From contig DATKCO010000019.1 in assembly GCA_035513155.1 (NCBI GenBank), forward strand, positions 3,576-67,575: a stretch of 64,000 bases of DNA, in the 5' to 3' direction. The notes below the pieces were generated by a model, which searched no databases, was not told the DNA's origin, and saw nothing but the letters and a program-made list of their open reading frames with translations. The position numbers were made by a program, and so were the translations under genes. This document shows positions 1 to 64,000 of this stretch, piece by piece. This DNA is from Gemmatimonadota bacterium (GTDB lineage: Bacteria > Gemmatimonadota > Gemmatimonadetes > JACCXV01 > JAHWKZ01). Positions within the stretch are counted from its first letter, which is position 1, and each line of letters starts with the position of its first letter.

Positions 1-575
1 TGGTCATCGCGTGGATGAGCATGAGAGTCTGGATCGAGGCCAAGGTCGCGGATCGGGGGCACGTTTCCGAGGACGCACTGCCGCTCAGGGTGGCGGCGAA
101 GCAGTTCGAGTGGAACGTGACCTATCCCGGCCTCGACGGAGAGCTCGACACGGCGGACGACTTCGTGAAGCGGAACCAGCTCCATCTGCCCGTCGGGCGA
201 GCCGTCAGGATCGACCTGACGAGTGAGGACGTCATCCATTCGTTCTTCCTGCCGGACTTCCGGGTCAAGCAGGACGCGGTACCGGGCATGGTCATCCCCG
301 TCTGGTTCCAGCCGACGGCCGTCGGGGAGTACCCGCTCGGATGCGCCGAGCTCTGCGGCCTCGGTCACTACCGCATGCGCGGCTCGGTCACGGTCCACGA
401 GGTCGAGGCGTTTGATGCGTGGATGCTCCAGGAGGGCCAGGACGCGGCGGTCGAGACACCGGCCCCCGCCGACACCGCGGGCGTGGATCTCGAGGCCGCC
501 AGCACGGCTCCCGCGCCCGAGGGCAATCATCCCCCGTCGCACCAACCGGCTAGTGAAGGAAAGGAGCGGGCATGA
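1..575 (+). CDS. ctaC: cytochrome c oxidase subunit II, C-terminal part (5' end outside window)
   Basis: CuA signature H-x34-CAELCGLGHYRM in the frame starting at nt 3. There is no CxxCH heme-c domain and the protein ends in a Pro/Ala-rich tail. Its stop overlaps the next start (ATGA at 572-575). Confidence 0.85.
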   Translation, partial: VIAWMSMRVWIEAKVADRGHVSEDALPLRVAAKQFEWNVTYPGLDGELDTADDFVKRNQLHLPVGRAVRIDLTSEDVIHSFFLPDFRVKQDAVPGMVIPVWFQPTAVGEYPLGCAELCGLGHYRMRGSVTVHEVEAFDAWMLQEGQDAAVETPAPADTAGVDLEAASTAPAPEGNHPPSHQPASEGKERA

Positions 576-2362
576 GCACGGTCTCAGTCGAAGTCGGCCA
601 CCCGTCGGTACAGCACTGGGCGGAGCCCGGGCATCCGGACGACCGGTCGTTCCTCCGGAAGTACGTGTTCTCGACCGATCACAAGGTGATCGGATGCCAG
701 TTCCTGATCCTGAGCCTAGTGTTCCTGCTCATCGGCGGAACGCTCGCGATGCTGATCCGGTGGCAGCTCGGATGGCCGGGTACCGCGATCCCGGGAGGGG
801 GGATCCTCGGGGAGGCCAAGGCGCCCGGAGGGATCATCCTCCCCGAGTTCTACAACTCACTCGTCACCATGCACGGCACGTTCATGATCTTCTTCGCGAT
901 CATGCCGCTGCTGGTGGGAGTGTTCGGAAACTGGTTGATCCCGCTTCACATCGGAGCCGCCGACATGGCGTTCCCGCGGCTCAACATGGCCTCGTTCTGG
1001 ACGGCGGTGCCGGCGGGGCTGATCATGATCGCGAGCTTCTTCGTGACCGGAGGGGCGGCGGCGGCCGGCTGGACGGCCTACGCCCCGTTGTCGGCCGTCC
1101 CCGAGTACAGCGGCGTCTATCTGGGCCAGGAGCTGTGGTGCATCAGCCTCATCGTGCTGGGCTTCTCGTCGCTGATGGGAGCCGTCAACTACATCACGAC
1201 GATCGTCAACATGCGGGCGCCGGGGATGAAGTGGATGCGCCTGCCGCTGCCGATCTGGGCGCTGTTCATCACCGCGATCCTCGTGCTGCTCGCGATCCCC
1301 GTCCTGACCGGGGCCCTGATCCTGCTGCTGTTCGACCAGACGCTCGGGACCACCTTCTTCCTGCCGCCGGACGGCGGGCAGCCGCTGATGTGGCAGCATC
1401 TGTTCTGGTACTTCGGCCACCCCGAGGTCTACATCCTGATCCTGCCCGCCATGGGGTTGGTGTCGGAGGTGCTCTCCAACGGCGCCCGCAAGCCGATCTT
1501 CGGGTACAAGTTCATGGTCTGGGCGATCGTCGCGATCGCGTTCCTGGGATGGATCGTGTGGGGGCACCATATGTTCCAGAGCGGCATGAACCCGTACCTG
1601 GGCGCGACGTTCATGACCTCGACCATGATCATCGCGGTCCCCTCCGCGATCAAGGTGTTCAACTGGCTGGGCACGATCTACAAAGGGGACATCCACTTCC
1701 ACGTCCCGATGCTGAATGCGCTGGCGTTCGTGGCGATGTTCGTGATCGGCGGGCTCTCCGGTGTGTTCATGGCGTCGACGCCGGTGGACATCTTCATCCA
1801 CGACACCTACTTCATCGTGGCGCACATCCACTACGTGCTGTTCGGCGGCAGCCTGTTCGCGATCTTCGCCGGGATCTACTTCTGGTTCCCGAAGTTCTTC
1901 GGGCGGATGATGAATCCGACGCTGGGAAAGATCCACTTCCTCCTGACGTTCGTCTTCTACAACCTGGTCTTCTTCCCCATGCACAACCTCGGGTTGGACG
2001 GCATGATGCGCCGGATCTACGACCCGAACCAGTACGAGTACATGGTCCCGCTGCAGCCGATGAACACGCTGATCTCGGTCGCGGCCCTGCTGCTCGGAGC
2101 GGCCCAGCTGATCTTCGTCGTCAACTTCGTGTGGTCGTTGTGGAGGGGGGAGAAGGCGCCTCCCAACCCTTGGAACGCCAACTCGCTGGAGTGGACGCTC
2201 CCGTCGCCGCCGCCGCACGGCAACTTCGTTGCCATGCCGACCGTCTACCGCGGTCCCTACGAGTACAGCGTCCCCGGTCGGGAAGCGGACTTCTGGCCGC
2301 AGGACGAGCCCCCGGCGGAAGCCGGACGACGAAGCGCGGGGCGTGAAGGGGTGCCGGCATGA
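572..2362 (+). CDS. ctaD: cytochrome c oxidase subunit I (A1-type heme-copper oxidase)
   Basis: 596 aa polytopic protein with WYFGHPEVYILILP, WGHHMF and HDTYFIVAHIHYVLF motifs. ATGA overlap with ctaC. Confidence 0.95.
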   Translation: MSTVSVEVGHPSVQHWAEPGHPDDRSFLRKYVFSTDHKVIGCQFLILSLVFLLIGGTLAMLIRWQLGWPGTAIPGGGILGEAKAPGGIILPEFYNSLVTMHGTFMIFFAIMPLLVGVFGNWLIPLHIGAADMAFPRLNMASFWTAVPAGLIMIASFFVTGGAAAAGWTAYAPLSAVPEYSGVYLGQELWCISLIVLGFSSLMGAVNYITTIVNMRAPGMKWMRLPLPIWALFITAILVLLAIPVLTGALILLLFDQTLGTTFFLPPDGGQPLMWQHLFWYFGHPEVYILILPAMGLVSEVLSNGARKPIFGYKFMVWAIVAIAFLGWIVWGHHMFQSGMNPYLGATFMTSTMIIAVPSAIKVFNWLGTIYKGDIHFHVPMLNALAFVAMFVIGGLSGVFMASTPVDIFIHDTYFIVAHIHYVLFGGSLFAIFAGIYFWFPKFFGRMMNPTLGKIHFLLTFVFYNLVFFPMHNLGLDGMMRRIYDPNQYEYMVPLQPMNTLISVAALLLGAAQLIFVVNFVWSLWRGEKAPPNPWNANSLEWTLPSPPPHGNFVAMPTVYRGPYEYSVPGREADFWPQDEPPAEAGRRSAGREGVPA

Positions 2363-2979
2363 GTCAGGCCGCGACGATGGGCGCCGCCCGCCCGATGGAG
2401 GGGATGCGGGTCTACAACCTGAAGCTCGGGATGTGGGTCTTCCTCCTTTCCGAAGTGATGTTCTTCTCGAGCCTGATCGGGGCCTACATCATCCTCCGGT
2501 TCGCGCACCCCGAGCAGTGGGCCGAGCCGAACCAGGTGCTGAACGTCCCGCTCACCGGCTTCAACACCTTCATGCTGATCTGCAGCTCCGTGACGATGGT
2601 GAAGGCGTTCGCGGCCATCGAGCACGGCGACCAGGCGGGCCTCAGGAAGTGGCTGATCGCGACCATCTTCCTGGGAGCGGCGTTCGTGGGGATCCAGGTC
2701 TACGAGTACATCAAGCTGGTCGAGCACGGGTTCGTCCCCGGGGCGGCGAACTACGCCGCCGAGGGCGGGCCGCTGTACGGATCGACCTTCTACACGATGA
2801 CGGGATTCCACGGGGCGCATGTCACGCTCGGCGTGCTGGCGCTGATCTTCACGACCGTGAAGGCGTTCCGGGGAAAATATTCGGCGCAGGATTACGGGGG
2901 CGTGGAGATCATGGGGCTCTACTGGCATTTCGTGGATCTGGTGTGGATCATCCTGTTCACCATCGTATATTTGATATGA
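2359..2979 (+). CDS. ctaE: cytochrome c oxidase subunit III
   Basis: 206 aa with GFHGAHVTLGV and LYWHFVDLVWI motifs. ATGA overlap with the ctaD stop. Confidence 0.92.
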   Translation: MSQAATMGAARPMEGMRVYNLKLGMWVFLLSEVMFFSSLIGAYIILRFAHPEQWAEPNQVLNVPLTGFNTFMLICSSVTMVKAFAAIEHGDQAGLRKWLIATIFLGAAFVGIQVYEYIKLVEHGFVPGAANYAAEGGPLYGSTFYTMTGFHGAHVTLGVLALIFTTVKAFRGKYSAQDYGGVEIMGLYWHFVDLVWIILFTIVYLI

Positions 2980-3038
2980 GGCGCGTGAAAACGGTCCATC
3001 TGCGGCGCGCCTTGGATCTGGACCGTTTTGACGCGCCT
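2979..3038 (+). promoter_or_regulatory. intercistronic inverted repeat between ctaE and ctaF (20-nt arms, one mismatch, 20-nt loop)
   Basis: Arms are aggcgcgtgaaaacggtcca (2979-2998) and tggaccgttttgacgcgcct (3019-3038). The loop contains ggcgcgcc and a short TTT follows. Locally lower GC. Confidence 0.6.
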
Positions 3039-3083
3039 TTCCACCGGCTGTAACACCCTTGGTGAGAGGGAAGGAGGAAGCTG

Positions 3084-3377
3084 ATGGCGGACGAGAGCGT
3101 GCGCGCGGTGGAGCGGAAGGGACCGAACTACTACCTCGTGTGGCTGTATCTGCTGATCCTCACGGTCGCGGAAGTGGGGGTCGCGTTCGTGTCGCAGCTG
3201 CCGGAGACGTGGCTGATCCTGATCCTCCTGTTCCTGGCGCTGTGGAAGGCGGCGCTGGTGGCGATGTACTACATGCACCTCAAGTTCGAGCCGCCCCGGC
3301 TGGTGGTCATGGTCCTGGCCCCGATCCCGCTGGCGATCCTGATCACGTTCACGGTGGTCATGATGGAGATCCGCTGA
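3084..3377 (+). CDS. ctaF: cytochrome c oxidase subunit IV (prokaryotic COX4/CtaF family)
   Basis: 97 aa with 3 TM segments and the MYYMHLKFE motif. Strong SD gggaaggagga lies upstream of ATG 3084. Confidence 0.85.
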   Translation: MADESVRAVERKGPNYYLVWLYLLILTVAEVGVAFVSQLPETWLILILLFLALWKAALVAMYYMHLKFEPPRLVVMVLAPIPLAILITFTVVMMEIR

Positions 3378-3381
3378 GGCC

Positions 3382-3528
3382 GTGAGTCACGAGCTCATGA
3401 CCGGGATGCTCTGGGCGGCGCTCCTCATGGTGGGTGTGCCGTTCGCCATCGGGATCGGCGTGCTGGTCATGGTACTCCGCCGCCGGAGCGGCGCCGACGA
3501 ACGCCCCTCTCCCGATCCGGGCCGCTGA
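3382..3528 (+). CDS. possible small single-TM protein (not in the ORF track; start GTG 3382 or ATG 3397)
   Basis: Read by eye as ...MTGMLWAALLMVGVPFAIGIGVLVMVLRRRSGADERPSPDPGR*. One hydrophobic helix is followed by a basic tail. It sits directly after ctaF. No convincing SD. Confidence 0.3.
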   Translation: MSHELMTGMLWAALLMVGVPFAIGIGVLVMVLRRRSGADERPSPDPGR

Positions 3529-3538
3529 AAGGAAACGT

Positions 3539-3760
3539 ATGGCGGGGTCATCGCTGGTCCCGTTCCACCGCGTGCTGATCGCGGCCGCGATCGCCTTCTG
3601 CGCGGGCTTCGCGTGGTGGATGTTCACCCAGGGGGACGGCGGCGAGTCGGTCGCCTATCAGGTGATCGGGGTCGTGTTCGCGATCCTGGCGGTGCTGCTG
3701 GCCGTCTACCTCTGGAACCTCGGGCGGGTCCTCGGCTACGACGACCGCGATCGCGGCTGA
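3539..3760 (+). CDS. small two-TM membrane protein, unknown function
   Basis: Internal ATG of ORF 3434..3760, preceded by aaagga at SD distance. The 73-aa product has two hydrophobic helices. Confidence 0.5.
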   Translation: MAGSSLVPFHRVLIAAAIAFCAGFAWWMFTQGDGGESVAYQVIGVVFAILAVLLAVYLWNLGRVLGYDDRDRG

Positions 3761-3786
3761 TCCCTGCGGGTGGCGCCTTCCGGCGC

Positions 3787-4326
3787 CTACTCCTCGTGCC
3801 AGATCCGATTGAAGTGGAACAGGATCCGGGGGTGGCGATACCACAGGTAGGCCGCCATGCCGGCGGCAGCCAGAAGGTTCGCCAGCGCCACGCCCCAGAA
3901 AGCGATCCCCCCCAGCAACGGACCGCCGACCGCCAGCAGGAAGATCTGGAACGCGGTCTCGAAGAAGACGAACAGGAAGACCAGCGCGATCCCGAGCGGA
4001 GGGATGCGCTCGATCTCGCTGACGAGGAAGGACGCGACCAGTCCCACGCCGATGAACGCCGCGTGATGTACGAGTGTATAGGCGGCGACCATCCCCGGGT
4101 CGACCTGCTGGTGAGCCACGGCCGCTTCGGTCCCCTTGAAGAGAACGGTCCCCAGGAGCGAAGGCGTCCACAGGGGGACGTTCTGGATCGTATCGAGGAG
4201 CAGGAACCATGCGGCTACGAGCCCGGCCCCGATGATCCCGGTGATGAACCCCTCCATCAGGATCGTGGGCACCGACAACGGTGGAATCGGCTGCCGCTCC
4301 TCCCGCGCCTCCCGCTTCTCGTTCAT
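3787..4326 (-). CDS. integral membrane protein, unknown function (last gene of the minus-strand cox operon)
   Basis: 179 aa with about 5 predicted TM helices. Lies 30 nt downstream of the minus-strand ctaF. No recognisable family motif. Confidence 0.6.
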   Translation of the reverse strand: MNEKREAREERQPIPPLSVPTILMEGFITGIIGAGLVAAWFLLLDTIQNVPLWTPSLLGTVLFKGTEAAVAHQQVDPGMVAAYTLVHHAAFIGVGLVASFLVSEIERIPPLGIALVFLFVFFETAFQIFLLAVGGPLLGGIAFWGVALANLLAAAGMAAYLWYRHPRILFHFNRIWHEE

Positions 4327-4356
4327 TCTCTCTCCGAGGATGGTCTCACGAGGCGC

Positions 4357-4683
4357 CTACATGCCCGCGCCGGGACCGATCGTCCCGAACAGCAGCATCA
4401 TGACGACGACGATCGAGGTGGCGACGATCAGGCCGACGGCGAAGACCGTCGTCAACACCGGCTTGTCGAACTTGAGATGCATGAAGAACATCGCCACAAG
4501 GACGAACTTGGCCACCGACAGGACCAGCAGGATCGGCACGATCACCGAGTGCAGGAGGGGAACGTAGAACACGGCCACCTCGAGCAGCGTGATGATCGCC
4601 AGGATCAGCGCGATCAGCCAGTACGTGCCCGTGCTGGCGTGCGCCTGGCCGGGCTCAGTCTCATGCGTGATTTGGTCCGCCAT
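4357..4683 (-). CDS. ctaF: cytochrome c oxidase subunit IV (second copy)
   Basis: Internal start MADQITHE... of ORF 4357..5214 (cat at 4681-4683). 108 aa with the MFFMHLKFD motif. Confidence 0.85.
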   Translation of the reverse strand: MADQITHETEPGQAHASTGTYWLIALILAIITLLEVAVFYVPLLHSVIVPILLVLSVAKFVLVAMFFMHLKFDKPVLTTVFAVGLIVATSIVVVMMLLFGTIGPGAGM

Positions 4684-4691
4684 GCTTCCCG

Positions 4692-5264
4692 CTACTGGAT
4701 GAGGTAGACGACCGTGAAGATCACGATCCAGACCGCGTCGACGAAGTGCCAGTAGAGCCCCGCCACCTCGACGTCCATGGCCCGCTCGGGCCCCAGACCG
4801 CCGCGCAGCGACATCACGAGCAGAGTGATCATCCAGACGACCCCCACCGTGACGTGCGCGCCGTGGAAACCGGTGAGCACGAAGAAGGTGGCGCCGAACA
4901 GGTTCCGTTGGAGCGTGAGCCCGTGGTGATAGAACTCGGCGAACTCGTAGACCTGGCCGGCCAGGAACAGCCCCCCGAGGACGATCACGCCACCCAGCCA
5001 GATCCGCGACATCCGCCGGTTGTCGCGCTGCACGGCGTCCAGCGCCAGCACCATGGACAGGCTCGACATGAGCAGAATGAACGTCGAGACCGAGGTCAGC
5101 GGGATGTTGAGGATCTCCTCGGGCGTCGGACCGACGAGACTCTTCCCTTCGTACACCAGGTAGGTGGCGATCAGCGACCCGAAGAACATGCACTCCGAGC
5201 CGATGAAGACCCACATCGCCAGCTTCCGGTTCGATACGCCGAACGTCGTCGCGTGGGATTCCAT
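4692..5264 (-). CDS. ctaE: cytochrome c oxidase subunit III (second copy)
   Basis: Internal start MESHATTFG... 190 aa with GFHGAHVTVGV and LYWHFVDAVWI motifs. Its start shares 1 nt with the ctaD stop (TGATG). Confidence 0.9.
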   Translation of the reverse strand: MESHATTFGVSNRKLAMWVFIGSECMFFGSLIATYLVYEGKSLVGPTPEEILNIPLTSVSTFILLMSSLSMVLALDAVQRDNRRMSRIWLGGVIVLGGLFLAGQVYEFAEFYHHGLTLQRNLFGATFFVLTGFHGAHVTVGVVWMITLLVMSLRGGLGPERAMDVEVAGLYWHFVDAVWIVIFTVVYLIQ

Positions 5265-7159
5265 CAGTCGGCCCCGGGAGTCTCGGGTCCGAAGGTCGGA
5301 TGCCCAGCCCGCTCGAGCGGCTGGAACGCCCAGCGATAGATCGCGTAGACGAGGACCGCGGCTGCGAGCAGGACGGCGGGGAGGCCCACCAGCGCGCCGC
5401 CGGCGACCCCCGTCAGGGCGAGACCGGCCAGGATGGGCCACCCCGAAGGCGACGGGAGATCGACCCGCTCGGTCGGATGCTCGGGCTGAGCCGGGGTGCC
5501 CTCGGCGCGCGTGCGGGTCGAGATGTCACGCGTGGGCCCGTACTTGTGAAGCCAGTACGGGCGCGCGCTGTTGACCCGGGGAACGACAGCGAAGTTGTAC
5601 TCGGGCGGCGGCGAGCTCATCGTCCACTCCAGCGTCGCCGCGTCCCACGGATCCCCGTCCGCCTCCGCTCCCGTCCGCAGGCTCCTGAGCGCGTTGACGT
5701 AGAACACGAGCATCGACACCGCGATGACGAACGCGCCGATGGTGGCTACCAGGTTCCACTGGTCCCACCCGAGATCGGCGCCATAGGTGTAGATCCGCCG
5801 CGGCATGCCGTCCATTCCCAGGAAGTGCATCGGGAAGAACGTGAGGTTCATGCCGATCAGCATGAGCCAGAAGTGGAGTTTGCCGAGTCCCTCGCCCAGC
5901 ATGCGGCCCGTGATCTTCGGCCACCAGTAGTAGATCCCCCCGAACAGGCCGAACACCGTGCCGCCGAAGAACACGTAGTGGAGGTGGGCCACCACGAAGT
6001 AGGAGTCGTGCTGCTGGATGTCGACCGGAGGCGAGGCGTGCATGATGCCGGACAGGCCACCGATGATGAACAGCGACACCATCCCGACCGCGAAGTACAG
6101 CGGGGTCTGGAAACGGATGTGGCCGCCCCACAGCGTGGCGATCCAGTTGAAGATCTTCACCGCGGTGGGAATGGCGATCAGCATGGTGGCGAGCGAGAAC
6201 GCCGTGTCGGCGACCGCCCCGAGGCCGGTCGTGAACATGTGGTGGCTCCACACCCCGAAGCCTAGGAATCCGATCAGGATCCCCGAGAAGATGACGAACG
6301 GGGCGCCGAACAGCGGCTTTCGAGCGAACGTCGGCAGGACCTCGGAGACCACCCCGAAGGAGGGGAGGATCAGGATGTAGACCTCCGGATGGCCGAAGAT
6401 CCAGAACAGGTGCTGCCACAGGATCGGCGTCCCGCCGGCGTCGGGGATGTAGAATTGCGTTCCGAAGAAGCGGTCGAACAAGAGGAAGATGAACGCGACC
6501 GTGATGGGTGGGAACGCGAGCAGCATCAGGACCTGGACGACGAGCGCCATCCACACGAACAGGGGCATCCGCATGAGCGACATGCCGGGGGCACGCATGT
6601 TGAGGATCGTGACGGTGAAATTGATCGCCGAGGCGATCGAGGCTACGCCCATGACCTGGAGCGAGAGCAGCCAGAAGTCGATGCCCATGCCGGGGTTGTA
6701 CTGCTTGGAGGTGAGGTTGGCGTAGCCGAACCAGCCCGCGTCCGGGGGATCTCCGATGAAGAAGGACAGGTTGAGCAGGACGCCGCCGAAGAAGAACGTC
6801 CAGAAGCTGAACGCGTTCAGGCGGGGAAACGCGACGTCGCGAGCTCCGATCATGAGCGGGATCAGGTAGTTGAACAGCGCCGCGGAGAGCGGCATCAGGA
6901 CGAGGAACACCATGGTCGTCCCGTGCATGGTGAAGAGCTGGTTGAAGCTGTCGGCGCCCACGACCGTGCCATCCGCCGAGGCGAGCTGGAGGCGGATGAT
7001 CAAGGCCTCCACGCCACCCACGACGAAGTAGATCAATGCCGTGACGCCGTACAGGACCCCGATCCGCTTGTGATCCACCGTGGTGAGCCACGACATGAGG
7101 CCACCCGCATAGATCGACTCGTGGGCGTGAGGCGAGGTCGTGGTGGTCGCCGTGCTCAT
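5264..7159 (-). CDS. ctaD: cytochrome c oxidase subunit I (second copy, A1-type) with extra C-terminal 2-TM extension
   Basis: Start MSTATTTTSPH... 631 aa with WIFGHPEVYILILP, WSHHMF and HDSYFVVAHLHYVFF motifs. ATGA overlap with the ctaC stop at 7156-7159. Confidence 0.93.
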   Translation of the reverse strand: MSTATTTTSPHAHESIYAGGLMSWLTTVDHKRIGVLYGVTALIYFVVGGVEALIIRLQLASADGTVVGADSFNQLFTMHGTTMVFLVLMPLSAALFNYLIPLMIGARDVAFPRLNAFSFWTFFFGGVLLNLSFFIGDPPDAGWFGYANLTSKQYNPGMGIDFWLLSLQVMGVASIASAINFTVTILNMRAPGMSLMRMPLFVWMALVVQVLMLLAFPPITVAFIFLLFDRFFGTQFYIPDAGGTPILWQHLFWIFGHPEVYILILPSFGVVSEVLPTFARKPLFGAPFVIFSGILIGFLGFGVWSHHMFTTGLGAVADTAFSLATMLIAIPTAVKIFNWIATLWGGHIRFQTPLYFAVGMVSLFIIGGLSGIMHASPPVDIQQHDSYFVVAHLHYVFFGGTVFGLFGGIYYWWPKITGRMLGEGLGKLHFWLMLIGMNLTFFPMHFLGMDGMPRRIYTYGADLGWDQWNLVATIGAFVIAVSMLVFYVNALRSLRTGAEADGDPWDAATLEWTMSSPPPEYNFAVVPRVNSARPYWLHKYGPTRDISTRTRAEGTPAQPEHPTERVDLPSPSGWPILAGLALTGVAGGALVGLPAVLLAAAVLVYAIYRWAFQPLERAGHPTFGPETPGAD

Positions 7160-8196
7160 CTCAGCCCCTCGAGGAAGCGCACGAGGTCCTCGATCCTCTG
7201 ATCGTCGAGGTTGAGGTCGGGCATCAGGGCTCCGGGCTTCACGCTGTCGGGGTTGCGCAGCCAGCCGGCCATGTTCTCCGGGGTGTTCTCGATCAGCGCG
7301 GACGCCAGCGTCGTGCGCCGCCCCATGTTCGTCAGGTCCGGGCCGATCTTCCCCTGCGCCAGGGTCCCGCCGATGGCGTGACAGGCGGCGCAGCCGGAGA
7401 TGAGGAACGTCATGGTGCCCGCGGAGTCCGGAACGGCCGGCTGCCGCATGGATGCGACCCACTCCTCGAACGCGGCGGAGTCGTCCACGAAGACCTGCAT
7501 GCGCATGTTCGCGTGAGAGGTCCCGCACAGCTCGGCGCACTGACCGTAGTAGACGCCGGTCTCGTCGGGCGTGAACCACATGCGGTTCTCGCTCCCCGGA
7601 TTCAGATCCCGCTTGCCTCCCAGCCGCGGCACCCAGAACGAGTGGATCACGTCGGCCGAGATGAGGGTGAGCTGGGTCGTGCGGCCGACCGGGACGTGGA
7701 GCTCGTTGGCGGTGACGATCCCCAGTTCCGGGTACTGGAACTCCCACCACCACTGATGCCCGACGACCGTGACCTCCAGCGGGTCGGAGTCGGGTGGCGG
7801 CCCATGGAGCTCGAAGATCGTGCGTACCGTCGGGATGGCGATGAAGAACAGGATGGCGGCCGGGATCAGGGTCCAGCCGATCTCGAGCGCGGTGAAGCCG
7901 TGAACCTGATCCGGGACTCCCGAGTCGCCCTCGCGGGCGCGATAGCGGACGAGGGCGTAGAGGAGCAGGAGCTCGACGACGACGAAGATCCCCGCCGTCC
8001 ACCAGAACAGGTCCCCATAGACGTCGAGCACGAGCCGCCCATAGTCGGACACCGGCTGCAGGGTGCTGTATGCCGACGGCTCCGCCACGGAACAGCCGGC
8101 GGCCAAAAGAACGAGTGCCCCGAGGAGCGATTTGACGAGGCTGGGGCGTTCGCGGCTCACGGTTTCCAGGGGTCTGAGGAGGCGGATCGAAACCAC
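7156..8196 (-). CDS. ctaC: cytochrome c oxidase subunit II with fused C-terminal cytochrome c domain (caa3-type)
   Basis: CuA site HSFWVP...CAELCGTSHANM plus the heme-c motif CAACH near the C-terminus. Lipobox-like LLAAGC near the N-terminus. Exact start uncertain (GTG 8196 or GTG 8160). Confidence 0.88.
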   Translation of the reverse strand: MVSIRLLRPLETVSRERPSLVKSLLGALVLLAAGCSVAEPSAYSTLQPVSDYGRLVLDVYGDLFWWTAGIFVVVELLLLYALVRYRAREGDSGVPDQVHGFTALEIGWTLIPAAILFFIAIPTVRTIFELHGPPPDSDPLEVTVVGHQWWWEFQYPELGIVTANELHVPVGRTTQLTLISADVIHSFWVPRLGGKRDLNPGSENRMWFTPDETGVYYGQCAELCGTSHANMRMQVFVDDSAAFEEWVASMRQPAVPDSAGTMTFLISGCAACHAIGGTLAQGKIGPDLTNMGRRTTLASALIENTPENMAGWLRNPDSVKPGALMPDLNLDDQRIEDLVRFLEGLR

Positions 8197-8394
8197 ACGT
8201 CTATGGCTCGCGGGAAGAGCGCTAGAGTACCGATCCCCGTCGTGCTCGTCAAGCGCGGCAGGCGCCGAGGAACCGGAACCCGCGGCCCTCGTCGGGGTCT
8301 AATGGATGGCGCTGGTTTTTGGGCCGCTGGCGCATGATCTTCAAGCCCCCTTCGGGTGGCTGCTTATGGAATTACCGATCGAGAAGGAGGATAG

Positions 8395-10062
8395 ATGAGC
8401 GATACGCGTTTCCTCGACCGTCCAGCCCGCGCCGTCCTCGCGATCGCGGCCCTCGCCGTGTTCCTGCTCTCCGGCATCGGCGTGGATCGTGCCCAGGCGC
8501 AGGAGTCCGACTTCATCGTGGCGGTCCTTCCTTTCTCCTCCTCGGACGACGGCAAGGCCAGGGACCTGCAGAAGGACATGATCGCGGGCCTCGACGAGCT
8601 CGGTCCTTACACCCTCATCGAGCAGAAGCGGGTCAACGACGCGCTGGACGACGCCGGGTTGAGGCCCGGTCAGGCGATCCCCGAAGCCACCTCGCTGGAG
8701 GTTGGACGGGCGCTAGGGGCCAAGCTGGTGGCGCGCGGCACGCTCTCGAGGAACGGCGGGGACTGGGTCGCCGAGCCGGTATTCGTCGAGGTCGGCACCC
8801 GGAACACCCAGGAGCTGGGCGCGGTCTCGGCGGGGGGTGTGGGTGACCTCGCGGAGCGGGTCGTGGAGTCGTTCAACTCCCGGAACCAGGCGGACAAGCA
8901 CGTCATCTTCGGGATCGACTACGCCCGGTCCGAGGCCTACGAGCGCGCTCTCTCCAACTTCCAGAAGGCGCTCGAGTACGACAGCGATCTCGCCAGGGCG
9001 TACTACTACATGGGCGACACGTATCTCAAGATGGACTCGCTGAGCGCGGCGCTGGGGGCGCTCCAGAAGGCGGTCGACATCGACCCGGCGTATATCAGCG
9101 CCTATCACTCCATCGGAGCCGCCTATCTGGAGCAGGGCGACACCACCCAGGCGCGGAGCTTCTTCGAGGAGCTCGTCCGGCAGCGCCCGGACGATTGTCA
9201 GATCCAGGTCGCCTATGGCTACGTCATGGCCAATCAGCTCGGGGATGTCGACAGGGGGCTCGAGGCGTTCGAGAGGGCCAAGCAGCTGTGCCCGGACAAT
9301 CCGCAGCCGTACCAGTACCTGGCGTATGCGCTGCCGGACACGCGGCGCGACGCGAAGATCGAGAATTTCAAGCGCTACCTGGAGCTGTCCGAGGGGAAGG
9401 CCACCGATCCCGAGGCCCTGCAGTACCTGTTCGGCCTCTACTTCGCCGAGGAGCAGTACGACGGGGCGAAGCAGACGATCGACCAGGCGCTGGCGGCGGA
9501 CCCCACCGACGCCAACCTGCAGCTCTACGCGGGCATCGTGGAGAGCAAGCTCGGGAGCTACCCGCAGGCGATCCAGCGCTACGATCGCGCGCTGGAGCTG
9601 AACCCGGAGTTGGAGACGGCCTATCTCTATCGGGCGCTGGCGAACCGGGAGCTGGGCAACACGAGTGCCTACGCCCGCGACCTGGAAAAGGCGGGTAAGG
9701 GGCGCTCGGGCGAGATCCTGGCCGGCATGGCTCTGCGCGAGGCGCACGGTGCGCTCCAGGCGGGGCGCGCCAGCGCCGCGCTCGAGGCCCTCAACCGCGC
9801 GGCCTCGCTGGGTGGAGACTCCTGCGCGATCGCCTACTACCGTGGCGACGCCTACTACCGGATGGGGAGAGCGCTCGAGGGCGAGAACAACTCCGTGGGC
9901 CAGAACCAGCGCGCGCGGGAGATGTTCCAGACCTCGATCAACCATCTGCAGGGCGCGTGCGGCGACTATCGCTCCTACGGCCAGGGCCTGATCGGCAACG
10001 CCAATCAGTACATCGAGCGGGTGGACGCGATCATCCGGAAGCTGAGCCGCAGCGGCCGCTGA
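8395..10062 (+). CDS. secreted TPR-repeat protein with TolB-N-like N-terminal domain
   Basis: 555 aa. SD gaaggagga upstream, a signal peptide, an FIVAVLPFSS segment, then many TPR-like repeats (AYYYMGDTYLK, AYHSIGAAYLE and others). Confidence 0.75.
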   Translation: MSDTRFLDRPARAVLAIAALAVFLLSGIGVDRAQAQESDFIVAVLPFSSSDDGKARDLQKDMIAGLDELGPYTLIEQKRVNDALDDAGLRPGQAIPEATSLEVGRALGAKLVARGTLSRNGGDWVAEPVFVEVGTRNTQELGAVSAGGVGDLAERVVESFNSRNQADKHVIFGIDYARSEAYERALSNFQKALEYDSDLARAYYYMGDTYLKMDSLSAALGALQKAVDIDPAYISAYHSIGAAYLEQGDTTQARSFFEELVRQRPDDCQIQVAYGYVMANQLGDVDRGLEAFERAKQLCPDNPQPYQYLAYALPDTRRDAKIENFKRYLELSEGKATDPEALQYLFGLYFAEEQYDGAKQTIDQALAADPTDANLQLYAGIVESKLGSYPQAIQRYDRALELNPELETAYLYRALANRELGNTSAYARDLEKAGKGRSGEILAGMALREAHGALQAGRASAALEALNRAASLGGDSCAIAYYRGDAYYRMGRALEGENNSVGQNQRAREMFQTSINHLQGACGDYRSYGQGLIGNANQYIERVDAIIRKLSRSGR

Positions 10063-10088
10063 ACCGCGGTCGCCCGACGTCTGCCAGG

Positions 10089-10119
10089 GACGGGTCGCTC
10101 CCCATGGGGGCGACCCGTC
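10089..10119 (+). terminator. GC-rich hairpin after the TPR gene (no U-tract)
   Basis: gacgggtcgctcccc / gggggcgacccgtc pair as a 13-14 bp stem with one bulge, 27 nt after the stop codon. Confidence 0.4.
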
Positions 10120-10125
10120 GTCGCG

Positions 10126-10154
10126 TTGACACTGGGAGGGGCCAGCCGTAGTTT
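10126..10154 (+). promoter_or_regulatory. sigma70-like promoter upstream of tRNA-Asp
   Basis: TTGACA (10126-10131), 17-nt spacer, TAGTTT (10149-10154), about 45 nt before the tRNA 5' end. Confidence 0.55.
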
Positions 10155-10200
10155 CTTGTCCCCGGCACTCTCATCGGCTGATTCCAGATCCTAATGGCGC

Positions 10201-10278
<78 letters not shown>

Positions 10279-10345
10279 TTCACAGAAGGGTGCCGATCCC
10301 TTTCCGTATGATGCTTCTGACCGCCAGACCCGGCGCCCCGGCCAA

Positions 10346-11602
10346 GTGAGCGGCGAGCGAGTCTCGGTCGCCGGGGTCAGCCACAAGACCGCCCCGCTCG
10401 AGAAGCGTGAGCGGTTCGCCTTCCAGGATGACGCCGCGCGCGGGATGCTCGCGGGGCTCGGCGACGAGGCCTTCCTCCTCGTGACCTGCAACCGCACCGA
10501 GCTCTACGGCACCCGCGACCCGGGGGACCTCGAGCGCTCCCTGCTCGAAGCCGCGCCCGGGGGCGACCCGGAGGTGTTCTACCACAAATCGGGCCGTGAG
10601 GCGGTGAGTCACCTCTTCGCCGTGGCCGCGGGCCTCGATTCCATGGTCGTGGGCGAGCCCCAGATCCTCGGGCAAATCAAGCGCGCGATGTCGGACGCCC
10701 TCGAGGCGGGGACACTGGGGCCCGTCCTCGACCAGCTCGTGCGACGGGCTCTCAGGGTGGGTCGGCGGGCGCGCCGCGAGACCGACATCGGCAAGGGACT
10801 GCCCTCGATCCCCAAGGTGGCGACCGGCATGGCCCGGCTGGTGCTGGGCGAGCTGTCACAGTGCAGCCTGCTGGTGGTGGGAACGGGCAAGCTCGGCCAC
10901 CTGACGGCCGCGCTGCTCCAGCGGGCGGGGGCGACGGAGGTCGTGGTCACGAACAGGAGCCCCGCCGCCGCGCGCGAGCTCGCGGCGGAGATCGGCGGCC
11001 GGGCGGCTCCGTTCGAGAGCCTGGACCGGCTCCTCCTCGACGTCGACATCGTCATCTCCTGCACCGCGGCTCCGGCGCCGATCCTGACCCGCGACCGGCT
11101 GGCCGCCGCGGCCGCCGCGCGCCGCGGACGGCGACTCGTGCTCATCGATATCGCCGTACCCCGGGACGTCGAGCCGGAAGTGCGCGCGCTGCGCGGCGTG
11201 CGCCTCTACGACCTCGACGACCTGCGGGGCTGGGGATCGGCCTCGCTGGCCCCCGCCACGATCGATCGAGCCCAGGCGATCGTCGAGCAGGAGACGACCG
11301 ATTTCCTCGCCTGGCAGGCGGCGCGGGCCGCGGTTCCCACGATTCGGGCGCTGCGGGAGCGGGCGGAGCGGATCCTCGATCTCGAGATCGGGCGGCAGCC
11401 GCCCGATCAGGCCGAGGCGCTGCGGGAGTTCGGGCGCCGGCTCCTCGCCAAGATCCTCCATGAGCCCCTCGTCCACCTCCGGGGAGGCACGGCCTCGGAG
11501 GGGGAGACGTACCTGGCGGTGGCCCGGGACCTGTTCGGGCTCGAGGAGGGCTCGAACGGGGGGTCGGACGCGGAGAGCGAAGCCGGGAACGCCGAACGAT
11601 GA
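10346..11602 (+). CDS. hemA: glutamyl-tRNA reductase
   Basis: 418 aa. N-terminal VAGVSHKTAPLEKRERF and TCNRTELY motifs plus a GTGKLG NADPH-binding site. GTG start without an obvious SD. Confidence 0.9.
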   Translation: MSGERVSVAGVSHKTAPLEKRERFAFQDDAARGMLAGLGDEAFLLVTCNRTELYGTRDPGDLERSLLEAAPGGDPEVFYHKSGREAVSHLFAVAAGLDSMVVGEPQILGQIKRAMSDALEAGTLGPVLDQLVRRALRVGRRARRETDIGKGLPSIPKVATGMARLVLGELSQCSLLVVGTGKLGHLTAALLQRAGATEVVVTNRSPAAARELAAEIGGRAAPFESLDRLLLDVDIVISCTAAPAPILTRDRLAAAAAARRGRRLVLIDIAVPRDVEPEVRALRGVRLYDLDDLRGWGSASLAPATIDRAQAIVEQETTDFLAWQAARAAVPTIRALRERAERILDLEIGRQPPDQAEALREFGRRLLAKILHEPLVHLRGGTASEGETYLAVARDLFGLEEGSNGGSDAESEAGNAER

Positions 11603-12513
11603 CCGTCGCGGTGGCCCGGGTGGGGACACGCGGCAGCGCGCTCGCGCTGGCCCAGACGGCCCTCGTCGTCGAGCGGCTCGCGGCATTGGGGATCGAGGTC
11701 GAGCTCGTCACGGTCCAGACGAGCGGGGACCGGGCCCAGTCGGACGGCTCGATGATGCTCGAGCGCGGCGCGTTCGTGAAGGACCTCGAGGCCGCGCTGC
11801 TGGCCGGCGAGATCGATCTCGCCATCCACAGCGCGAAGGACATGCCGGGCGACGTCCCCCCGGGGACCGTCCTGGCGGCGTTCCCCATCCGGGGCGACGC
11901 GCGGGACGCGCTCGTCACGGCAGACGGGTCGCGGCTCGAGCAGCTTCCATCCGGCAGCCGGGTCGGGACCGAGAGCCCGCGGCGGCGGGCGTTCATCCGC
12001 TACGAGCGGCCCGACCTCGAGGTGGTGCCGATCCGCGGAAACGTTGACACCCGCCTGGCCAAGCTGGACGCGGGCGAGGTCGACGCGCTGGTCCTCGCGG
12101 CCGCCGGCCTCGAGCGGCTGGGGCTCGCCGGCCGGATCGCCGAGGCGCTCCCGGTGGCACGGATGGTCCCGGCTCCCGGCCAGGGCGCGCTCGCCGTGCA
12201 GGCCCGGGAGGGAGACCCCTGGGCCGAGCGCGCCCGCGAGATCGACGATTGGGGGACGCGCTTGGAGGTCGTTGCCGAGCGCGCGTTCCTGCGGGCCATG
12301 GGGGGTGGCTGCCGCACCCCGTTTGCGGCGCACGCGAGCTGGTTCAGCGGCGAGCTCGCGATGGACGCCGCGGCACTCGCGGTCGAGGGGGAGGAGATCC
12401 TGCGCGACCGGCTGATCGGACCCGACGAAGAGGCCGCCGCCCTCGGGGAGCGGCTGGCCCGGCGGCTGATCGACCGGGGCGCGGAGCGTCCGGCCTCCGC
12501 GAGCGGGCCGTGA
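11599..12513 (+). CDS. hemC: hydroxymethylbilane synthase (porphobilinogen deaminase)
   Basis: 304 aa with VGTRGSALALAQT, IRGNVDTRL and GGCRTP motifs. ATGA overlap with hemA. Confidence 0.92.
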   Translation: MTVAVARVGTRGSALALAQTALVVERLAALGIEVELVTVQTSGDRAQSDGSMMLERGAFVKDLEAALLAGEIDLAIHSAKDMPGDVPPGTVLAAFPIRGDARDALVTADGSRLEQLPSGSRVGTESPRRRAFIRYERPDLEVVPIRGNVDTRLAKLDAGEVDALVLAAAGLERLGLAGRIAEALPVARMVPAPGQGALAVQAREGDPWAERAREIDDWGTRLEVVAERAFLRAMGGGCRTPFAAHASWFSGELAMDAAALAVEGEEILRDRLIGPDEEAAALGERLARRLIDRGAERPASASGP

Positions 12514-13259
12514 GGGACTGGCGGGTGCTCGTGCCGCGACCCGCCGGGGGCGAGCTGTCGCGGCTCCTCAGCGGGCGCGGTGCGATCCCGGTCGAGATCC
12601 CGTTGATCGCGATCCGGCCGCCGACCGACGACGGCGCGCTGGACGCCGCCGCGCGAGCGATCGACGGCTACGACTGGATCGTCGTGACGAGCGTCAACGG
12701 GGTGCGGGCGGTGTTCGACCGGCTGCGGGCCCTGGGGATCGCCTATCCGGAGCGTCCGCGATGGGTGGCGGTCGGACCCGCCACGGCGGCGGCTGTCGCG
12801 GCCGAGGGGATGCGCGTGGCGCGCGTCCCCGAGTCCGGCACGGGAGCCGCGATCGCCGGGGAGCTGGGCGATCTGGACGGCCAGCGCGTCCTCCTGCCGC
12901 GGGCGCGGATCGCCTCGGACGACCTCCCGGAGGCGCTCGGAGCGCGCGGCGCCCGGGTGGACGCGGTGGCCGCCTACGACACCGTGATCGGGCCGGAGTC
13001 GTCGCGGGAGCCGCTCGCGCGGGCGCTCGACGCCGGCCTCCACGCGGCGATCTTCACCAGCGGGTCGACGGTCGCCGGGTTCGTCCACCTGGCCGGGGAC
13101 CCGCGCGCGCGGCTGGCCGAGGCCGTGACCGTCTGCATCGGTCCCACGACCGCCCGCGTGCTCGAGGAGGCCGGCGTCCGGCCGTCGCGCGTGGCGGCCC
13201 GGCGGACGCCGGAAGCGCTGGTCCAAGCCCTGGAGGAGGTCGCCCATGCACGAGCCTGA
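12510..13259 (+). CDS. hemD: uroporphyrinogen-III synthase
   Basis: Internal GTG (GTGA overlap with the hemC stop) of ORF 12249..13259. 249 aa with a HemD-like pattern ([19 protein letters not shown]). Confidence 0.8.
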
Positions 13260-14226
13260 GTTTCCGGCGCTGCGACTGCGGCGCCTGCGGCGGACCCCCG
13301 CCCTCCGTGGGCTGACGCGGGAGACCCGCCTCTCGCCCGACCGGCTCCTGTGCCCGCTCTTCGTGCGCGAGGGGGAGGGGGTGCGGGAGCCGATCCCCTC
13401 GATGCCGGGCCAATTTCGGCTCTCGGTCGACGCGCTGGTGGCCGAGGCGCGCGAGCTGGCGGACCTGGGCCTGGCCGGCGTGCTCCTGTTCGGGCTCCCC
13501 GGCTCCAAGGATCCCACCGGAAGCGGCGCTTGGGCGGGGGACGGGATCGTCCAGCGGGCGGCGAGCGCTCTCAGGGAGGCCGGCTCGCCGCTCCTCGTCG
13601 TCGCGGACGTCTGTTTGTGCGAGTACACCGACCACGGCCACTGCGGGGTGCTGGAGGGGAACGAGATCGCCAACGACCCCACCCTCGAGCTGCTAGCGCG
13701 CACGGCCGTATCGCTCGTCGAGGCGGGCGCGGACATCGTCGCGCCGAGCGCGATGATGGACGGGCAGGTGGCCGCGATTCGTCGCGGCCTCGACGAGGCC
13801 GGGCGGCCGGAGGTCCCGATCATCGCCTACGCCGCCAAGTTCGCCTCGGCGTTCTATGGACCGTTCCGGGAGGCCGCGGACTCGGCGCCCGCGTCGGGGG
13901 ACCGCCGGGGCTACCAGCTGGATCCGCCCAACGGCCGGGAGGCGATCCGGGAGATGGCCGCGGACCTGGCCGAGGGCGCGGACGTCCTGATGGTCAAGCC
14001 GGCGCTCCCGTACCTCGACGTGCTGCGTCGGGCGCGCGAACGGTTCGACGCCCCACTCGCCGCCTATCACGTCAGCGGCGAGTACGCGATGATCGTGGCC
14101 GCGGCGGAGCGCGGCTGGATCGACCGCCGGGCGGTCGCCGAGGAGAGCCTGACCTCGATCGCGCGCGCCGGCGCCGACGTCGTGATCACGTACTTCGCCA
14201 AGGAGGCCGCTTCGTGGCTGAGATGA
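13246..14226 (+). CDS. hemB: porphobilinogen synthase (ALA dehydratase)
   Basis: 326 aa with [20 protein letters not shown] (Zn site), [11 protein letters not shown] and [10 protein letters not shown] motifs. Confidence 0.93.
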
Positions 14227-14900
14227 ACGACCGCCACTTCGTCCACGTCCTGGCGCTGAAGGTCGACCCGGAGTGGCGCCGGCGCCCGGACCCCGAGCGG
14301 CGGGCGGACGTCGAGGCGCTGCGGGCGGCGGCCGAACGGACCGCCGAGCGGGTGACGACCTACACCTACTCGATGATCGGCACGCGTGCGGACGCGACGT
14401 TCCTGTTCTGGCGCCTCGGCTCCTCGCTCGAGGAGATCGAGGAGACCGCCGCCCTCATCCTCCGCTCGGGTCTCGGCCGGTGGTGCCGGATCGGGTATTC
14501 GATGATCGGTCTCGTCCGCCCCTCCAGCTACGTCAAGGAGCGGACCCCGCAGGAGGAGGCGATGTTCACCGGCGAGCGGAGCCGCTACATCATCGTCTAT
14601 CCCTTCGTCAAGACGGCCGACTGGTACCGGTTGGACGAGGACGTCCGGCGCCGGCAGATGTCCGAGCACATCCGGGTGGGGCGGAAGTACCCGATGATCC
14701 AGCAGTTGCTGGCCTACTCGTTCGGCCTCGACGATCAGGAGTTCATCGTGGCGTACGAGACCGACGACCTCCAGGCGTTCCAGGACCTGGTGCGGGATCT
14801 GCGCGACACCGAGGGGAGACGGGCCACCGTGCGGGACACCCCGCAGCTCGTCGGTGTACACCGGCAGCTGTCGGAGATCCTCGGACTCCTGGGAGGATGA
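14223..14900 (+). CDS. hemQ: coproheme decarboxylase HemQ/ChdC (chlorite-dismutase family)
   Basis: Internal ATG (ATGA overlap with the hemB stop). 225 aa with [26 protein letters not shown] and [17 protein letters not shown] motifs. Confidence 0.85.
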
Positions 14901-16192
14901 CCTTCGAGGGGGACACCAGCGAGACGCTCTTCGCGCGCGCCCGGGAGCTGTTCCCGGGCGGGGTCAACAGCCCGGTCCGGGCGTGGGGAGCGGTCGGCGG
15001 GACGCCCCTCTTCATCGCGCGCGCGGCGGGGGCCCGGATGTGGGACGTGGAAGGAAACGAGTATCTCGACTGGGTCTCGTCCTGGGGAGCGATCCTCCTC
15101 GGGCACGCGCATCCGGCCGTGGTCGAGGCCGTGCGGGAGGCCGCCTCGCGCGGGACGACGTTCGGCGCTCCGACTCCCGGGGAAGTCCGGCTCGGGGAGC
15201 GGATCCGGGCGGCCATGCCCGCGGTCGAGCGCATGCGGTTCACGAGCTCGGGCACCGAAGCGGTCATGAGCGCGGTGCGGCTGGCGCGTGCCTTCACCGG
15301 GCGGTCCCGGATCGTGAAGTTCGCGGGCTGCTACCATGGCCACGCGGACGCGCTGCTGGCCCAGTCGGGCTCGGGCGTCGCCACGCTGGGGCTGCCGGAC
15401 AGCGCCGGGGTCCCGGAGGCGGCCACGCGCGACACCGTGGTGGCGCCCTACAACGACATCGATGCCGTGACGTCGCTGTTCCGCGAGATCGGGGACGAGA
15501 TCGCCGCGGTCGTGGTCGAGCCGGTGGCGGCGAACATGGGGGTGGTCCTCCCGCTCCCGGGGTTTCTGTCCTCGCTCCGCGAGCTGACCGCGCGCCACGG
15601 GGCGCTGCTCGTGTTCGACGAGGTGATCACGGGCTTCCGCCTCGGGCCGGGCGGCGCACAGGGCCGGTTCCAGGTCGCCCCCGACCTCACGTGCCTCGGT
15701 AAGATCATCGGCGGCGGTCTCCCGGTCGGCGCCTTCGGGGGCCGCTCGGAGATCATGGCGCGGCTGGCCCCCGAGGGGCCGACGTATCAGGCGGGGACGC
15801 TGTCGGGGAATCCGCTGGCGATGGCCGCCGGAAACGCCGCGCTGGAGGCGCTGGCGGCGGATCCGACGACCTACGAGACGCTCGACGAGCGCGCGGCGCG
15901 GCTCGCGACGGGCCTGGAGGAGGCGGGTGGCGGCCGGGTCAGCGTGTCGCGGGCCGGTGCCCTCCTGACCGTGTTCTTCGCCGCGGAGCCGCCCGTCGAC
16001 TACGAGCGCGCGAAGGCCAGCGACACGGCCGCTTTCGCGCGGTTCTTCCATGCGATGCGGGAGCGGGGCGTTCTGCTTCCGCCCTCCGCCTTCGAGGCGT
16101 GGTTCCCTACGCTGGCGCATGGCGAGGCGGAGATCGAGGCCACGCTGGAGGCCGCTCGCGAGGCGCTCCCCCGGGCCCTCGACGCGGCGTGA
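14897..16192 (+). CDS. hemL: glutamate-1-semialdehyde 2,1-aminomutase
   Basis: Internal ATG (ATGA overlap). 431 aa with FPGGVNSPVRAW, FDEVITGFR and CLGKIIGGGLPVGAFGG motifs. Confidence 0.93.
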   Translation: MTFEGDTSETLFARARELFPGGVNSPVRAWGAVGGTPLFIARAAGARMWDVEGNEYLDWVSSWGAILLGHAHPAVVEAVREAASRGTTFGAPTPGEVRLGERIRAAMPAVERMRFTSSGTEAVMSAVRLARAFTGRSRIVKFAGCYHGHADALLAQSGSGVATLGLPDSAGVPEAATRDTVVAPYNDIDAVTSLFREIGDEIAAVVVEPVAANMGVVLPLPGFLSSLRELTARHGALLVFDEVITGFRLGPGGAQGRFQVAPDLTCLGKIIGGGLPVGAFGGRSEIMARLAPEGPTYQAGTLSGNPLAMAAGNAALEALAADPTTYETLDERAARLATGLEEAGGGRVSVSRAGALLTVFFAAEPPVDYERAKASDTAAFARFFHAMRERGVLLPPSAFEAWFPTLAHGEAEIEATLEAAREALPRALDAA

Positions 16193-17223
16193 ACGACCGC
16201 TTCCTCCGCGCCTGCAGGCGCGCCCCGGTCGACGCCACCCCGGTGTGGTTCATGCGCCAGGCGGGTCGCGCGCTCCCCGAGTACCGGGCGATCCGGGAGC
16301 GCCACGGCCTGCTGGAGATCACGCGGCTTCCGGAGGTGTGCGCCGAGGTGACGCTCCAGCCGGTCCGGAGGTACGGCGTCGACGCGGCCATCCTCTACGC
16401 GGACATCACCCTGCCCTTCGAAGGGCTGGGCTTCGCGTTCGAGATCCGGGAGGGCGTGGGGCCGGTCGTCTTCGAGCCGATCGCGCGCGCCGCGGACGTG
16501 AAGCGCCTGCGCCCGTTCGAACCCGCGGAGGAGGTGGCCCCGCTGCTGGCGGCGATCGGCCTGATCCGCGAGCGGAGCCAGGTGCCGCTCATCGGCTTCG
16601 CCGGCGCGCCGTTCACGCTGGCGTCGTACCTCGTCGAAGGCCGGCCGACACGGACGTTCGAGAAGGTGAAGTCGTTCATGCACGCCGAGCCGGCCGCCTG
16701 GGAGATCCTGATGGAGCGGCTCGTCGACGCCACGATCGCCTACCTCTCCGCCCAGGCCACGGCGGGCGCGCAGGCGCTGCAGATCTTCGACTCCTGGGTC
16801 GGTGCGCTATCCCCCTACGACTACCGGGCGGCCGTCCAGCCGCACATGCGCCGATTGTTCGACGCGCTTCCGCCGGACGTGCCCACGATCCACTTTGGGA
16901 CCGATACCGCGGGGCTCCTCCCGCTCATGGCGGAGGCCGGCGGAGACGTCATGGGAGTGGACTGGAGGATCGATCTCGACCGGGCCTGGTCGCTGGTCGG
17001 GGCGCGGGCGGTCCAGGGGAACCTCGACCCGACGGTCGCCGCCGGGCCGTGGGACGCGGCGGCCGTTCAGGCGCGCGCGATCCTGCGCGCGGTCGAGGGA
17101 AGATCCGGGCACGTCTTCAACCTGGGCCACGGGGTCCTCCCGCATACGCCGGTCGAGAACCTGGAGCGGCTGGTGGCGCTGGTCCACCAGGAGACCGCGG
17201 GGGCGGTGGGGGAGGGGTCGTGA
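16189..17223 (+). CDS. hemE: uroporphyrinogen decarboxylase
   Basis: Internal GTG (GTGA overlap). 344 aa with TPVWFMRQAGR, QIFDSW and HVFNLGHG motifs. Confidence 0.92.
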   Translation: MNDRFLRACRRAPVDATPVWFMRQAGRALPEYRAIRERHGLLEITRLPEVCAEVTLQPVRRYGVDAAILYADITLPFEGLGFAFEIREGVGPVVFEPIARAADVKRLRPFEPAEEVAPLLAAIGLIRERSQVPLIGFAGAPFTLASYLVEGRPTRTFEKVKSFMHAEPAAWEILMERLVDATIAYLSAQATAGAQALQIFDSWVGALSPYDYRAAVQPHMRRLFDALPPDVPTIHFGTDTAGLLPLMAEAGGDVMGVDWRIDLDRAWSLVGARAVQGNLDPTVAAGPWDAAAVQARAILRAVEGRSGHVFNLGHGVLPHTPVENLERLVALVHQETAGAVGEGS

Positions 17224-18110
17224 GGCGCGCCCTGCTCGTGATGTCGTACGGGACGCCGGAGCGGCTGGAGGAGGTCGAGCCCTACTACACCCACATCCGC
17301 CGCGGCTCGCCTCCGCCCCCGGAGCTGCTCGCCGAGCTGGTGGCCCGCTACGAAGCGGTCGGGGGACCGACCGCGCTCAACCGCATCACCCGCGAGCAGG
17401 CCGCCGGCCTCGGCCGGGCGCTCGCCGAGCGCGGCCGGGAGGTCCCCGTCTACACGGGCTTCAAGCACGTCTCGCCCTTCATTGGCGACGCGGTGCGCCG
17501 GCTCGCCGCGGACGGCATCGAGCGCGCGGTCGGGATCGTGCTGGCCCCTCATTACTCGCTGCGCTCGATCGCCGAGTACGCCCGCTACGCGGAGGAGGCG
17601 CGGCCTCCCGGCCTGGAGCTCGAGATCATCCGCTCCTGGCACGACGCCCCCGGCTTCGTCGCCTTCCTCGCGGCGCGTCTCCGGGAAGCGGTCGGCCGCT
17701 CCTCGGGGGATCCGATCGTCCTGTTCACCGCCCATAGCGTGCCGGCCCGCGTGCTCGAGGACGGCGACCCGTACCCCGATCAGCTGCGGGAGACCTGCGA
17801 GCTGGTGGCCCGGGAGGCCGGCGTCGACCGCTGGGAGTTCGCCTTCCAGAGCGCGGGGCGGACGGCGGACCCGTGGCTCGGGCCCGACGTGCTCGACGCG
17901 ATCGAGGCCGCGGCGGATCGGGAGGAACGCGATCTCGTCATCCAGTCGGTGGGGTTCGTGGCGGATCACCTCGAGATCCTCTACGATCTCGACATCGAGG
18001 CGCGGCAGGCGGCGGAAGCGCGCGGGATGGGCTACGTGCGGGCCGCGATGCCGAACGCCCACCCGGAGTTCTTGGCCGCGCTCGCCGATGTCGTGACGCC
18101 CCGCATCTGA
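17220..18110 (+). CDS. hemH: ferrochelatase, probably coproporphyrin ferrochelatase given the linked hemQ
   Basis: Internal GTG (GTGA overlap). 296 aa with LLVMSYGTP, YYTHIRRG, FTAHSVP and GFVADHLEILYDLD motifs. Confidence 0.9.
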   Translation: MRRALLVMSYGTPERLEEVEPYYTHIRRGSPPPPELLAELVARYEAVGGPTALNRITREQAAGLGRALAERGREVPVYTGFKHVSPFIGDAVRRLAADGIERAVGIVLAPHYSLRSIAEYARYAEEARPPGLELEIIRSWHDAPGFVAFLAARLREAVGRSSGDPIVLFTAHSVPARVLEDGDPYPDQLRETCELVAREAGVDRWEFAFQSAGRTADPWLGPDVLDAIEAAADREERDLVIQSVGFVADHLEILYDLDIEARQAAEARGMGYVRAAMPNAHPEFLAALADVVTPRI

Positions 18111-18179
18111 CCGCGCAAGGTGTCTTACAATCCGCGCGGGCGGGCGGGGCTACATTGAATCGAACCTCATGGAGGAGGA

Positions 18180-18485
18180 GTGATGGGGCTCTGGACACGC
18201 GTCGTTCTGGGGCGGTGGCTCGCCCGCTGGCTACTGCGCGGCAGCCCGCTGGCGATCGCCGCCAAGATCGTCGCCGTCGGCGCGCTCGGCGCCTGGAAGT
18301 ACCACCGCGAGCTCAAGCGCTCGGGACGGGACACGCGCCAGATCGACGCGGAATACGAGGTGCTGGGACCTGATCGGATCGCGCCGGTCGCGCGGCCGCC
18401 TACGGAAGGCGCCGGGGAACCGGGGGCCGGACCGCAGGGTAATGGGACCCCGGAGGTCGACGAAGATCCCACACGATCGAGTTAG
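18180..18485 (+). CDS. small hypothetical protein (N-terminal amphipathic/TM segment, disordered tail)
   Basis: 101 aa. Strong SD ggaggaggag upstream of ATG 18180. No recognisable motif. Confidence 0.5.
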   Translation: MMGLWTRVVLGRWLARWLLRGSPLAIAAKIVAVGALGAWKYHRELKRSGRDTRQIDAEYEVLGPDRIAPVARPPTEGAGEPGAGPQGNGTPEVDEDPTRSS

Positions 18486-18490
18486 CATTC

Positions 18491-19192
18491 ATGGCAAGGA
18501 GAAGAGAGACGATGTCCAGAATCGAGATCCTGATGACTGCGGGTCTGCTGGCGGTGACCGCGCCGCTCGCGGCCCAGGAGGCCGACACGACCGCGGCGCC
18601 GGCGGCGGAGAACGCAGCGGCCGCGGCGACCGAGGCCCCCGTCGCGGAGGAGCCGGAAAGGCACGACTGGGAGTTCACGCTGGCGGCGACCGACAAGGCC
18701 CCCGGGGCCTCGGCCAACGTGATGGTGACCGACAACGAGACCGGCAGCGTCTTCGTGCTGATGGCGAACGGGTTGCCCATGGTCGACTCCCTCGATGAGG
18801 AGGGACGCGACGTGAACGCCTATACGGTGTGGGTCGTGCCGGGCAAGGACAAGGTGTCCGAATCCGAGCTGGTCGGCGTTTTGACCGTGACTCCGGAGGG
18901 GGCGGGCCGACTCCAGGGCGAGACGCCTCTCGAGACCTTCGGTCTCATCGTCACGGCGACGCCCGACGGTGCCCCGGAGAGGATCGGCGGCGTGCCGGTC
19001 CTGACGGGGATCCCCGTACGTCCGGAGGCACCGGTCGACGCCGAGCCGGCCGAGGTGGCCGAGGAGGCCGCGGACGTAGCCGAGGACGTCGCGGAAGAGG
19101 TCGAGGACGTCGCGGATGAAGCCGCCGACGTGGCGGAGGAAGCGGAAGAGGCGGTCGAGGAGGCCCGGCCGGAGGCCGACGCGTCGCCCTGA
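18491..19192 (+). CDS. secreted hypothetical protein with acidic repetitive C-terminal tail
   Basis: Signal peptide (LLAVTAPLAAQEA). The tail is AEVAEEAADVAEDVAEEVEDVADEAADVAEEAEEAVEEA. The likely true start is ATG 18512, behind aaggagaag. Confidence 0.6.
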   Translation: MARRRETMSRIEILMTAGLLAVTAPLAAQEADTTAAPAAENAAAAATEAPVAEEPERHDWEFTLAATDKAPGASANVMVTDNETGSVFVLMANGLPMVDSLDEEGRDVNAYTVWVVPGKDKVSESELVGVLTVTPEGAGRLQGETPLETFGLIVTATPDGAPERIGGVPVLTGIPVRPEAPVDAEPAEVAEEAADVAEDVAEEVEDVADEAADVAEEAEEAVEEARPEADASP

Positions 19193-19224
19193 GGGAACGC
19201 GCGCGACCAACAGGGTGACAGGAG

Positions 19225-19257
19225 CCCGCCCCCGTGCTACGGGGGCGGGTTTTTTTT
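19225..19257 (+). terminator. rho-independent terminator
   Basis: 10-bp GC stem cccgcccccg / cgggggcggg with a 5-nt loop, followed by 8 T residues, 33 nt after the stop at 19192. Confidence 0.9.
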
Positions 19258-19265
19258 CTTTCCGC

Positions 19266-19295
19266 TTGACACGCCGCGGATCGTTTCGGTAGAAT
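19266..19295 (+). promoter_or_regulatory. sigma70-like promoter of the dcw cluster (P-mraZ)
   Basis: TTGACA (19266-19271), 18-nt spacer, TAGAAT (19290-19295), immediately after the terminator. Confidence 0.7.
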
Positions 19296-19330
19296 GGGGG
19301 GCACGGTGGGTGAGAGTGGGAGATAATGGG
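19295..19330 (+). promoter_or_regulatory. direct TGGG repeat array (candidate MraZ operator)
   Basis: TGGG occurs at 19295, 19307, 19317 and 19327. The last three are spaced exactly 10 nt, between the -10 box and the mraZ SD. Confidence 0.55.
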
Positions 19331-19346
19331 ATTGGAGGGGAACTCC

Positions 19347-19800
19347 ATGAGCGTCAGCGCGCGGGGTCGTTACGTCATACCTGGGTCAGTACACGCACTC
19401 GATCGATGAGAAGGGTCGCGCCAACCTGCCGGCCAGGTTTCGCGGCGGCGAGCTGGGGGAGGAGTTCGTCGCGACGCGGGGGCTCGGCCGGTGTCTCTTC
19501 CTCTATCCGCTCGGGGAGTGGGAGAAGGTCCTCACACGGCTCGAGCGACAGAAGGCGCGCACCGACCCGGAGCAGCGGCGCTACTACCTGCAACTCATGG
19601 AGCACACCAACACCGCTTCGCTCGACGCGCAGGGGCGGATCACGATCCCCCAGCATCTCTCCCAGCACGCGGGGATCGAGAAGGACGTCCTGTTCGTGGG
19701 CGCCGGTGATGTGATCGAGATGTGGGACCCCGAGACCTACCGCCAGTACGTCGGCGGCACCGAGAGGGATTTCGACGGCTGGATGACCAACTTCCTGTGA
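19347..19800 (+). CDS. mraZ: transcriptional regulator MraZ, reading frame interrupted near the 5' end (indel, +1 shift or non-canonical start)
   Basis: Both MraZ half-domains (SIDEKGRANLPARFR and SLDAQGRITIPQHL) are in the frame open from 19351, which has no ATG/GTG/TTG before 19597. The SD-preceded ATG 19347 is in another frame and stops after 20 codons. Confidence 0.7.
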
Positions 19801-19825
19801 TGGATGCGTTCCTCCGGGAACGACC

Positions 19826-20770
19826 TTGAGCGACCAGGAGTGGAGCGGACACGAACCAGTACTTCTGTCGGAGAGCATCGAGTTGCTGACACCACGATCG
19901 GATGGTCTCTATCTGGACGGAACCCTCGGGGGTGGAGGTCACGCGGAGGCGATCCTCGAGATCGCCTCGCCCGGAGGACGGCTGATCGGGCTGGATCGCG
20001 ATCCGCGAGCGATCGAGCACGCCCGCGGACGCCTCGCGCGCTTCGCGGACCGGATCGAGCTCTACGAGATGGACTTCGCGGAGATCGCGAACGCGCCGGA
20101 GCTCGCTTCGGCACGGTTGGACGGAGCGCTGCTCGACCTCGGAGTCAGCAGCCCTCAGATCGACGAAATGGCGCGCGGCTTCAGTTACCAGCGGGACGCT
20201 CCACTGGATATGCGGATGGGGCCCAGAGGGGAGCCTGCACGGGACTTGTTGGCGCGCGCCGATATCGAGGACCTCACCGACATCATTCGCCGCTACGGTG
20301 AGGAACGTCATGCCCGCCGGATCGCGCTCGCCATCGCGCGCGAGCGTGACCGGCACCCCATCGAGACGACGGGTCGGCTGCGCGAGATCGTGGAGCGGAC
20401 CGTGCCGCGGTCGGAGCACGCGCTCAAGTCGGTCGCGCGCGTCTTCCAGGCCCTGCGGATCGCGGTCAACGACGAGCTGGAGGCGCTCTCGACCGGCCTC
20501 CCGCAAATCGTAGAGCGCCTTGTGGAAGGCGCCCGGCTCGTCGTCATCTCGTACCACTCCCTCGAGGATCGGATCGTCAAACGCTACTTCCGCGAGCTGG
20601 CGGCGGACTGCGTGTGTCCTCCCGACTTCCCCGTCTGCCGCTGCGACAAGCGCTCCGAGGCCGTCGTCCTGACCCCGAGACCCGTCCGGCCCGGACCGGA
20701 AGAAGCGGAGCGGAATCCGCGCGCCCGGAGCGCGCGCCTGCGCGCCATCGAGCGGCGCCTGGCCGCTTAG
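19826..20770 (+). CDS. rsmH: 16S rRNA (cytosine1402-N4)-methyltransferase
   Basis: 314 aa with HEPVLL, DGTLGGGGH, LDLGVSSPQID and SYHSLEDRIVK motifs. TTG start. Confidence 0.9.
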   Translation: MSDQEWSGHEPVLLSESIELLTPRSDGLYLDGTLGGGGHAEAILEIASPGGRLIGLDRDPRAIEHARGRLARFADRIELYEMDFAEIANAPELASARLDGALLDLGVSSPQIDEMARGFSYQRDAPLDMRMGPRGEPARDLLARADIEDLTDIIRRYGEERHARRIALAIARERDRHPIETTGRLREIVERTVPRSEHALKSVARVFQALRIAVNDELEALSTGLPQIVERLVEGARLVVISYHSLEDRIVKRYFRELAADCVCPPDFPVCRCDKRSEAVVLTPRPVRPGPEEAERNPRARSARLRAIERRLAA

Positions 20771-20779
20771 AGGAGGGAC

Positions 20780-21226
20780 ATGAACGCGTACGTCCGCGAA
20801 TATCAGAAGATCGAGAACCGAACGCGTCGCCGGGACAACTTCCTGCTGCGCTACCTGCCGATCCTGCTCCTGCTGGCCGCGGGGATCGTGGTCGGCAAGA
20901 TCTACCTGCAGTCGGTGGCGATCCGCTGGTCGCACGAGCTGATCGAGCGCAACGAGGCGGCCCGCGACCTCGAGTTCCAGAATCAGGAGCTGGCCCGGAC
21001 GATCACGGCACTCCAGGCGCGCTCGAGAGTGGCGCGCGAAGCGAGCGACCGCCTGGGAATGGTCGTCCCCAGGGAGCAGGATGTGGTCTGGTTGACGGTT
21101 CCGGATCGGACGCCCGCCGGGGCGGTCGCCGACGTCGGAGAGCAGAAGGAGGGGCCCGCAGCGGTCGTGCGTCAGTGGCTCGACGCGCTCTGGCAGGAGG
21201 AAGCCCTCGCGCTGACGAGCCAGTAG
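20780..21226 (+). CDS. ftsL: cell division protein FtsL-like (single TM plus coiled coil)
   Basis: 148 aa. Position between rsmH and ftsI, one TM helix followed by a coiled-coil-like segment. SD agaggaggga upstream. Confidence 0.7.
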   Translation: MNAYVREYQKIENRTRRRDNFLLRYLPILLLLAAGIVVGKIYLQSVAIRWSHELIERNEAARDLEFQNQELARTITALQARSRVAREASDRLGMVVPREQDVVWLTVPDRTPAGAVADVGEQKEGPAAVVRQWLDALWQEEALALTSQ

Positions 21227-21281
21227 TCCCGGCCATGCGCCCCGGCCGCGAAGGTCACGCCCACACCGATCGCAGGCAGGG

Positions 21282-23357
21282 ATGGAAGCCGAGCGCCTGA
21301 ACCTCGCCCGCCGCCGTCAGACGTGGCTCTACGTCGTGCTGCTGCTCTTCGGGGCAAGGCTCGCATGGGCCTTCGTCGACATCCAGGTCGTCTCCCACGA
21401 CGCCTATCTGGTCGACGCGCAGAAACAACAGAAGAAGCGGGTCGAGATCCCCCCCGAGCGCGGCCTGATCGAGGACCGCAACGGCGTCCCGCTGGCGCTG
21501 AACCGCGAGCAGTACGCCATCTATCTGGTGCCCCGGCACATCGCCGACGTCGATCGGTTCGTGGAGCGGTTCACCGAGGTCGTGCCGTTCGACGAGGGCG
21601 CGCTCCGCGAGCGGATCGCGGAGGGCGGCTGGTACGTCCGGCTGGTGAAGGGCGTCTCCCGCGAGACGATGAAGCGGCTCGACGAGGCCGACATCGACGG
21701 GGTCGGCATCGAATCGTATCAGGTACGTCACTACCCCTACGGGGATCTGGCCGACGACCTGCTCGGCCGCGTGGACGTCGACAACGTCGGGATCGAGGGC
21801 ATCGAGCTGTTCTACGACGACGTGCTGCGGGGGAAGCCCGGCTTCGCCGTCCATCAGCGGGACGCGCTCGGACAGGAATACCCGAACTTCACCTATCCCA
21901 TCGAGGCGCCGGTCGACGGACAGACGGTCCAGCTCACCATCGACCTCGGCCTGCAGGAGATCGTGGAGGACGCCCTGGGCTCGGCCATGGAGCGGACGCA
22001 GGCCCGCAAGGGGAGCGTGGTGGTGGTCGATCCCCGCACCGGCGAGCTGCTGGCGATGGCCAATCACGCCAGGGAGGACGAGCCGGAGCGCGACCGGAAC
22101 TATGCGGTCGTCGATCAGTTCGAGCCCGGGTCGACGTTCAAGGTCGTGACCCTCGCCGGCCTGTACGAAGAGGGCAGCACGGCCCCCACGGACTCGCTGT
22201 TCTGCGAGAACGGGTCGTGGTCCTGGAACGGCCGCACCCTGCGCGACGTGCACCCCTACGGGTTCCTGACCGTCGAGCAGGTGATCGAGGAGTCCTCGAA
22301 CATCTGCGCGGCCAAGCTCGCCGAGCGGCTCGGGGGGCAGGACCTCTACGAGTTCTCGCGGCGCTTCGGCTTCGGATTGCCGTCCGGTCTCGATTTTCCC
22401 GGAGAGCCCCGCGGGCTGCTCAAGCGCCCCGACGACTGGGGCCCGATGACGACCGCGTCGGTGGCGATGGGGTACGAGGTCATGGTCACCTCGATCCAGA
22501 TGGCGATGGCCTATTCCGCCATCGCCAACGGCGGGGAACTGTTGCGGCCCTATCTGGTACGGAAGATCGTGCGGCCGGACGGGACGACCGGGTTCACCGG
22601 CGAGCCTCAGCGCGTGCGCCAGGTCGTGCGTCCGGAGACCGCGCGCATGATCACGCAGGCGCTCGTGCGGGTGGTGGAGATGGGCACCGCCCGAACCGCG
22701 CAGCTGGAGGTGCTCCCGGTGGCCGGCAAGACCGGGACCGCCCGGAAGACGGGGGCTCACGGATACGAGACCGGCCGCTACACCTCGTCCTTCGTCGGGT
22801 TCTTCCCCGCGGTGGAGCCGCGCTACGTGGTGTTCGTCCTGATCGACGAGCCCCAGGGGGCGTTCTACGGCGGGACGGTGGCGGCGCCCGTGTTCCGCGA
22901 GGCGATGGAGAACACGCTGTTGACCGAGACCATGACCGCGTCGCCCGGACTGATGGAGCGGGTGCGCTCCCCGGACCGCGTGGTGTGGACGGTAGCGGAC
23001 AGCTTCGGGGCCCTCCCCGACTCGGGCCCCCGGCCGGACTGGACGGACGAGACGCCCGAGGCCGGGGCGCCGGGCTGGACCCCGGTGATCGAGCCGCCGC
23101 GGGAGCTCGCCCGGGGAGGCATCGAGCCCTCGTTCGTGTCCATGGACGAGCGGAACGACCCGACGCCGGCGCTGGATCCGCGCACGCAGGTCAAGGTCCC
23201 CGAGTTCACCGACCTGTCACTCCGCGAGGCGATCCAGCGGGCCAGCCGTCTGGGGCTCCAGCTCTCTTTCAGCGGGGCCGGGAGGATCGAATCGCAAGTC
23301 CCCGAGCCCGGCGAGATCGTCGCGCGCGGGGCAACCGTGCGCGTCGTGAACCCCTAG
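21282..23357 (+). CDS. ftsI: class B penicillin-binding protein (FtsI-type transpeptidase) with C-terminal PASTA domain
   Basis: 691 aa with STFK, SSN and KTGT active-site motifs. The last ~60 aa match the PASTA pattern (VPEFTDLSLREAIQRASRLGLQL...QVPEPGEIVARGATVRV). Confidence 0.9.
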   Translation: MEAERLNLARRRQTWLYVVLLLFGARLAWAFVDIQVVSHDAYLVDAQKQQKKRVEIPPERGLIEDRNGVPLALNREQYAIYLVPRHIADVDRFVERFTEVVPFDEGALRERIAEGGWYVRLVKGVSRETMKRLDEADIDGVGIESYQVRHYPYGDLADDLLGRVDVDNVGIEGIELFYDDVLRGKPGFAVHQRDALGQEYPNFTYPIEAPVDGQTVQLTIDLGLQEIVEDALGSAMERTQARKGSVVVVDPRTGELLAMANHAREDEPERDRNYAVVDQFEPGSTFKVVTLAGLYEEGSTAPTDSLFCENGSWSWNGRTLRDVHPYGFLTVEQVIEESSNICAAKLAERLGGQDLYEFSRRFGFGLPSGLDFPGEPRGLLKRPDDWGPMTTASVAMGYEVMVTSIQMAMAYSAIANGGELLRPYLVRKIVRPDGTTGFTGEPQRVRQVVRPETARMITQALVRVVEMGTARTAQLEVLPVAGKTGTARKTGAHGYETGRYTSSFVGFFPAVEPRYVVFVLIDEPQGAFYGGTVAAPVFREAMENTLLTETMTASPGLMERVRSPDRVVWTVADSFGALPDSGPRPDWTDETPEAGAPGWTPVIEPPRELARGGIEPSFVSMDERNDPTPALDPRTQVKVPEFTDLSLREAIQRASRLGLQLSFSGAGRIESQVPEPGEIVARGATVRVVNP

Positions 23358-23363
23358 GCCGCG

Positions 23364-24845
23364 GTGGGACATGCCCCTCCGCGAACCCTGGGCGAGCTCG
23401 CCGAGCGCGTCGGTGGCCGGCTCCATGGGGATCCGTCCACCCGCGTGACCGGAGTGACCCACGACAGCCGCCGCGTGCGGCCCGGCGATCTGTTCGTCGC
23501 GATCCCGGGCTTCGAGCGGGACGGGCACGCGTTCGTGCAGGGGGCCGCGACCGCCGGAGCGGCCGCCGTGATGGTGGAGCGGCAGGGCCCGTGGCCGGTA
23601 CCCTCGATCGAGGTCGCCGATGTGCGTCGCGCGGCGGGGCCCGTGGCCCACGCGGTATGGGGTGAGCCCAGCCGGCGGCTGGTCGTGGCCGGGATCACGG
23701 GGACGAACGGCAAGACCACGACCTCGTTCCTCACCGCCGCCGTGCTGGAGGCCGGCTGCGGCGAGACGGCGATCCTCGGCACCCTCGGGCTGCGACGCGG
23801 AGAGCGGAAGATCGAGACCGGTTTCACCACCCCCGAGGCGAGCGACCTGGCGCGTGAGCTGGCGGCGCTCGCGGACGACGGGGTGCGCGCCGTCAGCATG
23901 GAGGTCTCGAGTCACGCGCTCGACCTGGGGCGTGTCGAGGGGATGGAGTTCGACGCGGGGGCGTTCACGAACCTGAGTCCAGAGCACCTCGACTATCACG
24001 ACACGCTGGAGCAGTACGGGGAGGTGAAGCTCGGCTTCTTCCGGCGATTGGCGGAGCAGGACGCGGTGGCGGCCGTCAACGCCGACGATCCGTGGGGAGA
24101 GCGGTTCGCCGCGGCGGGCCCGGAGCGGACGCTGCGCTACAGCCTGACCGATCCGGCGGCCGACGTCTTCGCCGAGTCGTACGTCGGGGATCCCTCGGGC
24201 ACGACGCTCGGCGTCCGCGTCCCGGCGGGGCGCTTCGACGCCCGGCTGCGGCTGGCGGGCCGCTTCAATGCCGCCAATGCCCTCGCGGCCGCGGCGGTCG
24301 GGGCCGGACTGGAGGTCGCGCCCGAGCGGATCGGAGCGGCGCTGGAGAGCGTCGACCGCGTGCCGGGCCGCTACGAGGTGTACCGGGGCGGGGGTGTCAC
24401 GGCGGTGCTCGACTACGCCCATACGCCGCTCGCGTTCGAGCGCATCCTCCGCACGGTCCGGGATACCGGAGCGAGACGGCTCTTCTGCGTGTTCGGGAGC
24501 GGGGGCGAGCGCGATCGCGGCAAGCGGCCGCAGATGGCACGGATCGCCGGCGAGGTGGCCGACGTGGTGTACGTGACGATCGACAACCCGCGACGCGAGC
24601 CGCTGGAGCAGATCATGGACGACACGCTGGTCGGGCTCGACGGCTCGGCAGCACGCTGGGAGAGGATCGACGATCGCGCCACCGCGATCCGGCGGGCGAT
24701 CGTCGAGGAGGCCCGTCCGGGAGACGTGGTCTGTCTGCTCGGCAAGGGCGACGAGGGATACCAGTTGATCGGCACGATCCGTCATCCATACTCTGATCGC
24801 GACGAGGCCCTGAAGGCGCTGGCCGAGCGGGAGCGGACCGCGTGA
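23364..24845 (+). CDS. murE: UDP-MurNAc-L-Ala-D-Glu:meso-diaminopimelate ligase
   Basis: 493 aa with GITGTNGKTTT and the DNPR motif typical of DAP-adding enzymes. Confidence 0.9.
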   Translation: MGHAPPRTLGELAERVGGRLHGDPSTRVTGVTHDSRRVRPGDLFVAIPGFERDGHAFVQGAATAGAAAVMVERQGPWPVPSIEVADVRRAAGPVAHAVWGEPSRRLVVAGITGTNGKTTTSFLTAAVLEAGCGETAILGTLGLRRGERKIETGFTTPEASDLARELAALADDGVRAVSMEVSSHALDLGRVEGMEFDAGAFTNLSPEHLDYHDTLEQYGEVKLGFFRRLAEQDAVAAVNADDPWGERFAAAGPERTLRYSLTDPAADVFAESYVGDPSGTTLGVRVPAGRFDARLRLAGRFNAANALAAAAVGAGLEVAPERIGAALESVDRVPGRYEVYRGGGVTAVLDYAHTPLAFERILRTVRDTGARRLFCVFGSGGERDRGKRPQMARIAGEVADVVYVTIDNPRREPLEQIMDDTLVGLDGSAARWERIDDRATAIRRAIVEEARPGDVVCLLGKGDEGYQLIGTIRHPYSDRDEALKALAERERTA

Positions 24846-26257
24846 GCGCCACGTTCACCGTGGCCGAGGTCCGCGCCGCGCTGGGGCGGCCGCCCGAGGG
24901 GACGCCCGACCCCGGTCTCGTGTTCACGCGGATCGCGACCGACAGCCGGCGGACGGCTCCCGCCGACCTGTTCGTCGCGATACGGGGAGAGCGCTACGAC
25001 GGGAGCGCGTTCCTCGCGGCCGCGGTCGTGGCGGGCGCCGCGGGCGCCGTGGGAGAAGACCGGCCATTCGCCGGCCGCGAGCGGATCGCGTTCTGGCCCG
25101 TGCCCGACGGGCGCGCTGCGCTCCAGGCGCTGGCCGGGCTCCACCGACGTCGGCTGGACGTCCGCGTCGTCGGGGTCACGGGCTCCAACGGCAAGACGAC
25201 GACGAAGGAGCTGATCGCCTCGGTGCTGGCGCAGGGCCATCCCACCGCTCGCACCCATGGCAACCTCAACAACCAGGTCGGAGTTCCGCTGACGCTGCTG
25301 GAGATCGGACCCGAGCACCGCTGGGCCGTCGTCGAGATGGGGATGAACCAACCGGGGGAGATCGCGCCGCTGGCCCGGATCTCCGCGCCCGACATCGCGG
25401 TCGTCACCAACGTGGCGGCGAGCCACCTGGAGGGCCTGGGGACCGTCGAAGCGGTCCTCGAGGAGAAGCTGGAGCTGGGGCGCGCCCTCGCGCCGGACGG
25501 GCTCCTGGTCTACTGCGGCGACCAGCCGATGCTGCGCGAGGCCACCCGGCTCCTGCAGTGCCGACGTCTCTCCTACGGGCTCCACCCGGCGAACGACCTC
25601 GCGCCCGAGGAGTGGTCGCTGGACGAGGACGGCCGCGGCTCGTTCCGGCTGGAGGGACGGACGTTCCGCCTGCGGCTGACCGGCAAGCACAACATCGTCA
25701 ACGCGCTCGCCGCGGTCGCGATCGGCCGCGAGGCGGGGCTGCCTCCCGGCGCGATCGCGGGCGGGATCGCCGAGCCCGACTCCCTTCCGCTGCGGATGCA
25801 GCTCGAGCGGTGGGGAGAGGTGGTGGCGCTGGTCGACTGCTACAACGCCAACCCGGAGAGCGTGGTCTCCGCCGCGGCGACCCTGTCGACGCTGGCCGGG
25901 GTGCGTCGCCGGATCGCGGTGCTGGGCGAGATGCTCGAGCTCGGCGGGAGCAGCCGCGAGTGGCACGAATGGGTCGGCCGCGAGCTGGGGAAGGGAGCCG
26001 TGGACATGGTCGTGACCGTGGGGCCCGGAGCCGCGCCGATCGCGGCCGGGGCGGAGGCCGCGGGCCTGGCGACGCGGCGGTTCGCGGACCGGCGCGAGGC
26101 CGAGGAATGGCTGATCGAGAACGTGGCCCCGGGCGACGCGATCCTGTTCAAGGCGAGCCGCGGCTCGGAGCTCGAGACGGTCGTCAGGCCGGTGCGTGAG
26201 GCGTGTCTCGAGGCGACGTCGGCGGCGAACGGCGCCGGCGGCGGGAGGATCCGGTAA
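24842..26257 (+). CDS. murF: UDP-MurNAc-tripeptide:D-Ala-D-Ala ligase
   Basis: 471 aa with GVTGSNGKTTTKE and EMGMNQPGEI motifs. GTGA overlap with murE. Confidence 0.9.
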   Translation: MSATFTVAEVRAALGRPPEGTPDPGLVFTRIATDSRRTAPADLFVAIRGERYDGSAFLAAAVVAGAAGAVGEDRPFAGRERIAFWPVPDGRAALQALAGLHRRRLDVRVVGVTGSNGKTTTKELIASVLAQGHPTARTHGNLNNQVGVPLTLLEIGPEHRWAVVEMGMNQPGEIAPLARISAPDIAVVTNVAASHLEGLGTVEAVLEEKLELGRALAPDGLLVYCGDQPMLREATRLLQCRRLSYGLHPANDLAPEEWSLDEDGRGSFRLEGRTFRLRLTGKHNIVNALAAVAIGREAGLPPGAIAGGIAEPDSLPLRMQLERWGEVVALVDCYNANPESVVSAAATLSTLAGVRRRIAVLGEMLELGGSSREWHEWVGRELGKGAVDMVVTVGPGAAPIAAGAEAAGLATRRFADRREAEEWLIENVAPGDAILFKASRGSELETVVRPVREACLEATSAANGAGGGRIR

Positions 26258-27342
26258 TGCTCTACCATCTCCTGTTCCCGTTCGCCGACCAGCACGCGTT
26301 CTTCAACGTCTTCCGGTACATCACGTTCCGCTCGGCGTACGCCACCGTGACCGCGCTGCTGCTGGCCTTCGTGCTCGGACCGTGGGTGATCCGCAAGCTG
26401 CGGGACCTCAGGGCCGGACAGATGATCCGGGAGGAGGGTCCGCGGGCCCACCAGCGGAAGGCCGGGACGCCGACGATGGGCGGGGTCCTCATCATCGTCG
26501 CCGTCGTCGTGCCCACGATCCTGTGGGCCGACGTGTCGGAGCCCTGGATCCAGATCGTGCTGGTCGCGACCCTGTGGATGGGCATCCTCGGCTTCCTCGA
26601 CGACTATCTCAAGGTCATCAAGCGCCGCTCGAAGGGGCTGATCGCGGTCCAGAAGCTGGTGGGCCAGGCCCTGTTCGGCGTCGTGCTGGGTGTCTGGCTC
26701 TACCTCCAGCCGCTCCACGGCGACTACACGACGATGACCGCGGTCCCGTTCTTCAAGGAGCGGTTCGTCGACTTCGGCGTGCTCTACATCCCCTTCATCA
26801 TCTTCGTCGTCATCGCGGCCACCAACGCGGTCAACCTGACCGACGGGCTGGACGGGCTGGCGATCGGACTGGCCGGGATCGCGGCGGCCGCGTTCGCGGC
26901 GTTCGCCTACGTGATCGGCCGCGCGGACTGGTCCCAGTACCTGCAGATCCTGTATCTGCCCGGGAGCGGCGAGCTGACCGTGTATTGCGCGGCCCTGCTG
27001 GGGGCGGCGCTGGGCTTCCTCTGGTTCAACGCCCATCCCGCACAGGTGTTCATGGGAGACACCGGGTCGCTGGCGTTGGGCGGTGCGTTCGGAACGCTGG
27101 CGATCCTGCTCAAGATCGAGTTCGTGCTCGTCCTCGTCGGTGGGGTGTTCGTGCTCGAGACCCTGTCGGTGATCATCCAGGTGGTCTCGTTCAAGGTGCG
27201 GGGAAAGCGCGTGTTCAAGATGAGCCCACTGCACCACCACTTCGAGCTCTCCGGCTGGGCGGAAGAGCAGATCGTCATGCGCTTCTACATTCTGGGGGTC
27301 CTGTGCGCGCTGGTGGCGGCGTCGACCCTGAAGCTCCGATGA
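26257..27342 (+). CDS. mraY: phospho-N-acetylmuramoyl-pentapeptide transferase
   Basis: Internal ATG (TAATG junction with murF). 361 aa with TPTMGG, NAVNLTDGLDGLA and MGDTGSLALGG motifs. Confidence 0.93.
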   Translation: MLYHLLFPFADQHAFFNVFRYITFRSAYATVTALLLAFVLGPWVIRKLRDLRAGQMIREEGPRAHQRKAGTPTMGGVLIIVAVVVPTILWADVSEPWIQIVLVATLWMGILGFLDDYLKVIKRRSKGLIAVQKLVGQALFGVVLGVWLYLQPLHGDYTTMTAVPFFKERFVDFGVLYIPFIIFVVIAATNAVNLTDGLDGLAIGLAGIAAAAFAAFAYVIGRADWSQYLQILYLPGSGELTVYCAALLGAALGFLWFNAHPAQVFMGDTGSLALGGAFGTLAILLKIEFVLVLVGGVFVLETLSVIIQVVSFKVRGKRVFKMSPLHHHFELSGWAEEQIVMRFYILGVLCALVAASTLKLR

Positions 27343-28721
27343 GCGGCGCCCCCGTGAACGTGAGCGGGGCGCGCGTCGGCGTGCTCGGCCTGGGCCGGTC
27401 GGGGACCGGAGCGGCCCGGCTGCTGGCCGACCGCGGCGCCGAGGTCTACGCGTCGGACGTGTCTTCGGACACGGCGATCGTCGGGGCGGCCGCCGAACTC
27501 GCCGATCTGGGCGTCGCGGTCGAGACCGGTAGGCACGACGTGGGGCGGCTCGAGGAGTGCGACTGGATCGTCGTCAGCCCGGGGATCCCGCCGCGCGCGG
27601 CGGTGCTCGCCGAGCCCGGGGTCACGGCGCGCCCGATCTACAGCGAGGTCGAGGTCGCGAGCTGGTTCGCGCGGGCCCCGATCGCGGCCGTCACGGGGAC
27701 CAACGGCAAGACGACGACGACCGCGCTCCTGGGGGCGATCGCCGCGACGGGCGGCCTCGCGGTGAGCGTCGCGGGGAACATCGGCCGCGCGTTCTCGGAG
27801 GCGGTGCTCGACGACGATCCCCAGTGGTTCGTCGTCGAGGTCTCCTCGTTCCAGCTGGCGCGGATCGACCACTTCCGCCCGCGCGTCGCCGTGGTCCTGA
27901 ACCTGACCCCCGACCATCTCGACGTGTACGCGTCGATGGCGGAGTACGCGGCCGACAAGGCGCGGATCGCGGAAAACATGGCGGCCGGTGACCACCTATG
28001 CCTGAACGCCGAGGACCCGGCGCTCGAGCCCTTCGGCGCCGGCCGGCCGCTGGAGCGCCACCGCTTCCACCGCCGCCGGCCCGTCGAGCGGGGCGCGTGG
28101 ATCGATGACGGATGGATCGTCCTGTCGGGCGAGCCGGACGCGGGGCGGGTGGCGTCCGTGGACGCGATCCGGATCCCGGGGGACCACAACCTCCAGAACG
28201 CGCTGGCCGCCTCGCTCGCCGGCTCGCTGATGGGAGTGGAGCGCGGCGCGATCGCCAGCGCGTTGGCGGAGTTCCGTGGCGTGCCCCATCGCCTGGAGAC
28301 GGTCGCCGAGCTGGGTGGCGTGACGTTCGTCAACGACTCGAAGGCGACCAACGTCGACTCCGCCCTGGTGGCGCTGGAGGCGTTCGACGTCCCGCTGGTC
28401 GTGATCCTCGGCGGGCGTCACAAGGAGTCCCCCTACGCGCCGCTGGCACCTGCGCTCGAGCGGCGCGGACGTCGGGTGCTGGCGATCGGTGAGGCCGCCG
28501 GTCGGATCGAGCGCGAGCTAGGCCCCGTGGTCGCGGTCGAGGTGGTGGAGACCCTCGACCGCGCGGTCGCCCGCGCCGCCGCCGTCGCGCGGCCGGGTGA
28601 CGTCGTGCTGCTCTCGCCCGCCTGCTCGTCGTACGACCAGTTCGCCCACTACGAGGAGCGCGGGGACCGGTTCCGCGAGCTGGTGCGGGCGCTGGGTGCC
28701 CGCGCGGGAGCGACGCCATGA
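27339..28721 (+). CDS. murD: UDP-MurNAc-L-Ala:D-Glu ligase
   Basis: Internal ATG (ATGA overlap). 460 aa with GLGRSG, VTGTNGKTTT and NDSKATN motifs. Confidence 0.9.
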   Translation: MSGAPVNVSGARVGVLGLGRSGTGAARLLADRGAEVYASDVSSDTAIVGAAAELADLGVAVETGRHDVGRLEECDWIVVSPGIPPRAAVLAEPGVTARPIYSEVEVASWFARAPIAAVTGTNGKTTTTALLGAIAATGGLAVSVAGNIGRAFSEAVLDDDPQWFVVEVSSFQLARIDHFRPRVAVVLNLTPDHLDVYASMAEYAADKARIAENMAAGDHLCLNAEDPALEPFGAGRPLERHRFHRRRPVERGAWIDDGWIVLSGEPDAGRVASVDAIRIPGDHNLQNALAASLAGSLMGVERGAIASALAEFRGVPHRLETVAELGGVTFVNDSKATNVDSALVALEAFDVPLVVILGGRHKESPYAPLAPALERRGRRVLAIGEAAGRIERELGPVVAVEVVETLDRAVARAAAVARPGDVVLLSPACSSYDQFAHYEERGDRFRELVRALGARAGATP

Positions 28722-29941
28722 GCGCGCGGCGGTCCCGGGTGCGCGCGTCCGCGACCCACAAGGTCCCGGCGGCCCGTCGAAGTCCCGTCGACACCCACCT
28801 GCGAGCCTGCGTCCTGCTGCTGGTGGGGTTCGGCCTCGTCATGGTGTACAGCGCCAGCTCGGTCCTCTCGATGGCGCATTTCGGCAGCAGCACCGCGTAC
28901 TTCACCAGCCAGCTTTCGAAGGCGGTCGTGGGGCTCGTCCTCCTGTTCGTCTTCGCGCGGCTCGATTACCGGTTCTGGCAACGCGCGGCGAAGCCGATGC
29001 TGTGGGTGGCGATGGGGCTACTGATCGCGCTCGTCGCCCCGCTTCCCGAGCGGCTCTCGCCCGAGATCAACGGCGCCCGCCGGTGGCTCGCGGTTCCCGG
29101 CTTCACCTTCCAGCCGATCGAGGTGGCGAAGCTCGCCCTCATCGTCTGGCTGGCGGCGACGATCGTGAAGAAGGGGGAGCGGGTCGACGACGCGTCCGGG
29201 GGGCTGGCGCCGCTCCTGGTGCCGCCGCTCCTGATGGCGGGAATGGTCGTCCTGCAGCCGGACTTCAAGGGCGCCAGCATCCTCATCATGCTGACCGGCG
29301 TGATGCTCTGGCTGGGTGGGGTGCGGGCGAAGTTTCTCGTCCGGATGGCGGCCGCGGCACTTCCCCTGGGGATCGTGGTCATGGTGCTGGAGCCCTACCG
29401 GCTGCAGCGGATCCGCGCCTTCTTCGACCGCGGCGAGGACATCCAGGGGATCTCCTACCAGATCAACCAGTCCCTTATCAGCCTGGGATCGGGGGGGTGG
29501 TTCGGGGTCGGGCTCGGTTCGAGCAAGCAGAAGTTTGCGTTCCTGCCGATGGCCCACACCGACTTCATCGTCTCGATCGTGGGCGAGGAGCTGGGGCTGC
29601 TGGGGACCCTGATGCTCCTGGGACTGTTCCTGTACCTCGGGACCCTGGGGTACCGCGCCGCCCGGCGCGCTCCCGACGCGTTCGGCTTCCTGCTGGCCTC
29701 CGGCATCACGACGATGGTGCTCCTGTCCGCGCTCCTGAACCTCGGCGTGGCGACCGCCGTGCTGCCGACGACGGGACTGCCGCTGCCCTTCATCTCCTAC
29801 GGCGGCACGGCGCTGATCGTGCAGCTGGCCGGCATGGGGATCGTGCTGAGCGTCTCACGCGACGCGGTGGCCGTCCCGCGCCGCCGGGAGCGTGCGGCGC
29901 GCTGGCTGTTCGGGAGGAGGGCGTGGGATGGCGCGGCATGA
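28718..29941 (+). CDS. ftsW: SEDS-family peptidoglycan glycosyltransferase FtsW
   Basis: 407 aa polytopic protein with QPIEVAKL, HTDFIVSIVGEELG and LPFISYGGT motifs. ATGA overlap with murD. Confidence 0.9.
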   Translation: MSARRSRVRASATHKVPAARRSPVDTHLRACVLLLVGFGLVMVYSASSVLSMAHFGSSTAYFTSQLSKAVVGLVLLFVFARLDYRFWQRAAKPMLWVAMGLLIALVAPLPERLSPEINGARRWLAVPGFTFQPIEVAKLALIVWLAATIVKKGERVDDASGGLAPLLVPPLLMAGMVVLQPDFKGASILIMLTGVMLWLGGVRAKFLVRMAAAALPLGIVVMVLEPYRLQRIRAFFDRGEDIQGISYQINQSLISLGSGGWFGVGLGSSKQKFAFLPMAHTDFIVSIVGEELGLLGTLMLLGLFLYLGTLGYRAARRAPDAFGFLLASGITTMVLLSALLNLGVATAVLPTTGLPLPFISYGGTALIVQLAGMGIVLSVSRDAVAVPRRRERAARWLFGRRAWDGAA

Positions 29942-31034
29942 GGACGACGGCGAGGTGCGCGTAGTGATCGCGGGCGGAGGCACCGGTGGGCACCTGACCC
30001 CCGCGCTCGCGCTCGCGCGGGAGCTCGTCTCCCGGCCGCGCCCGGCGGTCGTCACGCTGGTCGGCGGTGACCGCGGTCCCGACCGCCGGGTCTACGAGGG
30101 CTCGGGGCTGCCCTTCCGGATCCTCGCCGCGCCGCGGCTCGAGCGCGGCCGCTGGTGGCGGAACGTGGCGCTGCCGGCGCGGCTCACCGCGGCGGTCGTA
30201 GCCGCCGGGCGGCTGGTCGCCGAGCTCGACCCGCACGTCGTCGTGGGGACGGGGGGCTACGTCTCGGTCCCCGCCGTGTTCGCGGCCGCGCTGGCCCGGC
30301 GCCCGATCGTGCTCCAGGAGCAGAACAGCCGCCCCGGGGTGGCGACGCGGTTCCTCGCGCGCTGGGCGGACCTGGCGTGCGTCCAGTTCGAGGGCGCGGC
30401 CCGGGATCTGGCGGGACGGACGCGGGTCGAGGTGACAGGAAGCCCGATCGAGCCCCAGTCGCCGGCCCCGGCGCCGTTCGCGGACCGCCTCGATCCCTCC
30501 CGGCCCACCCTCGGCGTGTTCGGGGGGAGCCTGGGCGCCACGGCGCTCAACGACGCGCTGCTGGGCCTCTTCTCCGAGATCCCGGCGCCCGATTTCGACA
30601 TCGTCTGGCAGACCGGCCCGGCCGACCACGCGCGCGTCGCCGGCGCGCGGGAGTGGCCGCGCGGGATCGTGATCGAGCCGTTCTTCTCGCCCATGGCCGC
30701 CGTCTATCCCCACCTCGACCTGATCCTGTGCCGGGCCGGGGCGATGACGCTGGCCGAGGTCACCGCGTGGGGGCTGCCGTCGATCCTCGTCCCCTACCCG
30801 CACGCGACCGACGACCATCAGACGCTGAACGCCCGCGACCTCGAGGCGCGGGGCGCGGCGATCGTGGTGCCCCAGCCCGAGCTGTCCGCGCGGCGACTGG
30901 CGAACCTGCTCTTGGGGCTGTTCGGCGATCCGGAGCGGCGCGCGTCGATGTCCCGCGCCGCGCGCGCGGCGGCCCGGCCGGACGCCGCCCGGGTCGTCGC
31001 GGACCGGGTGCTCGAGCTCGCGGAGGCCGCGTGA
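29928..31034 (+). CDS. murG: UDP-GlcNAc:lipid I GlcNAc transferase
   Basis: Start MARHEDD... behind gggaggagg. 368 aa with GGGTGGHLTPALA and RAGAMTLAE motifs. Confidence 0.9.
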   Translation: MARHEDDGEVRVVIAGGGTGGHLTPALALARELVSRPRPAVVTLVGGDRGPDRRVYEGSGLPFRILAAPRLERGRWWRNVALPARLTAAVVAAGRLVAELDPHVVVGTGGYVSVPAVFAAALARRPIVLQEQNSRPGVATRFLARWADLACVQFEGAARDLAGRTRVEVTGSPIEPQSPAPAPFADRLDPSRPTLGVFGGSLGATALNDALLGLFSEIPAPDFDIVWQTGPADHARVAGAREWPRGIVIEPFFSPMAAVYPHLDLILCRAGAMTLAEVTAWGLPSILVPYPHATDDHQTLNARDLEARGAAIVVPQPELSARRLANLLLGLFGDPERRASMSRAARAAARPDAARVVADRVLELAEAA

Positions 31035-32464
31035 GCGGGTCGACCCCCCTCCTGGCGGACCGCCGCCGCGTCCACCTCATGGGGGTGGGCGGGGCGGGGA
31101 TGAGCGCGCTGGCCGAGTGGCTGCTCGACCGCGGCCACGACGTGAGCGGCTGCGATTCCCAGCCGTCGCCCGTCACCCGCCGGCTCGGGGAGCTCGGCGC
31201 GCGGATCGAGGAAGGGCACGACCCGGCCCACGTGGAGGGGGTGGAGGCGCTGGTCGTCTCGTCGGCGATCCCCCCCGGCCATCCGGAGCGGCGGGCGGCG
31301 GAGGAGCGCGGGATCCCAGTCGTCCGCCGGGCGGAGCTTCTGGGAGCGATCATGGAGCAGGCGCGCGGGATCGCCGTAGCCGGGACCCACGGGAAGTCGA
31401 CCACCACGGTGATGACCGGAGCCGTGCTCGAGGCCGCGGGCGAGGATCCGACCGTCCTCGTGGGCGGCCGGATCCGCGGCGGCGCGGGGAACGTGCGGCT
31501 CGGCCGCGGTCGGTGGCTGGTCGCCGAGGCGGACGAGTTCGACCGCTCGTTCCTGGCCCTCTCTCCCGAGCACGCGATCGTGACCAACGTCGAAGCCGAC
31601 CATCTCGACATCTACGGCACGCTGGAGGCGGTAGGCGAGGCGTTCGCCGCGTTCGTGGGACGGATCGCGACCGGGGGGTCCCTGATCCGGAGCGCGGACG
31701 ATCCCGGCGCCCGGCGGCTGGTGGCCCCGGAAGGGGTTGAGGTCGTGACCTTCGGCACCGCCAGAGGAGCCGACGTGCGGGCCGTGGAGGTCGAGCCCGC
31801 CCGCGGTAGCGTCGCCTTCGGGCTCCTCCTCGGCGGCGCGGACGCGGGCCGGGCGCGGCTCGCCATGCCGGGCCTCCACAACGTGCGGAACGCGCTGGCC
31901 GCCGCGGCGCTCGGCTGGCGGATCGGGGCCGACGCGGCGGCGATCCGCGCCGGCCTCGAAGCCGTGCGCGGCGTGGAGCGCCGGTTCCAGATCATCCACG
32001 AGGACGACGAGGCGATGTTCGTCGACGACTACGCGCATCACCCGTCGGAGATCGCGGCCACCCTGGCGGCGGCCCGGGGGAGCTGGCCCGAGCGGCGTCT
32101 GGTGGCCGTGTTCCAACCCCATCTCTTCACGCGCACGCGGGACTTCGCGGGCGAGTTCGGGATCGCGCTGTCGGCAGCGGACCTGGTGTTCGTCGCGGAC
32201 GTCTATCCGGCGCGCGAGCAGCCGATCGAGGGCGTCACCGGACGGCTCGTGAGCGACGCCGCGAAGAAGGCCGGGGCGCCCGTCGTGTACCTGCCGGACG
32301 AGACCGGGGGCGGGCGCGAGGTCGTGGACGTCGTCGAGGCCGCGCTCCAGCCGGGTGATCTCGTCGTCACGCTGGGGGCCGGGGACGTCGGCGAAGTCGC
32401 GCGCGGCCTCGCCGCGCGTCACGCGGACGCGGGAGGGAGGGGACGTGTCGGCGCCGGCGCGTGA
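31031..32464 (+). CDS. murC: UDP-N-acetylmuramate:L-alanine ligase
   Basis: Internal GTG (GTGA overlap). 477 aa with MGVGGAGMSALA, GTHGKSTT and DDYAHHPSEI motifs. Confidence 0.9.
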   Translation: MSGSTPLLADRRRVHLMGVGGAGMSALAEWLLDRGHDVSGCDSQPSPVTRRLGELGARIEEGHDPAHVEGVEALVVSSAIPPGHPERRAAEERGIPVVRRAELLGAIMEQARGIAVAGTHGKSTTTVMTGAVLEAAGEDPTVLVGGRIRGGAGNVRLGRGRWLVAEADEFDRSFLALSPEHAIVTNVEADHLDIYGTLEAVGEAFAAFVGRIATGGSLIRSADDPGARRLVAPEGVEVVTFGTARGADVRAVEVEPARGSVAFGLLLGGADAGRARLAMPGLHNVRNALAAAALGWRIGADAAAIRAGLEAVRGVERRFQIIHEDDEAMFVDDYAHHPSEIAATLAAARGSWPERRLVAVFQPHLFTRTRDFAGEFGIALSAADLVFVADVYPAREQPIEGVTGRLVSDAAKKAGAPVVYLPDETGGGREVVDVVEAALQPGDLVVTLGAGDVGEVARGLAARHADAGGRGRVGAGA

Positions 32465-33401
32465 GATCCGGATACCGGCCGCCTGCCGGGCGGACGTGGG
32501 GCTCGCCGCGCTCACGTACTGCAAGATCGGCGGGACCGCGCGCCTCCTCTGCGAAGCGGGGAGCGAGGCCGAGGTCTGGTCGGTGATCGAGTACCGGCGA
32601 CGGGAGAGCTTCTCCCACGACGACGTGGTCGTCCTGGGGGGCGGCGCCAACGTGCTGATCAACGACGCGCGCGACTACGGACTGGTGATCAAGCTGAGCG
32701 AGCACTTCAACGCCATCGAGGTCGACGAGGAGGCGGGCACGGCCCGGATCGAGGCGGGCATCTACACGCCTCGGCTCGTGCGCGAGGCGGGGCGGCGGGG
32801 CTGGGAGGGGTTCCAGTTCCTGGCCGGCGTCCCCGGTTCGCTGGGGGGCGCGGTGGTCATGAACGCGGGGGTCCGCGAGCTCTCGACCTGGGATCTCGTC
32901 GAGGCCGTCGAGGGATTCCGCTGGGCCGGCGAGCGCGTGCGGATCCCCCGCGCCGACGCGCGCCCGACGTACCGGCAGGGGAACCTGCCGCGCGACCTCA
33001 TCGTCACGCTGGTCGAGTGCCGCGTGCGGGGTGGGGACGCCGAGGCGATCCACGACAAGGCCCGCGATCTCGCCGCGTCCCGCCGCGAGACCCAGCCGCT
33101 CCGGTTCCCGTCGTGGGGCAGCACGTTCCGGAACCCCTCGGGGGCGTCCAGCACGGGAGTGACGGCCGGCGCGCTGATCGATTCCGCGGGCCTGAAGGGA
33201 TACCGGGTGGGCAACGCGGCGATCTCGGAGAAGCACGCCAACTTCATCGTCAACCTGGGAGGCGCCACCGCAGCCGACGCGCTGGCCTGTATCCGCGCCG
33301 CCTACGAGGCAGTTCGCGAGCGGCATGGCGTGCGCCTCGAACCGGAAGTCCGCCTGATCGGATTCACGCCCCACGATCTCGCGTTCCTGGAGGAAGCATG
33401 A
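32445..33401 (+). CDS. murB: UDP-N-acetylenolpyruvoylglucosamine reductase
   Basis: Internal GTG behind gggagggagggg. 318 aa with VLGGGANVL, GSLGGAVVMNAG and GSTFRNP motifs. Confidence 0.88.
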   Translation: MSAPAREIRIPAACRADVGLAALTYCKIGGTARLLCEAGSEAEVWSVIEYRRRESFSHDDVVVLGGGANVLINDARDYGLVIKLSEHFNAIEVDEEAGTARIEAGIYTPRLVREAGRRGWEGFQFLAGVPGSLGGAVVMNAGVRELSTWDLVEAVEGFRWAGERVRIPRADARPTYRQGNLPRDLIVTLVECRVRGGDAEAIHDKARDLAASRRETQPLRFPSWGSTFRNPSGASSTGVTAGALIDSAGLKGYRVGNAAISEKHANFIVNLGGATAADALACIRAAYEAVRERHGVRLEPEVRLIGFTPHDLAFLEEA

Positions 33402-34231
33402 GGCGGCTTCGCCGCCGCGCGCAGCTGGCCCGGCAGAACCGGCGGGTGGACCGGGAGCTCATGGCCGAGCGCCGGAGGAAGGCCGTCCGCGCCGCCCGCA
33501 CGGCGCTCCTGGCGGCGACGCTCGGGTTCGCCGGCTACCACGCGGTCCGCATGGCGGACGCCCGGGGCTGGATGGCTCTCTTCCGCGTCAAGGAGGTGCG
33601 GGTCGTGGGCGCCGAGGTGGCGCACCCCGGCGTGCTGGTGGCCGAGGCCGGACTCATGGGGGCCGAGCTCCACTACTGGTCGGTCCTCGACCCGTACGTC
33701 CAGCGCGTGAGGCGCGACCCGCTGGTCGAGAGCGCGCGGTTCAGGCGGCGCTTCCCGAACGGGCTGACGCTCGAGGTCACCGAGCGCCGGCCGGTCGCGC
33801 TCGTCGCGCTGGATCGCCTGACTCCGGTCGACAGCACGGGCGCGGTGCTCCCCGTGAACCCGTTCCACGCGGGGTGGGACGCGCCGGTCGTCAAGCCGGC
33901 GGGTCGCTCGCGGCGAGGTCCGGTCGTCCACGCCGGACGGGTGCGCGACGAGTCGGTGGCCTCGGTGGTCGCATGGCTGACCGAGGTCGGGCGTCGGTAT
34001 CCGGCGCTGGCGAGCGAGATCTCGAGCATCGAGATCGGCGCGGAGGGAACGCTCACCCTGCACCTCGTGCACGCGGCGGGCGAGGTGCTCCTCGCCCGGG
34101 ACACGCCGGTCGACAAGCTTGCGCTGGTGGACGACGTGGTGCGCGATCTCGAGGGGAAGGGCATCGCGTTCACGCGCATCGACCTGCGATTCCCGGACCA
34201 GATCGTGGTCCGGAAGAGGGCGGCATCGTGA
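33398..34231 (+). CDS. ftsQ: cell division protein FtsQ (POTRA domain)
   Basis: Internal ATG (ATGA overlap). 277 aa with a basic N-terminus, one TM helix and a POTRA-like VKEVRVVGAE segment. Position before ftsA. Confidence 0.8.
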   Translation: MRRLRRRAQLARQNRRVDRELMAERRRKAVRAARTALLAATLGFAGYHAVRMADARGWMALFRVKEVRVVGAEVAHPGVLVAEAGLMGAELHYWSVLDPYVQRVRRDPLVESARFRRRFPNGLTLEVTERRPVALVALDRLTPVDSTGAVLPVNPFHAGWDAPVVKPAGRSRRGPVVHAGRVRDESVASVVAWLTEVGRRYPALASEISSIEIGAEGTLTLHLVHAAGEVLLARDTPVDKLALVDDVVRDLEGKGIAFTRIDLRFPDQIVVRKRAAS

Positions 34232-34289
34232 AGCGGAGATCCCATGACCTTCATGGGGCGCCTGCGCCACGACACTGAAAGGGGGTCGG

Positions 34290-35528
34290 ATGTCCCGCGA
34301 GAACATCATCGTCGGTCTCGACATCGGGACCACCAAGATCGGCTGCATCATCGCCGAGCTCGACTCCGACCGGAACGTCAAGATCGTCGGCGTGGGGACG
34401 GCCCGGTCCGACGGCCTGCGGCGGGGTGTCGTCGTGAATCTGGAGAAGACGGTGGTCTCGATCGGTCGCGCGATCGAGGAGGCGGAGCTGATGGCCGGCG
34501 TCGAGGTGCGGAACGTCTACGCCGGGATCGCCGGAGACCACATCCGGTCGATCAACAGCCACGGCGTCATCGCGGTCTCGCGCGGGGGGGTGGAGATCAC
34601 CCGTAGCGACATGAACCGGGTGATCGACGCGGCCAAGGCGGTCGCGATCCCGATGGACCGGGAGATCCTCCACATTCTCCCCCAGGAATTCACCGTGGAC
34701 GACCAGAAGGGGATCAAGGATCCGACCGGGATGGCCGGGGTCCGGCTCGAGGTCGACGTCCACATCGTCACGGGGGCGGTCTCCTCCGCCCAGAATCTCG
34801 TCAAGGCGATCCAGCAGTCGGGCTACCAGGTGCGCGATCTCGTGCTGGAGCCGCTCGCCTCCTCTCACGGAGTCCTGACCGACGACGAGCGCGAGCTCGG
34901 GGTCGCCCTCGTCGACATCGGCGGGGGCACGACCGACATCGCCCTGTTCAACGAGGGCTCGATCCGCCATACGGCCGTCATCGGCTTGGGCGGGAACAGC
35001 GTGACCAACGACATCGCGATCGGTTTGCGGACGCCGGCGCGCGACGCCGAGCGGATCAAGGAGCGGTACGGCGCGGCTCTCGCCTCGATGGTCGATCCCG
35101 ACGAGGAGATCGTCGTGCCGCACATGGCCGGGCAGGGAGAACGGCGGGTGAGCCGGGAGCTGCTGGCCTCGATCATCCAGCCCCGCATGGAGGAGATCCT
35201 CGCGCTCGCCAAGGCCGACATCCGGAAGACCGGCTGGCACGACAAGATCCCCTCGGGATTCGTCCTCACCGGCGGCGCCTCGGCGCTGCCCGGAACCGCC
35301 GAGCTGGCCGAGCGGATCCTCGAGATGCCGGTTCGGATCGGACGCCCCCTCGGTGTCACCGGGCTGGTCGACTCGGTCGACGACCCGCGCTTCGCGACCG
35401 GTGTGGGGCTCGTGATCTACGGCAAGGACGCCGGCCGCGACGAGGGCCGCTTCGCCGCCGGCGACGACGACAAGCTGTGGGCGGGGGTGCTCGAACGGAT
35501 GAAGGAATGGCTGCATGACTTCTTCTAG
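34290..35528 (+). CDS. ftsA: cell division protein FtsA
   Basis: 412 aa actin-like ATPase with [21 protein letters not shown] and [11 protein letters not shown] motifs. Confidence 0.93.
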
Positions 35529-35632
35529 CACTCGCCGGACACGAGGTCGCGCGTTTTCCGGCGACCCAGGATGTGCACCACCAGGAGCAGGACCGGGACC
35601 GGACGGAAACCCAAACGCAGGAGGAGACGCCC

Positions 35633-36856
35633 ATGTTGTTCCAGCTGGCTGACGCAGAGGAGCAGTTCGCCCGGATGAAGGTGGTCGGGGTCGGCGGCGC
35701 GGGTGGCAACGCGGTGAACCGGATGATCCAGGAGAAGCTGGTCGGGGTGGAGTTCATCTCGGTCAACACCGACGTCCAGGCGCTGTCGAACTCGGAGGCG
35801 CACCGGAAGATCCAGATCGGCAAGACGCTGACGCGCGGCCTCGGCTCGGGCTCGAAGCCCGACATGGGGCGGGAGGCGGTGGTGGAGAACCGGGACGACG
35901 TGGCGGAGGCCCTGCAGGGCGCGGACATGGTGTTCGTGACCGCGGGCATGGGTGGGGGAACCGGAACCGGCGCGGCGCCGGTCGTGGCCGAGATCGCTCG
36001 CGAGGCTGGCGCGCTGACGGTGGGAATCGTCTCGAAGCCGTTCACGTTCGAGGGGCGGAAGCGGCTGCTGGTCGCCGACGAGGGGATCGACGAGCTCCGG
36101 CAGGTCGTCGACACGCTGATCGTCGTCCCCAACGAGCGCCTGCGGGACGTGGTGGAGAAGGGGACCACGATCCAGGAGGCGTTCCGCGTGGCGGACTCCG
36201 TGCTGCTCAACGCGACCCGCGGGATCAGCGACCTGATTACCGTCACGGGGCTGGTCAATGTAGATTTCGCGGACGTCAAGACGATCATGACCGAGATGGG
36301 CCAGGCCCTGATGGGGACGGGCTACGGCGTTGGCGAGAACCGCGCCACCGAGAGCGCCCAGGAGGCGATCTCCAGCCCGCTCCTCGAGGACATGTCGATC
36401 GCCGGCGCAAGCGGCGTGCTGATCAACATCACGGGGGGTCCCGACCTGTCCCTGCACGAGGTCAGCGAGGTGTCGTCGGTCATCCACGACGCGGCCGGCG
36501 AGGAGGCGAACATCATCTTCGGCGCGGTCATCGATCCGGACCTGAAGGGTGAGATCCGGGTCACCGTGATCGCCACCGGTATCGGCGGCCACCGGCTGGC
36601 GGCGAGGCCGGTCGAGGGCGAGCGGGCGTACGGCCCGACGCACGATCCGCGCGCGACCGTGACGGCCCCGGCCCGCGCCGCGACGCGGCCGCAGGTGGTG
36701 CCGATCAAGGAGAGTGAGCCCGTGCTCGACGAGGCCGACGACCGCGAGGACGAAGGCGGCGGCCTGGACGACCTGCTGGACGTCTTCGAGCTCGAGGCGG
36801 ACAACCGCAAGGAGGACCTGGAGATTCCCGCTTTCATCCGGAGGCAGATGAGCTGA
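35633..36856 (+). CDS. ftsZ: cell division GTPase FtsZ
   Basis: ATG 35633 behind aggagga. 407 aa with [11 protein letters not shown] and the tubulin signature [12 protein letters not shown]. The C-terminal [11 protein letters not shown] peptide is present. Confidence 0.95.
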
Positions 36857-38094
36857 TGGAGGATTGGAAGGCACCGCCCCGCCCCGCGTTCCTCATCGCC
36901 CTGGGGGGCGCCGCGCTGGCCTGGTGGCTTGCCGGCGATCCGGCGCCCCCGACACCGGCGACGATCACGGCGGCGCCCCCGGCGCCGCCCGCGATCGTGG
37001 ACACGCTTCAGCCCGGCCAGACCCTCTCCGGCGTGTGGTCCGAGCACAGCCTCGACCCGGCCGACCTGAACCCGGTCGTCGAGGCCGGCATGAGCCTGTT
37101 CCCGCTGCGGAGCCTGCGGCCGGGAGCGGTGTATCACTTCACGTTCCGCCCCGATGGCCGGCTGGACGGACTCGACCTGCGGATCGATCGCGATCGGCGG
37201 CTGGTCGTCCGGCGCGCCGGGATCGGGTTCGCGGCCGCCCTGGAGGAGACGCCGTTCACGCGCGCGAGCCGCACGCTGTCGGCCTGCGTGGAGGGAAGCC
37301 TGTGGGAGACGATCACCAACGCCGGGGAGGACCCGGCCCTGGCGGTGCTCATGGCGGAGGTCCTTGCCGCGCAGGTCGACTTCTACACCGATCTGCGGGC
37401 CGGGGACTGCATGGCGGCCGTCTTCGCGGCCGACGTGCGCCCGGACGGGTCGTATCGGCTGGTCGAGCTGGACGCGGTCCGGCTCGAGGGGGCGAAGAAG
37501 ACCCACGAGGCGTACCGCTTCGCCGCCGATGGAGCGCGGTTCGACTGGTACGACGCGGACGGGCAGTCGCTCAAGCGCCGGTTCCTCCGCTCGCCGCTGA
37601 AGTTCACGCGGATCTCCTCGCGCTTCGGCGTCCGCATGCACCCCATCCTCCGTCGCCCCCGCAATCACGACGGCGTCGACTACGTGGCGCCCACCGGGAC
37701 TCCGGTGCAGGCCTCGGGGGACGGGGTCGTCAAGTTCGCCGGACGCCGCGGGGGATACGGGCTCCACATCGAGATCCAGCACGGCAAGGACTACGCGACC
37801 TCGTACTCGCACCTGTCCCGGATCGCGTCCGGCGTGCGGTCCGGCGCGACGGTGGCTCAGGGTCAGGTGATCGGAAGCGTCGGCTCGACCGGCATGTCGA
37901 CGGGCGCCCATCTCCACTACCGGTTCGTGAAGCACGGCCGGCTCGTCGACCCGCTGTCCACCGATCTCCCGGTGAGCACGCCGCTGGAGGGCGAGGACCT
38001 GGTCCGCTTCGCGAGCGTGCGGGACGGTCTCCGCGCGCGGATCGCGGCGCAGGAAGGCGGCCTGTGGGTCGCGGGAGGGAACTCGAGCCCGTGA
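36856..38094 (+). CDS. membrane-anchored M23 (LytM) family metallopeptidase
   Basis: 412 aa with an N-terminal TM helix and HDGVDYVAPTGTPV...GSTGMSTGAHLHY motifs. Its start shares 1 nt with the ftsZ stop (TGATG). Confidence 0.88.
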   Translation: MEDWKAPPRPAFLIALGGAALAWWLAGDPAPPTPATITAAPPAPPAIVDTLQPGQTLSGVWSEHSLDPADLNPVVEAGMSLFPLRSLRPGAVYHFTFRPDGRLDGLDLRIDRDRRLVVRRAGIGFAAALEETPFTRASRTLSACVEGSLWETITNAGEDPALAVLMAEVLAAQVDFYTDLRAGDCMAAVFAADVRPDGSYRLVELDAVRLEGAKKTHEAYRFAADGARFDWYDADGQSLKRRFLRSPLKFTRISSRFGVRMHPILRRPRNHDGVDYVAPTGTPVQASGDGVVKFAGRRGGYGLHIEIQHGKDYATSYSHLSRIASGVRSGATVAQGQVIGSVGSTGMSTGAHLHYRFVKHGRLVDPLSTDLPVSTPLEGEDLVRFASVRDGLRARIAAQEGGLWVAGGNSSP

Positions 38095-39995
38095 CTCGGC
38101 GCGGATCGAAGACGGCACGCGCGCTCGGGCTGGTGGCGATCGCCGGCCTCCTGACCGCGTGCGGCGGAGGCAGTAGCGGGGGCGGCAACCCCATCGGGCC
38201 CGACGTCACCCCGCCGGGGATCCCCGTGTCGTCGCTGATCGTCGTCGATCCGCCGATCCCCGCGCCGCTCGTGCGGCTGTCGGGCGCCGCCGGCGCTGTG
38301 GAAGCGAGCGCGATCGTCCAGCTCTTGAACACCACGGCCGCCCAGCGCACGGGAGAGCCGGTGACCGCCACCGCGCAGGCCTCCACCCAGGGCGCGTTCA
38401 CGATCAGCGTGACCGCGCAGCTCGGCGACCAGCTCCAGGTGACGGCCACCGACGCGGCGGGGAACACGAGCGGAGCGCTGGCGCTCCAGGCCGGGCCGAT
38501 CCCGCTGAGCCTGAGCCTGACCGAGGCCGGCGGCAGCAACCTCGCCACGCTCGTCAGCGGGGAAGGCGCGTTCAATCTGCCGTTCCCCACCGGCGGCGAG
38601 CGGTACACGGTGATCGCCCAGTCGTTGAACCCGGGCAGCGGGACGTTCCCGCTGACGGTCTCGGGCAGCGTCGGCGCCCAGGTGCGGGCGCTGGCGCCGG
38701 CCGCACACGGCGAGACGCCGGCGGGGCTCGAGGGCGAGCTGAGGGCGGCCGAGCGACGGGCGGCCGCGACGTTGCCGCGCCCCCCGGCGCGCGGCCGGCG
38801 CCTCGGACTCGCCGACGATCCCGAGGTCGGCTCGACCCGGATGTTCAACGTCGTCAATCGCACTTCCGCGCCCTCCCTGACGAACCGCGCCCATTTCGAC
38901 GAGGTGACCGCCCGGCTCCGGTACAAGGGGGACCACACGCTGATCTACGTCGACACCCGCGCCGAGGGCCCGAATGTGAGCGACGCCCTGATCGAGCAGG
39001 TCGGGGACCGGTTCGACGACCACACCTACGGGATCGATCGCCAGGCGTTCGGCCCGGAGACCGACATCGACGTAAACGGGCGGGTGATCATCCTCCTGAC
39101 GCCCACGGTCAACGCGCTCAACACCCAGCAGACCGTCGACCAGGGCGGCATCCTGACGGGCTTCTTCTTCGGCATCGACCTGCTGTTCCACCCGTCCTTC
39201 AACCCGTTCTCGAACGACGCGGAGATCTTCTACACCATCGTTCCCGATCCGACCAAACAGTTCGGGCCGGCGGCGATCGGGGTCGATGGATTCGACGACC
39301 AGCTCGATGGAGTGCTGGCCCACGAGTTCCAGCATATGATCAACGCGGGGATCCGGATCAACGCGGGCGCGGCGTTCGAGACCGTGTGGCTCGACGAGGG
39401 GCTGGCCCACTACGCGGAGACCCTGAACCAGGTGACGTTCGACGGTCAGGTGGATCTCCAGAACACACTGCGGGCGGCGCTCTGGCTGCAGCGGCCGCAT
39501 GCCCATTCATTGGTCGGCGGCGAGGACACGCTCGAGCGGCGCGGTGCTGCGTGGCTCCTGGTCGCGTACCTGGTCGACCGGCGCGGGCCGGGAATCCTCC
39601 GCCAGCTCGTCGCGGGACCGTTCACCGGGATCCCCAACGTGGAGATCCACGCCGACACGTCCTTCCCGTTCCTGTTCTTCCAGTGGACCGCCGCGCTGCT
39701 GCTGGACGGCCAGGGGATCTCCTCCGACCCGGCCTTCGATATCCCCAGCCTCGACGTGCGGCAGCGGTTCCAGGCCGCCAAGGCGTGGTGGGCGGGCACG
39801 ACCCGGCTCCCCGGTCCGTTCCTCGGCCTGCGGGTCGCCACCGTCCCCGGATCGCTGGGGAGCACCGGGATCTCGCTCGCCGGCTCGAGCCCGGCCTACT
39901 TCGACGTGGGCGCCTCCAACCCCGGGACCATTCCGGTGATCGTGCGCGCCGACCGGCAGTCGAACCTCCAAGTGACGATCATCCGCACGCAATGA
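38091..39995 (+). CDS. lipoprotein with Ig-like domain and HExxH zinc-metallopeptidase motif
   Basis: Internal GTG (GTGA overlap). 634 aa with lipobox LLTAC. HEFQH lies at 39321-39335, followed by DEGLAHYAE (a possible third ligand). Confidence 0.65.
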   Translation: MTRRGSKTARALGLVAIAGLLTACGGGSSGGGNPIGPDVTPPGIPVSSLIVVDPPIPAPLVRLSGAAGAVEASAIVQLLNTTAAQRTGEPVTATAQASTQGAFTISVTAQLGDQLQVTATDAAGNTSGALALQAGPIPLSLSLTEAGGSNLATLVSGEGAFNLPFPTGGERYTVIAQSLNPGSGTFPLTVSGSVGAQVRALAPAAHGETPAGLEGELRAAERRAAATLPRPPARGRRLGLADDPEVGSTRMFNVVNRTSAPSLTNRAHFDEVTARLRYKGDHTLIYVDTRAEGPNVSDALIEQVGDRFDDHTYGIDRQAFGPETDIDVNGRVIILLTPTVNALNTQQTVDQGGILTGFFFGIDLLFHPSFNPFSNDAEIFYTIVPDPTKQFGPAAIGVDGFDDQLDGVLAHEFQHMINAGIRINAGAAFETVWLDEGLAHYAETLNQVTFDGQVDLQNTLRAALWLQRPHAHSLVGGEDTLERRGAAWLLVAYLVDRRGPGILRQLVAGPFTGIPNVEIHADTSFPFLFFQWTAALLLDGQGISSDPAFDIPSLDVRQRFQAAKAWWAGTTRLPGPFLGLRVATVPGSLGSTGISLAGSSPAYFDVGASNPGTIPVIVRADRQSNLQVTIIRTQ

Positions 39996-40819
39996 GCCCG
40001 GTGGCCCGCGAGGGCGGGCTGCGGGCGATCGCCCGGGCGCGCCTGGCGGCCGATGGCCCCATGCCGGCGGCGCCCCTCGCGCGGGAGGTCCTCGGCCTCG
40101 AGCGCGTGGAGCCGTCGATCGCGGAGCGGCTGGTGGGCACGCTGCTGGCGGGCGACACCGCCTTCGAGCGGACCGGCGACGGGCACTGGCGGCTGGCGGC
40201 CCTGTCTCTCGCCGGCGCGACCCGCTCGATCCGCGAGGTCCCGTTCGTCGTCGTCGACGTCGAGACGACGGGGGGACGGCCGCCGGGGGACCGGATGATC
40301 GAGATCGCCGCGGTCCGCGTGTGCGGGAACCGGGTGGAGGCCGAGTGGTCGACCCTGGTCGATCCCGGCCGGGGGATCCCGCCGTTCGTCTCGCGGCTCA
40401 CCGGGATCGGCAACGGCGCGGTCGCGGTGGCTCCTCCGTTCGAGCGCGTGGCCGACGAGTTCCTCGAGTTCCTGGGCGGCGCCGCGTTCGTGGCGCACAA
40501 CGCCCTCTTCGACTGGCGCTTCGTCAACGCCGAGCTCCTGCGGGCGCGCGGCGGCCGGCTGACGAACGCGCGGCTCTGCACCGTACGGCTCGCCCGCCGG
40601 CTCCTGCCCCACGTCCGGCGGCGGAACCTGGACGCGCTGGCGTGGCTCTTCGGGGTCGAGGTCCAGGGGCGGCACCGGGCGCTGGGGGACGCGCGCGCGA
40701 CCGCGCGGATCCTGCTCTCGCTCCTCGACGTGGCCGAGGAGCGGGGGGTGATCGACGAGCAGGACCTGGCGACCCTCGCGGGGGTCGGCGGAACCCTGTG
40801 GCCCGCCAGGCCGTACTAG
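39992..40819 (+). CDS. DEDDh 3'-5' exonuclease (DnaQ/epsilon-like) with N-terminal accessory domain
   Basis: Internal ATG (ATGA overlap). 275 aa with VVVDVETTG, FVAHNALFDWRF and HRALGDARAT motifs. Confidence 0.8.
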   Translation: MSPVAREGGLRAIARARLAADGPMPAAPLAREVLGLERVEPSIAERLVGTLLAGDTAFERTGDGHWRLAALSLAGATRSIREVPFVVVDVETTGGRPPGDRMIEIAAVRVCGNRVEAEWSTLVDPGRGIPPFVSRLTGIGNGAVAVAPPFERVADEFLEFLGGAAFVAHNALFDWRFVNAELLRARGGRLTNARLCTVRLARRLLPHVRRRNLDALAWLFGVEVQGRHRALGDARATARILLSLLDVAEERGVIDEQDLATLAGVGGTLWPARPY

Positions 40820-40824
40820 CCTCC

Positions 40825-41772
40825 ATGCCCGGCTTCGGATCCCGTCCGGCGCGCCGCCTCGCGGTGGCGATCCTCTCGCTCTGTCTCGCGCCCGCCCTGG
40901 CGTCCGCGCAGTCTGCGCCGGACGACCGCGCGCTTCAGATCGCCAGGCGCGCGCTGGACGCCGTGCGGGAGGGCTGGTCGCTCGCCCGCTATGACGAATC
41001 GCGCCAGGTGCGCGCCTCGATCAACCTGCGCGGAGCCGGGTCGCAGGGAGCCACCGCAAACCTGGTCGTCGACCGCGCCACCCCTCGCTGGCGGCTCGAC
41101 GCGGCGGGCGGGGTGGGACCGCTGACGCTGTGGGCGCTGCCCGACCGGACGGCGCTCCACGTGCCCGGCCTCGGGCAGTACGCCACCCGGCGCGGCGGCG
41201 GCCTCGCCGCGACGGCCGGCCAGGCCGGGAGGATCGACGCCGAGGTCGCGGCCATGCGGGCGCGGCTGGACGGTGGCTACGGCGCGCTCACGCTGGCCGG
41301 TGAGGAGACGATCGACGGCGCCCCCACCTGGAGGCTCGACGATCGGCCCGAGCCGGGCACGACGGCCTCCTACTGGATCGACCGGGCGACCCATCTGCCG
41401 CGCCGGATCGCGCTCGACCGGCCGGGCCGCCGGGACCTTCGGATCGACTTCGCCTACGGAGGCGGGCCGCGGCCGATCCGTGCCGTCGCCTACCTCCAGG
41501 GCCAGCGGGACGTCCAGGTCACGCTGACCCCCACCTACCAGGCGAGCGGGCGGGTCGTCCGGCTCCAGGTGGTGGCGCAGCCGTCCGGCGGATCGCCGGT
41601 CACGACCGACGTCACGTTCGACTGGTCGTCGTCGACGAGCGCGGAGTTCTTCCGCTTCACGCCTCCGGCGGGGGCCACCGAGGTCTCGTTCCAGCAGCTC
41701 TCCCAGGGCGTGCTCCTGATGGCGGCCGGCGCGCTCGGAAGCCTCCTGCCCGTCCTCCTGGGGGCGACCTGA
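40825..41772 (+). CDS. secreted hypothetical protein (possibly LolA-like fold) with C-terminal hydrophobic helix
   Basis: Internal ATG 5 nt after the previous stop. 315 aa with signal peptide LAPALASA-QS. No diagnostic motif. Confidence 0.45.
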   Translation: MPGFGSRPARRLAVAILSLCLAPALASAQSAPDDRALQIARRALDAVREGWSLARYDESRQVRASINLRGAGSQGATANLVVDRATPRWRLDAAGGVGPLTLWALPDRTALHVPGLGQYATRRGGGLAATAGQAGRIDAEVAAMRARLDGGYGALTLAGEETIDGAPTWRLDDRPEPGTTASYWIDRATHLPRRIALDRPGRRDLRIDFAYGGGPRPIRAVAYLQGQRDVQVTLTPTYQASGRVVRLQVVAQPSGGSPVTTDVTFDWSSSTSAEFFRFTPPAGATEVSFQQLSQGVLLMAAGALGSLLPVLLGAT

Positions 41773-43352
41773 GGCTCCGGCCGGGCCCGGGGCTCCTCGT
41801 CCTCGGGCTGGCGGCCGCGCTCGTCTCGTCGGGCCGGACGGCCCACGCGGCCGGGATCCCCCAGGAGGCCAGGATCCCCCAGGAGGCCGGCGGGTCGGGG
41901 CTCGACCGTTCGGGCCCTCCGCCCGACTCGCTCGCCGTGGCGCTGAGCGCGGCCCGGGCGGCGTGGGAGAGCGGCGACGCCGAGTCGGCCGTGGCCGCGT
42001 GGCGCCGCGCCCAGGGTGTGCTCGGGCTCCATCTCCTCTACAGTGGCGACGATCGCTTCCTCTACGAGGAGAGCGTCGAGATCTACCGCGGGCTCGCCGA
42101 GGCGTACCTCGGGCTCGACCTCCCCTATGCGGCGGCCGTCGAGGCGGCCCGCGGCGTGAACATCACGGAGGACGATGCACGGCTGTGGACGCTGCTGGGG
42201 AGCGCGCGCTATCGCCTCGCGGACGTAGCGGGTGCGATCGAGGCGTTCGAGCGGGGGCTCGCGCTCGACCCGGGGCAGGCGGAAGCCCACTGGGGTCTGG
42301 CGCTGAGCGCGACCGCCGGGAACCGCCTCGCCGAGGCGCGCGAGCGGGGGGCCCGGGCGCTGTCGCTCTCGCCCCAGCCGCGCTACGCGCTCTCGCTCGC
42401 GCAATGGGCCGCGGCGGCGGGGGATTTCGCGGAGGCGGCCGCGGGGCTCGAGCGGTTCCTCGAGCTGGGGTCCGACGACCCGCGCGCGGAGGGCTACCGG
42501 AGCCTGGCGGGGTTCTATCGGGAGGTGGCGCGCGCTCCGGCCAATCGGATCGACCCGCGGGTCACCCGCGCCCAGCTCAACTTCGACCTCAAATCCGGCG
42601 ACGAGATCCCCTACGTGCCGGTCCGGTTCAACGGGAGCTCGGAGGCGTACGTCCTGTTCGACACCGGCGCCGAGCGCAACGTGATCGACCGCCAGTTCGC
42701 GCGCTCGATCGGGGTGGAGCGCATCTGGCCCGGGGGCCGCCTCCACGGGGCGTACCGGCAGTCGCCCGGCGGCTACGCGATCGTCGACAGCCTCGGCATC
42801 GGGAGCCTCGCGATCGCCCGCGTCCCGTTCGCGGTCGGGGACTTCGAGGCGCTGGATCTGAGAGGCCAGGGACCCTATTACATCGCCGCCGTGATCAACC
42901 CCGCCCTCGTGCTGCGGGACTTCCTCGTCCTGCTCGACTACGGGCACCGCCGGATCGAGCTCGTACGCTACGGCGCGGGCGGGGAGGAGTACCTCGCCCG
43001 GCCCTACAAGCTGCGCCGGACGATCGTGCCGTTCCTGTTCGACGTGAACGCGGTGTGGCCGGTGATCTCGGTCTCCCTGGACGGCTCGCGGCCGCTGCCC
43101 TTCCTCGCCGACACGGGAGCCAGCGACCTTCTCCTCGGGCGATCGACCGGCTCCGCCCTGCTGGTCGACCCCGAGCGGTTCACGGCCACCGCCGGCGGCC
43201 ACTCCCGGGATGATCTGCGGGCCATCCTGCTGGACGGGACCCCCGGGGAGCCGTGGGGGATCGACGTCCACGGGGTCGTCGGCTATCCGTTCTTCCGCGA
43301 CATGCGGATCGCCTTCGACTACCAGCGGATGCAGCTGGCGATCGAGAACTGA
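41769..43352 (+). CDS. secreted TPR protein with two retropepsin-like (DTG) aspartyl-protease domains; first canonical start is GTG 41937, proposed CTG start at 41769
   Basis: TPR-like repeats, then VLFDTGAERN (DTG 42660-42668) and FLADTGASDL (DTG 43110-43118). The frame stays open upstream and encodes a signal peptide from the CTG in CTGA at 41769. Confidence 0.65.
   Translation: MRLRPGPGLLVLGLAAALVSSGRTAHAAGIPQEARIPQEAGGSGLDRSGPPPDSLAVALSAARAAWESGDAESAVAAWRRAQGVLGLHLLYSGDDRFLYEESVEIYRGLAEAYLGLDLPYAAAVEAARGVNITEDDARLWTLLGSARYRLADVAGAIEAFERGLALDPGQAEAHWGLALSATAGNRLAEARERGARALSLSPQPRYALSLAQWAAAAGDFAEAAAGLERFLELGSDDPRAEGYRSLAGFYREVARAPANRIDPRVTRAQLNFDLKSGDEIPYVPVRFNGSSEAYVLFDTGAERNVIDRQFARSIGVERIWPGGRLHGAYRQSPGGYAIVDSLGIGSLAIARVPFAVGDFEALDLRGQGPYYIAAVINPALVLRDFLVLLDYGHRRIELVRYGAGGEEYLARPYKLRRTIVPFLFDVNAVWPVISVSLDGSRPLPFLADTGASDLLLGRSTGSALLVDPERFTATAGGHSRDDLRAILLDGTPGEPWGIDVHGVVGYPFFRDMRIAFDYQRMQLAIEN
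41853..41888 (+). repeat. 18-nt tandem duplication (2 copies, 17/18 identical)
   Basis: [g/a]ggatcccccaggaggcc occurs twice. In frame it encodes GIPQEA-RIPQEA. Confidence 0.8.
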
Positions 43353-43371
43353 GCCCCCGGACCCGCCGTGG

Positions 43372-43400
43372 TTGAGGGAGGCCCCGGAGGTGGTTATATT
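43372..43400 (+). promoter_or_regulatory. candidate sigma70-like promoter for the RNase E/G gene
   Basis: TTGAGG (43372-43377), 17-nt spacer, TATATT (43395-43400). This would give a leader of about 375 nt. Confidence 0.35.
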
Positions 43401-43783
43401 CACATCGTCCCGAGACTGGATGTCGGCTCGCCGTCCGGGACGACGCTGACTTTGTTCGCCACTCGATCTCGTGAGCGGCGCGATCACAACTGTTCGATCT
43501 TCGGGAATCATTCAACGTTGAGCTCTCACCTCGATCCATCCAGCGAAGTCCCCGCGGTGCACCGTGCGGGGCCGTCCGTCCGTGACCCGCTCGCAGGCGC
43601 CCTGCCGACGCGGCGCCTCCTGCGTCCGCCGCGCTTCCATGCGGCTGGAGCCCTGACCGCGGCTCCGCCGGGAGAGCACGGGTCCCGCTCGATGGAGGGG
43701 TGAAGGCTCGCGTCCGGGGGCATCCCCCGCGACGCCTGCTGCAAAGGACCGGACTCCATGCTCCGCATCTCCGCGAGCCCCTC

Positions 43784-45346
43784 GTGAAGCGCGAGATCCT
43801 CGTCAACGTCAGCCCCAAGGAAACCCGCGTCGCCATCCTCGAGGACGACCAGCTCTGCGAGCTGCTCGTCGATCGCGAGGAGGAAGAGCGTCACGTCGGC
43901 GACATCTACAAAGGACTCGTGACCGCTGTCCTTCCCGGCATGCAGTCGGCGTTCGTCGACATCGGGATGGAGAAGAGCGGCTTCCTCCACGTCTCCGACC
44001 TCGCGTCCAGCACCTACCACGACGATGACGACGACGAGGAGGAGGATGGCGGTAACGGCGGCGATCGCGGCGGCCGTCGCCGCCGCGGCCGTCGCGGACG
44101 GGACTCCGGCCCCGCGATCCAGGACGTCCTCAAGCGCGGTCAGGAGATCATCGTCCAGGTCACCAAGGAGGCGATCTCGACGAAGGGGCCGCGGCTGACC
44201 GGCCAGGTCTCCCTGCCCGGGCGGTTCCTGGTGTTCATGCCGGGTGTCGATCATGTGGGCGTGAGCCGCAAGATCGACGATCGCTCGGAACGCAATCGTC
44301 TGCGGCAGATCCTGCGCGACGTCAAGCCCACGGAGGGAGGCGTGATCGTGCGCACCGCCGGCGAGGAGACCTCGCGCGAGGAGTTCGAGCGCGAGGTCCG
44401 GGGCCTCACCGAGTCGTGGAAGCGCGTGCGCAGCAAGGCCGAGCGCTCGCCGGCCCCGGCCCTGCTCCATCAGGAAGAGGAGCTCACGTCCGGTCTCATC
44501 CGCGACATCTTCTCGGAGAAGGTGGACCGGCTGGTGATCGACGACCGGCAGCTGTACCAGCAGGTGCGCAAGTACCTCAAGAGCGTGTCGCCCGAGCTGC
44601 TGGACCGGGTCAAGCTCTACAACGACCGGATCCCCCTGTTCGACGCGATGGGGATCGAGCCCGAGATCGAGGGCGCGATGCAGCGCGAGGTCCGGCTGTC
44701 CTCCGGGGGTTCCATCGTCATCGAGCCCACCGAGGCCCTGGTGTCGATCGACGTGAACACGGGACGTTATACCGGCCGCAAGGATCCGGAGGCGACGATC
44801 CTGCGGACGAACCTCGAGGCCGCCCGCGAGATCGCGCGCCAGCTGCGCCTGCGGGACATCGGCGGGATCATCGTGTGCGACTTCATCGACATGGAGCTGC
44901 CGGCCAACCGCAAGAAGGTGCTGCACGAGCTGAAGTCGTGGCTGGGCCGGGACCGGGCCAAGACGAAGGCCTTCGAGGTCAGCGACCTGGGGCTCATCGA
45001 GATGACCCGCCAGCGCCGGCGGCCGAGCCTGTACCAGACGGCCACCGAGGTCTGCGACGACTGCGCCGGCTCCGGCCGGGTGCTGCAGTTCACCGCGCTC
45101 TCCCGGAAGATCGAGCGGCAGATCCGCCGCGTGGGGCTGTCGGGCAAGGAGAAGAAGGTCCAGGTCCGGGCCCATCCCGCGGTCGCCCTCCATCTGATCG
45201 AGGAGGAGCGGGGAACGTTCGACCAGCTCAAGAAGGAGTACGGCGTGGAGGTGGAGATCCGTGACGATCCCCTCCTCCACCGCGACGAGTTCAACCTGGT
45301 CTCGCTGCCAAGCCAGCGCCCGCTGAAGCTCGATCTGAGCGCATGA
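43784..45346 (+). CDS. rng: ribonuclease E/G family endoribonuclease
   Basis: Internal GTG. 520 aa with an S1 domain (GDIYKGLVTAVLPGMQSAFVDIG), VSIDVNTG, IIVCDFIDM and a CDDCAGSG Zn-link. Short, Rng-like length. Confidence 0.9.
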   Translation: MKREILVNVSPKETRVAILEDDQLCELLVDREEEERHVGDIYKGLVTAVLPGMQSAFVDIGMEKSGFLHVSDLASSTYHDDDDDEEEDGGNGGDRGGRRRRGRRGRDSGPAIQDVLKRGQEIIVQVTKEAISTKGPRLTGQVSLPGRFLVFMPGVDHVGVSRKIDDRSERNRLRQILRDVKPTEGGVIVRTAGEETSREEFEREVRGLTESWKRVRSKAERSPAPALLHQEEELTSGLIRDIFSEKVDRLVIDDRQLYQQVRKYLKSVSPELLDRVKLYNDRIPLFDAMGIEPEIEGAMQREVRLSSGGSIVIEPTEALVSIDVNTGRYTGRKDPEATILRTNLEAAREIARQLRLRDIGGIIVCDFIDMELPANRKKVLHELKSWLGRDRAKTKAFEVSDLGLIEMTRQRRRPSLYQTATEVCDDCAGSGRVLQFTALSRKIERQIRRVGLSGKEKKVQVRAHPAVALHLIEEERGTFDQLKKEYGVEVEIRDDPLLHRDEFNLVSLPSQRPLKLDLSA

Positions 45347-45759
45347 GCGGACGGCTCCGGCGCGTGCGGTGGGGGATCGCGCTGGCACTGGCCCTGGGCC
45401 CCGCCCTCGGCCTCGCGGGCTGCCAGGACCTGCTGCAGGAGCCGGACTCGGGGATCGCGCTCGCCCCGGTGCGGCTCGAGGTGGTCGCCGGCGACGGGCA
45501 GACGGGAGCGCCCGCGCGGGCCCTGCCGGCGCCCCTGAGGGTGAGGATCCTGGACGCGGAGGGTAGGCCGATGACCCGGATGTGGGTCGAGTGGACGGCC
45601 GACGCGGGATCGGGGCGGGCGACGCCGCGGAACACCTTCACGGATGCCGACGGCATCGCCGAGACGACATGGACGCTGGGACCGGACGCGGGGAATCAGG
45701 AGCTCCGGGCGAACCTCGGGCAGGCGCGCTTCGTGTTCCGCGCCACGGCGGCCCCGTGA
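45343..45759 (+). CDS. small lipoprotein with Ig-like (Big-type) domain, paralog 1
   Basis: 138 aa with lipobox GLAGC. GDGQTG...LPAPLRVRILD...TDADGIAETTWTLG pattern. ATGA overlap with rng. Confidence 0.65.
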   Translation: MSGRLRRVRWGIALALALGPALGLAGCQDLLQEPDSGIALAPVRLEVVAGDGQTGAPARALPAPLRVRILDAEGRPMTRMWVEWTADAGSGRATPRNTFTDADGIAETTWTLGPDAGNQELRANLGQARFVFRATAAP

Positions 45760-46157
45760 GCGCCGTCCGCAGCCCGGTCGTGCTGGCGGCCCTGATCGGT
45801 CTCCTGGCCCTCGGGTCGGTGGCCTGCGAGGACCTGCTGCAGGAGCCGGACACCGGGATCGCGACCCCGCTGACCCTCGTCGTCGAGTCGGGCGACGACC
45901 AGACCGCCGAGCCCGGATCGACGCTCCCCGCCCCGCTCCGGGTGCGGCTGGTGGACCTCCAGTCGCACTCGGTGGAGCGCCTGCGGGTCGAGTGGGTGGT
46001 GCTCGCGGGGTCCGGCCGTGCGAGCCCCCGGAACACGTTCCCGGACGACGAGGGGATCACCGAGACCACCTGGACGCTGGGGCCCGAGGCCGGCCTTCAG
46101 GTCGTGGAGGCCCGGGTCGGCTCGGAGACCGCCAGGTTCGAGGCCAACGGGAGGTAG
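45756..46157 (+). CDS. small lipoprotein with Ig-like (Big-type) domain, paralog 2
   Basis: Internal GTG (GTGA overlap). 133 aa with lipobox-like GSVAC. Roughly half its residues are identical to paralog 1 when aligned by eye. Confidence 0.65.
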   Translation: MSAVRSPVVLAALIGLLALGSVACEDLLQEPDTGIATPLTLVVESGDDQTAEPGSTLPAPLRVRLVDLQSHSVERLRVEWVVLAGSGRASPRNTFPDDEGITETTWTLGPEAGLQVVEARVGSETARFEANGR

Positions 46158-46170
46158 CCGGCCGCGACGG

Positions 46171-46200
46171 TTGACAGGGTCGTCGCGAGGGCGGTATTTT
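46171..46200 (+). promoter_or_regulatory. sigma70-like promoter upstream of rplU
   Basis: TTGACA (46171-46176), 18-nt spacer, TATTTT (46195-46200), about 50 nt before the ATG. Confidence 0.55.
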
Positions 46201-46252
46201 TCATCTTTTCGTCCGGGCCATTTCGGTCCGGCAGATCCCACGGAAGAGAGCC

Positions 46253-46696
46253 ATGCGAGCCATCATCGAGACGGGCGGCAAGCAGTTCGCCGTCGCCCCG
46301 AACCAGACGATCCGCGTCCCCTCCATGGCGGGCGATCCCGGGGACGAGGTCACGTTCGAGCGGGTGCTGTACGCGGCCGGCGACGACGCCGTCCACCTGG
46401 GCGACCCGCATCTTTCGGGGGCTTCGGTCACGGCCGAGATCGTGAAGCACGGGCGGGGCAAGAAGATCACGGTCTTCAAGTACAAGCGCCGCAAGCGATA
46501 CAGCCGCAAGAAGGGCCATCGGCAGGGATTCACCGAGCTGCGCGTGACCGGAGTCAGCCTGGACGAAGCGCGGGCCGCCGCGGCCGCCGGGACCGAATCC
46601 GACGCCGGGTCCGCGGCCTTCGTCTGCGAGGACTGCGGCAAGGAGTACAAGACCGAGCGCGGGCTCCAGCAGCACGTGGCCCGGGAGCACGCCTAG
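46253..46696 (+). CDS. rplU: 50S ribosomal protein bL21 with C-terminal C2H2 zinc-finger-like extension
   Basis: 147 aa. The N-terminal ~105 aa are bL21-like ([12 protein letters not shown]..., [16 protein letters not shown]). The tail is [25 protein letters not shown]. Confidence 0.9.
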
Positions 46697-46730
46697 CCGG
46701 CGTGCGGTAGCGAAAAGCGAGGAGAAGGAA

Positions 46731-46988
46731 ATGGCACACAAGAAGGGACAGGGCGCGTCGCGGAACGGGCGCGACTCTCCGGGCCAGCGGCTCGGGGTCA
46801 AGAAGTTCGGCGGCGAGCGCGTGCGGACGGGTCACATCCTGGTCCGCCAGCGAGGTACGCGCATCCATCCCGGCCTCAACGTCGGCCGCGGCAAGGACGA
46901 CACGCTGTTCGCGCTGATCGACGGCGTCGTCGAATACCGGCGACGGGGCGGGAACCGCCAGCACGTCTCCGTGCTGGAAGTGGAGTAG
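46731..46988 (+). CDS. rpmA: 50S ribosomal protein bL27
   Basis: 85 aa beginning [16 protein letters not shown], with the GNILVRQRG-like motif HILVRQRGT. Confidence 0.95.
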
Positions 46989-47917
46989 TGTCGACGAAGA
47001 TCACGGTCGTCGGCGCCGGCCACGTCGGCGCCACCACCGCCCAGCGCCTCGCCGAGCTGTCGATCGTCAACGAAATCGTCCTGATCGACATCATCGAGGG
47101 GATGCCCAAGGGCAAGGCCCTCGACCTCTGGGAGGCCGCTCCCGTGGTCGGGTACGACACCCGCCTCTCCGGGGGAACCGACTACGCCCTCGCAGACGGC
47201 TCCCAGGTCGTGATCATCACTGCGGGACTCGCCCGCAAGCCCGGCATGAGCCGGGACGACCTCCTCAAGAAGAACGCCGAGATCGTCCAGGGCGTCGCGC
47301 GCGAGATCGCGGAGCGCTGCCCGGAGGCCATCGTCCTCGTCGTCTCGAATCCGCTCGACGTCATGTCGTACGTGACGCTGAAGACGACCGGCTTCGACCG
47401 GAAGCGCGTCATCGGGATGGCGGGCGTGCTCGACACCGCCCGCTTCCGCTCCTTCATCGCGCTCGAGCTCGACGTGTCGGTCCGGGACGTGAGCGCGTTC
47501 GTCCTCGGCGGGCACGGGGACTCGATGGTGCCGCTGCCGCGCTACTCGACCGTAGCCGGGATTCCGCTCCCCCACCTGCTGTCGGAGGAGCGGATCGAGG
47601 CCCTGGTGGATCGCACCCGGAAGGGTGGCGGCGAGATCGTCGAGCTGCTGGGAAGCGGGAGCGCGTTCTACGCGCCCTCGGCCGCGGTCGTCGAGATGGC
47701 CGAGGCCATCCTGCGGGACCGCAACCGGATCCTCCCCTGCGCCGCATGGCTCCAGGGGGAGTACGGCCTCTCCGACGTCTTCGTGGGCGTGCCGGTCAAG
47801 CTCGGCGCAGGCGGCCTCAAGGAGATCGTGGAGATCGAGCTCACCGGAGAAGAGAAGAAGGCGCTCCACGCCTCGGCCGCGCACGTCAAGGAGACGATGT
47901 CCAAGCTGGATCTCTGA
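46988..47917 (+). CDS. mdh: malate dehydrogenase (LDH-like family)
   Basis: 309 aa with [23 protein letters not shown] has the specificity Arg typical of MDH. The GTG start shares 1 nt with the rpmA stop. Confidence 0.9.
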
Positions 47918-47937
47918 CGCCGTACGGGAGACGCCGC

Positions 47938-48588
47938 TTGCCGACCACCGCCGAAACGCACGCCGCCGCCGTCTCCGCCACCCGGCGCCAGTTCCTCCTG
48001 CGCCGGCTCCACTCGCTGTCCGGCATCGTCCCCATCGGCCTCTACGTCCTGTTCCACCTCGGGGTCAACGCGTTCGCCGCCAGCGGCCCCGAGAAGTACA
48101 ACGAGATCGCGGAGTTCCTCGAGAGCCTGCCGTACCTGCTGGCCATCGAGATCCCGTTCATCTGGCTCCCGATCCTGTACCACTCCATCTACGGGATCTA
48201 CATCCACGCCACCGGCAAGCCGAATCCGTTCCAGTACGCCTATTCGAACAACTGGCTGTTCTGGCTCCAGCGGTGGTCGGGGATCGTGACGCTCGTGTTC
48301 ATCGGCTGGCACTTCTGGCAGACGCGGCTCGCGAGCTACCTCTACGGCTCCGTCATCGAGTTCCAGATGATGGCGGACATCCTCTCCGATCCGGGCTGGC
48401 TCGCCTTCTACGTCGTCGGCATGGTCGCCGTGTCGTTCCATCTCGGCAATGGGCTGCGCACGTTCCTGCTCACGTGGGGTGGCGTGGTCGGAGACCACGC
48501 GCGCCGCACGATCGCCCGCGCGTGCGCCGTCTTCGGCGTCCTCGTCCTCGTCTTCGCCCTGGCCACGATCTGGGCGTTCATCCGATGA
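47938..48588 (+). CDS. sdhC: succinate dehydrogenase/fumarate reductase cytochrome b subunit (b558, 5-TM type)
   Basis: TTG start behind gggaga (start uncertain). About 216 aa with 5 hydrophobic helices carrying conserved His. ATGA overlap with sdhA. Confidence 0.75.
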   Translation: MPTTAETHAAAVSATRRQFLLRRLHSLSGIVPIGLYVLFHLGVNAFAASGPEKYNEIAEFLESLPYLLAIEIPFIWLPILYHSIYGIYIHATGKPNPFQYAYSNNWLFWLQRWSGIVTLVFIGWHFWQTRLASYLYGSVIEFQMMADILSDPGWLAFYVVGMVAVSFHLGNGLRTFLLTWGGVVGDHARRTIARACAVFGVLVLVFALATIWAFIR

Positions 48589-50339
48589 GCGCCGGGCCTC
48601 GCTACGTGGTCGTGGGCGGGGGCCTGGCCGGCCTCATGACGACGATCCGGATCGCCGAGCAGGGGTATCCGGTGGATCTCTTCAGCCTGGTCCGGGTGAG
48701 CCGCAGCCACTCCGTGTGCGCGCAGGGGGGGATCAACGCGGCGGTGAACACCATGGGCGAGGGCGACTCCCCCTGGATCCACCTGGACGACACCGTGTAC
48801 GGCGGGGACTTCCTCGCCAACCAGCCCCCCGTCAAGGAGATGACCGAGGCCGCGCCGGCGATCATCAATCTCTACGACCGCATGGGAGTGATGTTCAACC
48901 GGACCCCCGAAGGGCTGCTCGACTTCCGCCGCTTCGGCGGGACCAAGGTCCATCGCACGGCCTATGCCGGCGCCACCACCGGGCAGCAGCTCATGTACGC
49001 GCTCGACCAGCAGGTCCGGCGCTACGAGGAGCAGGGGCTGGTCACCAAGTACGAGGGATGGGAGTTCCTGCGCGCGGTCGTCGACGGCGGCGGAGTGGCC
49101 CGCGGGATCGTTGCGCTGGACCTGGCCTCGATGGAGTTTCGCTCCTTCCGGGGGGATGCGGTCATGATCGCCACCGGGGGACCGGGAGTCGTCTTCGGCC
49201 GCAGCACGAACTCGATCCTCAACACGGGCGCGGCGAACTCGAACCTCTATCAGCAGGGCGCGAAGTACGCGAACGGGGAGTTCGTGCAGATCCATCCGAC
49301 CGCGATCCCCGGGCGCGACAAGCGGCGGCTGATCTCCGAGAGCGTCCGCGGCGAGGGGGGCCGCGTCTGGGTGCCGCGCGACGGCGGGCGCTGGTACTTC
49401 CTCGAGGAATGGTATCCGGCCTATGGGAACCTGGTCCCGCGGGACGTCGCCGCCCAGGCGATCTACAAGGTCGTCTACGACATGGGCCTCGGCGTCGACG
49501 GGCAGGAAGCCGTGTATCTCGACGTCACCCACAAGGACCCCCAGGAGCTCGACGTCAAGCTGGGCGGCGTGCTCGAGATCTACGAGAAGTTCATGGGCGA
49601 GGACCCGCGCGAGGTGCCGATGAAGGTGTTCCCCGCGGTCCACTACTCGATGGGCGGCCTGTGGGTCGACTACGACCTGATGACCTCGATCCCGGGCGTG
49701 TTCAGCGGGGGAGAGGCGAACTACGAGTACCACGGCGCCAACCGGTTGGGGGCCAACGCTCTCGTCTCGTGCACGTTCGACGGCATGAAGGGGGGCCCCC
49801 GGATGATCGCCTATGTCGGAGGGCTCGAGAGCGTGGCGGCGGACGCCCCGTCCTCCCTATTCGACGAAGCGGTGGCGGAGCAGCGGAGCCGCCTCGAGGG
49901 GGTGTACGCGATGACCTCCGGCGCGGAGAACCCCTACGCCCTCCACGAGGAGCTGGGCGACTGGATGACCCGCTACTGTACCGTGATCCGGGAGGAGGAG
50001 AAGCTCCGCAAGACCGACGCGAAGATCGGCGAGCTTATGGATCGCTGGAGCGATGTGGCGCTCCCCGACGCGGGGGAGTGGGTCAACCAGTCGGTCGTCT
50101 TCACCCGGCAGCTGTGGGACATGCTGGAGCTGGCCCGGGTGATGGTGCGGGGGGCGATCGCGCGGAAGGAGAGCCGCGGAGTCCACCTGCGGCCCGACTA
50201 TCCGGAGCGCGACGACGACGAATGGCTCAAGACGACGATCGCCGAGTGGACGCCCGACGGCCCGCGGCTGTCGTACGAGTCCGTGGAGGTGTCGCTGGTG
50301 CAACCGCGGCCGCGCCAGTACAAGAAGGACATCCGATGA
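48585..50339 (+). CDS. sdhA: succinate dehydrogenase flavoprotein subunit
   Basis: Internal ATG. 584 aa with VVGGGLAGL, RSHSVCAQGGIN (FAD-histidyl site) and HYSMGGLWVD motifs. Confidence 0.93.
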   Translation: MSAGPRYVVVGGGLAGLMTTIRIAEQGYPVDLFSLVRVSRSHSVCAQGGINAAVNTMGEGDSPWIHLDDTVYGGDFLANQPPVKEMTEAAPAIINLYDRMGVMFNRTPEGLLDFRRFGGTKVHRTAYAGATTGQQLMYALDQQVRRYEEQGLVTKYEGWEFLRAVVDGGGVARGIVALDLASMEFRSFRGDAVMIATGGPGVVFGRSTNSILNTGAANSNLYQQGAKYANGEFVQIHPTAIPGRDKRRLISESVRGEGGRVWVPRDGGRWYFLEEWYPAYGNLVPRDVAAQAIYKVVYDMGLGVDGQEAVYLDVTHKDPQELDVKLGGVLEIYEKFMGEDPREVPMKVFPAVHYSMGGLWVDYDLMTSIPGVFSGGEANYEYHGANRLGANALVSCTFDGMKGGPRMIAYVGGLESVAADAPSSLFDEAVAEQRSRLEGVYAMTSGAENPYALHEELGDWMTRYCTVIREEEKLRKTDAKIGELMDRWSDVALPDAGEWVNQSVVFTRQLWDMLELARVMVRGAIARKESRGVHLRPDYPERDDDEWLKTTIAEWTPDGPRLSYESVEVSLVQPRPRQYKKDIR

Positions 50340-51166
50340 GCCCGCCGGAGAGCCCGAAGACCGACATGGACATCGAGATCCCGGGGCCGGGGGTGGGGGG
50401 CCAGCGCGAACGCTCCGAGGGGACCGTGCGGCTGACGGTCAGGCGCCAGGATGCCCCCGGCGGGGAGCCCTACTGGCAGGGGTTCGTGGTGCCCCGCTTC
50501 CCGAACATGAACGTGGTCGAATGCCTGATGGAGATCCGCAAGAACCCGATCGACGCCGAGGGGAAGCGGACGACCCCGGTGGCGTGGGCGGCCAACTGCC
50601 TGGAGGAGGTGTGCGGGATCTGCACGATGCGGGTGAACGGGAAGGTGCGGCAGTCGTGCGCCGCGCTGATCCAGGACCTCGAGGAGCCGATCCGCCTGGA
50701 GCCGATGGAGAAGTTCCCGGTCAAGCGCGACCTCGTGATCGATCGCGACCGCCTGTTCGCCGCCTACCGAAGGGTCAAGGCATGGGTCCCGATCGACGGC
50801 ACCCACGACCTCGGGCCCGGCCCGCGGATCCCGGAGAGCGAGCGCGAGGAGGGGTACTGGCTGTCGCGCTGCATCTCGTGCGGGGCGTGCGTCGACGCCT
50901 GCCCCCAGGTGGTGGTGGAGGCCGACACCCCGTTCGTCGGCGCGGCTCCGATCTCGTGGGCGCGCCTCATGAACATCCACCCGACCGGGGAGATGAACGC
51001 CGAGGAGCGCTACGACGCGCTCATGGGCCCCGGCGGGATCTCCGACTGCGGCAAGGCGATGAACTGCGTCGAGGTGTGTCCCAAGTCGATCCCGCTGATG
51101 GAGTCGATCGCCTCGATGAACCGCCAGATCACGCGGCACCTGCTGGTGGACTGGCTCAGGGATTGA
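50336..51166 (+). CDS. sdhB: succinate dehydrogenase iron-sulfur subunit
   Basis: Internal ATG (ATGA overlap). 276 aa with Cys clusters CLEEVCGICTMRVNG, CISCGACVDACP and CVEVCP. Confidence 0.9.
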   Translation: MSPPESPKTDMDIEIPGPGVGGQRERSEGTVRLTVRRQDAPGGEPYWQGFVVPRFPNMNVVECLMEIRKNPIDAEGKRTTPVAWAANCLEEVCGICTMRVNGKVRQSCAALIQDLEEPIRLEPMEKFPVKRDLVIDRDRLFAAYRRVKAWVPIDGTHDLGPGPRIPESEREEGYWLSRCISCGACVDACPQVVVEADTPFVGAAPISWARLMNIHPTGEMNAEERYDALMGPGGISDCGKAMNCVEVCPKSIPLMESIASMNRQITRHLLVDWLRD

Positions 51167-51167
51167 T

Positions 51168-51191
51168 GCCCGAGCTCAGAGGCGCTCGGGC
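51168..51191. terminator. shared hairpin between convergent sdhB and the cupin gene
   Basis: gcccgagc (51168-51175) pairs with gctcgggc (51184-51191) across an 8-nt loop. It overlaps the cupin stop codon. No U-tract. Confidence 0.35.
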
Positions 51192-51544
51192 TCGTCCACC
51201 GTCCGCTCGTCCCGCACGTTCCCCGTGTTGAGGGTTCCCGCCGGCTCGAACAGCAGGACATGGACCTCGCCCGCGGCGACCGGCCGGTGCTCGACGCCGC
51301 GCGGCACGACGACCATCTGACCCGGCCCCAGCTCGACCGCCCCGTCCCGGAGCTCGATCCGCAGCTGCCCCTCGAGCACGAGGAACAGCTCGTCCTCGTC
51401 CACGTGGGCGTGCCATACGAACTCTCCCTCCAGCTTGGCGAGCTTGACGTGCTGGCCGTTGAGCTCGGCGACGACGCGCGGGCTCCAGCGCTCGTCGAAG
51501 CGCCCGAGCTTCTCCCGCAGGTCGATCCGCTCCACGCCGGTCAA
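51176..51544 (-). CDS. cupin-domain protein
   Basis: 122 aa with the two-motif cupin pattern ([16 protein letters not shown]...PRGVEHRP). ATGA overlap with the upstream gene. Confidence 0.75.
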
Positions 51545-52254
51545 CGGTCGTCGCCCGCGCCGGGTTTCGCGGCCTCGCCCGGCGTCTCGATGAAGGTCGC
51601 GATCTCGGCGAGCTCCTTGCGCCCGATGTCCGGGATCGTGGCGTCGGGTGCGGGATGGCCGGCGACCACGAGCAGGAACGGGCGCTCGTTGCGCGGCCGG
51701 CCGAGGATGTCGCTCAGGAACCCCATCGGGCTGGGAGTGTGGGTCAGCGTGACGAGCCCCGCGTGGTGGAGGGCGGTCAGCAGGATGCCGGTCGCCAGGC
51801 CGACCGACTCGATGGCGTAGTAGTGGGCCAGCTTACGGCCGTCGTCCCCGATCCCGTGGCGCTGGACGAAGACGGCGATCAGCCAGGGAGCGACCTCGAG
51901 GAAGGGTTTCTCCTCGTCGGTGCCGAGCGGCTCGAGGGCCGCCAGCCATTCGGGTGGGGCCCGATGTGCGTAGAACTCCCGCTCCTCGGCCTCGGCCGCC
52001 GCGCGGATGCGCGCCTTGACCCCGGGCTCGGAAACGGCCACGAAGTGCCAGGGCTGGAGGTTGGCCCCGCTGGGGGCGCTGCCCGCCGCGCGCAGGCACT
52101 CCTCGATCACCTCGCGCGGCACGGGGAGGGACGAGAAGTCACGCACCGTGCGGCGGCGCGACACTTCGGCCCGGAAGTCCGCCGCGCGCCGCAGCATCTC
52201 TCCGGGCGCGCGCTCCCGATGCGCGCCGAGGGGGACCCGGGGCTCCGGCGTCAC
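51541..52254 (-). CDS. nitroreductase-superfamily flavoprotein, iodotyrosine-deiodinase-like subfamily
   Basis: Internal GTG (GTGA overlap with the upstream stop). 237 aa with [23 protein letters not shown]...[20 protein letters not shown] and LGRP...VPD segments. These parallel my recollection of animal IYD. Confidence 0.6.
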
Positions 52255-52790
52255 CGCAGGTAGTCGGACGGGATCGGGACGCCCTCCCGCTCGCTGTCCC
52301 ACGTCGCGTGGGTGATCCACCACCGGTCGCCGTCGTGGAACAGGTGGATGCCGTTGATCCCGCGCCCCGTGGAGCCATCGCCCGCGGTCCACTCGTAGGT
52401 GCTCCAGACATGGGCGATGGCACCGAAGCGCCGAGTGTCGCGATGGATCTCCCGCTCGACGAAGCCGGTCTCCACCAGCCAGCGGTCGGAGCGGTTCACG
52501 AACTCCTGCTTGGGAATGGTGCGCGCGGCCGGGCGGCCGTCCTGGTTCACCTCGACGATCGTGAAGAAGATCGGCTCCAGGTAGAGGGTCGCGTCACGGC
52601 CCCAGTCGCGCGGCTGCCCGGCCGGGCCGGAGATCACGTCGTAGAAGGCGTCGACGATGCCGTCGATCGTCTCGACGTCGGCCGGCAGGGGGGCGACGTC
52701 CGGAACGGCCACGGACGGGGCCTCCTGGCCCGCGGCGGGGAGAGCTGCGATGAGCAGCGCCAGCGGAGCGGCTGCGATTCGGATCGACAT
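52251..52790 (-). CDS. secreted NTF2-like (SnoaL/DUF4440-type) protein
   Basis: 179 aa with signal peptide [12 protein letters not shown]2-like pattern ([11 protein letters not shown] ... [17 protein letters not shown]). Confidence 0.5.
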
Positions 52791-52946
52791 CGGAAGGGGT
52801 CTCCGTGTCCGGCGGGTTCGACCCCGCTCCCGCAGCCGGAGCGCGTGGAGCGGTTAGCGTCGGGTGGGGCGAGATGGTACTGTATCGCCCGCTCGCCCGC
52901 GGCGCTCGCGGTCGGGTCGCGAGCCGCCGTATCCCGGGTCGAGAGC

Positions 52947-52975
52947 TTGGCATTGTGAAACTTTTCACATACATT
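52947..52975 (+). promoter_or_regulatory. nuo promoter with a CRP/FNR-type palindrome in the spacer
   Basis: TTGGCA (52947-52952), 17-nt spacer, TACATT (52970-52975). The spacer contains TGTGA-aacttt-TCACA (52954-52969). The ATG at 52984 lies 8 nt after the -10 box and has no SD. Confidence 0.55.
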
Positions 52976-52983
52976 CGCCGCCC

Positions 52984-53343
52984 ATGCTGACCGAGTATCT
53001 GCCCGTCCTCTTCCTGCTCTTCCTGGGCCTGGCGGTCGGGGCCGTCATGCTCGCCCTCTCGGGGTGGCTGGGGCCGCGGACGCGGCGGGCGACGATCCAC
53101 GATTCACCCTACGAGTGTGGCATCGTGCCGACCGGGGACGCACGTCAGCGGTTCGACGTCAAGTTCTACCTGGTCGCGATGCTCTTCATCCTGTTCGACG
53201 TCGAGATCGTGTTCCTGTTCCCGGGGGCCGTCCTGTTCCACACCCTGGGAGGCTTGGAGCTGCTGGGACTCGTCCTGTTCCTTGCGATCCTCGTGGTCGG
53301 CCTCGTCTACGAGTGGCGGAAGGGAGCCCTGGAATGGGACTGA
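52984..53343 (+). CDS. nuoA: NADH-quinone oxidoreductase subunit A
   Basis: Internal ATG. 119 aa with 3 TM helices and [22 protein letters not shown] motifs. Confidence 0.9.
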
Positions 53344-53909
53344 AGGATGCCCTCGTCCATCCGGACGCGCCTCACGTGGAGGAGCCCGATCCTTCGCGGA
53401 GCGTGTTCACGACGGCGCTCGACAAGATGGTGCGCTGGGCCCGGGCGGGATCGCTCTGGCCGCTCCCGTTCGGCACCGCGTGCTGCGCGATCGAGTTCAT
53501 GTCGGTGGTCTCCTCGCACTACGACCTGGCGCGGTTCGGCGCCGAGGTCGTGCGGTTCAGCCCGCGCCAGTCGGACATGATGATCGTGGCCGGCACCGTG
53601 GTCGACAAGCAGGCCCCGATCCTCAAGCTGATCTACGAACAGATGTGCGAGCCGAAGTGGGTCATCTCGATGGGAGTGTGCGCCTCGTCGGGCGGCTTCT
53701 ACCGGGCGTATCACGTGATGCAGGGGATCGACGAGATCGTGCCCGTCGACGTCTACGTCGCCGGCTGCCCGCCGACGCCGGAGGGCCTCATCTACGCGAT
53801 CATCAAGCTGCAGGAGAAGATCGAGCGGGGGGAGCCGTCCCGCTACCAGGATATCGCCGCCGAGCGTCGGGCCGCCGACCCTGCGAAGCACGAGCTGGTC
53901 GGGACCTAG
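53334..53909 (+). CDS. nuoB: NADH-quinone oxidoreductase subunit B
   Basis: Internal ATG. 191 aa with [21 protein letters not shown] and GCPPTPE motifs. Confidence 0.93.
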
Positions 53910-53912
53910 ATC

Positions 53913-54467
53913 GTGGCCGGGCCCGTGGCCGAGAACCTGCGCCGGCGCTTCGGGGACGACCTGCAGCGCGTCATCGACGAGCGCGGGGAGCTGACCGTGT
54001 GGGTGGACCGCTCGCGCGTCCACGAGGTCCTGGAGCACTGCAAGCGGGATCCGGAGCTCGCGTTCTCGTTCTGCATGGACGTCACGGCGGTCGACTACCT
54101 TCCGCTGGGGGTCACGCCGCGTTTCGCGGTGGTCTATCACCTCTACTCGCTCGCGACCGGCCACCGGATCCGTATCAAGACCGGAGTCCCGGAGGACGAT
54201 CCGGTGGTCGACACGGCCGTCGACGTGTGGAAGTCGACGGACTGGTTCGAGCGCGAGGTGTACGACATGTTCGGCATCCGCTTCGAGGGTCATCCGAACA
54301 TGAAGCGGATCCTGTGCCACCAGGACTTCCAGGGCCATGCCCTGCGGAAGGACTACCCCGCCGATCTGCGCTGGAAGCTGATGCGGCCGGACGATCTCGT
54401 GGACGAGATCTCCGCGGACGAGATGAAGCGCATCCGCGCCCGTGTGACCCGCCCGATCTCGGAATAG
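53913..54467 (+). CDS. nuoC: NADH-quinone oxidoreductase subunit C
   Basis: 184 aa with WFEREVYDMFGIRFEGHP motif. Confidence 0.9.
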   Translation: MAGPVAENLRRRFGDDLQRVIDERGELTVWVDRSRVHEVLEHCKRDPELAFSFCMDVTAVDYLPLGVTPRFAVVYHLYSLATGHRIRIKTGVPEDDPVVDTAVDVWKSTDWFEREVYDMFGIRFEGHPNMKRILCHQDFQGHALRKDYPADLRWKLMRPDDLVDEISADEMKRIRARVTRPISE

Positions 54468-54474
54468 GGGAGCG

Positions 54475-55842
54475 ATGGTCTTCAAGGACGCCGCGCTGAC
54501 GCCGGAGGAGATGCCGAAGACCACCCCGGTGCCCCGGCAGCACGGGAGGATGCCGACGGGAGTCTCCTGGCGGCCGCTGGAGCCCACCACCGACAAGACC
54601 GTGCTACCCGGGGGCCGCGCCGTCCATCTCGACCGCTTTCCGGTGGAGGAGGAGGCCCTGGAGACGGACCCTCTGGTCGAGGACCTGATGGTCTTGAACA
54701 TCGGCCCCAGCCATCCCGCCATGCACGGTACGTTCCGGATCAAGCTCTGGCTCGACGGCGAGACGATCGTCAAGGCGATCCCCGAGATCGGATACCTCCA
54801 CCGATGCTTCGAGAAGATGAGCGAGAGCCACCGCTGGCAGGAGGTCTTCCCCTACACGGACCGGCTCAACTACATGAGCCCGTTCCTCAACAACGTCGGC
54901 TACGCGATGGCGGTCGAGAAGCTGCTCGGGATCGAGATCCCCCCGCGCGCGCAACGGATCCGGGTGATCCTCGGCGAGCTGTCGCGGATCATGGACCACT
55001 TCGTGTGCGTGGGGACCAACCTCGTCGACCTCGGGGCGCTGACGAACTTCTGGTACTTCTTCCGCGGCCGTGAAGAGATCTACTCGCTGCTCGAGCACGT
55101 CTCGGGCGCCCGCATGATGGTCGCCTATGGCCGGATCGGCGGGCTCATGCGCGACGTCCATGACGGCTTCGAGGACGAGGTCCGCGCCCTGCTCGTGTCC
55201 CTGCCGCGCTACATCGACGACGTCGACAAGCTGATCACGAACAACCGGATCTTCATCGACCGGGCCCGGGGCGTGCACGCGATCGGTCCGGAGGAGGCGG
55301 TGGACTGGGGCTGGACGGGTCCCTGCCTGCGCGCCGCCGGCGTCCCGTACGACGTGCGCAAGGCGCATCCCTACTACGGCTACGACCAGTTCGACTGGCA
55401 GGTCCCGGTGGGCACCACGGGAGACGTGTACGACCGCTACCTGGTGCGGATGGAGGAGATGCGGCAGAGCCTGTCGATCGTCGAGCAGGCGCTCGACGAT
55501 CTGCCCGCCGGGCCCGTCAACGTGGACGACTGGGGCATCTCGCCCCCGCCCAAGGACCGGGTCTACAACACGATCGAGGGCATGGTCGCCCACTTCAAGC
55601 TGACGTTCGAGGGGATCCAGGCGCCGGTGGGCGAGGTGTACTCGTACACCGAGGGAGGGAACGGCGAGCTCGGGTTCTACATCGTCTCGGACGGCGGTGG
55701 GACGCCGTACCGCATTCACTGCCGCGCCCCCTGCTTCGCGATCTACCAGAACATCGGTCCCACGCTCGAGGGATGCATGCTCTCGGACATCGTGGCGATC
55801 CTCGGCTCGCTCAACGTCATCGCCGGGGAGCTCGACCGCTGA
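54475..55842 (+). CDS. nuoD: NADH-quinone oxidoreductase subunit D (with unusually long N-terminal segment)
   Basis: 455 aa with LNIGPSHPAMHGTFR, RLNYMSP and HCRAPCF motifs. About 75 aa precede the first conserved motif. Confidence 0.9.
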   Translation: MVFKDAALTPEEMPKTTPVPRQHGRMPTGVSWRPLEPTTDKTVLPGGRAVHLDRFPVEEEALETDPLVEDLMVLNIGPSHPAMHGTFRIKLWLDGETIVKAIPEIGYLHRCFEKMSESHRWQEVFPYTDRLNYMSPFLNNVGYAMAVEKLLGIEIPPRAQRIRVILGELSRIMDHFVCVGTNLVDLGALTNFWYFFRGREEIYSLLEHVSGARMMVAYGRIGGLMRDVHDGFEDEVRALLVSLPRYIDDVDKLITNNRIFIDRARGVHAIGPEEAVDWGWTGPCLRAAGVPYDVRKAHPYYGYDQFDWQVPVGTTGDVYDRYLVRMEEMRQSLSIVEQALDDLPAGPVNVDDWGISPPPKDRVYNTIEGMVAHFKLTFEGIQAPVGEVYSYTEGGNGELGFYIVSDGGGTPYRIHCRAPCFAIYQNIGPTLEGCMLSDIVAILGSLNVIAGELDR

Positions 55843-56447
55843 TGGCGGCCTTCACGCTGCCCGACGCCGCGGTATCGGAGATCGACCGCACGATCGCGCG
55901 CTACCCCGAGCGGCAGGCGGCGATGCTGCCCGTCCTGTGGGTGGTGCAGCGGGAGAAGGGCTGGATCTCGGCCGACGCGATGGCGTGGGTCGCCGACCGG
56001 CTCGGGTGCTCGGCCGCCACGGTCCAGTCGGTGGTGACGTTCTACACGATGTTCGACGATCGGCCGGTCGGGAAATGGAAGCTCCAGGTGTGCCGCACCC
56101 TGTCGTGCGAGCTGATGGGCGCCCGGGCGGTGATCGACCGTATCCGTGAACGACTCGGGATCGAAGCCGGGGAGACGACCGAGGACGGGAGGTTTACGCT
56201 GCAGGAGGTGGAATGCCTGGCGTCGTGCGGGACCGGCCCGATGCTGCAGTGCAACTTCCGGTTCTACGAGAACCTGACGCCGGAGCGGATGGACGCCCTA
56301 CTGGACGACCTCGCGGCGCGGGAGCCGGTCCCGGACGAGGTCGAGCCCGTGATCTACGAGCGCCCGGACCTCGAGGCGTACCGGGCCATGTTCCCGGCCT
56401 CGATGACGCGCGAGCGGACCGGCGGGGCGGAGGTCGAGGCCCAGTGA
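55842..56447 (+). CDS. nuoE: NADH-quinone oxidoreductase subunit E
   Basis: Internal ATG (TGATG junction). 201 aa with 2Fe-2S Cys pattern VCRTLSC...ECLASCG. Confidence 0.9.
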   Translation: MAAFTLPDAAVSEIDRTIARYPERQAAMLPVLWVVQREKGWISADAMAWVADRLGCSAATVQSVVTFYTMFDDRPVGKWKLQVCRTLSCELMGARAVIDRIRERLGIEAGETTEDGRFTLQEVECLASCGTGPMLQCNFRFYENLTPERMDALLDDLAAREPVPDEVEPVIYERPDLEAYRAMFPASMTRERTGGAEVEAQ

Positions 56448-57766
56448 GCGCGCCGAAGATCCTCATGCGCCGCGGTCTCGATCACCCCGGCGAGAGCCAC
56501 CGGCTGGAGACCTACGAGCGGGCGGGTGGCTACCAGGCGGTGAGGAAGGCGCTCGACATGAGCCCGGAGGCGGTCCTCGACGAGGTGAAGAAGTCGGGAC
56601 TCCGGGGACGCGGGGGAGCGGGGTTCCCGACCGGCACGAAGTGGTCGTTCATCCCGCGCGACTCCGACAAGCCGCGCTACCTGATCTGCAACTCGGACGA
56701 GTCGGAGCCCGGGACGTTCAAGGACCGCTGGCTGCTCGAGAACGATCCCCATCTCGTGCTCGAGGGGATGATGATCGCCGCGCTCGCGGTCGACAGTCGG
56801 CTCATGTTCAACTACTTCCGCGGCGAGTTCACGTTCCCGCTCGAGCGCTGGCGGCGGGCGGTCGACGAGGCGTACGCAAAGGGGTACCTGGGAAAGGGGG
56901 TCTTCGGCTCCGACCGCGACCTCGACGTCGTGACCCACTACGGGGCCGGGGCCTACATCGCGGGCGAGGAGACCGGGATGATCGAGTCGCTCGAAGGGAA
57001 GAAGGCGCATCCCCGCAACAAGCCCCCGTTCCCGGCCGTCGAGGGGCTGTTCCGCTCCCCGACCCTGATCAACAATACCGAGACGCTGGCCGCCGTCCCC
57101 TGGATCATCGAGAACGGCGGAGACGCCTATGCCCAGTACGGCACCGAGAAGTCGCGCGGGACCAAGCTGTGGTCGTGCTCGGGGCCGATCGGTCGGCCCG
57201 GGGTGTACGAGCTCGAGATGGGCCACGACCTGATGGAGTTCCTGGAGGGCGATCTCGGCGGGCTGCTGGAGGGCGTGACGCTCAAGGGGATCATCCCCGG
57301 CGGCTCGTCGGTCCCCGTGCTCACCCCCGAGGAGTGCCGGGGCGCGAAGCTGGACTACGAGGGCCTGCGCGAGCGCGGCAGCCTGGTCGGCTCGGGCGGC
57401 TTCATCGTGATCGGCGACAACGTCTCGGCGGCCGACTGCCTGCTCAACCTGGCCCACTTCTACGCGCACGAGTCGTGCGGGCAGTGCACTCCCTGCCGCG
57501 AAGGGTGCGGCTGGATCGAGCAGCTGGTCGACAGGATCCTGACGGGGCGGGGCACCCAGGCGGACATCGAGCGCATCCTGCGGCTGTCGGATCAGATGGT
57601 CGGGAAGACGATCTGCGCCCTGGCCGACGCCCTGGCGTGGCCGGCGGTGGCGTTCATCAAGAAGTACCCCGAGGACTTCGCCGCCCTGTGCGCGGAGCCC
57701 GTCGACCGCGAGGCGCTGCGGGCCGCCGTGGGACGCCATGACCACATCCTTCCGCGGGCGTCATGA
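56444..57766 (+). CDS. nuoF: NADH-quinone oxidoreductase subunit F
   Basis: Internal GTG (GTGA overlap). 440 aa with GRGGAGFPTGTKW, GAGAYIAGEETG and ESCGQCTPCREG motifs. Confidence 0.93.
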   Translation: MSAPKILMRRGLDHPGESHRLETYERAGGYQAVRKALDMSPEAVLDEVKKSGLRGRGGAGFPTGTKWSFIPRDSDKPRYLICNSDESEPGTFKDRWLLENDPHLVLEGMMIAALAVDSRLMFNYFRGEFTFPLERWRRAVDEAYAKGYLGKGVFGSDRDLDVVTHYGAGAYIAGEETGMIESLEGKKAHPRNKPPFPAVEGLFRSPTLINNTETLAAVPWIIENGGDAYAQYGTEKSRGTKLWSCSGPIGRPGVYELEMGHDLMEFLEGDLGGLLEGVTLKGIIPGGSSVPVLTPEECRGAKLDYEGLRERGSLVGSGGFIVIGDNVSAADCLLNLAHFYAHESCGQCTPCREGCGWIEQLVDRILTGRGTQADIERILRLSDQMVGKTICALADALAWPAVAFIKKYPEDFAALCAEPVDREALRAAVGRHDHILPRAS

Positions 57767-59604
57767 GACGGAACGTCGGGACCGAGAAGGACACGGCGTA
57801 CGGAGGCGGCCGGCGCACGCCCGGCGATCTGGCGTCGATTTTGCCGCCGGGGATCCCGCTGTCGGCCGAGCGGGAGCCGGAGGAGGTCCCGTCCGAGCGC
57901 GGGAAGGAGCCGCGCACGATCGAGCCGGGGCTGGCGCCCACCCCCGCGCAGGAGGTGGACGCGGGCGAGCTCCTCACGGTCACGATCGAGGGGGTCGAGG
58001 TCCGGGTCCCCAAGGGCGCCACGATCTTCCAGGCGGCCGAGAAGGCCGGCTACACGCCGCCCCACTTCTGCTTCCACCGCGACCTCTCGATCCCGGCCAA
58101 CTGCCGGATGTGCCTGTGCGAGGTCAAGGACCAGGGCAAGCTCCAGACGTCGTGCTCGGTGGCCGCGGCCGACGGGATGGTCGTGTCGTTCGACTCCCCG
58201 CGGGTGAAGGAAGCCGTTCAGGGCGTGCTCGAGTTCGAGTTCAAGAACCACCCCCTCGACTGCCCCGTCTGCGACCAGGTGGGAGAGTGCTATCTCCAGA
58301 AGTACTACCTCGAGGTCGGGAAGTACGAGCCGGCGCCGATCGAGCGGGTCCACAAGGACAAGGTCAAGGACCTGGGCCCGATCACCCTCGACGCCGAGCG
58401 GTGCGTGCTCTGCACGCGTTGCGTGCGCTTCGGGGAGGAGATCTCCGGGACGGCCGACTTCGTGATCGCGCACCGCTCGGACCATTCGGAGATCATGACG
58501 TTCGACGACCGCCCGATCGACACGGCCTACGCGCTCAACTACACCGACATCTGCCCGGTGGGCGCGCTGACGTCGAACGACTTCCGGTTCCGCAAGCGGG
58601 TCTACTATCTGCGCTCGGCCAAGTCCGTGTGCCCGGAATGCTCGACAGGCTGCAACATCTACGCGGAGCAATCGGAGGACGAGCTCTACCGCTACCGTCC
58701 GCGTCACAACGACGACGTCAACGACTCCTGGATGTGCGACCCCGGCCGCCTGTCGTACGATCGGCAGGCGGACGTGAGCGACCGGCTGGCCGAGCCGCTG
58801 GCCCGCGAGCAGGGCGCGCTGGCTCCGGTGTCGTGGGACGAGGCGATCGGGCGCGCCGCCGTGCGACTCGAGGAGCTGTCCGGTGGGGTGGCCGCGATCG
58901 CGCACCCGCGCATGCCGAACGAGGACCTCTGGGAGCTCGCCCGGCTGATCCGGACGGTGGGCGGTGGCGCGATCGATTTCCGCGCCGACGACTCCTGGAA
59001 GGGCGTCGACGAGCTGATCGACGGGATCCTGATCCGTCGCGACCCGAACCCCAACACGCGCGGGGCGATGGCGGTCCTGGGGCTCGACGGAGAGTCGCGG
59101 GTGCCGCAGATCCTCGCCGCCGCGGCCGCGGGAGAGACGCGCGGGCTGATCGTCTGCGGCTGGTCCGCCGAGGAGCTGGGCGAGCGCGGGGCGAAGGCGA
59201 TCGCGGCGGCGGAGTGGATCCTGTTCGTGGGGCCGCGCCGGAACTCGCTCGCCGATCAGGCCGACCTGGTCCTGCCGGACTGCGTCCACGTCGAGCGGCA
59301 CGGGACGTTCACGAACCATGCGGGACGGGTGCAGCGATTCTGGCCGAGCGTCCCGCCCCACGAGTCGAGCCGGCCCGCGTGGAGCGCGCTCGCGGCGATC
59401 ACGGCCGCGCTCTCCGGCGAGCCCGCGCCGGGCACCGCCGAGGCGTCGTTCCGCTCCCTGGCCGGCGCGGTCGGGTCGTTCGCGGGCCTCTCCTACCCGC
59501 AGCTCGGAGACCAGGGGGCCTGGGTGGCGGGCCGGGAGAACGGCGGGATGCCTCCCGTGGGGGCGGACCCGAAGCCGGGCCTCCGCGCCCCCAAGATCCT
59601 CTGA
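57763..59604 (+). CDS. nuoG: NADH-quinone oxidoreductase subunit G (with about 65-aa N-terminal extension)
   Basis: 613 aa. ATGA overlap with nuoF. Motifs CFHRDLSIPANCRMC, HPLDCPVCDQVGEC and CVLCTRCVRF. Confidence 0.88.
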   Translation: MRRNVGTEKDTAYGGGRRTPGDLASILPPGIPLSAEREPEEVPSERGKEPRTIEPGLAPTPAQEVDAGELLTVTIEGVEVRVPKGATIFQAAEKAGYTPPHFCFHRDLSIPANCRMCLCEVKDQGKLQTSCSVAAADGMVVSFDSPRVKEAVQGVLEFEFKNHPLDCPVCDQVGECYLQKYYLEVGKYEPAPIERVHKDKVKDLGPITLDAERCVLCTRCVRFGEEISGTADFVIAHRSDHSEIMTFDDRPIDTAYALNYTDICPVGALTSNDFRFRKRVYYLRSAKSVCPECSTGCNIYAEQSEDELYRYRPRHNDDVNDSWMCDPGRLSYDRQADVSDRLAEPLAREQGALAPVSWDEAIGRAAVRLEELSGGVAAIAHPRMPNEDLWELARLIRTVGGGAIDFRADDSWKGVDELIDGILIRRDPNPNTRGAMAVLGLDGESRVPQILAAAAAGETRGLIVCGWSAEELGERGAKAIAAAEWILFVGPRRNSLADQADLVLPDCVHVERHGTFTNHAGRVQRFWPSVPPHESSRPAWSALAAITAALSGEPAPGTAEASFRSLAGAVGSFAGLSYPQLGDQGAWVAGRENGGMPPVGADPKPGLRAPKIL

Positions 59605-59623
59605 TGCCGAGGAGAGTCATCTA

Positions 59624-60691
59624 GTGGACTGGACAGGAGTTGGCATCTCGTTCCTCAAGGCGTTTCTAGTCTTCTTCGGGGTCGTCAACGCGGTCCCCGT
59701 CCTCGTCTGGGCGGAGCGGCGCGGGAGCGCCTTCATCCAGCACCGGCTGGGGCCCAACCGGGTCAACATCGGCGGCTTCACGCTGTTGGGCCTGGTCCAG
59801 CCGCTGGCCGACGTGGTCAAGTTCATCTGGAAAGAGGACTACATCCCGTCCCACGCCAACCGGGCCTTCTACATCCTGGCTCCGGTGTTGCTGCTCGTGC
59901 CGGCGGCGATGACGTTCGCCGTCGTTCCGTTCGCGGACGTGCTGGTCGTGGGCGGTCGCGAGATCCAGATGCAGGTCGCCCACCTGGACATCGGGATCCT
60001 CTACGTCTTCGCGCTCGCCTCGCTGTCGGTGTACGGGATCGTGCTCGCGGGGTGGTCGTCGAACAACAAGTACTCGCTGCTCGGCGGGATCCGCGCGAGC
60101 GCGCAGATGATCAGCTACGAGCTCGCGCTCGGCCTGTCGGTGGTGGGGATCTTGATGATCTACCGCTCGGTGGGGCTCGACCAGATCGTCCACGGCCAGG
60201 GAGAGCTCCTGTTCGGGGCGCTGCCGAAGTGGGGCGTCGTGACCCAGCCGCTGGCCTTCGTGCTGTTCCTGGCGGCCGTGTTCGCCGAGTCCAACCGGCT
60301 CCCCTTCGACCTTCCGGAGGCCGAGAACGAGCTGGTGGTCGGCTACCACACCGAATACTCGTCGATGAAGTTCGCGCTCTTCTTCATGGCCGAGTACATG
60401 GCCATGGTCACCGGCGCAATGCTGATCGTGACGCTCTTCTTCGGCGGCTGGCAGATCCCCTGGGTCTCGAGCGAGGCCCTGCGCGGGCTCGTGGGGCCCG
60501 TCCCCGCGGCGCTCCTGCAGATCGGCTCGTTCTCGCTCAAGCTGCTGTTCTTCCTGTGGCTCTTCATCTGGGTGCGGTGGACGCTCCCGCGATTCCGCTA
60601 CGACCAGCTCATGCAGCTGGGCTGGAAGGTGATCCTCCCGCTGGCGCTGGCGAACGTGTTCGTGACCGGCCTGGTCCTGTATCTCATCTGA
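59624..60691 (+). CDS. nuoH: NADH-quinone oxidoreductase subunit H
   Basis: Internal GTG behind gaggagag. 355 aa with AERRGSAFIQHRLGPNRV and ESNRLPFDLPEAENELV motifs. Confidence 0.92.
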   Translation: MDWTGVGISFLKAFLVFFGVVNAVPVLVWAERRGSAFIQHRLGPNRVNIGGFTLLGLVQPLADVVKFIWKEDYIPSHANRAFYILAPVLLLVPAAMTFAVVPFADVLVVGGREIQMQVAHLDIGILYVFALASLSVYGIVLAGWSSNNKYSLLGGIRASAQMISYELALGLSVVGILMIYRSVGLDQIVHGQGELLFGALPKWGVVTQPLAFVLFLAAVFAESNRLPFDLPEAENELVVGYHTEYSSMKFALFFMAEYMAMVTGAMLIVTLFFGGWQIPWVSSEALRGLVGPVPAALLQIGSFSLKLLFFLWLFIWVRWTLPRFRYDQLMQLGWKVILPLALANVFVTGLVLYLI

Positions 60692-60695
60692 GGAT

Positions 60696-61298
60696 GTGAC
60701 TCTAATGCCCATCGATCCCAAGGACGTCAAGATCCTCCGGGCCGAGGACATCATCCGGCAGCGGGCGGACACCGAAACGTGGTGGAAGCGACTCTACCTG
60801 CCCGCCATCGTCATGGGACTGGGGGTCACGATCCGCAACATGATCAAGAACCTGCTCAATCCCGGGGGGTTGCCGACGATCCTCTATCCGGAGGAGCGGC
60901 GGGACTACGGCGACCGATTCCGCGGCCGGCACTACCTGAAGAAGCGCCCCAGCGGGGAGCCCCGCTGCGTGGCGTGCATGATGTGCGCCACCGCCTGCCC
61001 GGCGGACTGCATCTACATCGTGGGGGGCGAGCATCCCGACCCGGCGATCGAGAAGTACCCCGTGCGATTCGACATCGACGGGCTGCGCTGCATCATGTGC
61101 GGCTATTGCGTCGACGCCTGTCCGGAGGACGCGATCGCGATGACGAAGGAGTACGAGTGGGCGGGCTACGACCGTGAGGACTTCATCTGGGACAAGGAGT
61201 ACCTGCTGAACTGGCGGGACGAGAAGATCGTCGAGGACGGGTACCAGCCGTACGAGGGAGAGATCGACAAGTCCCGCATGTCACGGGGCACCCTGTGA
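60696..61298 (+). CDS. nuoI: NADH-quinone oxidoreductase subunit I
   Basis: 200 aa with two 4Fe-4S motifs, CVACMMCATACP and CIMCGYCVDACP. The start is GTG 60696 or ATG 60705. Confidence 0.9.
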   Translation: MTLMPIDPKDVKILRAEDIIRQRADTETWWKRLYLPAIVMGLGVTIRNMIKNLLNPGGLPTILYPEERRDYGDRFRGRHYLKKRPSGEPRCVACMMCATACPADCIYIVGGEHPDPAIEKYPVRFDIDGLRCIMCGYCVDACPEDAIAMTKEYEWAGYDREDFIWDKEYLLNWRDEKIVEDGYQPYEGEIDKSRMSRGTL

Positions 61299-61810
61299 GC
61301 GGGATCGCCATCGCGTTCTGGGTGCTGGCCACGATCGCGGTGGTCAGCAGCCTGCTGGTGATCCTCGGCCGCAATCCGGTGGCTTCGGTCCTCTTCCTGG
61401 TCGTCTCGTTCTTCTGCCTGGCCGGCCTGTTCGTCACCCTGCACGCCCACTTCCTGGCGGCCATCCAGGTGCTGGTCTACGCAGGCGCTATCATGGTCCT
61501 GTTCCTGTTCGTCCTCATGCTGCTCAACCTCGGTACGCCCCAGTGGTTCGACTTCGCCGGGACGCCGACGAAGGTCGTGGCGCTGGTCCTGGGAGTCGGC
61601 TTCGTGGGAGCGTTGGTCGGCGCGGGCGTGGGTGACTTCACGCCATCCGCCCGCGGTCCCGCCGCGGGGATCCCGCCGGACGTCCTCGGATCCACCGAGG
61701 CGATCGGCACCGCGCTCTACTCGAGCTTCTTCCTGCCCTTCCTCGCGACCGCGCTGATCCTGCTGGTGGCGATGGTCGGGGCCGTCGTGCTCGCGCGGAG
61801 GGAGCGGTGA
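61295..61810 (+). CDS. nuoJ: NADH-quinone oxidoreductase subunit J
   Basis: 171 aa with 5 TM helices and the QVLVYAGAIMVLFLFVLML motif. GTGA overlap. Confidence 0.88.
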   Translation: MSGIAIAFWVLATIAVVSSLLVILGRNPVASVLFLVVSFFCLAGLFVTLHAHFLAAIQVLVYAGAIMVLFLFVLMLLNLGTPQWFDFAGTPTKVVALVLGVGFVGALVGAGVGDFTPSARGPAAGIPPDVLGSTEAIGTALYSSFFLPFLATALILLVAMVGAVVLARRER

Positions 61811-62115
61811 GCGAGATCGGCGTCGGGCACTACCTGACGTTGAGCGCGATCCTGTTCGCGATCGGAGCCGTGGGCGTCCTGACCCGAAAGAACGCGATCA
61901 TCGTCTTCATGGCCATCGAGATCATGCTGAACGCGGCGAACCTCGCGTTCGTGACCTTCGCCACCTCCATCGGCGACCTGGCGGGCATGGTCATGGTCCT
62001 GATCGTGATCGCGGTCGCGGCCGCCGAGGCGGCGGTGGGTTTGGCCATCATCGTGGCGATGTTCCGCCATCGTGAGACCGTGAACGTCGGGTCCTTCAGC
62101 ACAATGCGAGGCTGA
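61807..62115 (+). CDS. nuoK: NADH-quinone oxidoreductase subunit K
   Basis: 102 aa with 3 TM helices and MAIEIMLNAANL, AAAEAAVGLAI motifs. GTGA overlap. Confidence 0.9.
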   Translation: MSEIGVGHYLTLSAILFAIGAVGVLTRKNAIIVFMAIEIMLNAANLAFVTFATSIGDLAGMVMVLIVIAVAAAEAAVGLAIIVAMFRHRETVNVGSFSTMRG

Positions 62116-62117
62116 GG

Positions 62118-64000
62118 ATGGCCGCCTGGATCTGGCTCGTCCCGGCGCTCCCGCTGGCCGGCGTCCTGATCAACGGCCTGCTCGGCCGCAGGGCCGGGAA
62201 GGGGCTGGTCGCGATCGTCGGGCCGGGCACTGTCGGCGCCGCGTTCGCGGTCACCGTGGCCCTCTACCTCGAGCTCCTCGGGCGGGACCCGGGATCGCGG
62301 GTCCTGACCCAGACCCTCTACACTTGGCTCGAGGCGGGGGATTTCACTGCCCGGGCGGCCTTCCTCGTCGACCCGCTCTCTGTCACGCTGATGCTGGTCG
62401 TGACGGGCGTGGGCTTCCTCATCCATGTGTACAGCATCGGCTACATGCACAACGAGGACGCGCGCGGGTTCGCGCGCTACTTCACCTATCTCAACCTGTT
62501 CACCTTCGCCATGCTGCTGCTGGTCATGGCCGACAACTTCCTGCTCCTGTTCGTCGGCTGGGAGGGTGTGGGCCTCTGCAGCTACCTGCTAATCGGTTTC
62601 TGGTTCAAGGACAAGGCCAACGCCAGCGCGGGAAAGAAGGCGTTCATCGTCAACCGCGTGGGCGACTTCGGCTTCCTGCTGGGCATCTTCCTGATCTTCG
62701 ACACGTTCGGATCGGTGGCGTTCGCCGACGTCCTCCCGGCCGCGGAGAGCGTGCTCGCGCTGGGCGGTCCGCTCGCCTTCTGGATCTGCCTGTTCCTGTT
62801 CGTGGGAGCGGTCGGCAAGAGCGCGCAGATCCCGCTCTACGTGTGGCTGCCGGACGCCATGGCGGGGCCCACGCCGGTCTCCGCGCTGATCCACGCGGCG
62901 ACGATGGTGACCGCCGGGATCTACATGGTGGCGCGGGCCCACGCCCTGTACGAGATGGCGCCCGCGGTGCTCGCCGTGGTGGCCGGGATCGGAGCCGCCA
63001 CGGCGCTGTACGCGGCCACGATCGGGCTCGTCCAGACCGACATCAAGAAGGTCCTCGCGTACTCCACCATCAGCCAGCTCGGCTACATGTTCCTCGCCGT
63101 CGGGGTGGCGGCGTTCACGGCCGGGATCTTCCACCTCGTGACCCACGCCTTCTTCAAGGCGCTCCTGTTCCTGGGGGCGGGCAGCGTCATCCATTCCCTC
63201 CACGGCGAGCAGGACATGACCCGGATGGGCGGCCTCAAGCGGTGGATGCCGGTGACCTACTGGACGATGCTGGCCGCCACGCTGGCGATCGCCGGGATTC
63301 CGCCGTTCGCCGGGTTCTTCTCGAAGGACGAGATCCTGTGGAAGGTCTGGGACGCCGGCCATCCCCTCCTCTGGGCGATCGGCCTGGCGACCGCGGGCCT
63401 GACGGCCCTGTACATGTTCCGGCTCTTCTTCCTGACCTTCCACGGCGAGTTCCGTGGCACGCCGGAGCAGCAATCCCACCTGCACGAGTCGCCGCCCAGC
63501 ATGACGATCCCGCTGGTGGCCCTCGGCGTGCTGTCGGTGATCGGGGGATGGATCGGGATCCCGCCCGCGATCGGGCACGTCCTGGGCGACGTGCCGAACG
63601 CGCTGGAATCGTGGCTCGGCCCCGTTTTCGAGGGCGCTCACGCGGGCGAGCCGCACCACGCGGTGCCGCCCGCCGAGTACGCCCTCATGGCGGCCTCGGT
63701 GGCGGTCGCCGTCATCGGGATCCTGGCCGCCCGGCACCTCTGGCTCACGCGACCTGGGCTGCCCGAGCGGATCGCCCTTCGGTTCCAGCCGATCTACGCG
63801 CTGCTCCGCAACAAGTACTTCGTGGACGAGCTCTACGACGCGGTGATCGTGCGGCCTTACGATGCGCTCTCCCGCTTCGCCTGGCGGGTCGTGGACGACG
63901 GGTTGATCGACGGCCTGCTGGTGGGGGGCACGGCCCGGGTGGTGAAATGGCAGAGCGCGATCTCGAGCCGGGCGGAGTCGGGCTACGTCTCGACCTACGT
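62118..64000 (+). CDS. nuoL: NADH-quinone oxidoreductase subunit L (3' end outside window)
   Basis: The frame from ATG 62118 is open to the window end, so it is absent from the ORF track. By-eye translation gives VGWEGVGLCSYLLIGFW, KSAQIPLYVWLPDAMAGPTPVSALIHAATMV and QLGYMF. Confidence 0.9.
   Translation, partial: MAAWIWLVPALPLAGVLINGLLGRRAGKGLVAIVGPGTVGAAFAVTVALYLELLGRDPGSRVLTQTLYTWLEAGDFTARAAFLVDPLSVTLMLVVTGVGFLIHVYSIGYMHNEDARGFARYFTYLNLFTFAMLLLVMADNFLLLFVGWEGVGLCSYLLIGFWFKDKANASAGKKAFIVNRVGDFGFLLGIFLIFDTFGSVAFADVLPAAESVLALGGPLAFWICLFLFVGAVGKSAQIPLYVWLPDAMAGPTPVSALIHAATMVTAGIYMVARAHALYEMAPAVLAVVAGIGAATALYAATIGLVQTDIKKVLAYSTISQLGYMFLAVGVAAFTAGIFHLVTHAFFKALLFLGAGSVIHSLHGEQDMTRMGGLKRWMPVTYWTMLAATLAIAGIPPFAGFFSKDEILWKVWDAGHPLLWAIGLATAGLTALYMFRLFFLTFHGEFRGTPEQQSHLHESPPSMTIPLVALGVLSVIGGWIGIPPAIGHVLGDVPNALESWLGPVFEGAHAGEPHHAVPPAEYALMAASVAVAVIGILAARHLWLTRPGLPERIALRFQPIYALLRNKYFVDELYDAVIVRPYDALSRFAWRVVDDGLIDGLLVGGTARVVKWQSAISSRAESGYVSTY

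Follow-up and report, generated by a model that had tools for sequence, protein, structure and literature searches.

The window analysed in this study is a 64 kb stretch of Gemmatimonadota DNA with a G+C content of 70%. At 46253..46696 on the forward strand, stop codon included, it contains rplU, a gene for ribosomal protein bL21 with a C-terminal zinc finger. The gene presents one unbroken frame of 147 codons with one stop, giving a 147-aa product, and rpmA (bL27; 46731..46988, forward strand; PF01016 E = 8.6e-36) starts 34 nt past the rplU stop codon. In all of these statements about the sequence, the original prediction was exact. The gene that follows, encoding a malate/lactate dehydrogenase (46988..47917, forward strand), has a GTG start that shares one base with the stop codon of rpmA, the TAG and the GTG together occupying 46986–46990. 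The adjacency of rplU and rpmA is preserved at all related loci examined, and the gene order rplU-rpmA-mdh-sdhC-sdhA is also present in two relatives (L036 and L037). From the overlap of mdh with rpmA and the gene order kept in these relatives, the ribosomal and TCA-cycle genes therefore appear to lie on one shared operon. Directly upstream of rplU, two tandem paralogous genes (45343–45759 and about 45756–46157, forward strand) encode small lipoprotein-like proteins with 56% identity over 108 residues and with Cys-containing signal peptides. Their match to the Big_1 Ig-like family is weak (29.7 bits; cutoff 34.9). RNase E/G is encoded at 43700–45346. A second copy of bL21 was not found within the 64 kb window.

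A Sigma-70-type promoter for the rplU operon was identified at 46171..46200 on the forward strand, composed of TTGACA, an 18-nt spacer and TATTTT. It matches 10 of 12 consensus positions, and none of this kind was found in 50 shuffles. The TTGACA and GGTAtTTT boxes are kept at 17 related loci, both where rplU bears the finger and where, as described below, it is tail-less. Throughout the clade, the promoter spacer measures 17–18 nt before GGTAtTTT, and a CTTTCG element just 3′ of the promoter is also preserved. A purine-rich Shine-Dalgarno-like element, GGAAGAGAG, can be read from the sequence at 46242..46250 (forward strand), 5′ of the rplU start codon, and the ribosome-binding site GAGAGnAGAG is preserved among the aligned rplU leaders. 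RNAalifold detected no conserved RNA structure in 18 aligned leaders, and a search of the 64 kb window against Rfam at the gathering threshold returned one tRNA only and no leader family. No mRNA leader specific to the finger was found, the same type of promoter and leader being present in tail-less relatives.

The bL21 domain occupies residues 1–101 (46253..46555, forward strand) and is ordinary, as had been expected of the amino terminal part of the protein. It scores 124.6 bits against PF00829 (cutoff 27, E = 2e-36) and 108 bits against TIGR00061 (cutoff 43.7). When the barrel of the AF2 model was compared by Foldseek with ribosome-bound bL21 chains, the target TM was about 0.89 with an RMSD of about 2 Å. 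The net charge of the bL21 body is +9. Residues 102–122 (46556..46618, forward strand) make up a linker that is rich in Ala and acidic residues and is predicted to be disordered, with an AF2 pLDDT below 50 at residues 107–120. The finger region corresponds to the C-terminal 25 residues (123–147, nt 46619–46693).

Within this region, a classical C2H2 zinc finger spans residues 123–146 (46619..46690, forward strand) and is aligned end to end by PF00096. The original prediction had read the last 25 residues as a C2H2 consensus with four metal ligands and three hydrophobic core positions, a reading that stands. The ligand codons, all on the forward strand, are those of C125 (46625–46627), C128 (46634–46636), H141 (46673–46675) and H146 (46688–46690), and the hydrophobic core consists of F123, Y132 and L138. 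The finger motif exceeds what chance would give: in its strict form it occurs once in a six-frame translation of the window, and it was absent from 200 codon-block shuffles, in which a loose C2H2 pattern occurred at a mean of 0.075 per shuffle. Against a gathering score of 25.2 bits, PF00096 gave 22.6 bits for the whole protein, 25.0 for the last 45 aa, the segment originally proposed for an HMM check, and 26.8 for a 28-aa tail. The same family was matched at E ≤ 0.01 by 61 of 73 relatives. Two families of dsRNA-binding C2H2 fingers remained below their cutoffs, namely zf-C2H2_jaz (PF12171, 17.2–21.4 bits against 22.6), to which weak matches were present in 27 of the 73 relatives, and zf-met (PF12874, 12.7–14.3 bits against 21.2). 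At the sequence level, the tail is also matched to C2H2 fingers of known structure, such as that of ZBTB24 (E = 4.4e-5).

None of the bL21 chains in the PDB covers the finger tail. An AF2 calculation on the whole protein, made with a 73-sequence alignment, produced a confident barrel, a disordered segment at residues 107–120, and a β-hairpin plus helix at residues 123–145. Submitted alone, the finger was again predicted as a β-hairpin and a helix (pLDDT = 89.9), which is the ββα fold anticipated for it. The best 50 PDB matches identified by Foldseek for the finger model were all classical C2H2 fingers, among them Tramtrack, BCL11A, CTCF and Zif268, with TMq values of 0.62–0.86 and RMSD values of 0.4–2 Å, the E-values being non-significant at a length of 30 residues. 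A profile made from the bL21 tails alone retrieves thousands of classical multi-finger proteins, which supports membership of the classical C2H2 family. With very high confidence, the anatomy of the protein can be given as a bL21 domain, a disordered leash, and one ββα Cys2His2 finger.

The finger-only profile was run against 1.84 billion cluster representatives. The matches were dominated by long multi-finger, eukaryote-like proteins and gave no clean map of prokaryotic hosts; only short matches such as P0235 and P0244 were informative. Four of the matches in the representative library (P0127, P0129, P0133 and P0194) are long eukaryote-like proteins with many widely spaced single fingers of the same K-[ST]-x-R-G-L-K-Q-H-V-S-K-S-H flavour and acidic or Ser-rich spacers between them. 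The C-terminal domain of P0129 is a nucleotidyltransferase of the Mab-21/cGAS type.

A search of 5.8 billion proteins returned 1,601 bL21 matches, including full-length homologues of the 147-aa protein, and the best 120 clusters were inspected. The finger is present in 114 of these 120 clusters. Those that bear it stem from independent assemblies (JGI, ENA, NCBI and Logan), and all that carry a name belong to Gemmatimonadota. Ranking by the bL21 domain alone gave the same result down to about 66% domain identity, and the finger architecture is found in more than 110 independent clusters with bL21-domain identities from 99% to about 66%. A frameshift or fusion artefact, which the original prediction had already doubted, is excluded by this recurrence and by the continuous frame. 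A precomputed zinc-finger Pfam match exists for only 2 of the best 120 clusters, so that the domain is mostly missed by automated annotation. Most copies score just below the Pfam threshold; this would help to account for the feature having been overlooked.

Two members of the collection have unusual sequences. In P0114 (181 aa, from an ENA contig of 4246 nt), an amidohydrolase-like PF04909 segment takes the place of the finger after the bL21 domain, probably through chimeric assembly or a frameshift in the gene call. The finger-bearing bL21 at L006 (2620–3126) has an 11-residue acidic insertion in a barrel loop, with the local sequence DDGSDHGDAPDRDSA, and a 15-residue acidic tail beyond the finger.

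The register C-x2-C-x12-H-x4-H is common to all 111 full-length homologues, and its 12-residue spacer agrees with the earlier assignment of the finger to the classical rather than the Ros type. Among 103 distinct finger cores, the four ligands, Arg at +2 and Gly at +3 (R136 and G137 here) are invariant. The ligands are also invariant in the 73-sequence alignment; thus, in the comparison of orthologues that had been suggested, close relatives do carry the tail, and its four ligands are kept wherever it occurs. Nearly invariant in the finger cores are the Gly after the second Cys, a Tyr/Phe, Thr/Ser at −1, Glu at +1 and Leu at +4, and Gln at +6 is found in 75 of the 103. The variable positions are +5, +8, +11 and both residues between the cysteines. 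The canonical contact positions that are conserved comprise the Lys after the second Cys, Thr at −1, Arg at +2, Gly at +3, Gln at +6, a small residue at +9 and Arg/Lys at +10. Conservation is found on one face of the helix (+2, +3, +6, +9 and +10) together with the Lys of the β-strand. Pooled over 13 genes, dN/dS was 0.21 for the bL21 domain, 0.86 for the linker and 0.51 for the 25 codons of the finger. By this measure, selection on the finger would be only intermediate, and it is the column conservation that carries the case instead.

The linkers of the homologues are 6–43 residues in length (median 21), unalignable, and rich in Ala, Glu, Lys, Gly and Ser, with minimal 6-residue linkers in several subclades. 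The linker is net negative in 78 of 113 sequences, the tails that extend 0–15 residues past the last His are acidic, and the finger is about neutral. The linker evolves almost neutrally. An acidic and variable leash is unlike the basic extensions that ribosomal proteins thread into rRNA.

One genome per species, for 185,579 species, was scanned with the narrow pattern CG[KN][ETS][YF][KDG]TER. Twelve bacterial loci were found, all in uncultured Gemmatimonadota and all at the 3′ end of rplU, which places the finger in one bacterial clade only. With a pattern this narrow, no cultured species was found among the 185,579 species genomes. Six close relatives are tail-less (P0111, P0115, P0116, P0119, P0120 and P0277). 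Their rplU genes are complete, with genuine stop codons and rpmA immediately next, and no finger remnant was found after any of the six in any frame. In a tree made from the bL21 domain only, the tail-less sequences are placed singly within finger-bearing subclades. For four of the six, the bL21 domain is 89–95% identical to that of a finger-bearing neighbour and at most 84% identical to that of any other tail-less sequence; P0111 and P0115 retain part of the linker. This nesting of tail-less genes in finger-bearing lineages shows that the finger is ancestral to the uncultured Gemmatimonadota clade and was deleted at least four or five times. Because complete tail-less genes exist in close relatives, the finger is also dispensable and hence accessory.

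The same finger subtype, CGKEFDTERG[LM]xIH, is found at the termini of unrelated DPANN proteins. At loci L011–L035 the sequence takes the form C-P-x-C-G-K-E-F-D-T-E-R-G-M/L-x-I-H-x-x-Q-K-H, for example in L022 (2680–3072, CP046106) and L026 (2674–3072, CP012986). In Nanohaloarchaea, the carriers are two-TM proteins of roughly 110–134 aa in which the finger lies behind a strongly acidic linker. Other DPANN carriers include the amino termini of membrane proteins, V-ATPase subunit D (L035), a nucleotidyltransferase (L020) and a wHTH protein (L033). In Aenigmatarchaeota, eL31 has two C-terminal fingers (14 clusters; P0235 and P0280–P0292) and eS24 has one (2 clusters; P0293 and P0294). The fingers of both proteins are trailed by a conserved helical tail, GGTISEAK...PDYE.LLE.EK.NKDRKGMKKFLE; therefore, one module is present on a large-subunit and a small-subunit protein. 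With carriers as unrelated as these, the finger type appears to be a mobile terminal module, joined to ribosomal proteins on at least two occasions. A JGI label of 'ribosomal protein L34E' for P0236 had no Pfam backing and was set aside.

With respect to function, the original prediction had suggested an additional contact with rRNA or mRNA, or a moonlighting role in nucleic-acid binding. bL21 is described as contacting 23S rRNA and bL20 at the subunit surface, and the extensions of chloroplast bL21 as making further contacts at the surface, close to uL13 and uL22 and next to the exit tunnel (bioRxiv 10.64898/2026.07.03.736309). Because the bL21 body would sit on the solvent face of the 50S subunit, against 23S rRNA and bL20, the finger would be presented there as a zinc-binding module on a tether. 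Since the canonical contact positions are the conserved ones, the recognition face of the finger would most likely make a weak, accessory contact with nucleic acid. Since some lineages have linkers of 6 residues only, the most probable target would be 23S rRNA within about 25 Å of the bL21 C-terminus, contacted in the mature subunit or while it is being assembled. An accessory contact of the finger with the 23S rRNA of its own subunit is plausible and is the favoured, if tentative, reading.

Several observations qualify this reading. Ribosomal protein extensions that bind rRNA are usually basic, and single C2H2 fingers that lack basic flanks are usually weak binders of nucleic acid. As the linker and tails are acidic and the finger about neutral, an rRNA contact of the embedded kind is disfavoured. 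The six tail-less relatives argue that the contact is unnecessary for a working ribosome, related fingers on unrelated archaeal carriers disfavour a single dedicated rRNA site, and the intermediate dN/dS of the finger also counts against an rRNA contact. That C-terminal extensions of bL21 can stay flexible is seen from Flavobacterium johnsoniae, whose bL21 in 7JIL has 147 aa in its sequence and 104 modelled, leaving the extension unmodelled. Many of these properties would suit a finger that is carried on its acidic leash as a capture module and recruits in trans a partner from outside its own subunit, be it a protein factor, another ribosome, mRNA or DNA, much as acidic stalk proteins present a small domain to factors. 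A linker that is disordered, acidic, variable in length and almost neutrally evolving would serve this purpose, as would a finger of about neutral charge. Capture in trans also agrees with the terminal position of the same finger type behind acidic linkers on unrelated DPANN carriers, with the Aenigmatarchaeota fingers on large-subunit and small-subunit proteins alike, and with the ability of single C2H2 fingers to mediate protein–protein contacts, as indicated in PMC12774644. However, the 6-residue linkers of several subclades would give almost no reach, it is the canonical nucleic-acid face whose residues are conserved, and the neighbours of rplU (RNase E/G, Ig-like lipoproteins, rpmA, mdh and sdh) include no candidate partner. 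Recruitment in trans is possible, if somewhat doubtful.

Ribosomal proteins commonly regulate their own synthesis in bacteria by binding their own leaders, and the finger of free bL21 might bind the mRNA leader of rplU-rpmA in the same way. This is very unlikely given that no Rfam leader family is present in the window, that RNAalifold found no conserved structure in the 18 aligned leaders, and that tail-less relatives have the same promoter and leader. A Cys2His2 site on an abundant ribosomal protein might also act in zinc economy as a store, a buffer or a zinc-dependent fold switch, which parallels a proposal made for zinc-ribbon ribosomal proteins with C+ and C− forms. The dispensability of the finger is in keeping with such a role, and its repeated loss in close relatives recalls the way in which other bacterial ribosomal proteins have recurrently lost zinc sites (Makarova et al. 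2001 and Panina et al. 2003, as cited in PMC3353972). A role in zinc economy is nonetheless improbable: the non-ligand surface residues T, E, R, G and Q are conserved to the same degree as the ligands, the losses delete the entire finger with no replacement of ligands, and no second copy of bL21 occurs within the 64 kb window. Dispensability and a single-finger Pfam score near threshold would also be expected if the tail were an artefact, whether an assembly or frameshift error or a recent sequence capture, or a neutral appendage with no function. Such an origin is scarcely credible and has been largely refuted by the like architecture of more than 110 independent JGI, ENA, NCBI and Logan clusters down to about 66% domain identity, the invariant ligands and spacing, the confident fold prediction, and the fact that the linker diverges freely whereas the finger does not.

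No account of a C2H2 finger on bL21, eL31 or eS24 emerged from full-text literature searches, in which the name of the E. coli strain BL21 interfered with 'bL21' queries, and the leashed zinc finger of bL21 appears to be previously undescribed. Lineage-specific extensions of ribosomal proteins and zinc-binding ribosomal proteins are already known, whereas a bacterial ribosomal protein that bears a C2H2 finger of the classical, eukaryotic type is not known from the literature searched. Outside eukaryotes, classical C2H2 fingers have been recorded only sparsely, and the bL21 finger is a clean bacterial example. Its subtype recurs on archaeal eL31 and eS24, which suggests that ribosomes have acquired small zinc fingers by grafting more than once. 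With these carriers as examples, ribosome-borne C2H2 fingers on acidic leashes might be recurrent, unrecognised accessory modules of prokaryotes that, rather than just adhering to rRNA, recruit a specific partner or sense zinc, a generalization that is speculative and rather unlikely. If it were true, zinc sensing or the recruitment of a factor, an RNA or another ribosome at the ribosome surface would amount to a new layer of translational control. Sister lineages that lack the finger, with bL21 domains as much as 95% identical, are natural knock-outs (finger-bearing and tail-less lineages pair up as P0073/P0111, P0058/P0115, P0074/P0116 and P0081/P0277, among others), and because these exist and a domain of 25–30 residues is easily synthesised, the function of the finger is directly testable.

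The bL21 finger may be compared with several known systems. With the eukaryotic C2H2 fingers of PF00096, such as those of TFIIIA, Zif268, Tramtrack and CTCF, it shares the C-x2-C-x12-H-x4-H spacing, the three core positions and, according to the predicted model, the fold (2drp_A, TMq 0.85, RMSD 0.9 Å). Unlike the eukaryotic arrays, it is single, has no TGEKP-type linker, and is flanked by acidic rather than basic sequence. It differs further in being carried by a bacterial ribosomal protein and in its conserved T-E-R-G-L helix start with Gly at +3. The Ros/MucR proteins likewise present a bacterial Cys2His2 site in a ββα element. Their spacer from the second Cys to the first His is 9 residues (PMC9779718), whereas that of the bL21 finger is 12, in a unit of about 25 residues that ends 0–15 residues past the last His. 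Membership of the Ros/MucR group is excluded by spacer length and domain size, and AF2 gives one helix. The archaeal virus protein AFV1p06 is another classical-type finger outside eukaryotes, with zinc and DNA binding shown experimentally (PMC3541406); it is a stand-alone viral protein with Glu instead of His as the fourth ligand and no link to the ribosome.

Among ribosomal proteins, bL31, bL32, bL33, bL36, uS14, bS18 and uS4 resemble the finger-bearing bL21 in placing zinc on a ribosomal protein in a lineage-variable manner. Their zinc is held by Cys-rich ribbons or knuckles in the rRNA-binding body, and is lost by ligand substitution, often with paralogues present. The original prediction had set bL21 apart from these ribbons, and the distinction is upheld by a Cys2His2 site, a ββα fold in the predicted model, and a separate leashed domain that is lost by deletion of the whole finger. 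This mode of loss also excludes bL21 from the C+/C− class of zinc-ribbon ribosomal proteins. The bL21 extensions of F. johnsoniae (7JIL), of the alphaproteobacterial PRK12278 type and of chloroplast bL21c have the same attachment point as the leash and are low-complexity sequences after the barrel; in contrast to the Gemmatimonadota tail, they contain no folded domain. The eL31 and eS24 proteins of Aenigmatarchaeota share with bL21 the finger subtype, CGKEF-x-[ST]-x-RGL-x-x-H-x4-H, an acidic linker, and a position at the C-terminus of a ribosomal protein. They differ in being archaeal, in carrying one or two fingers with an extra helical tail, and in belonging to both subunits of the ribosome.
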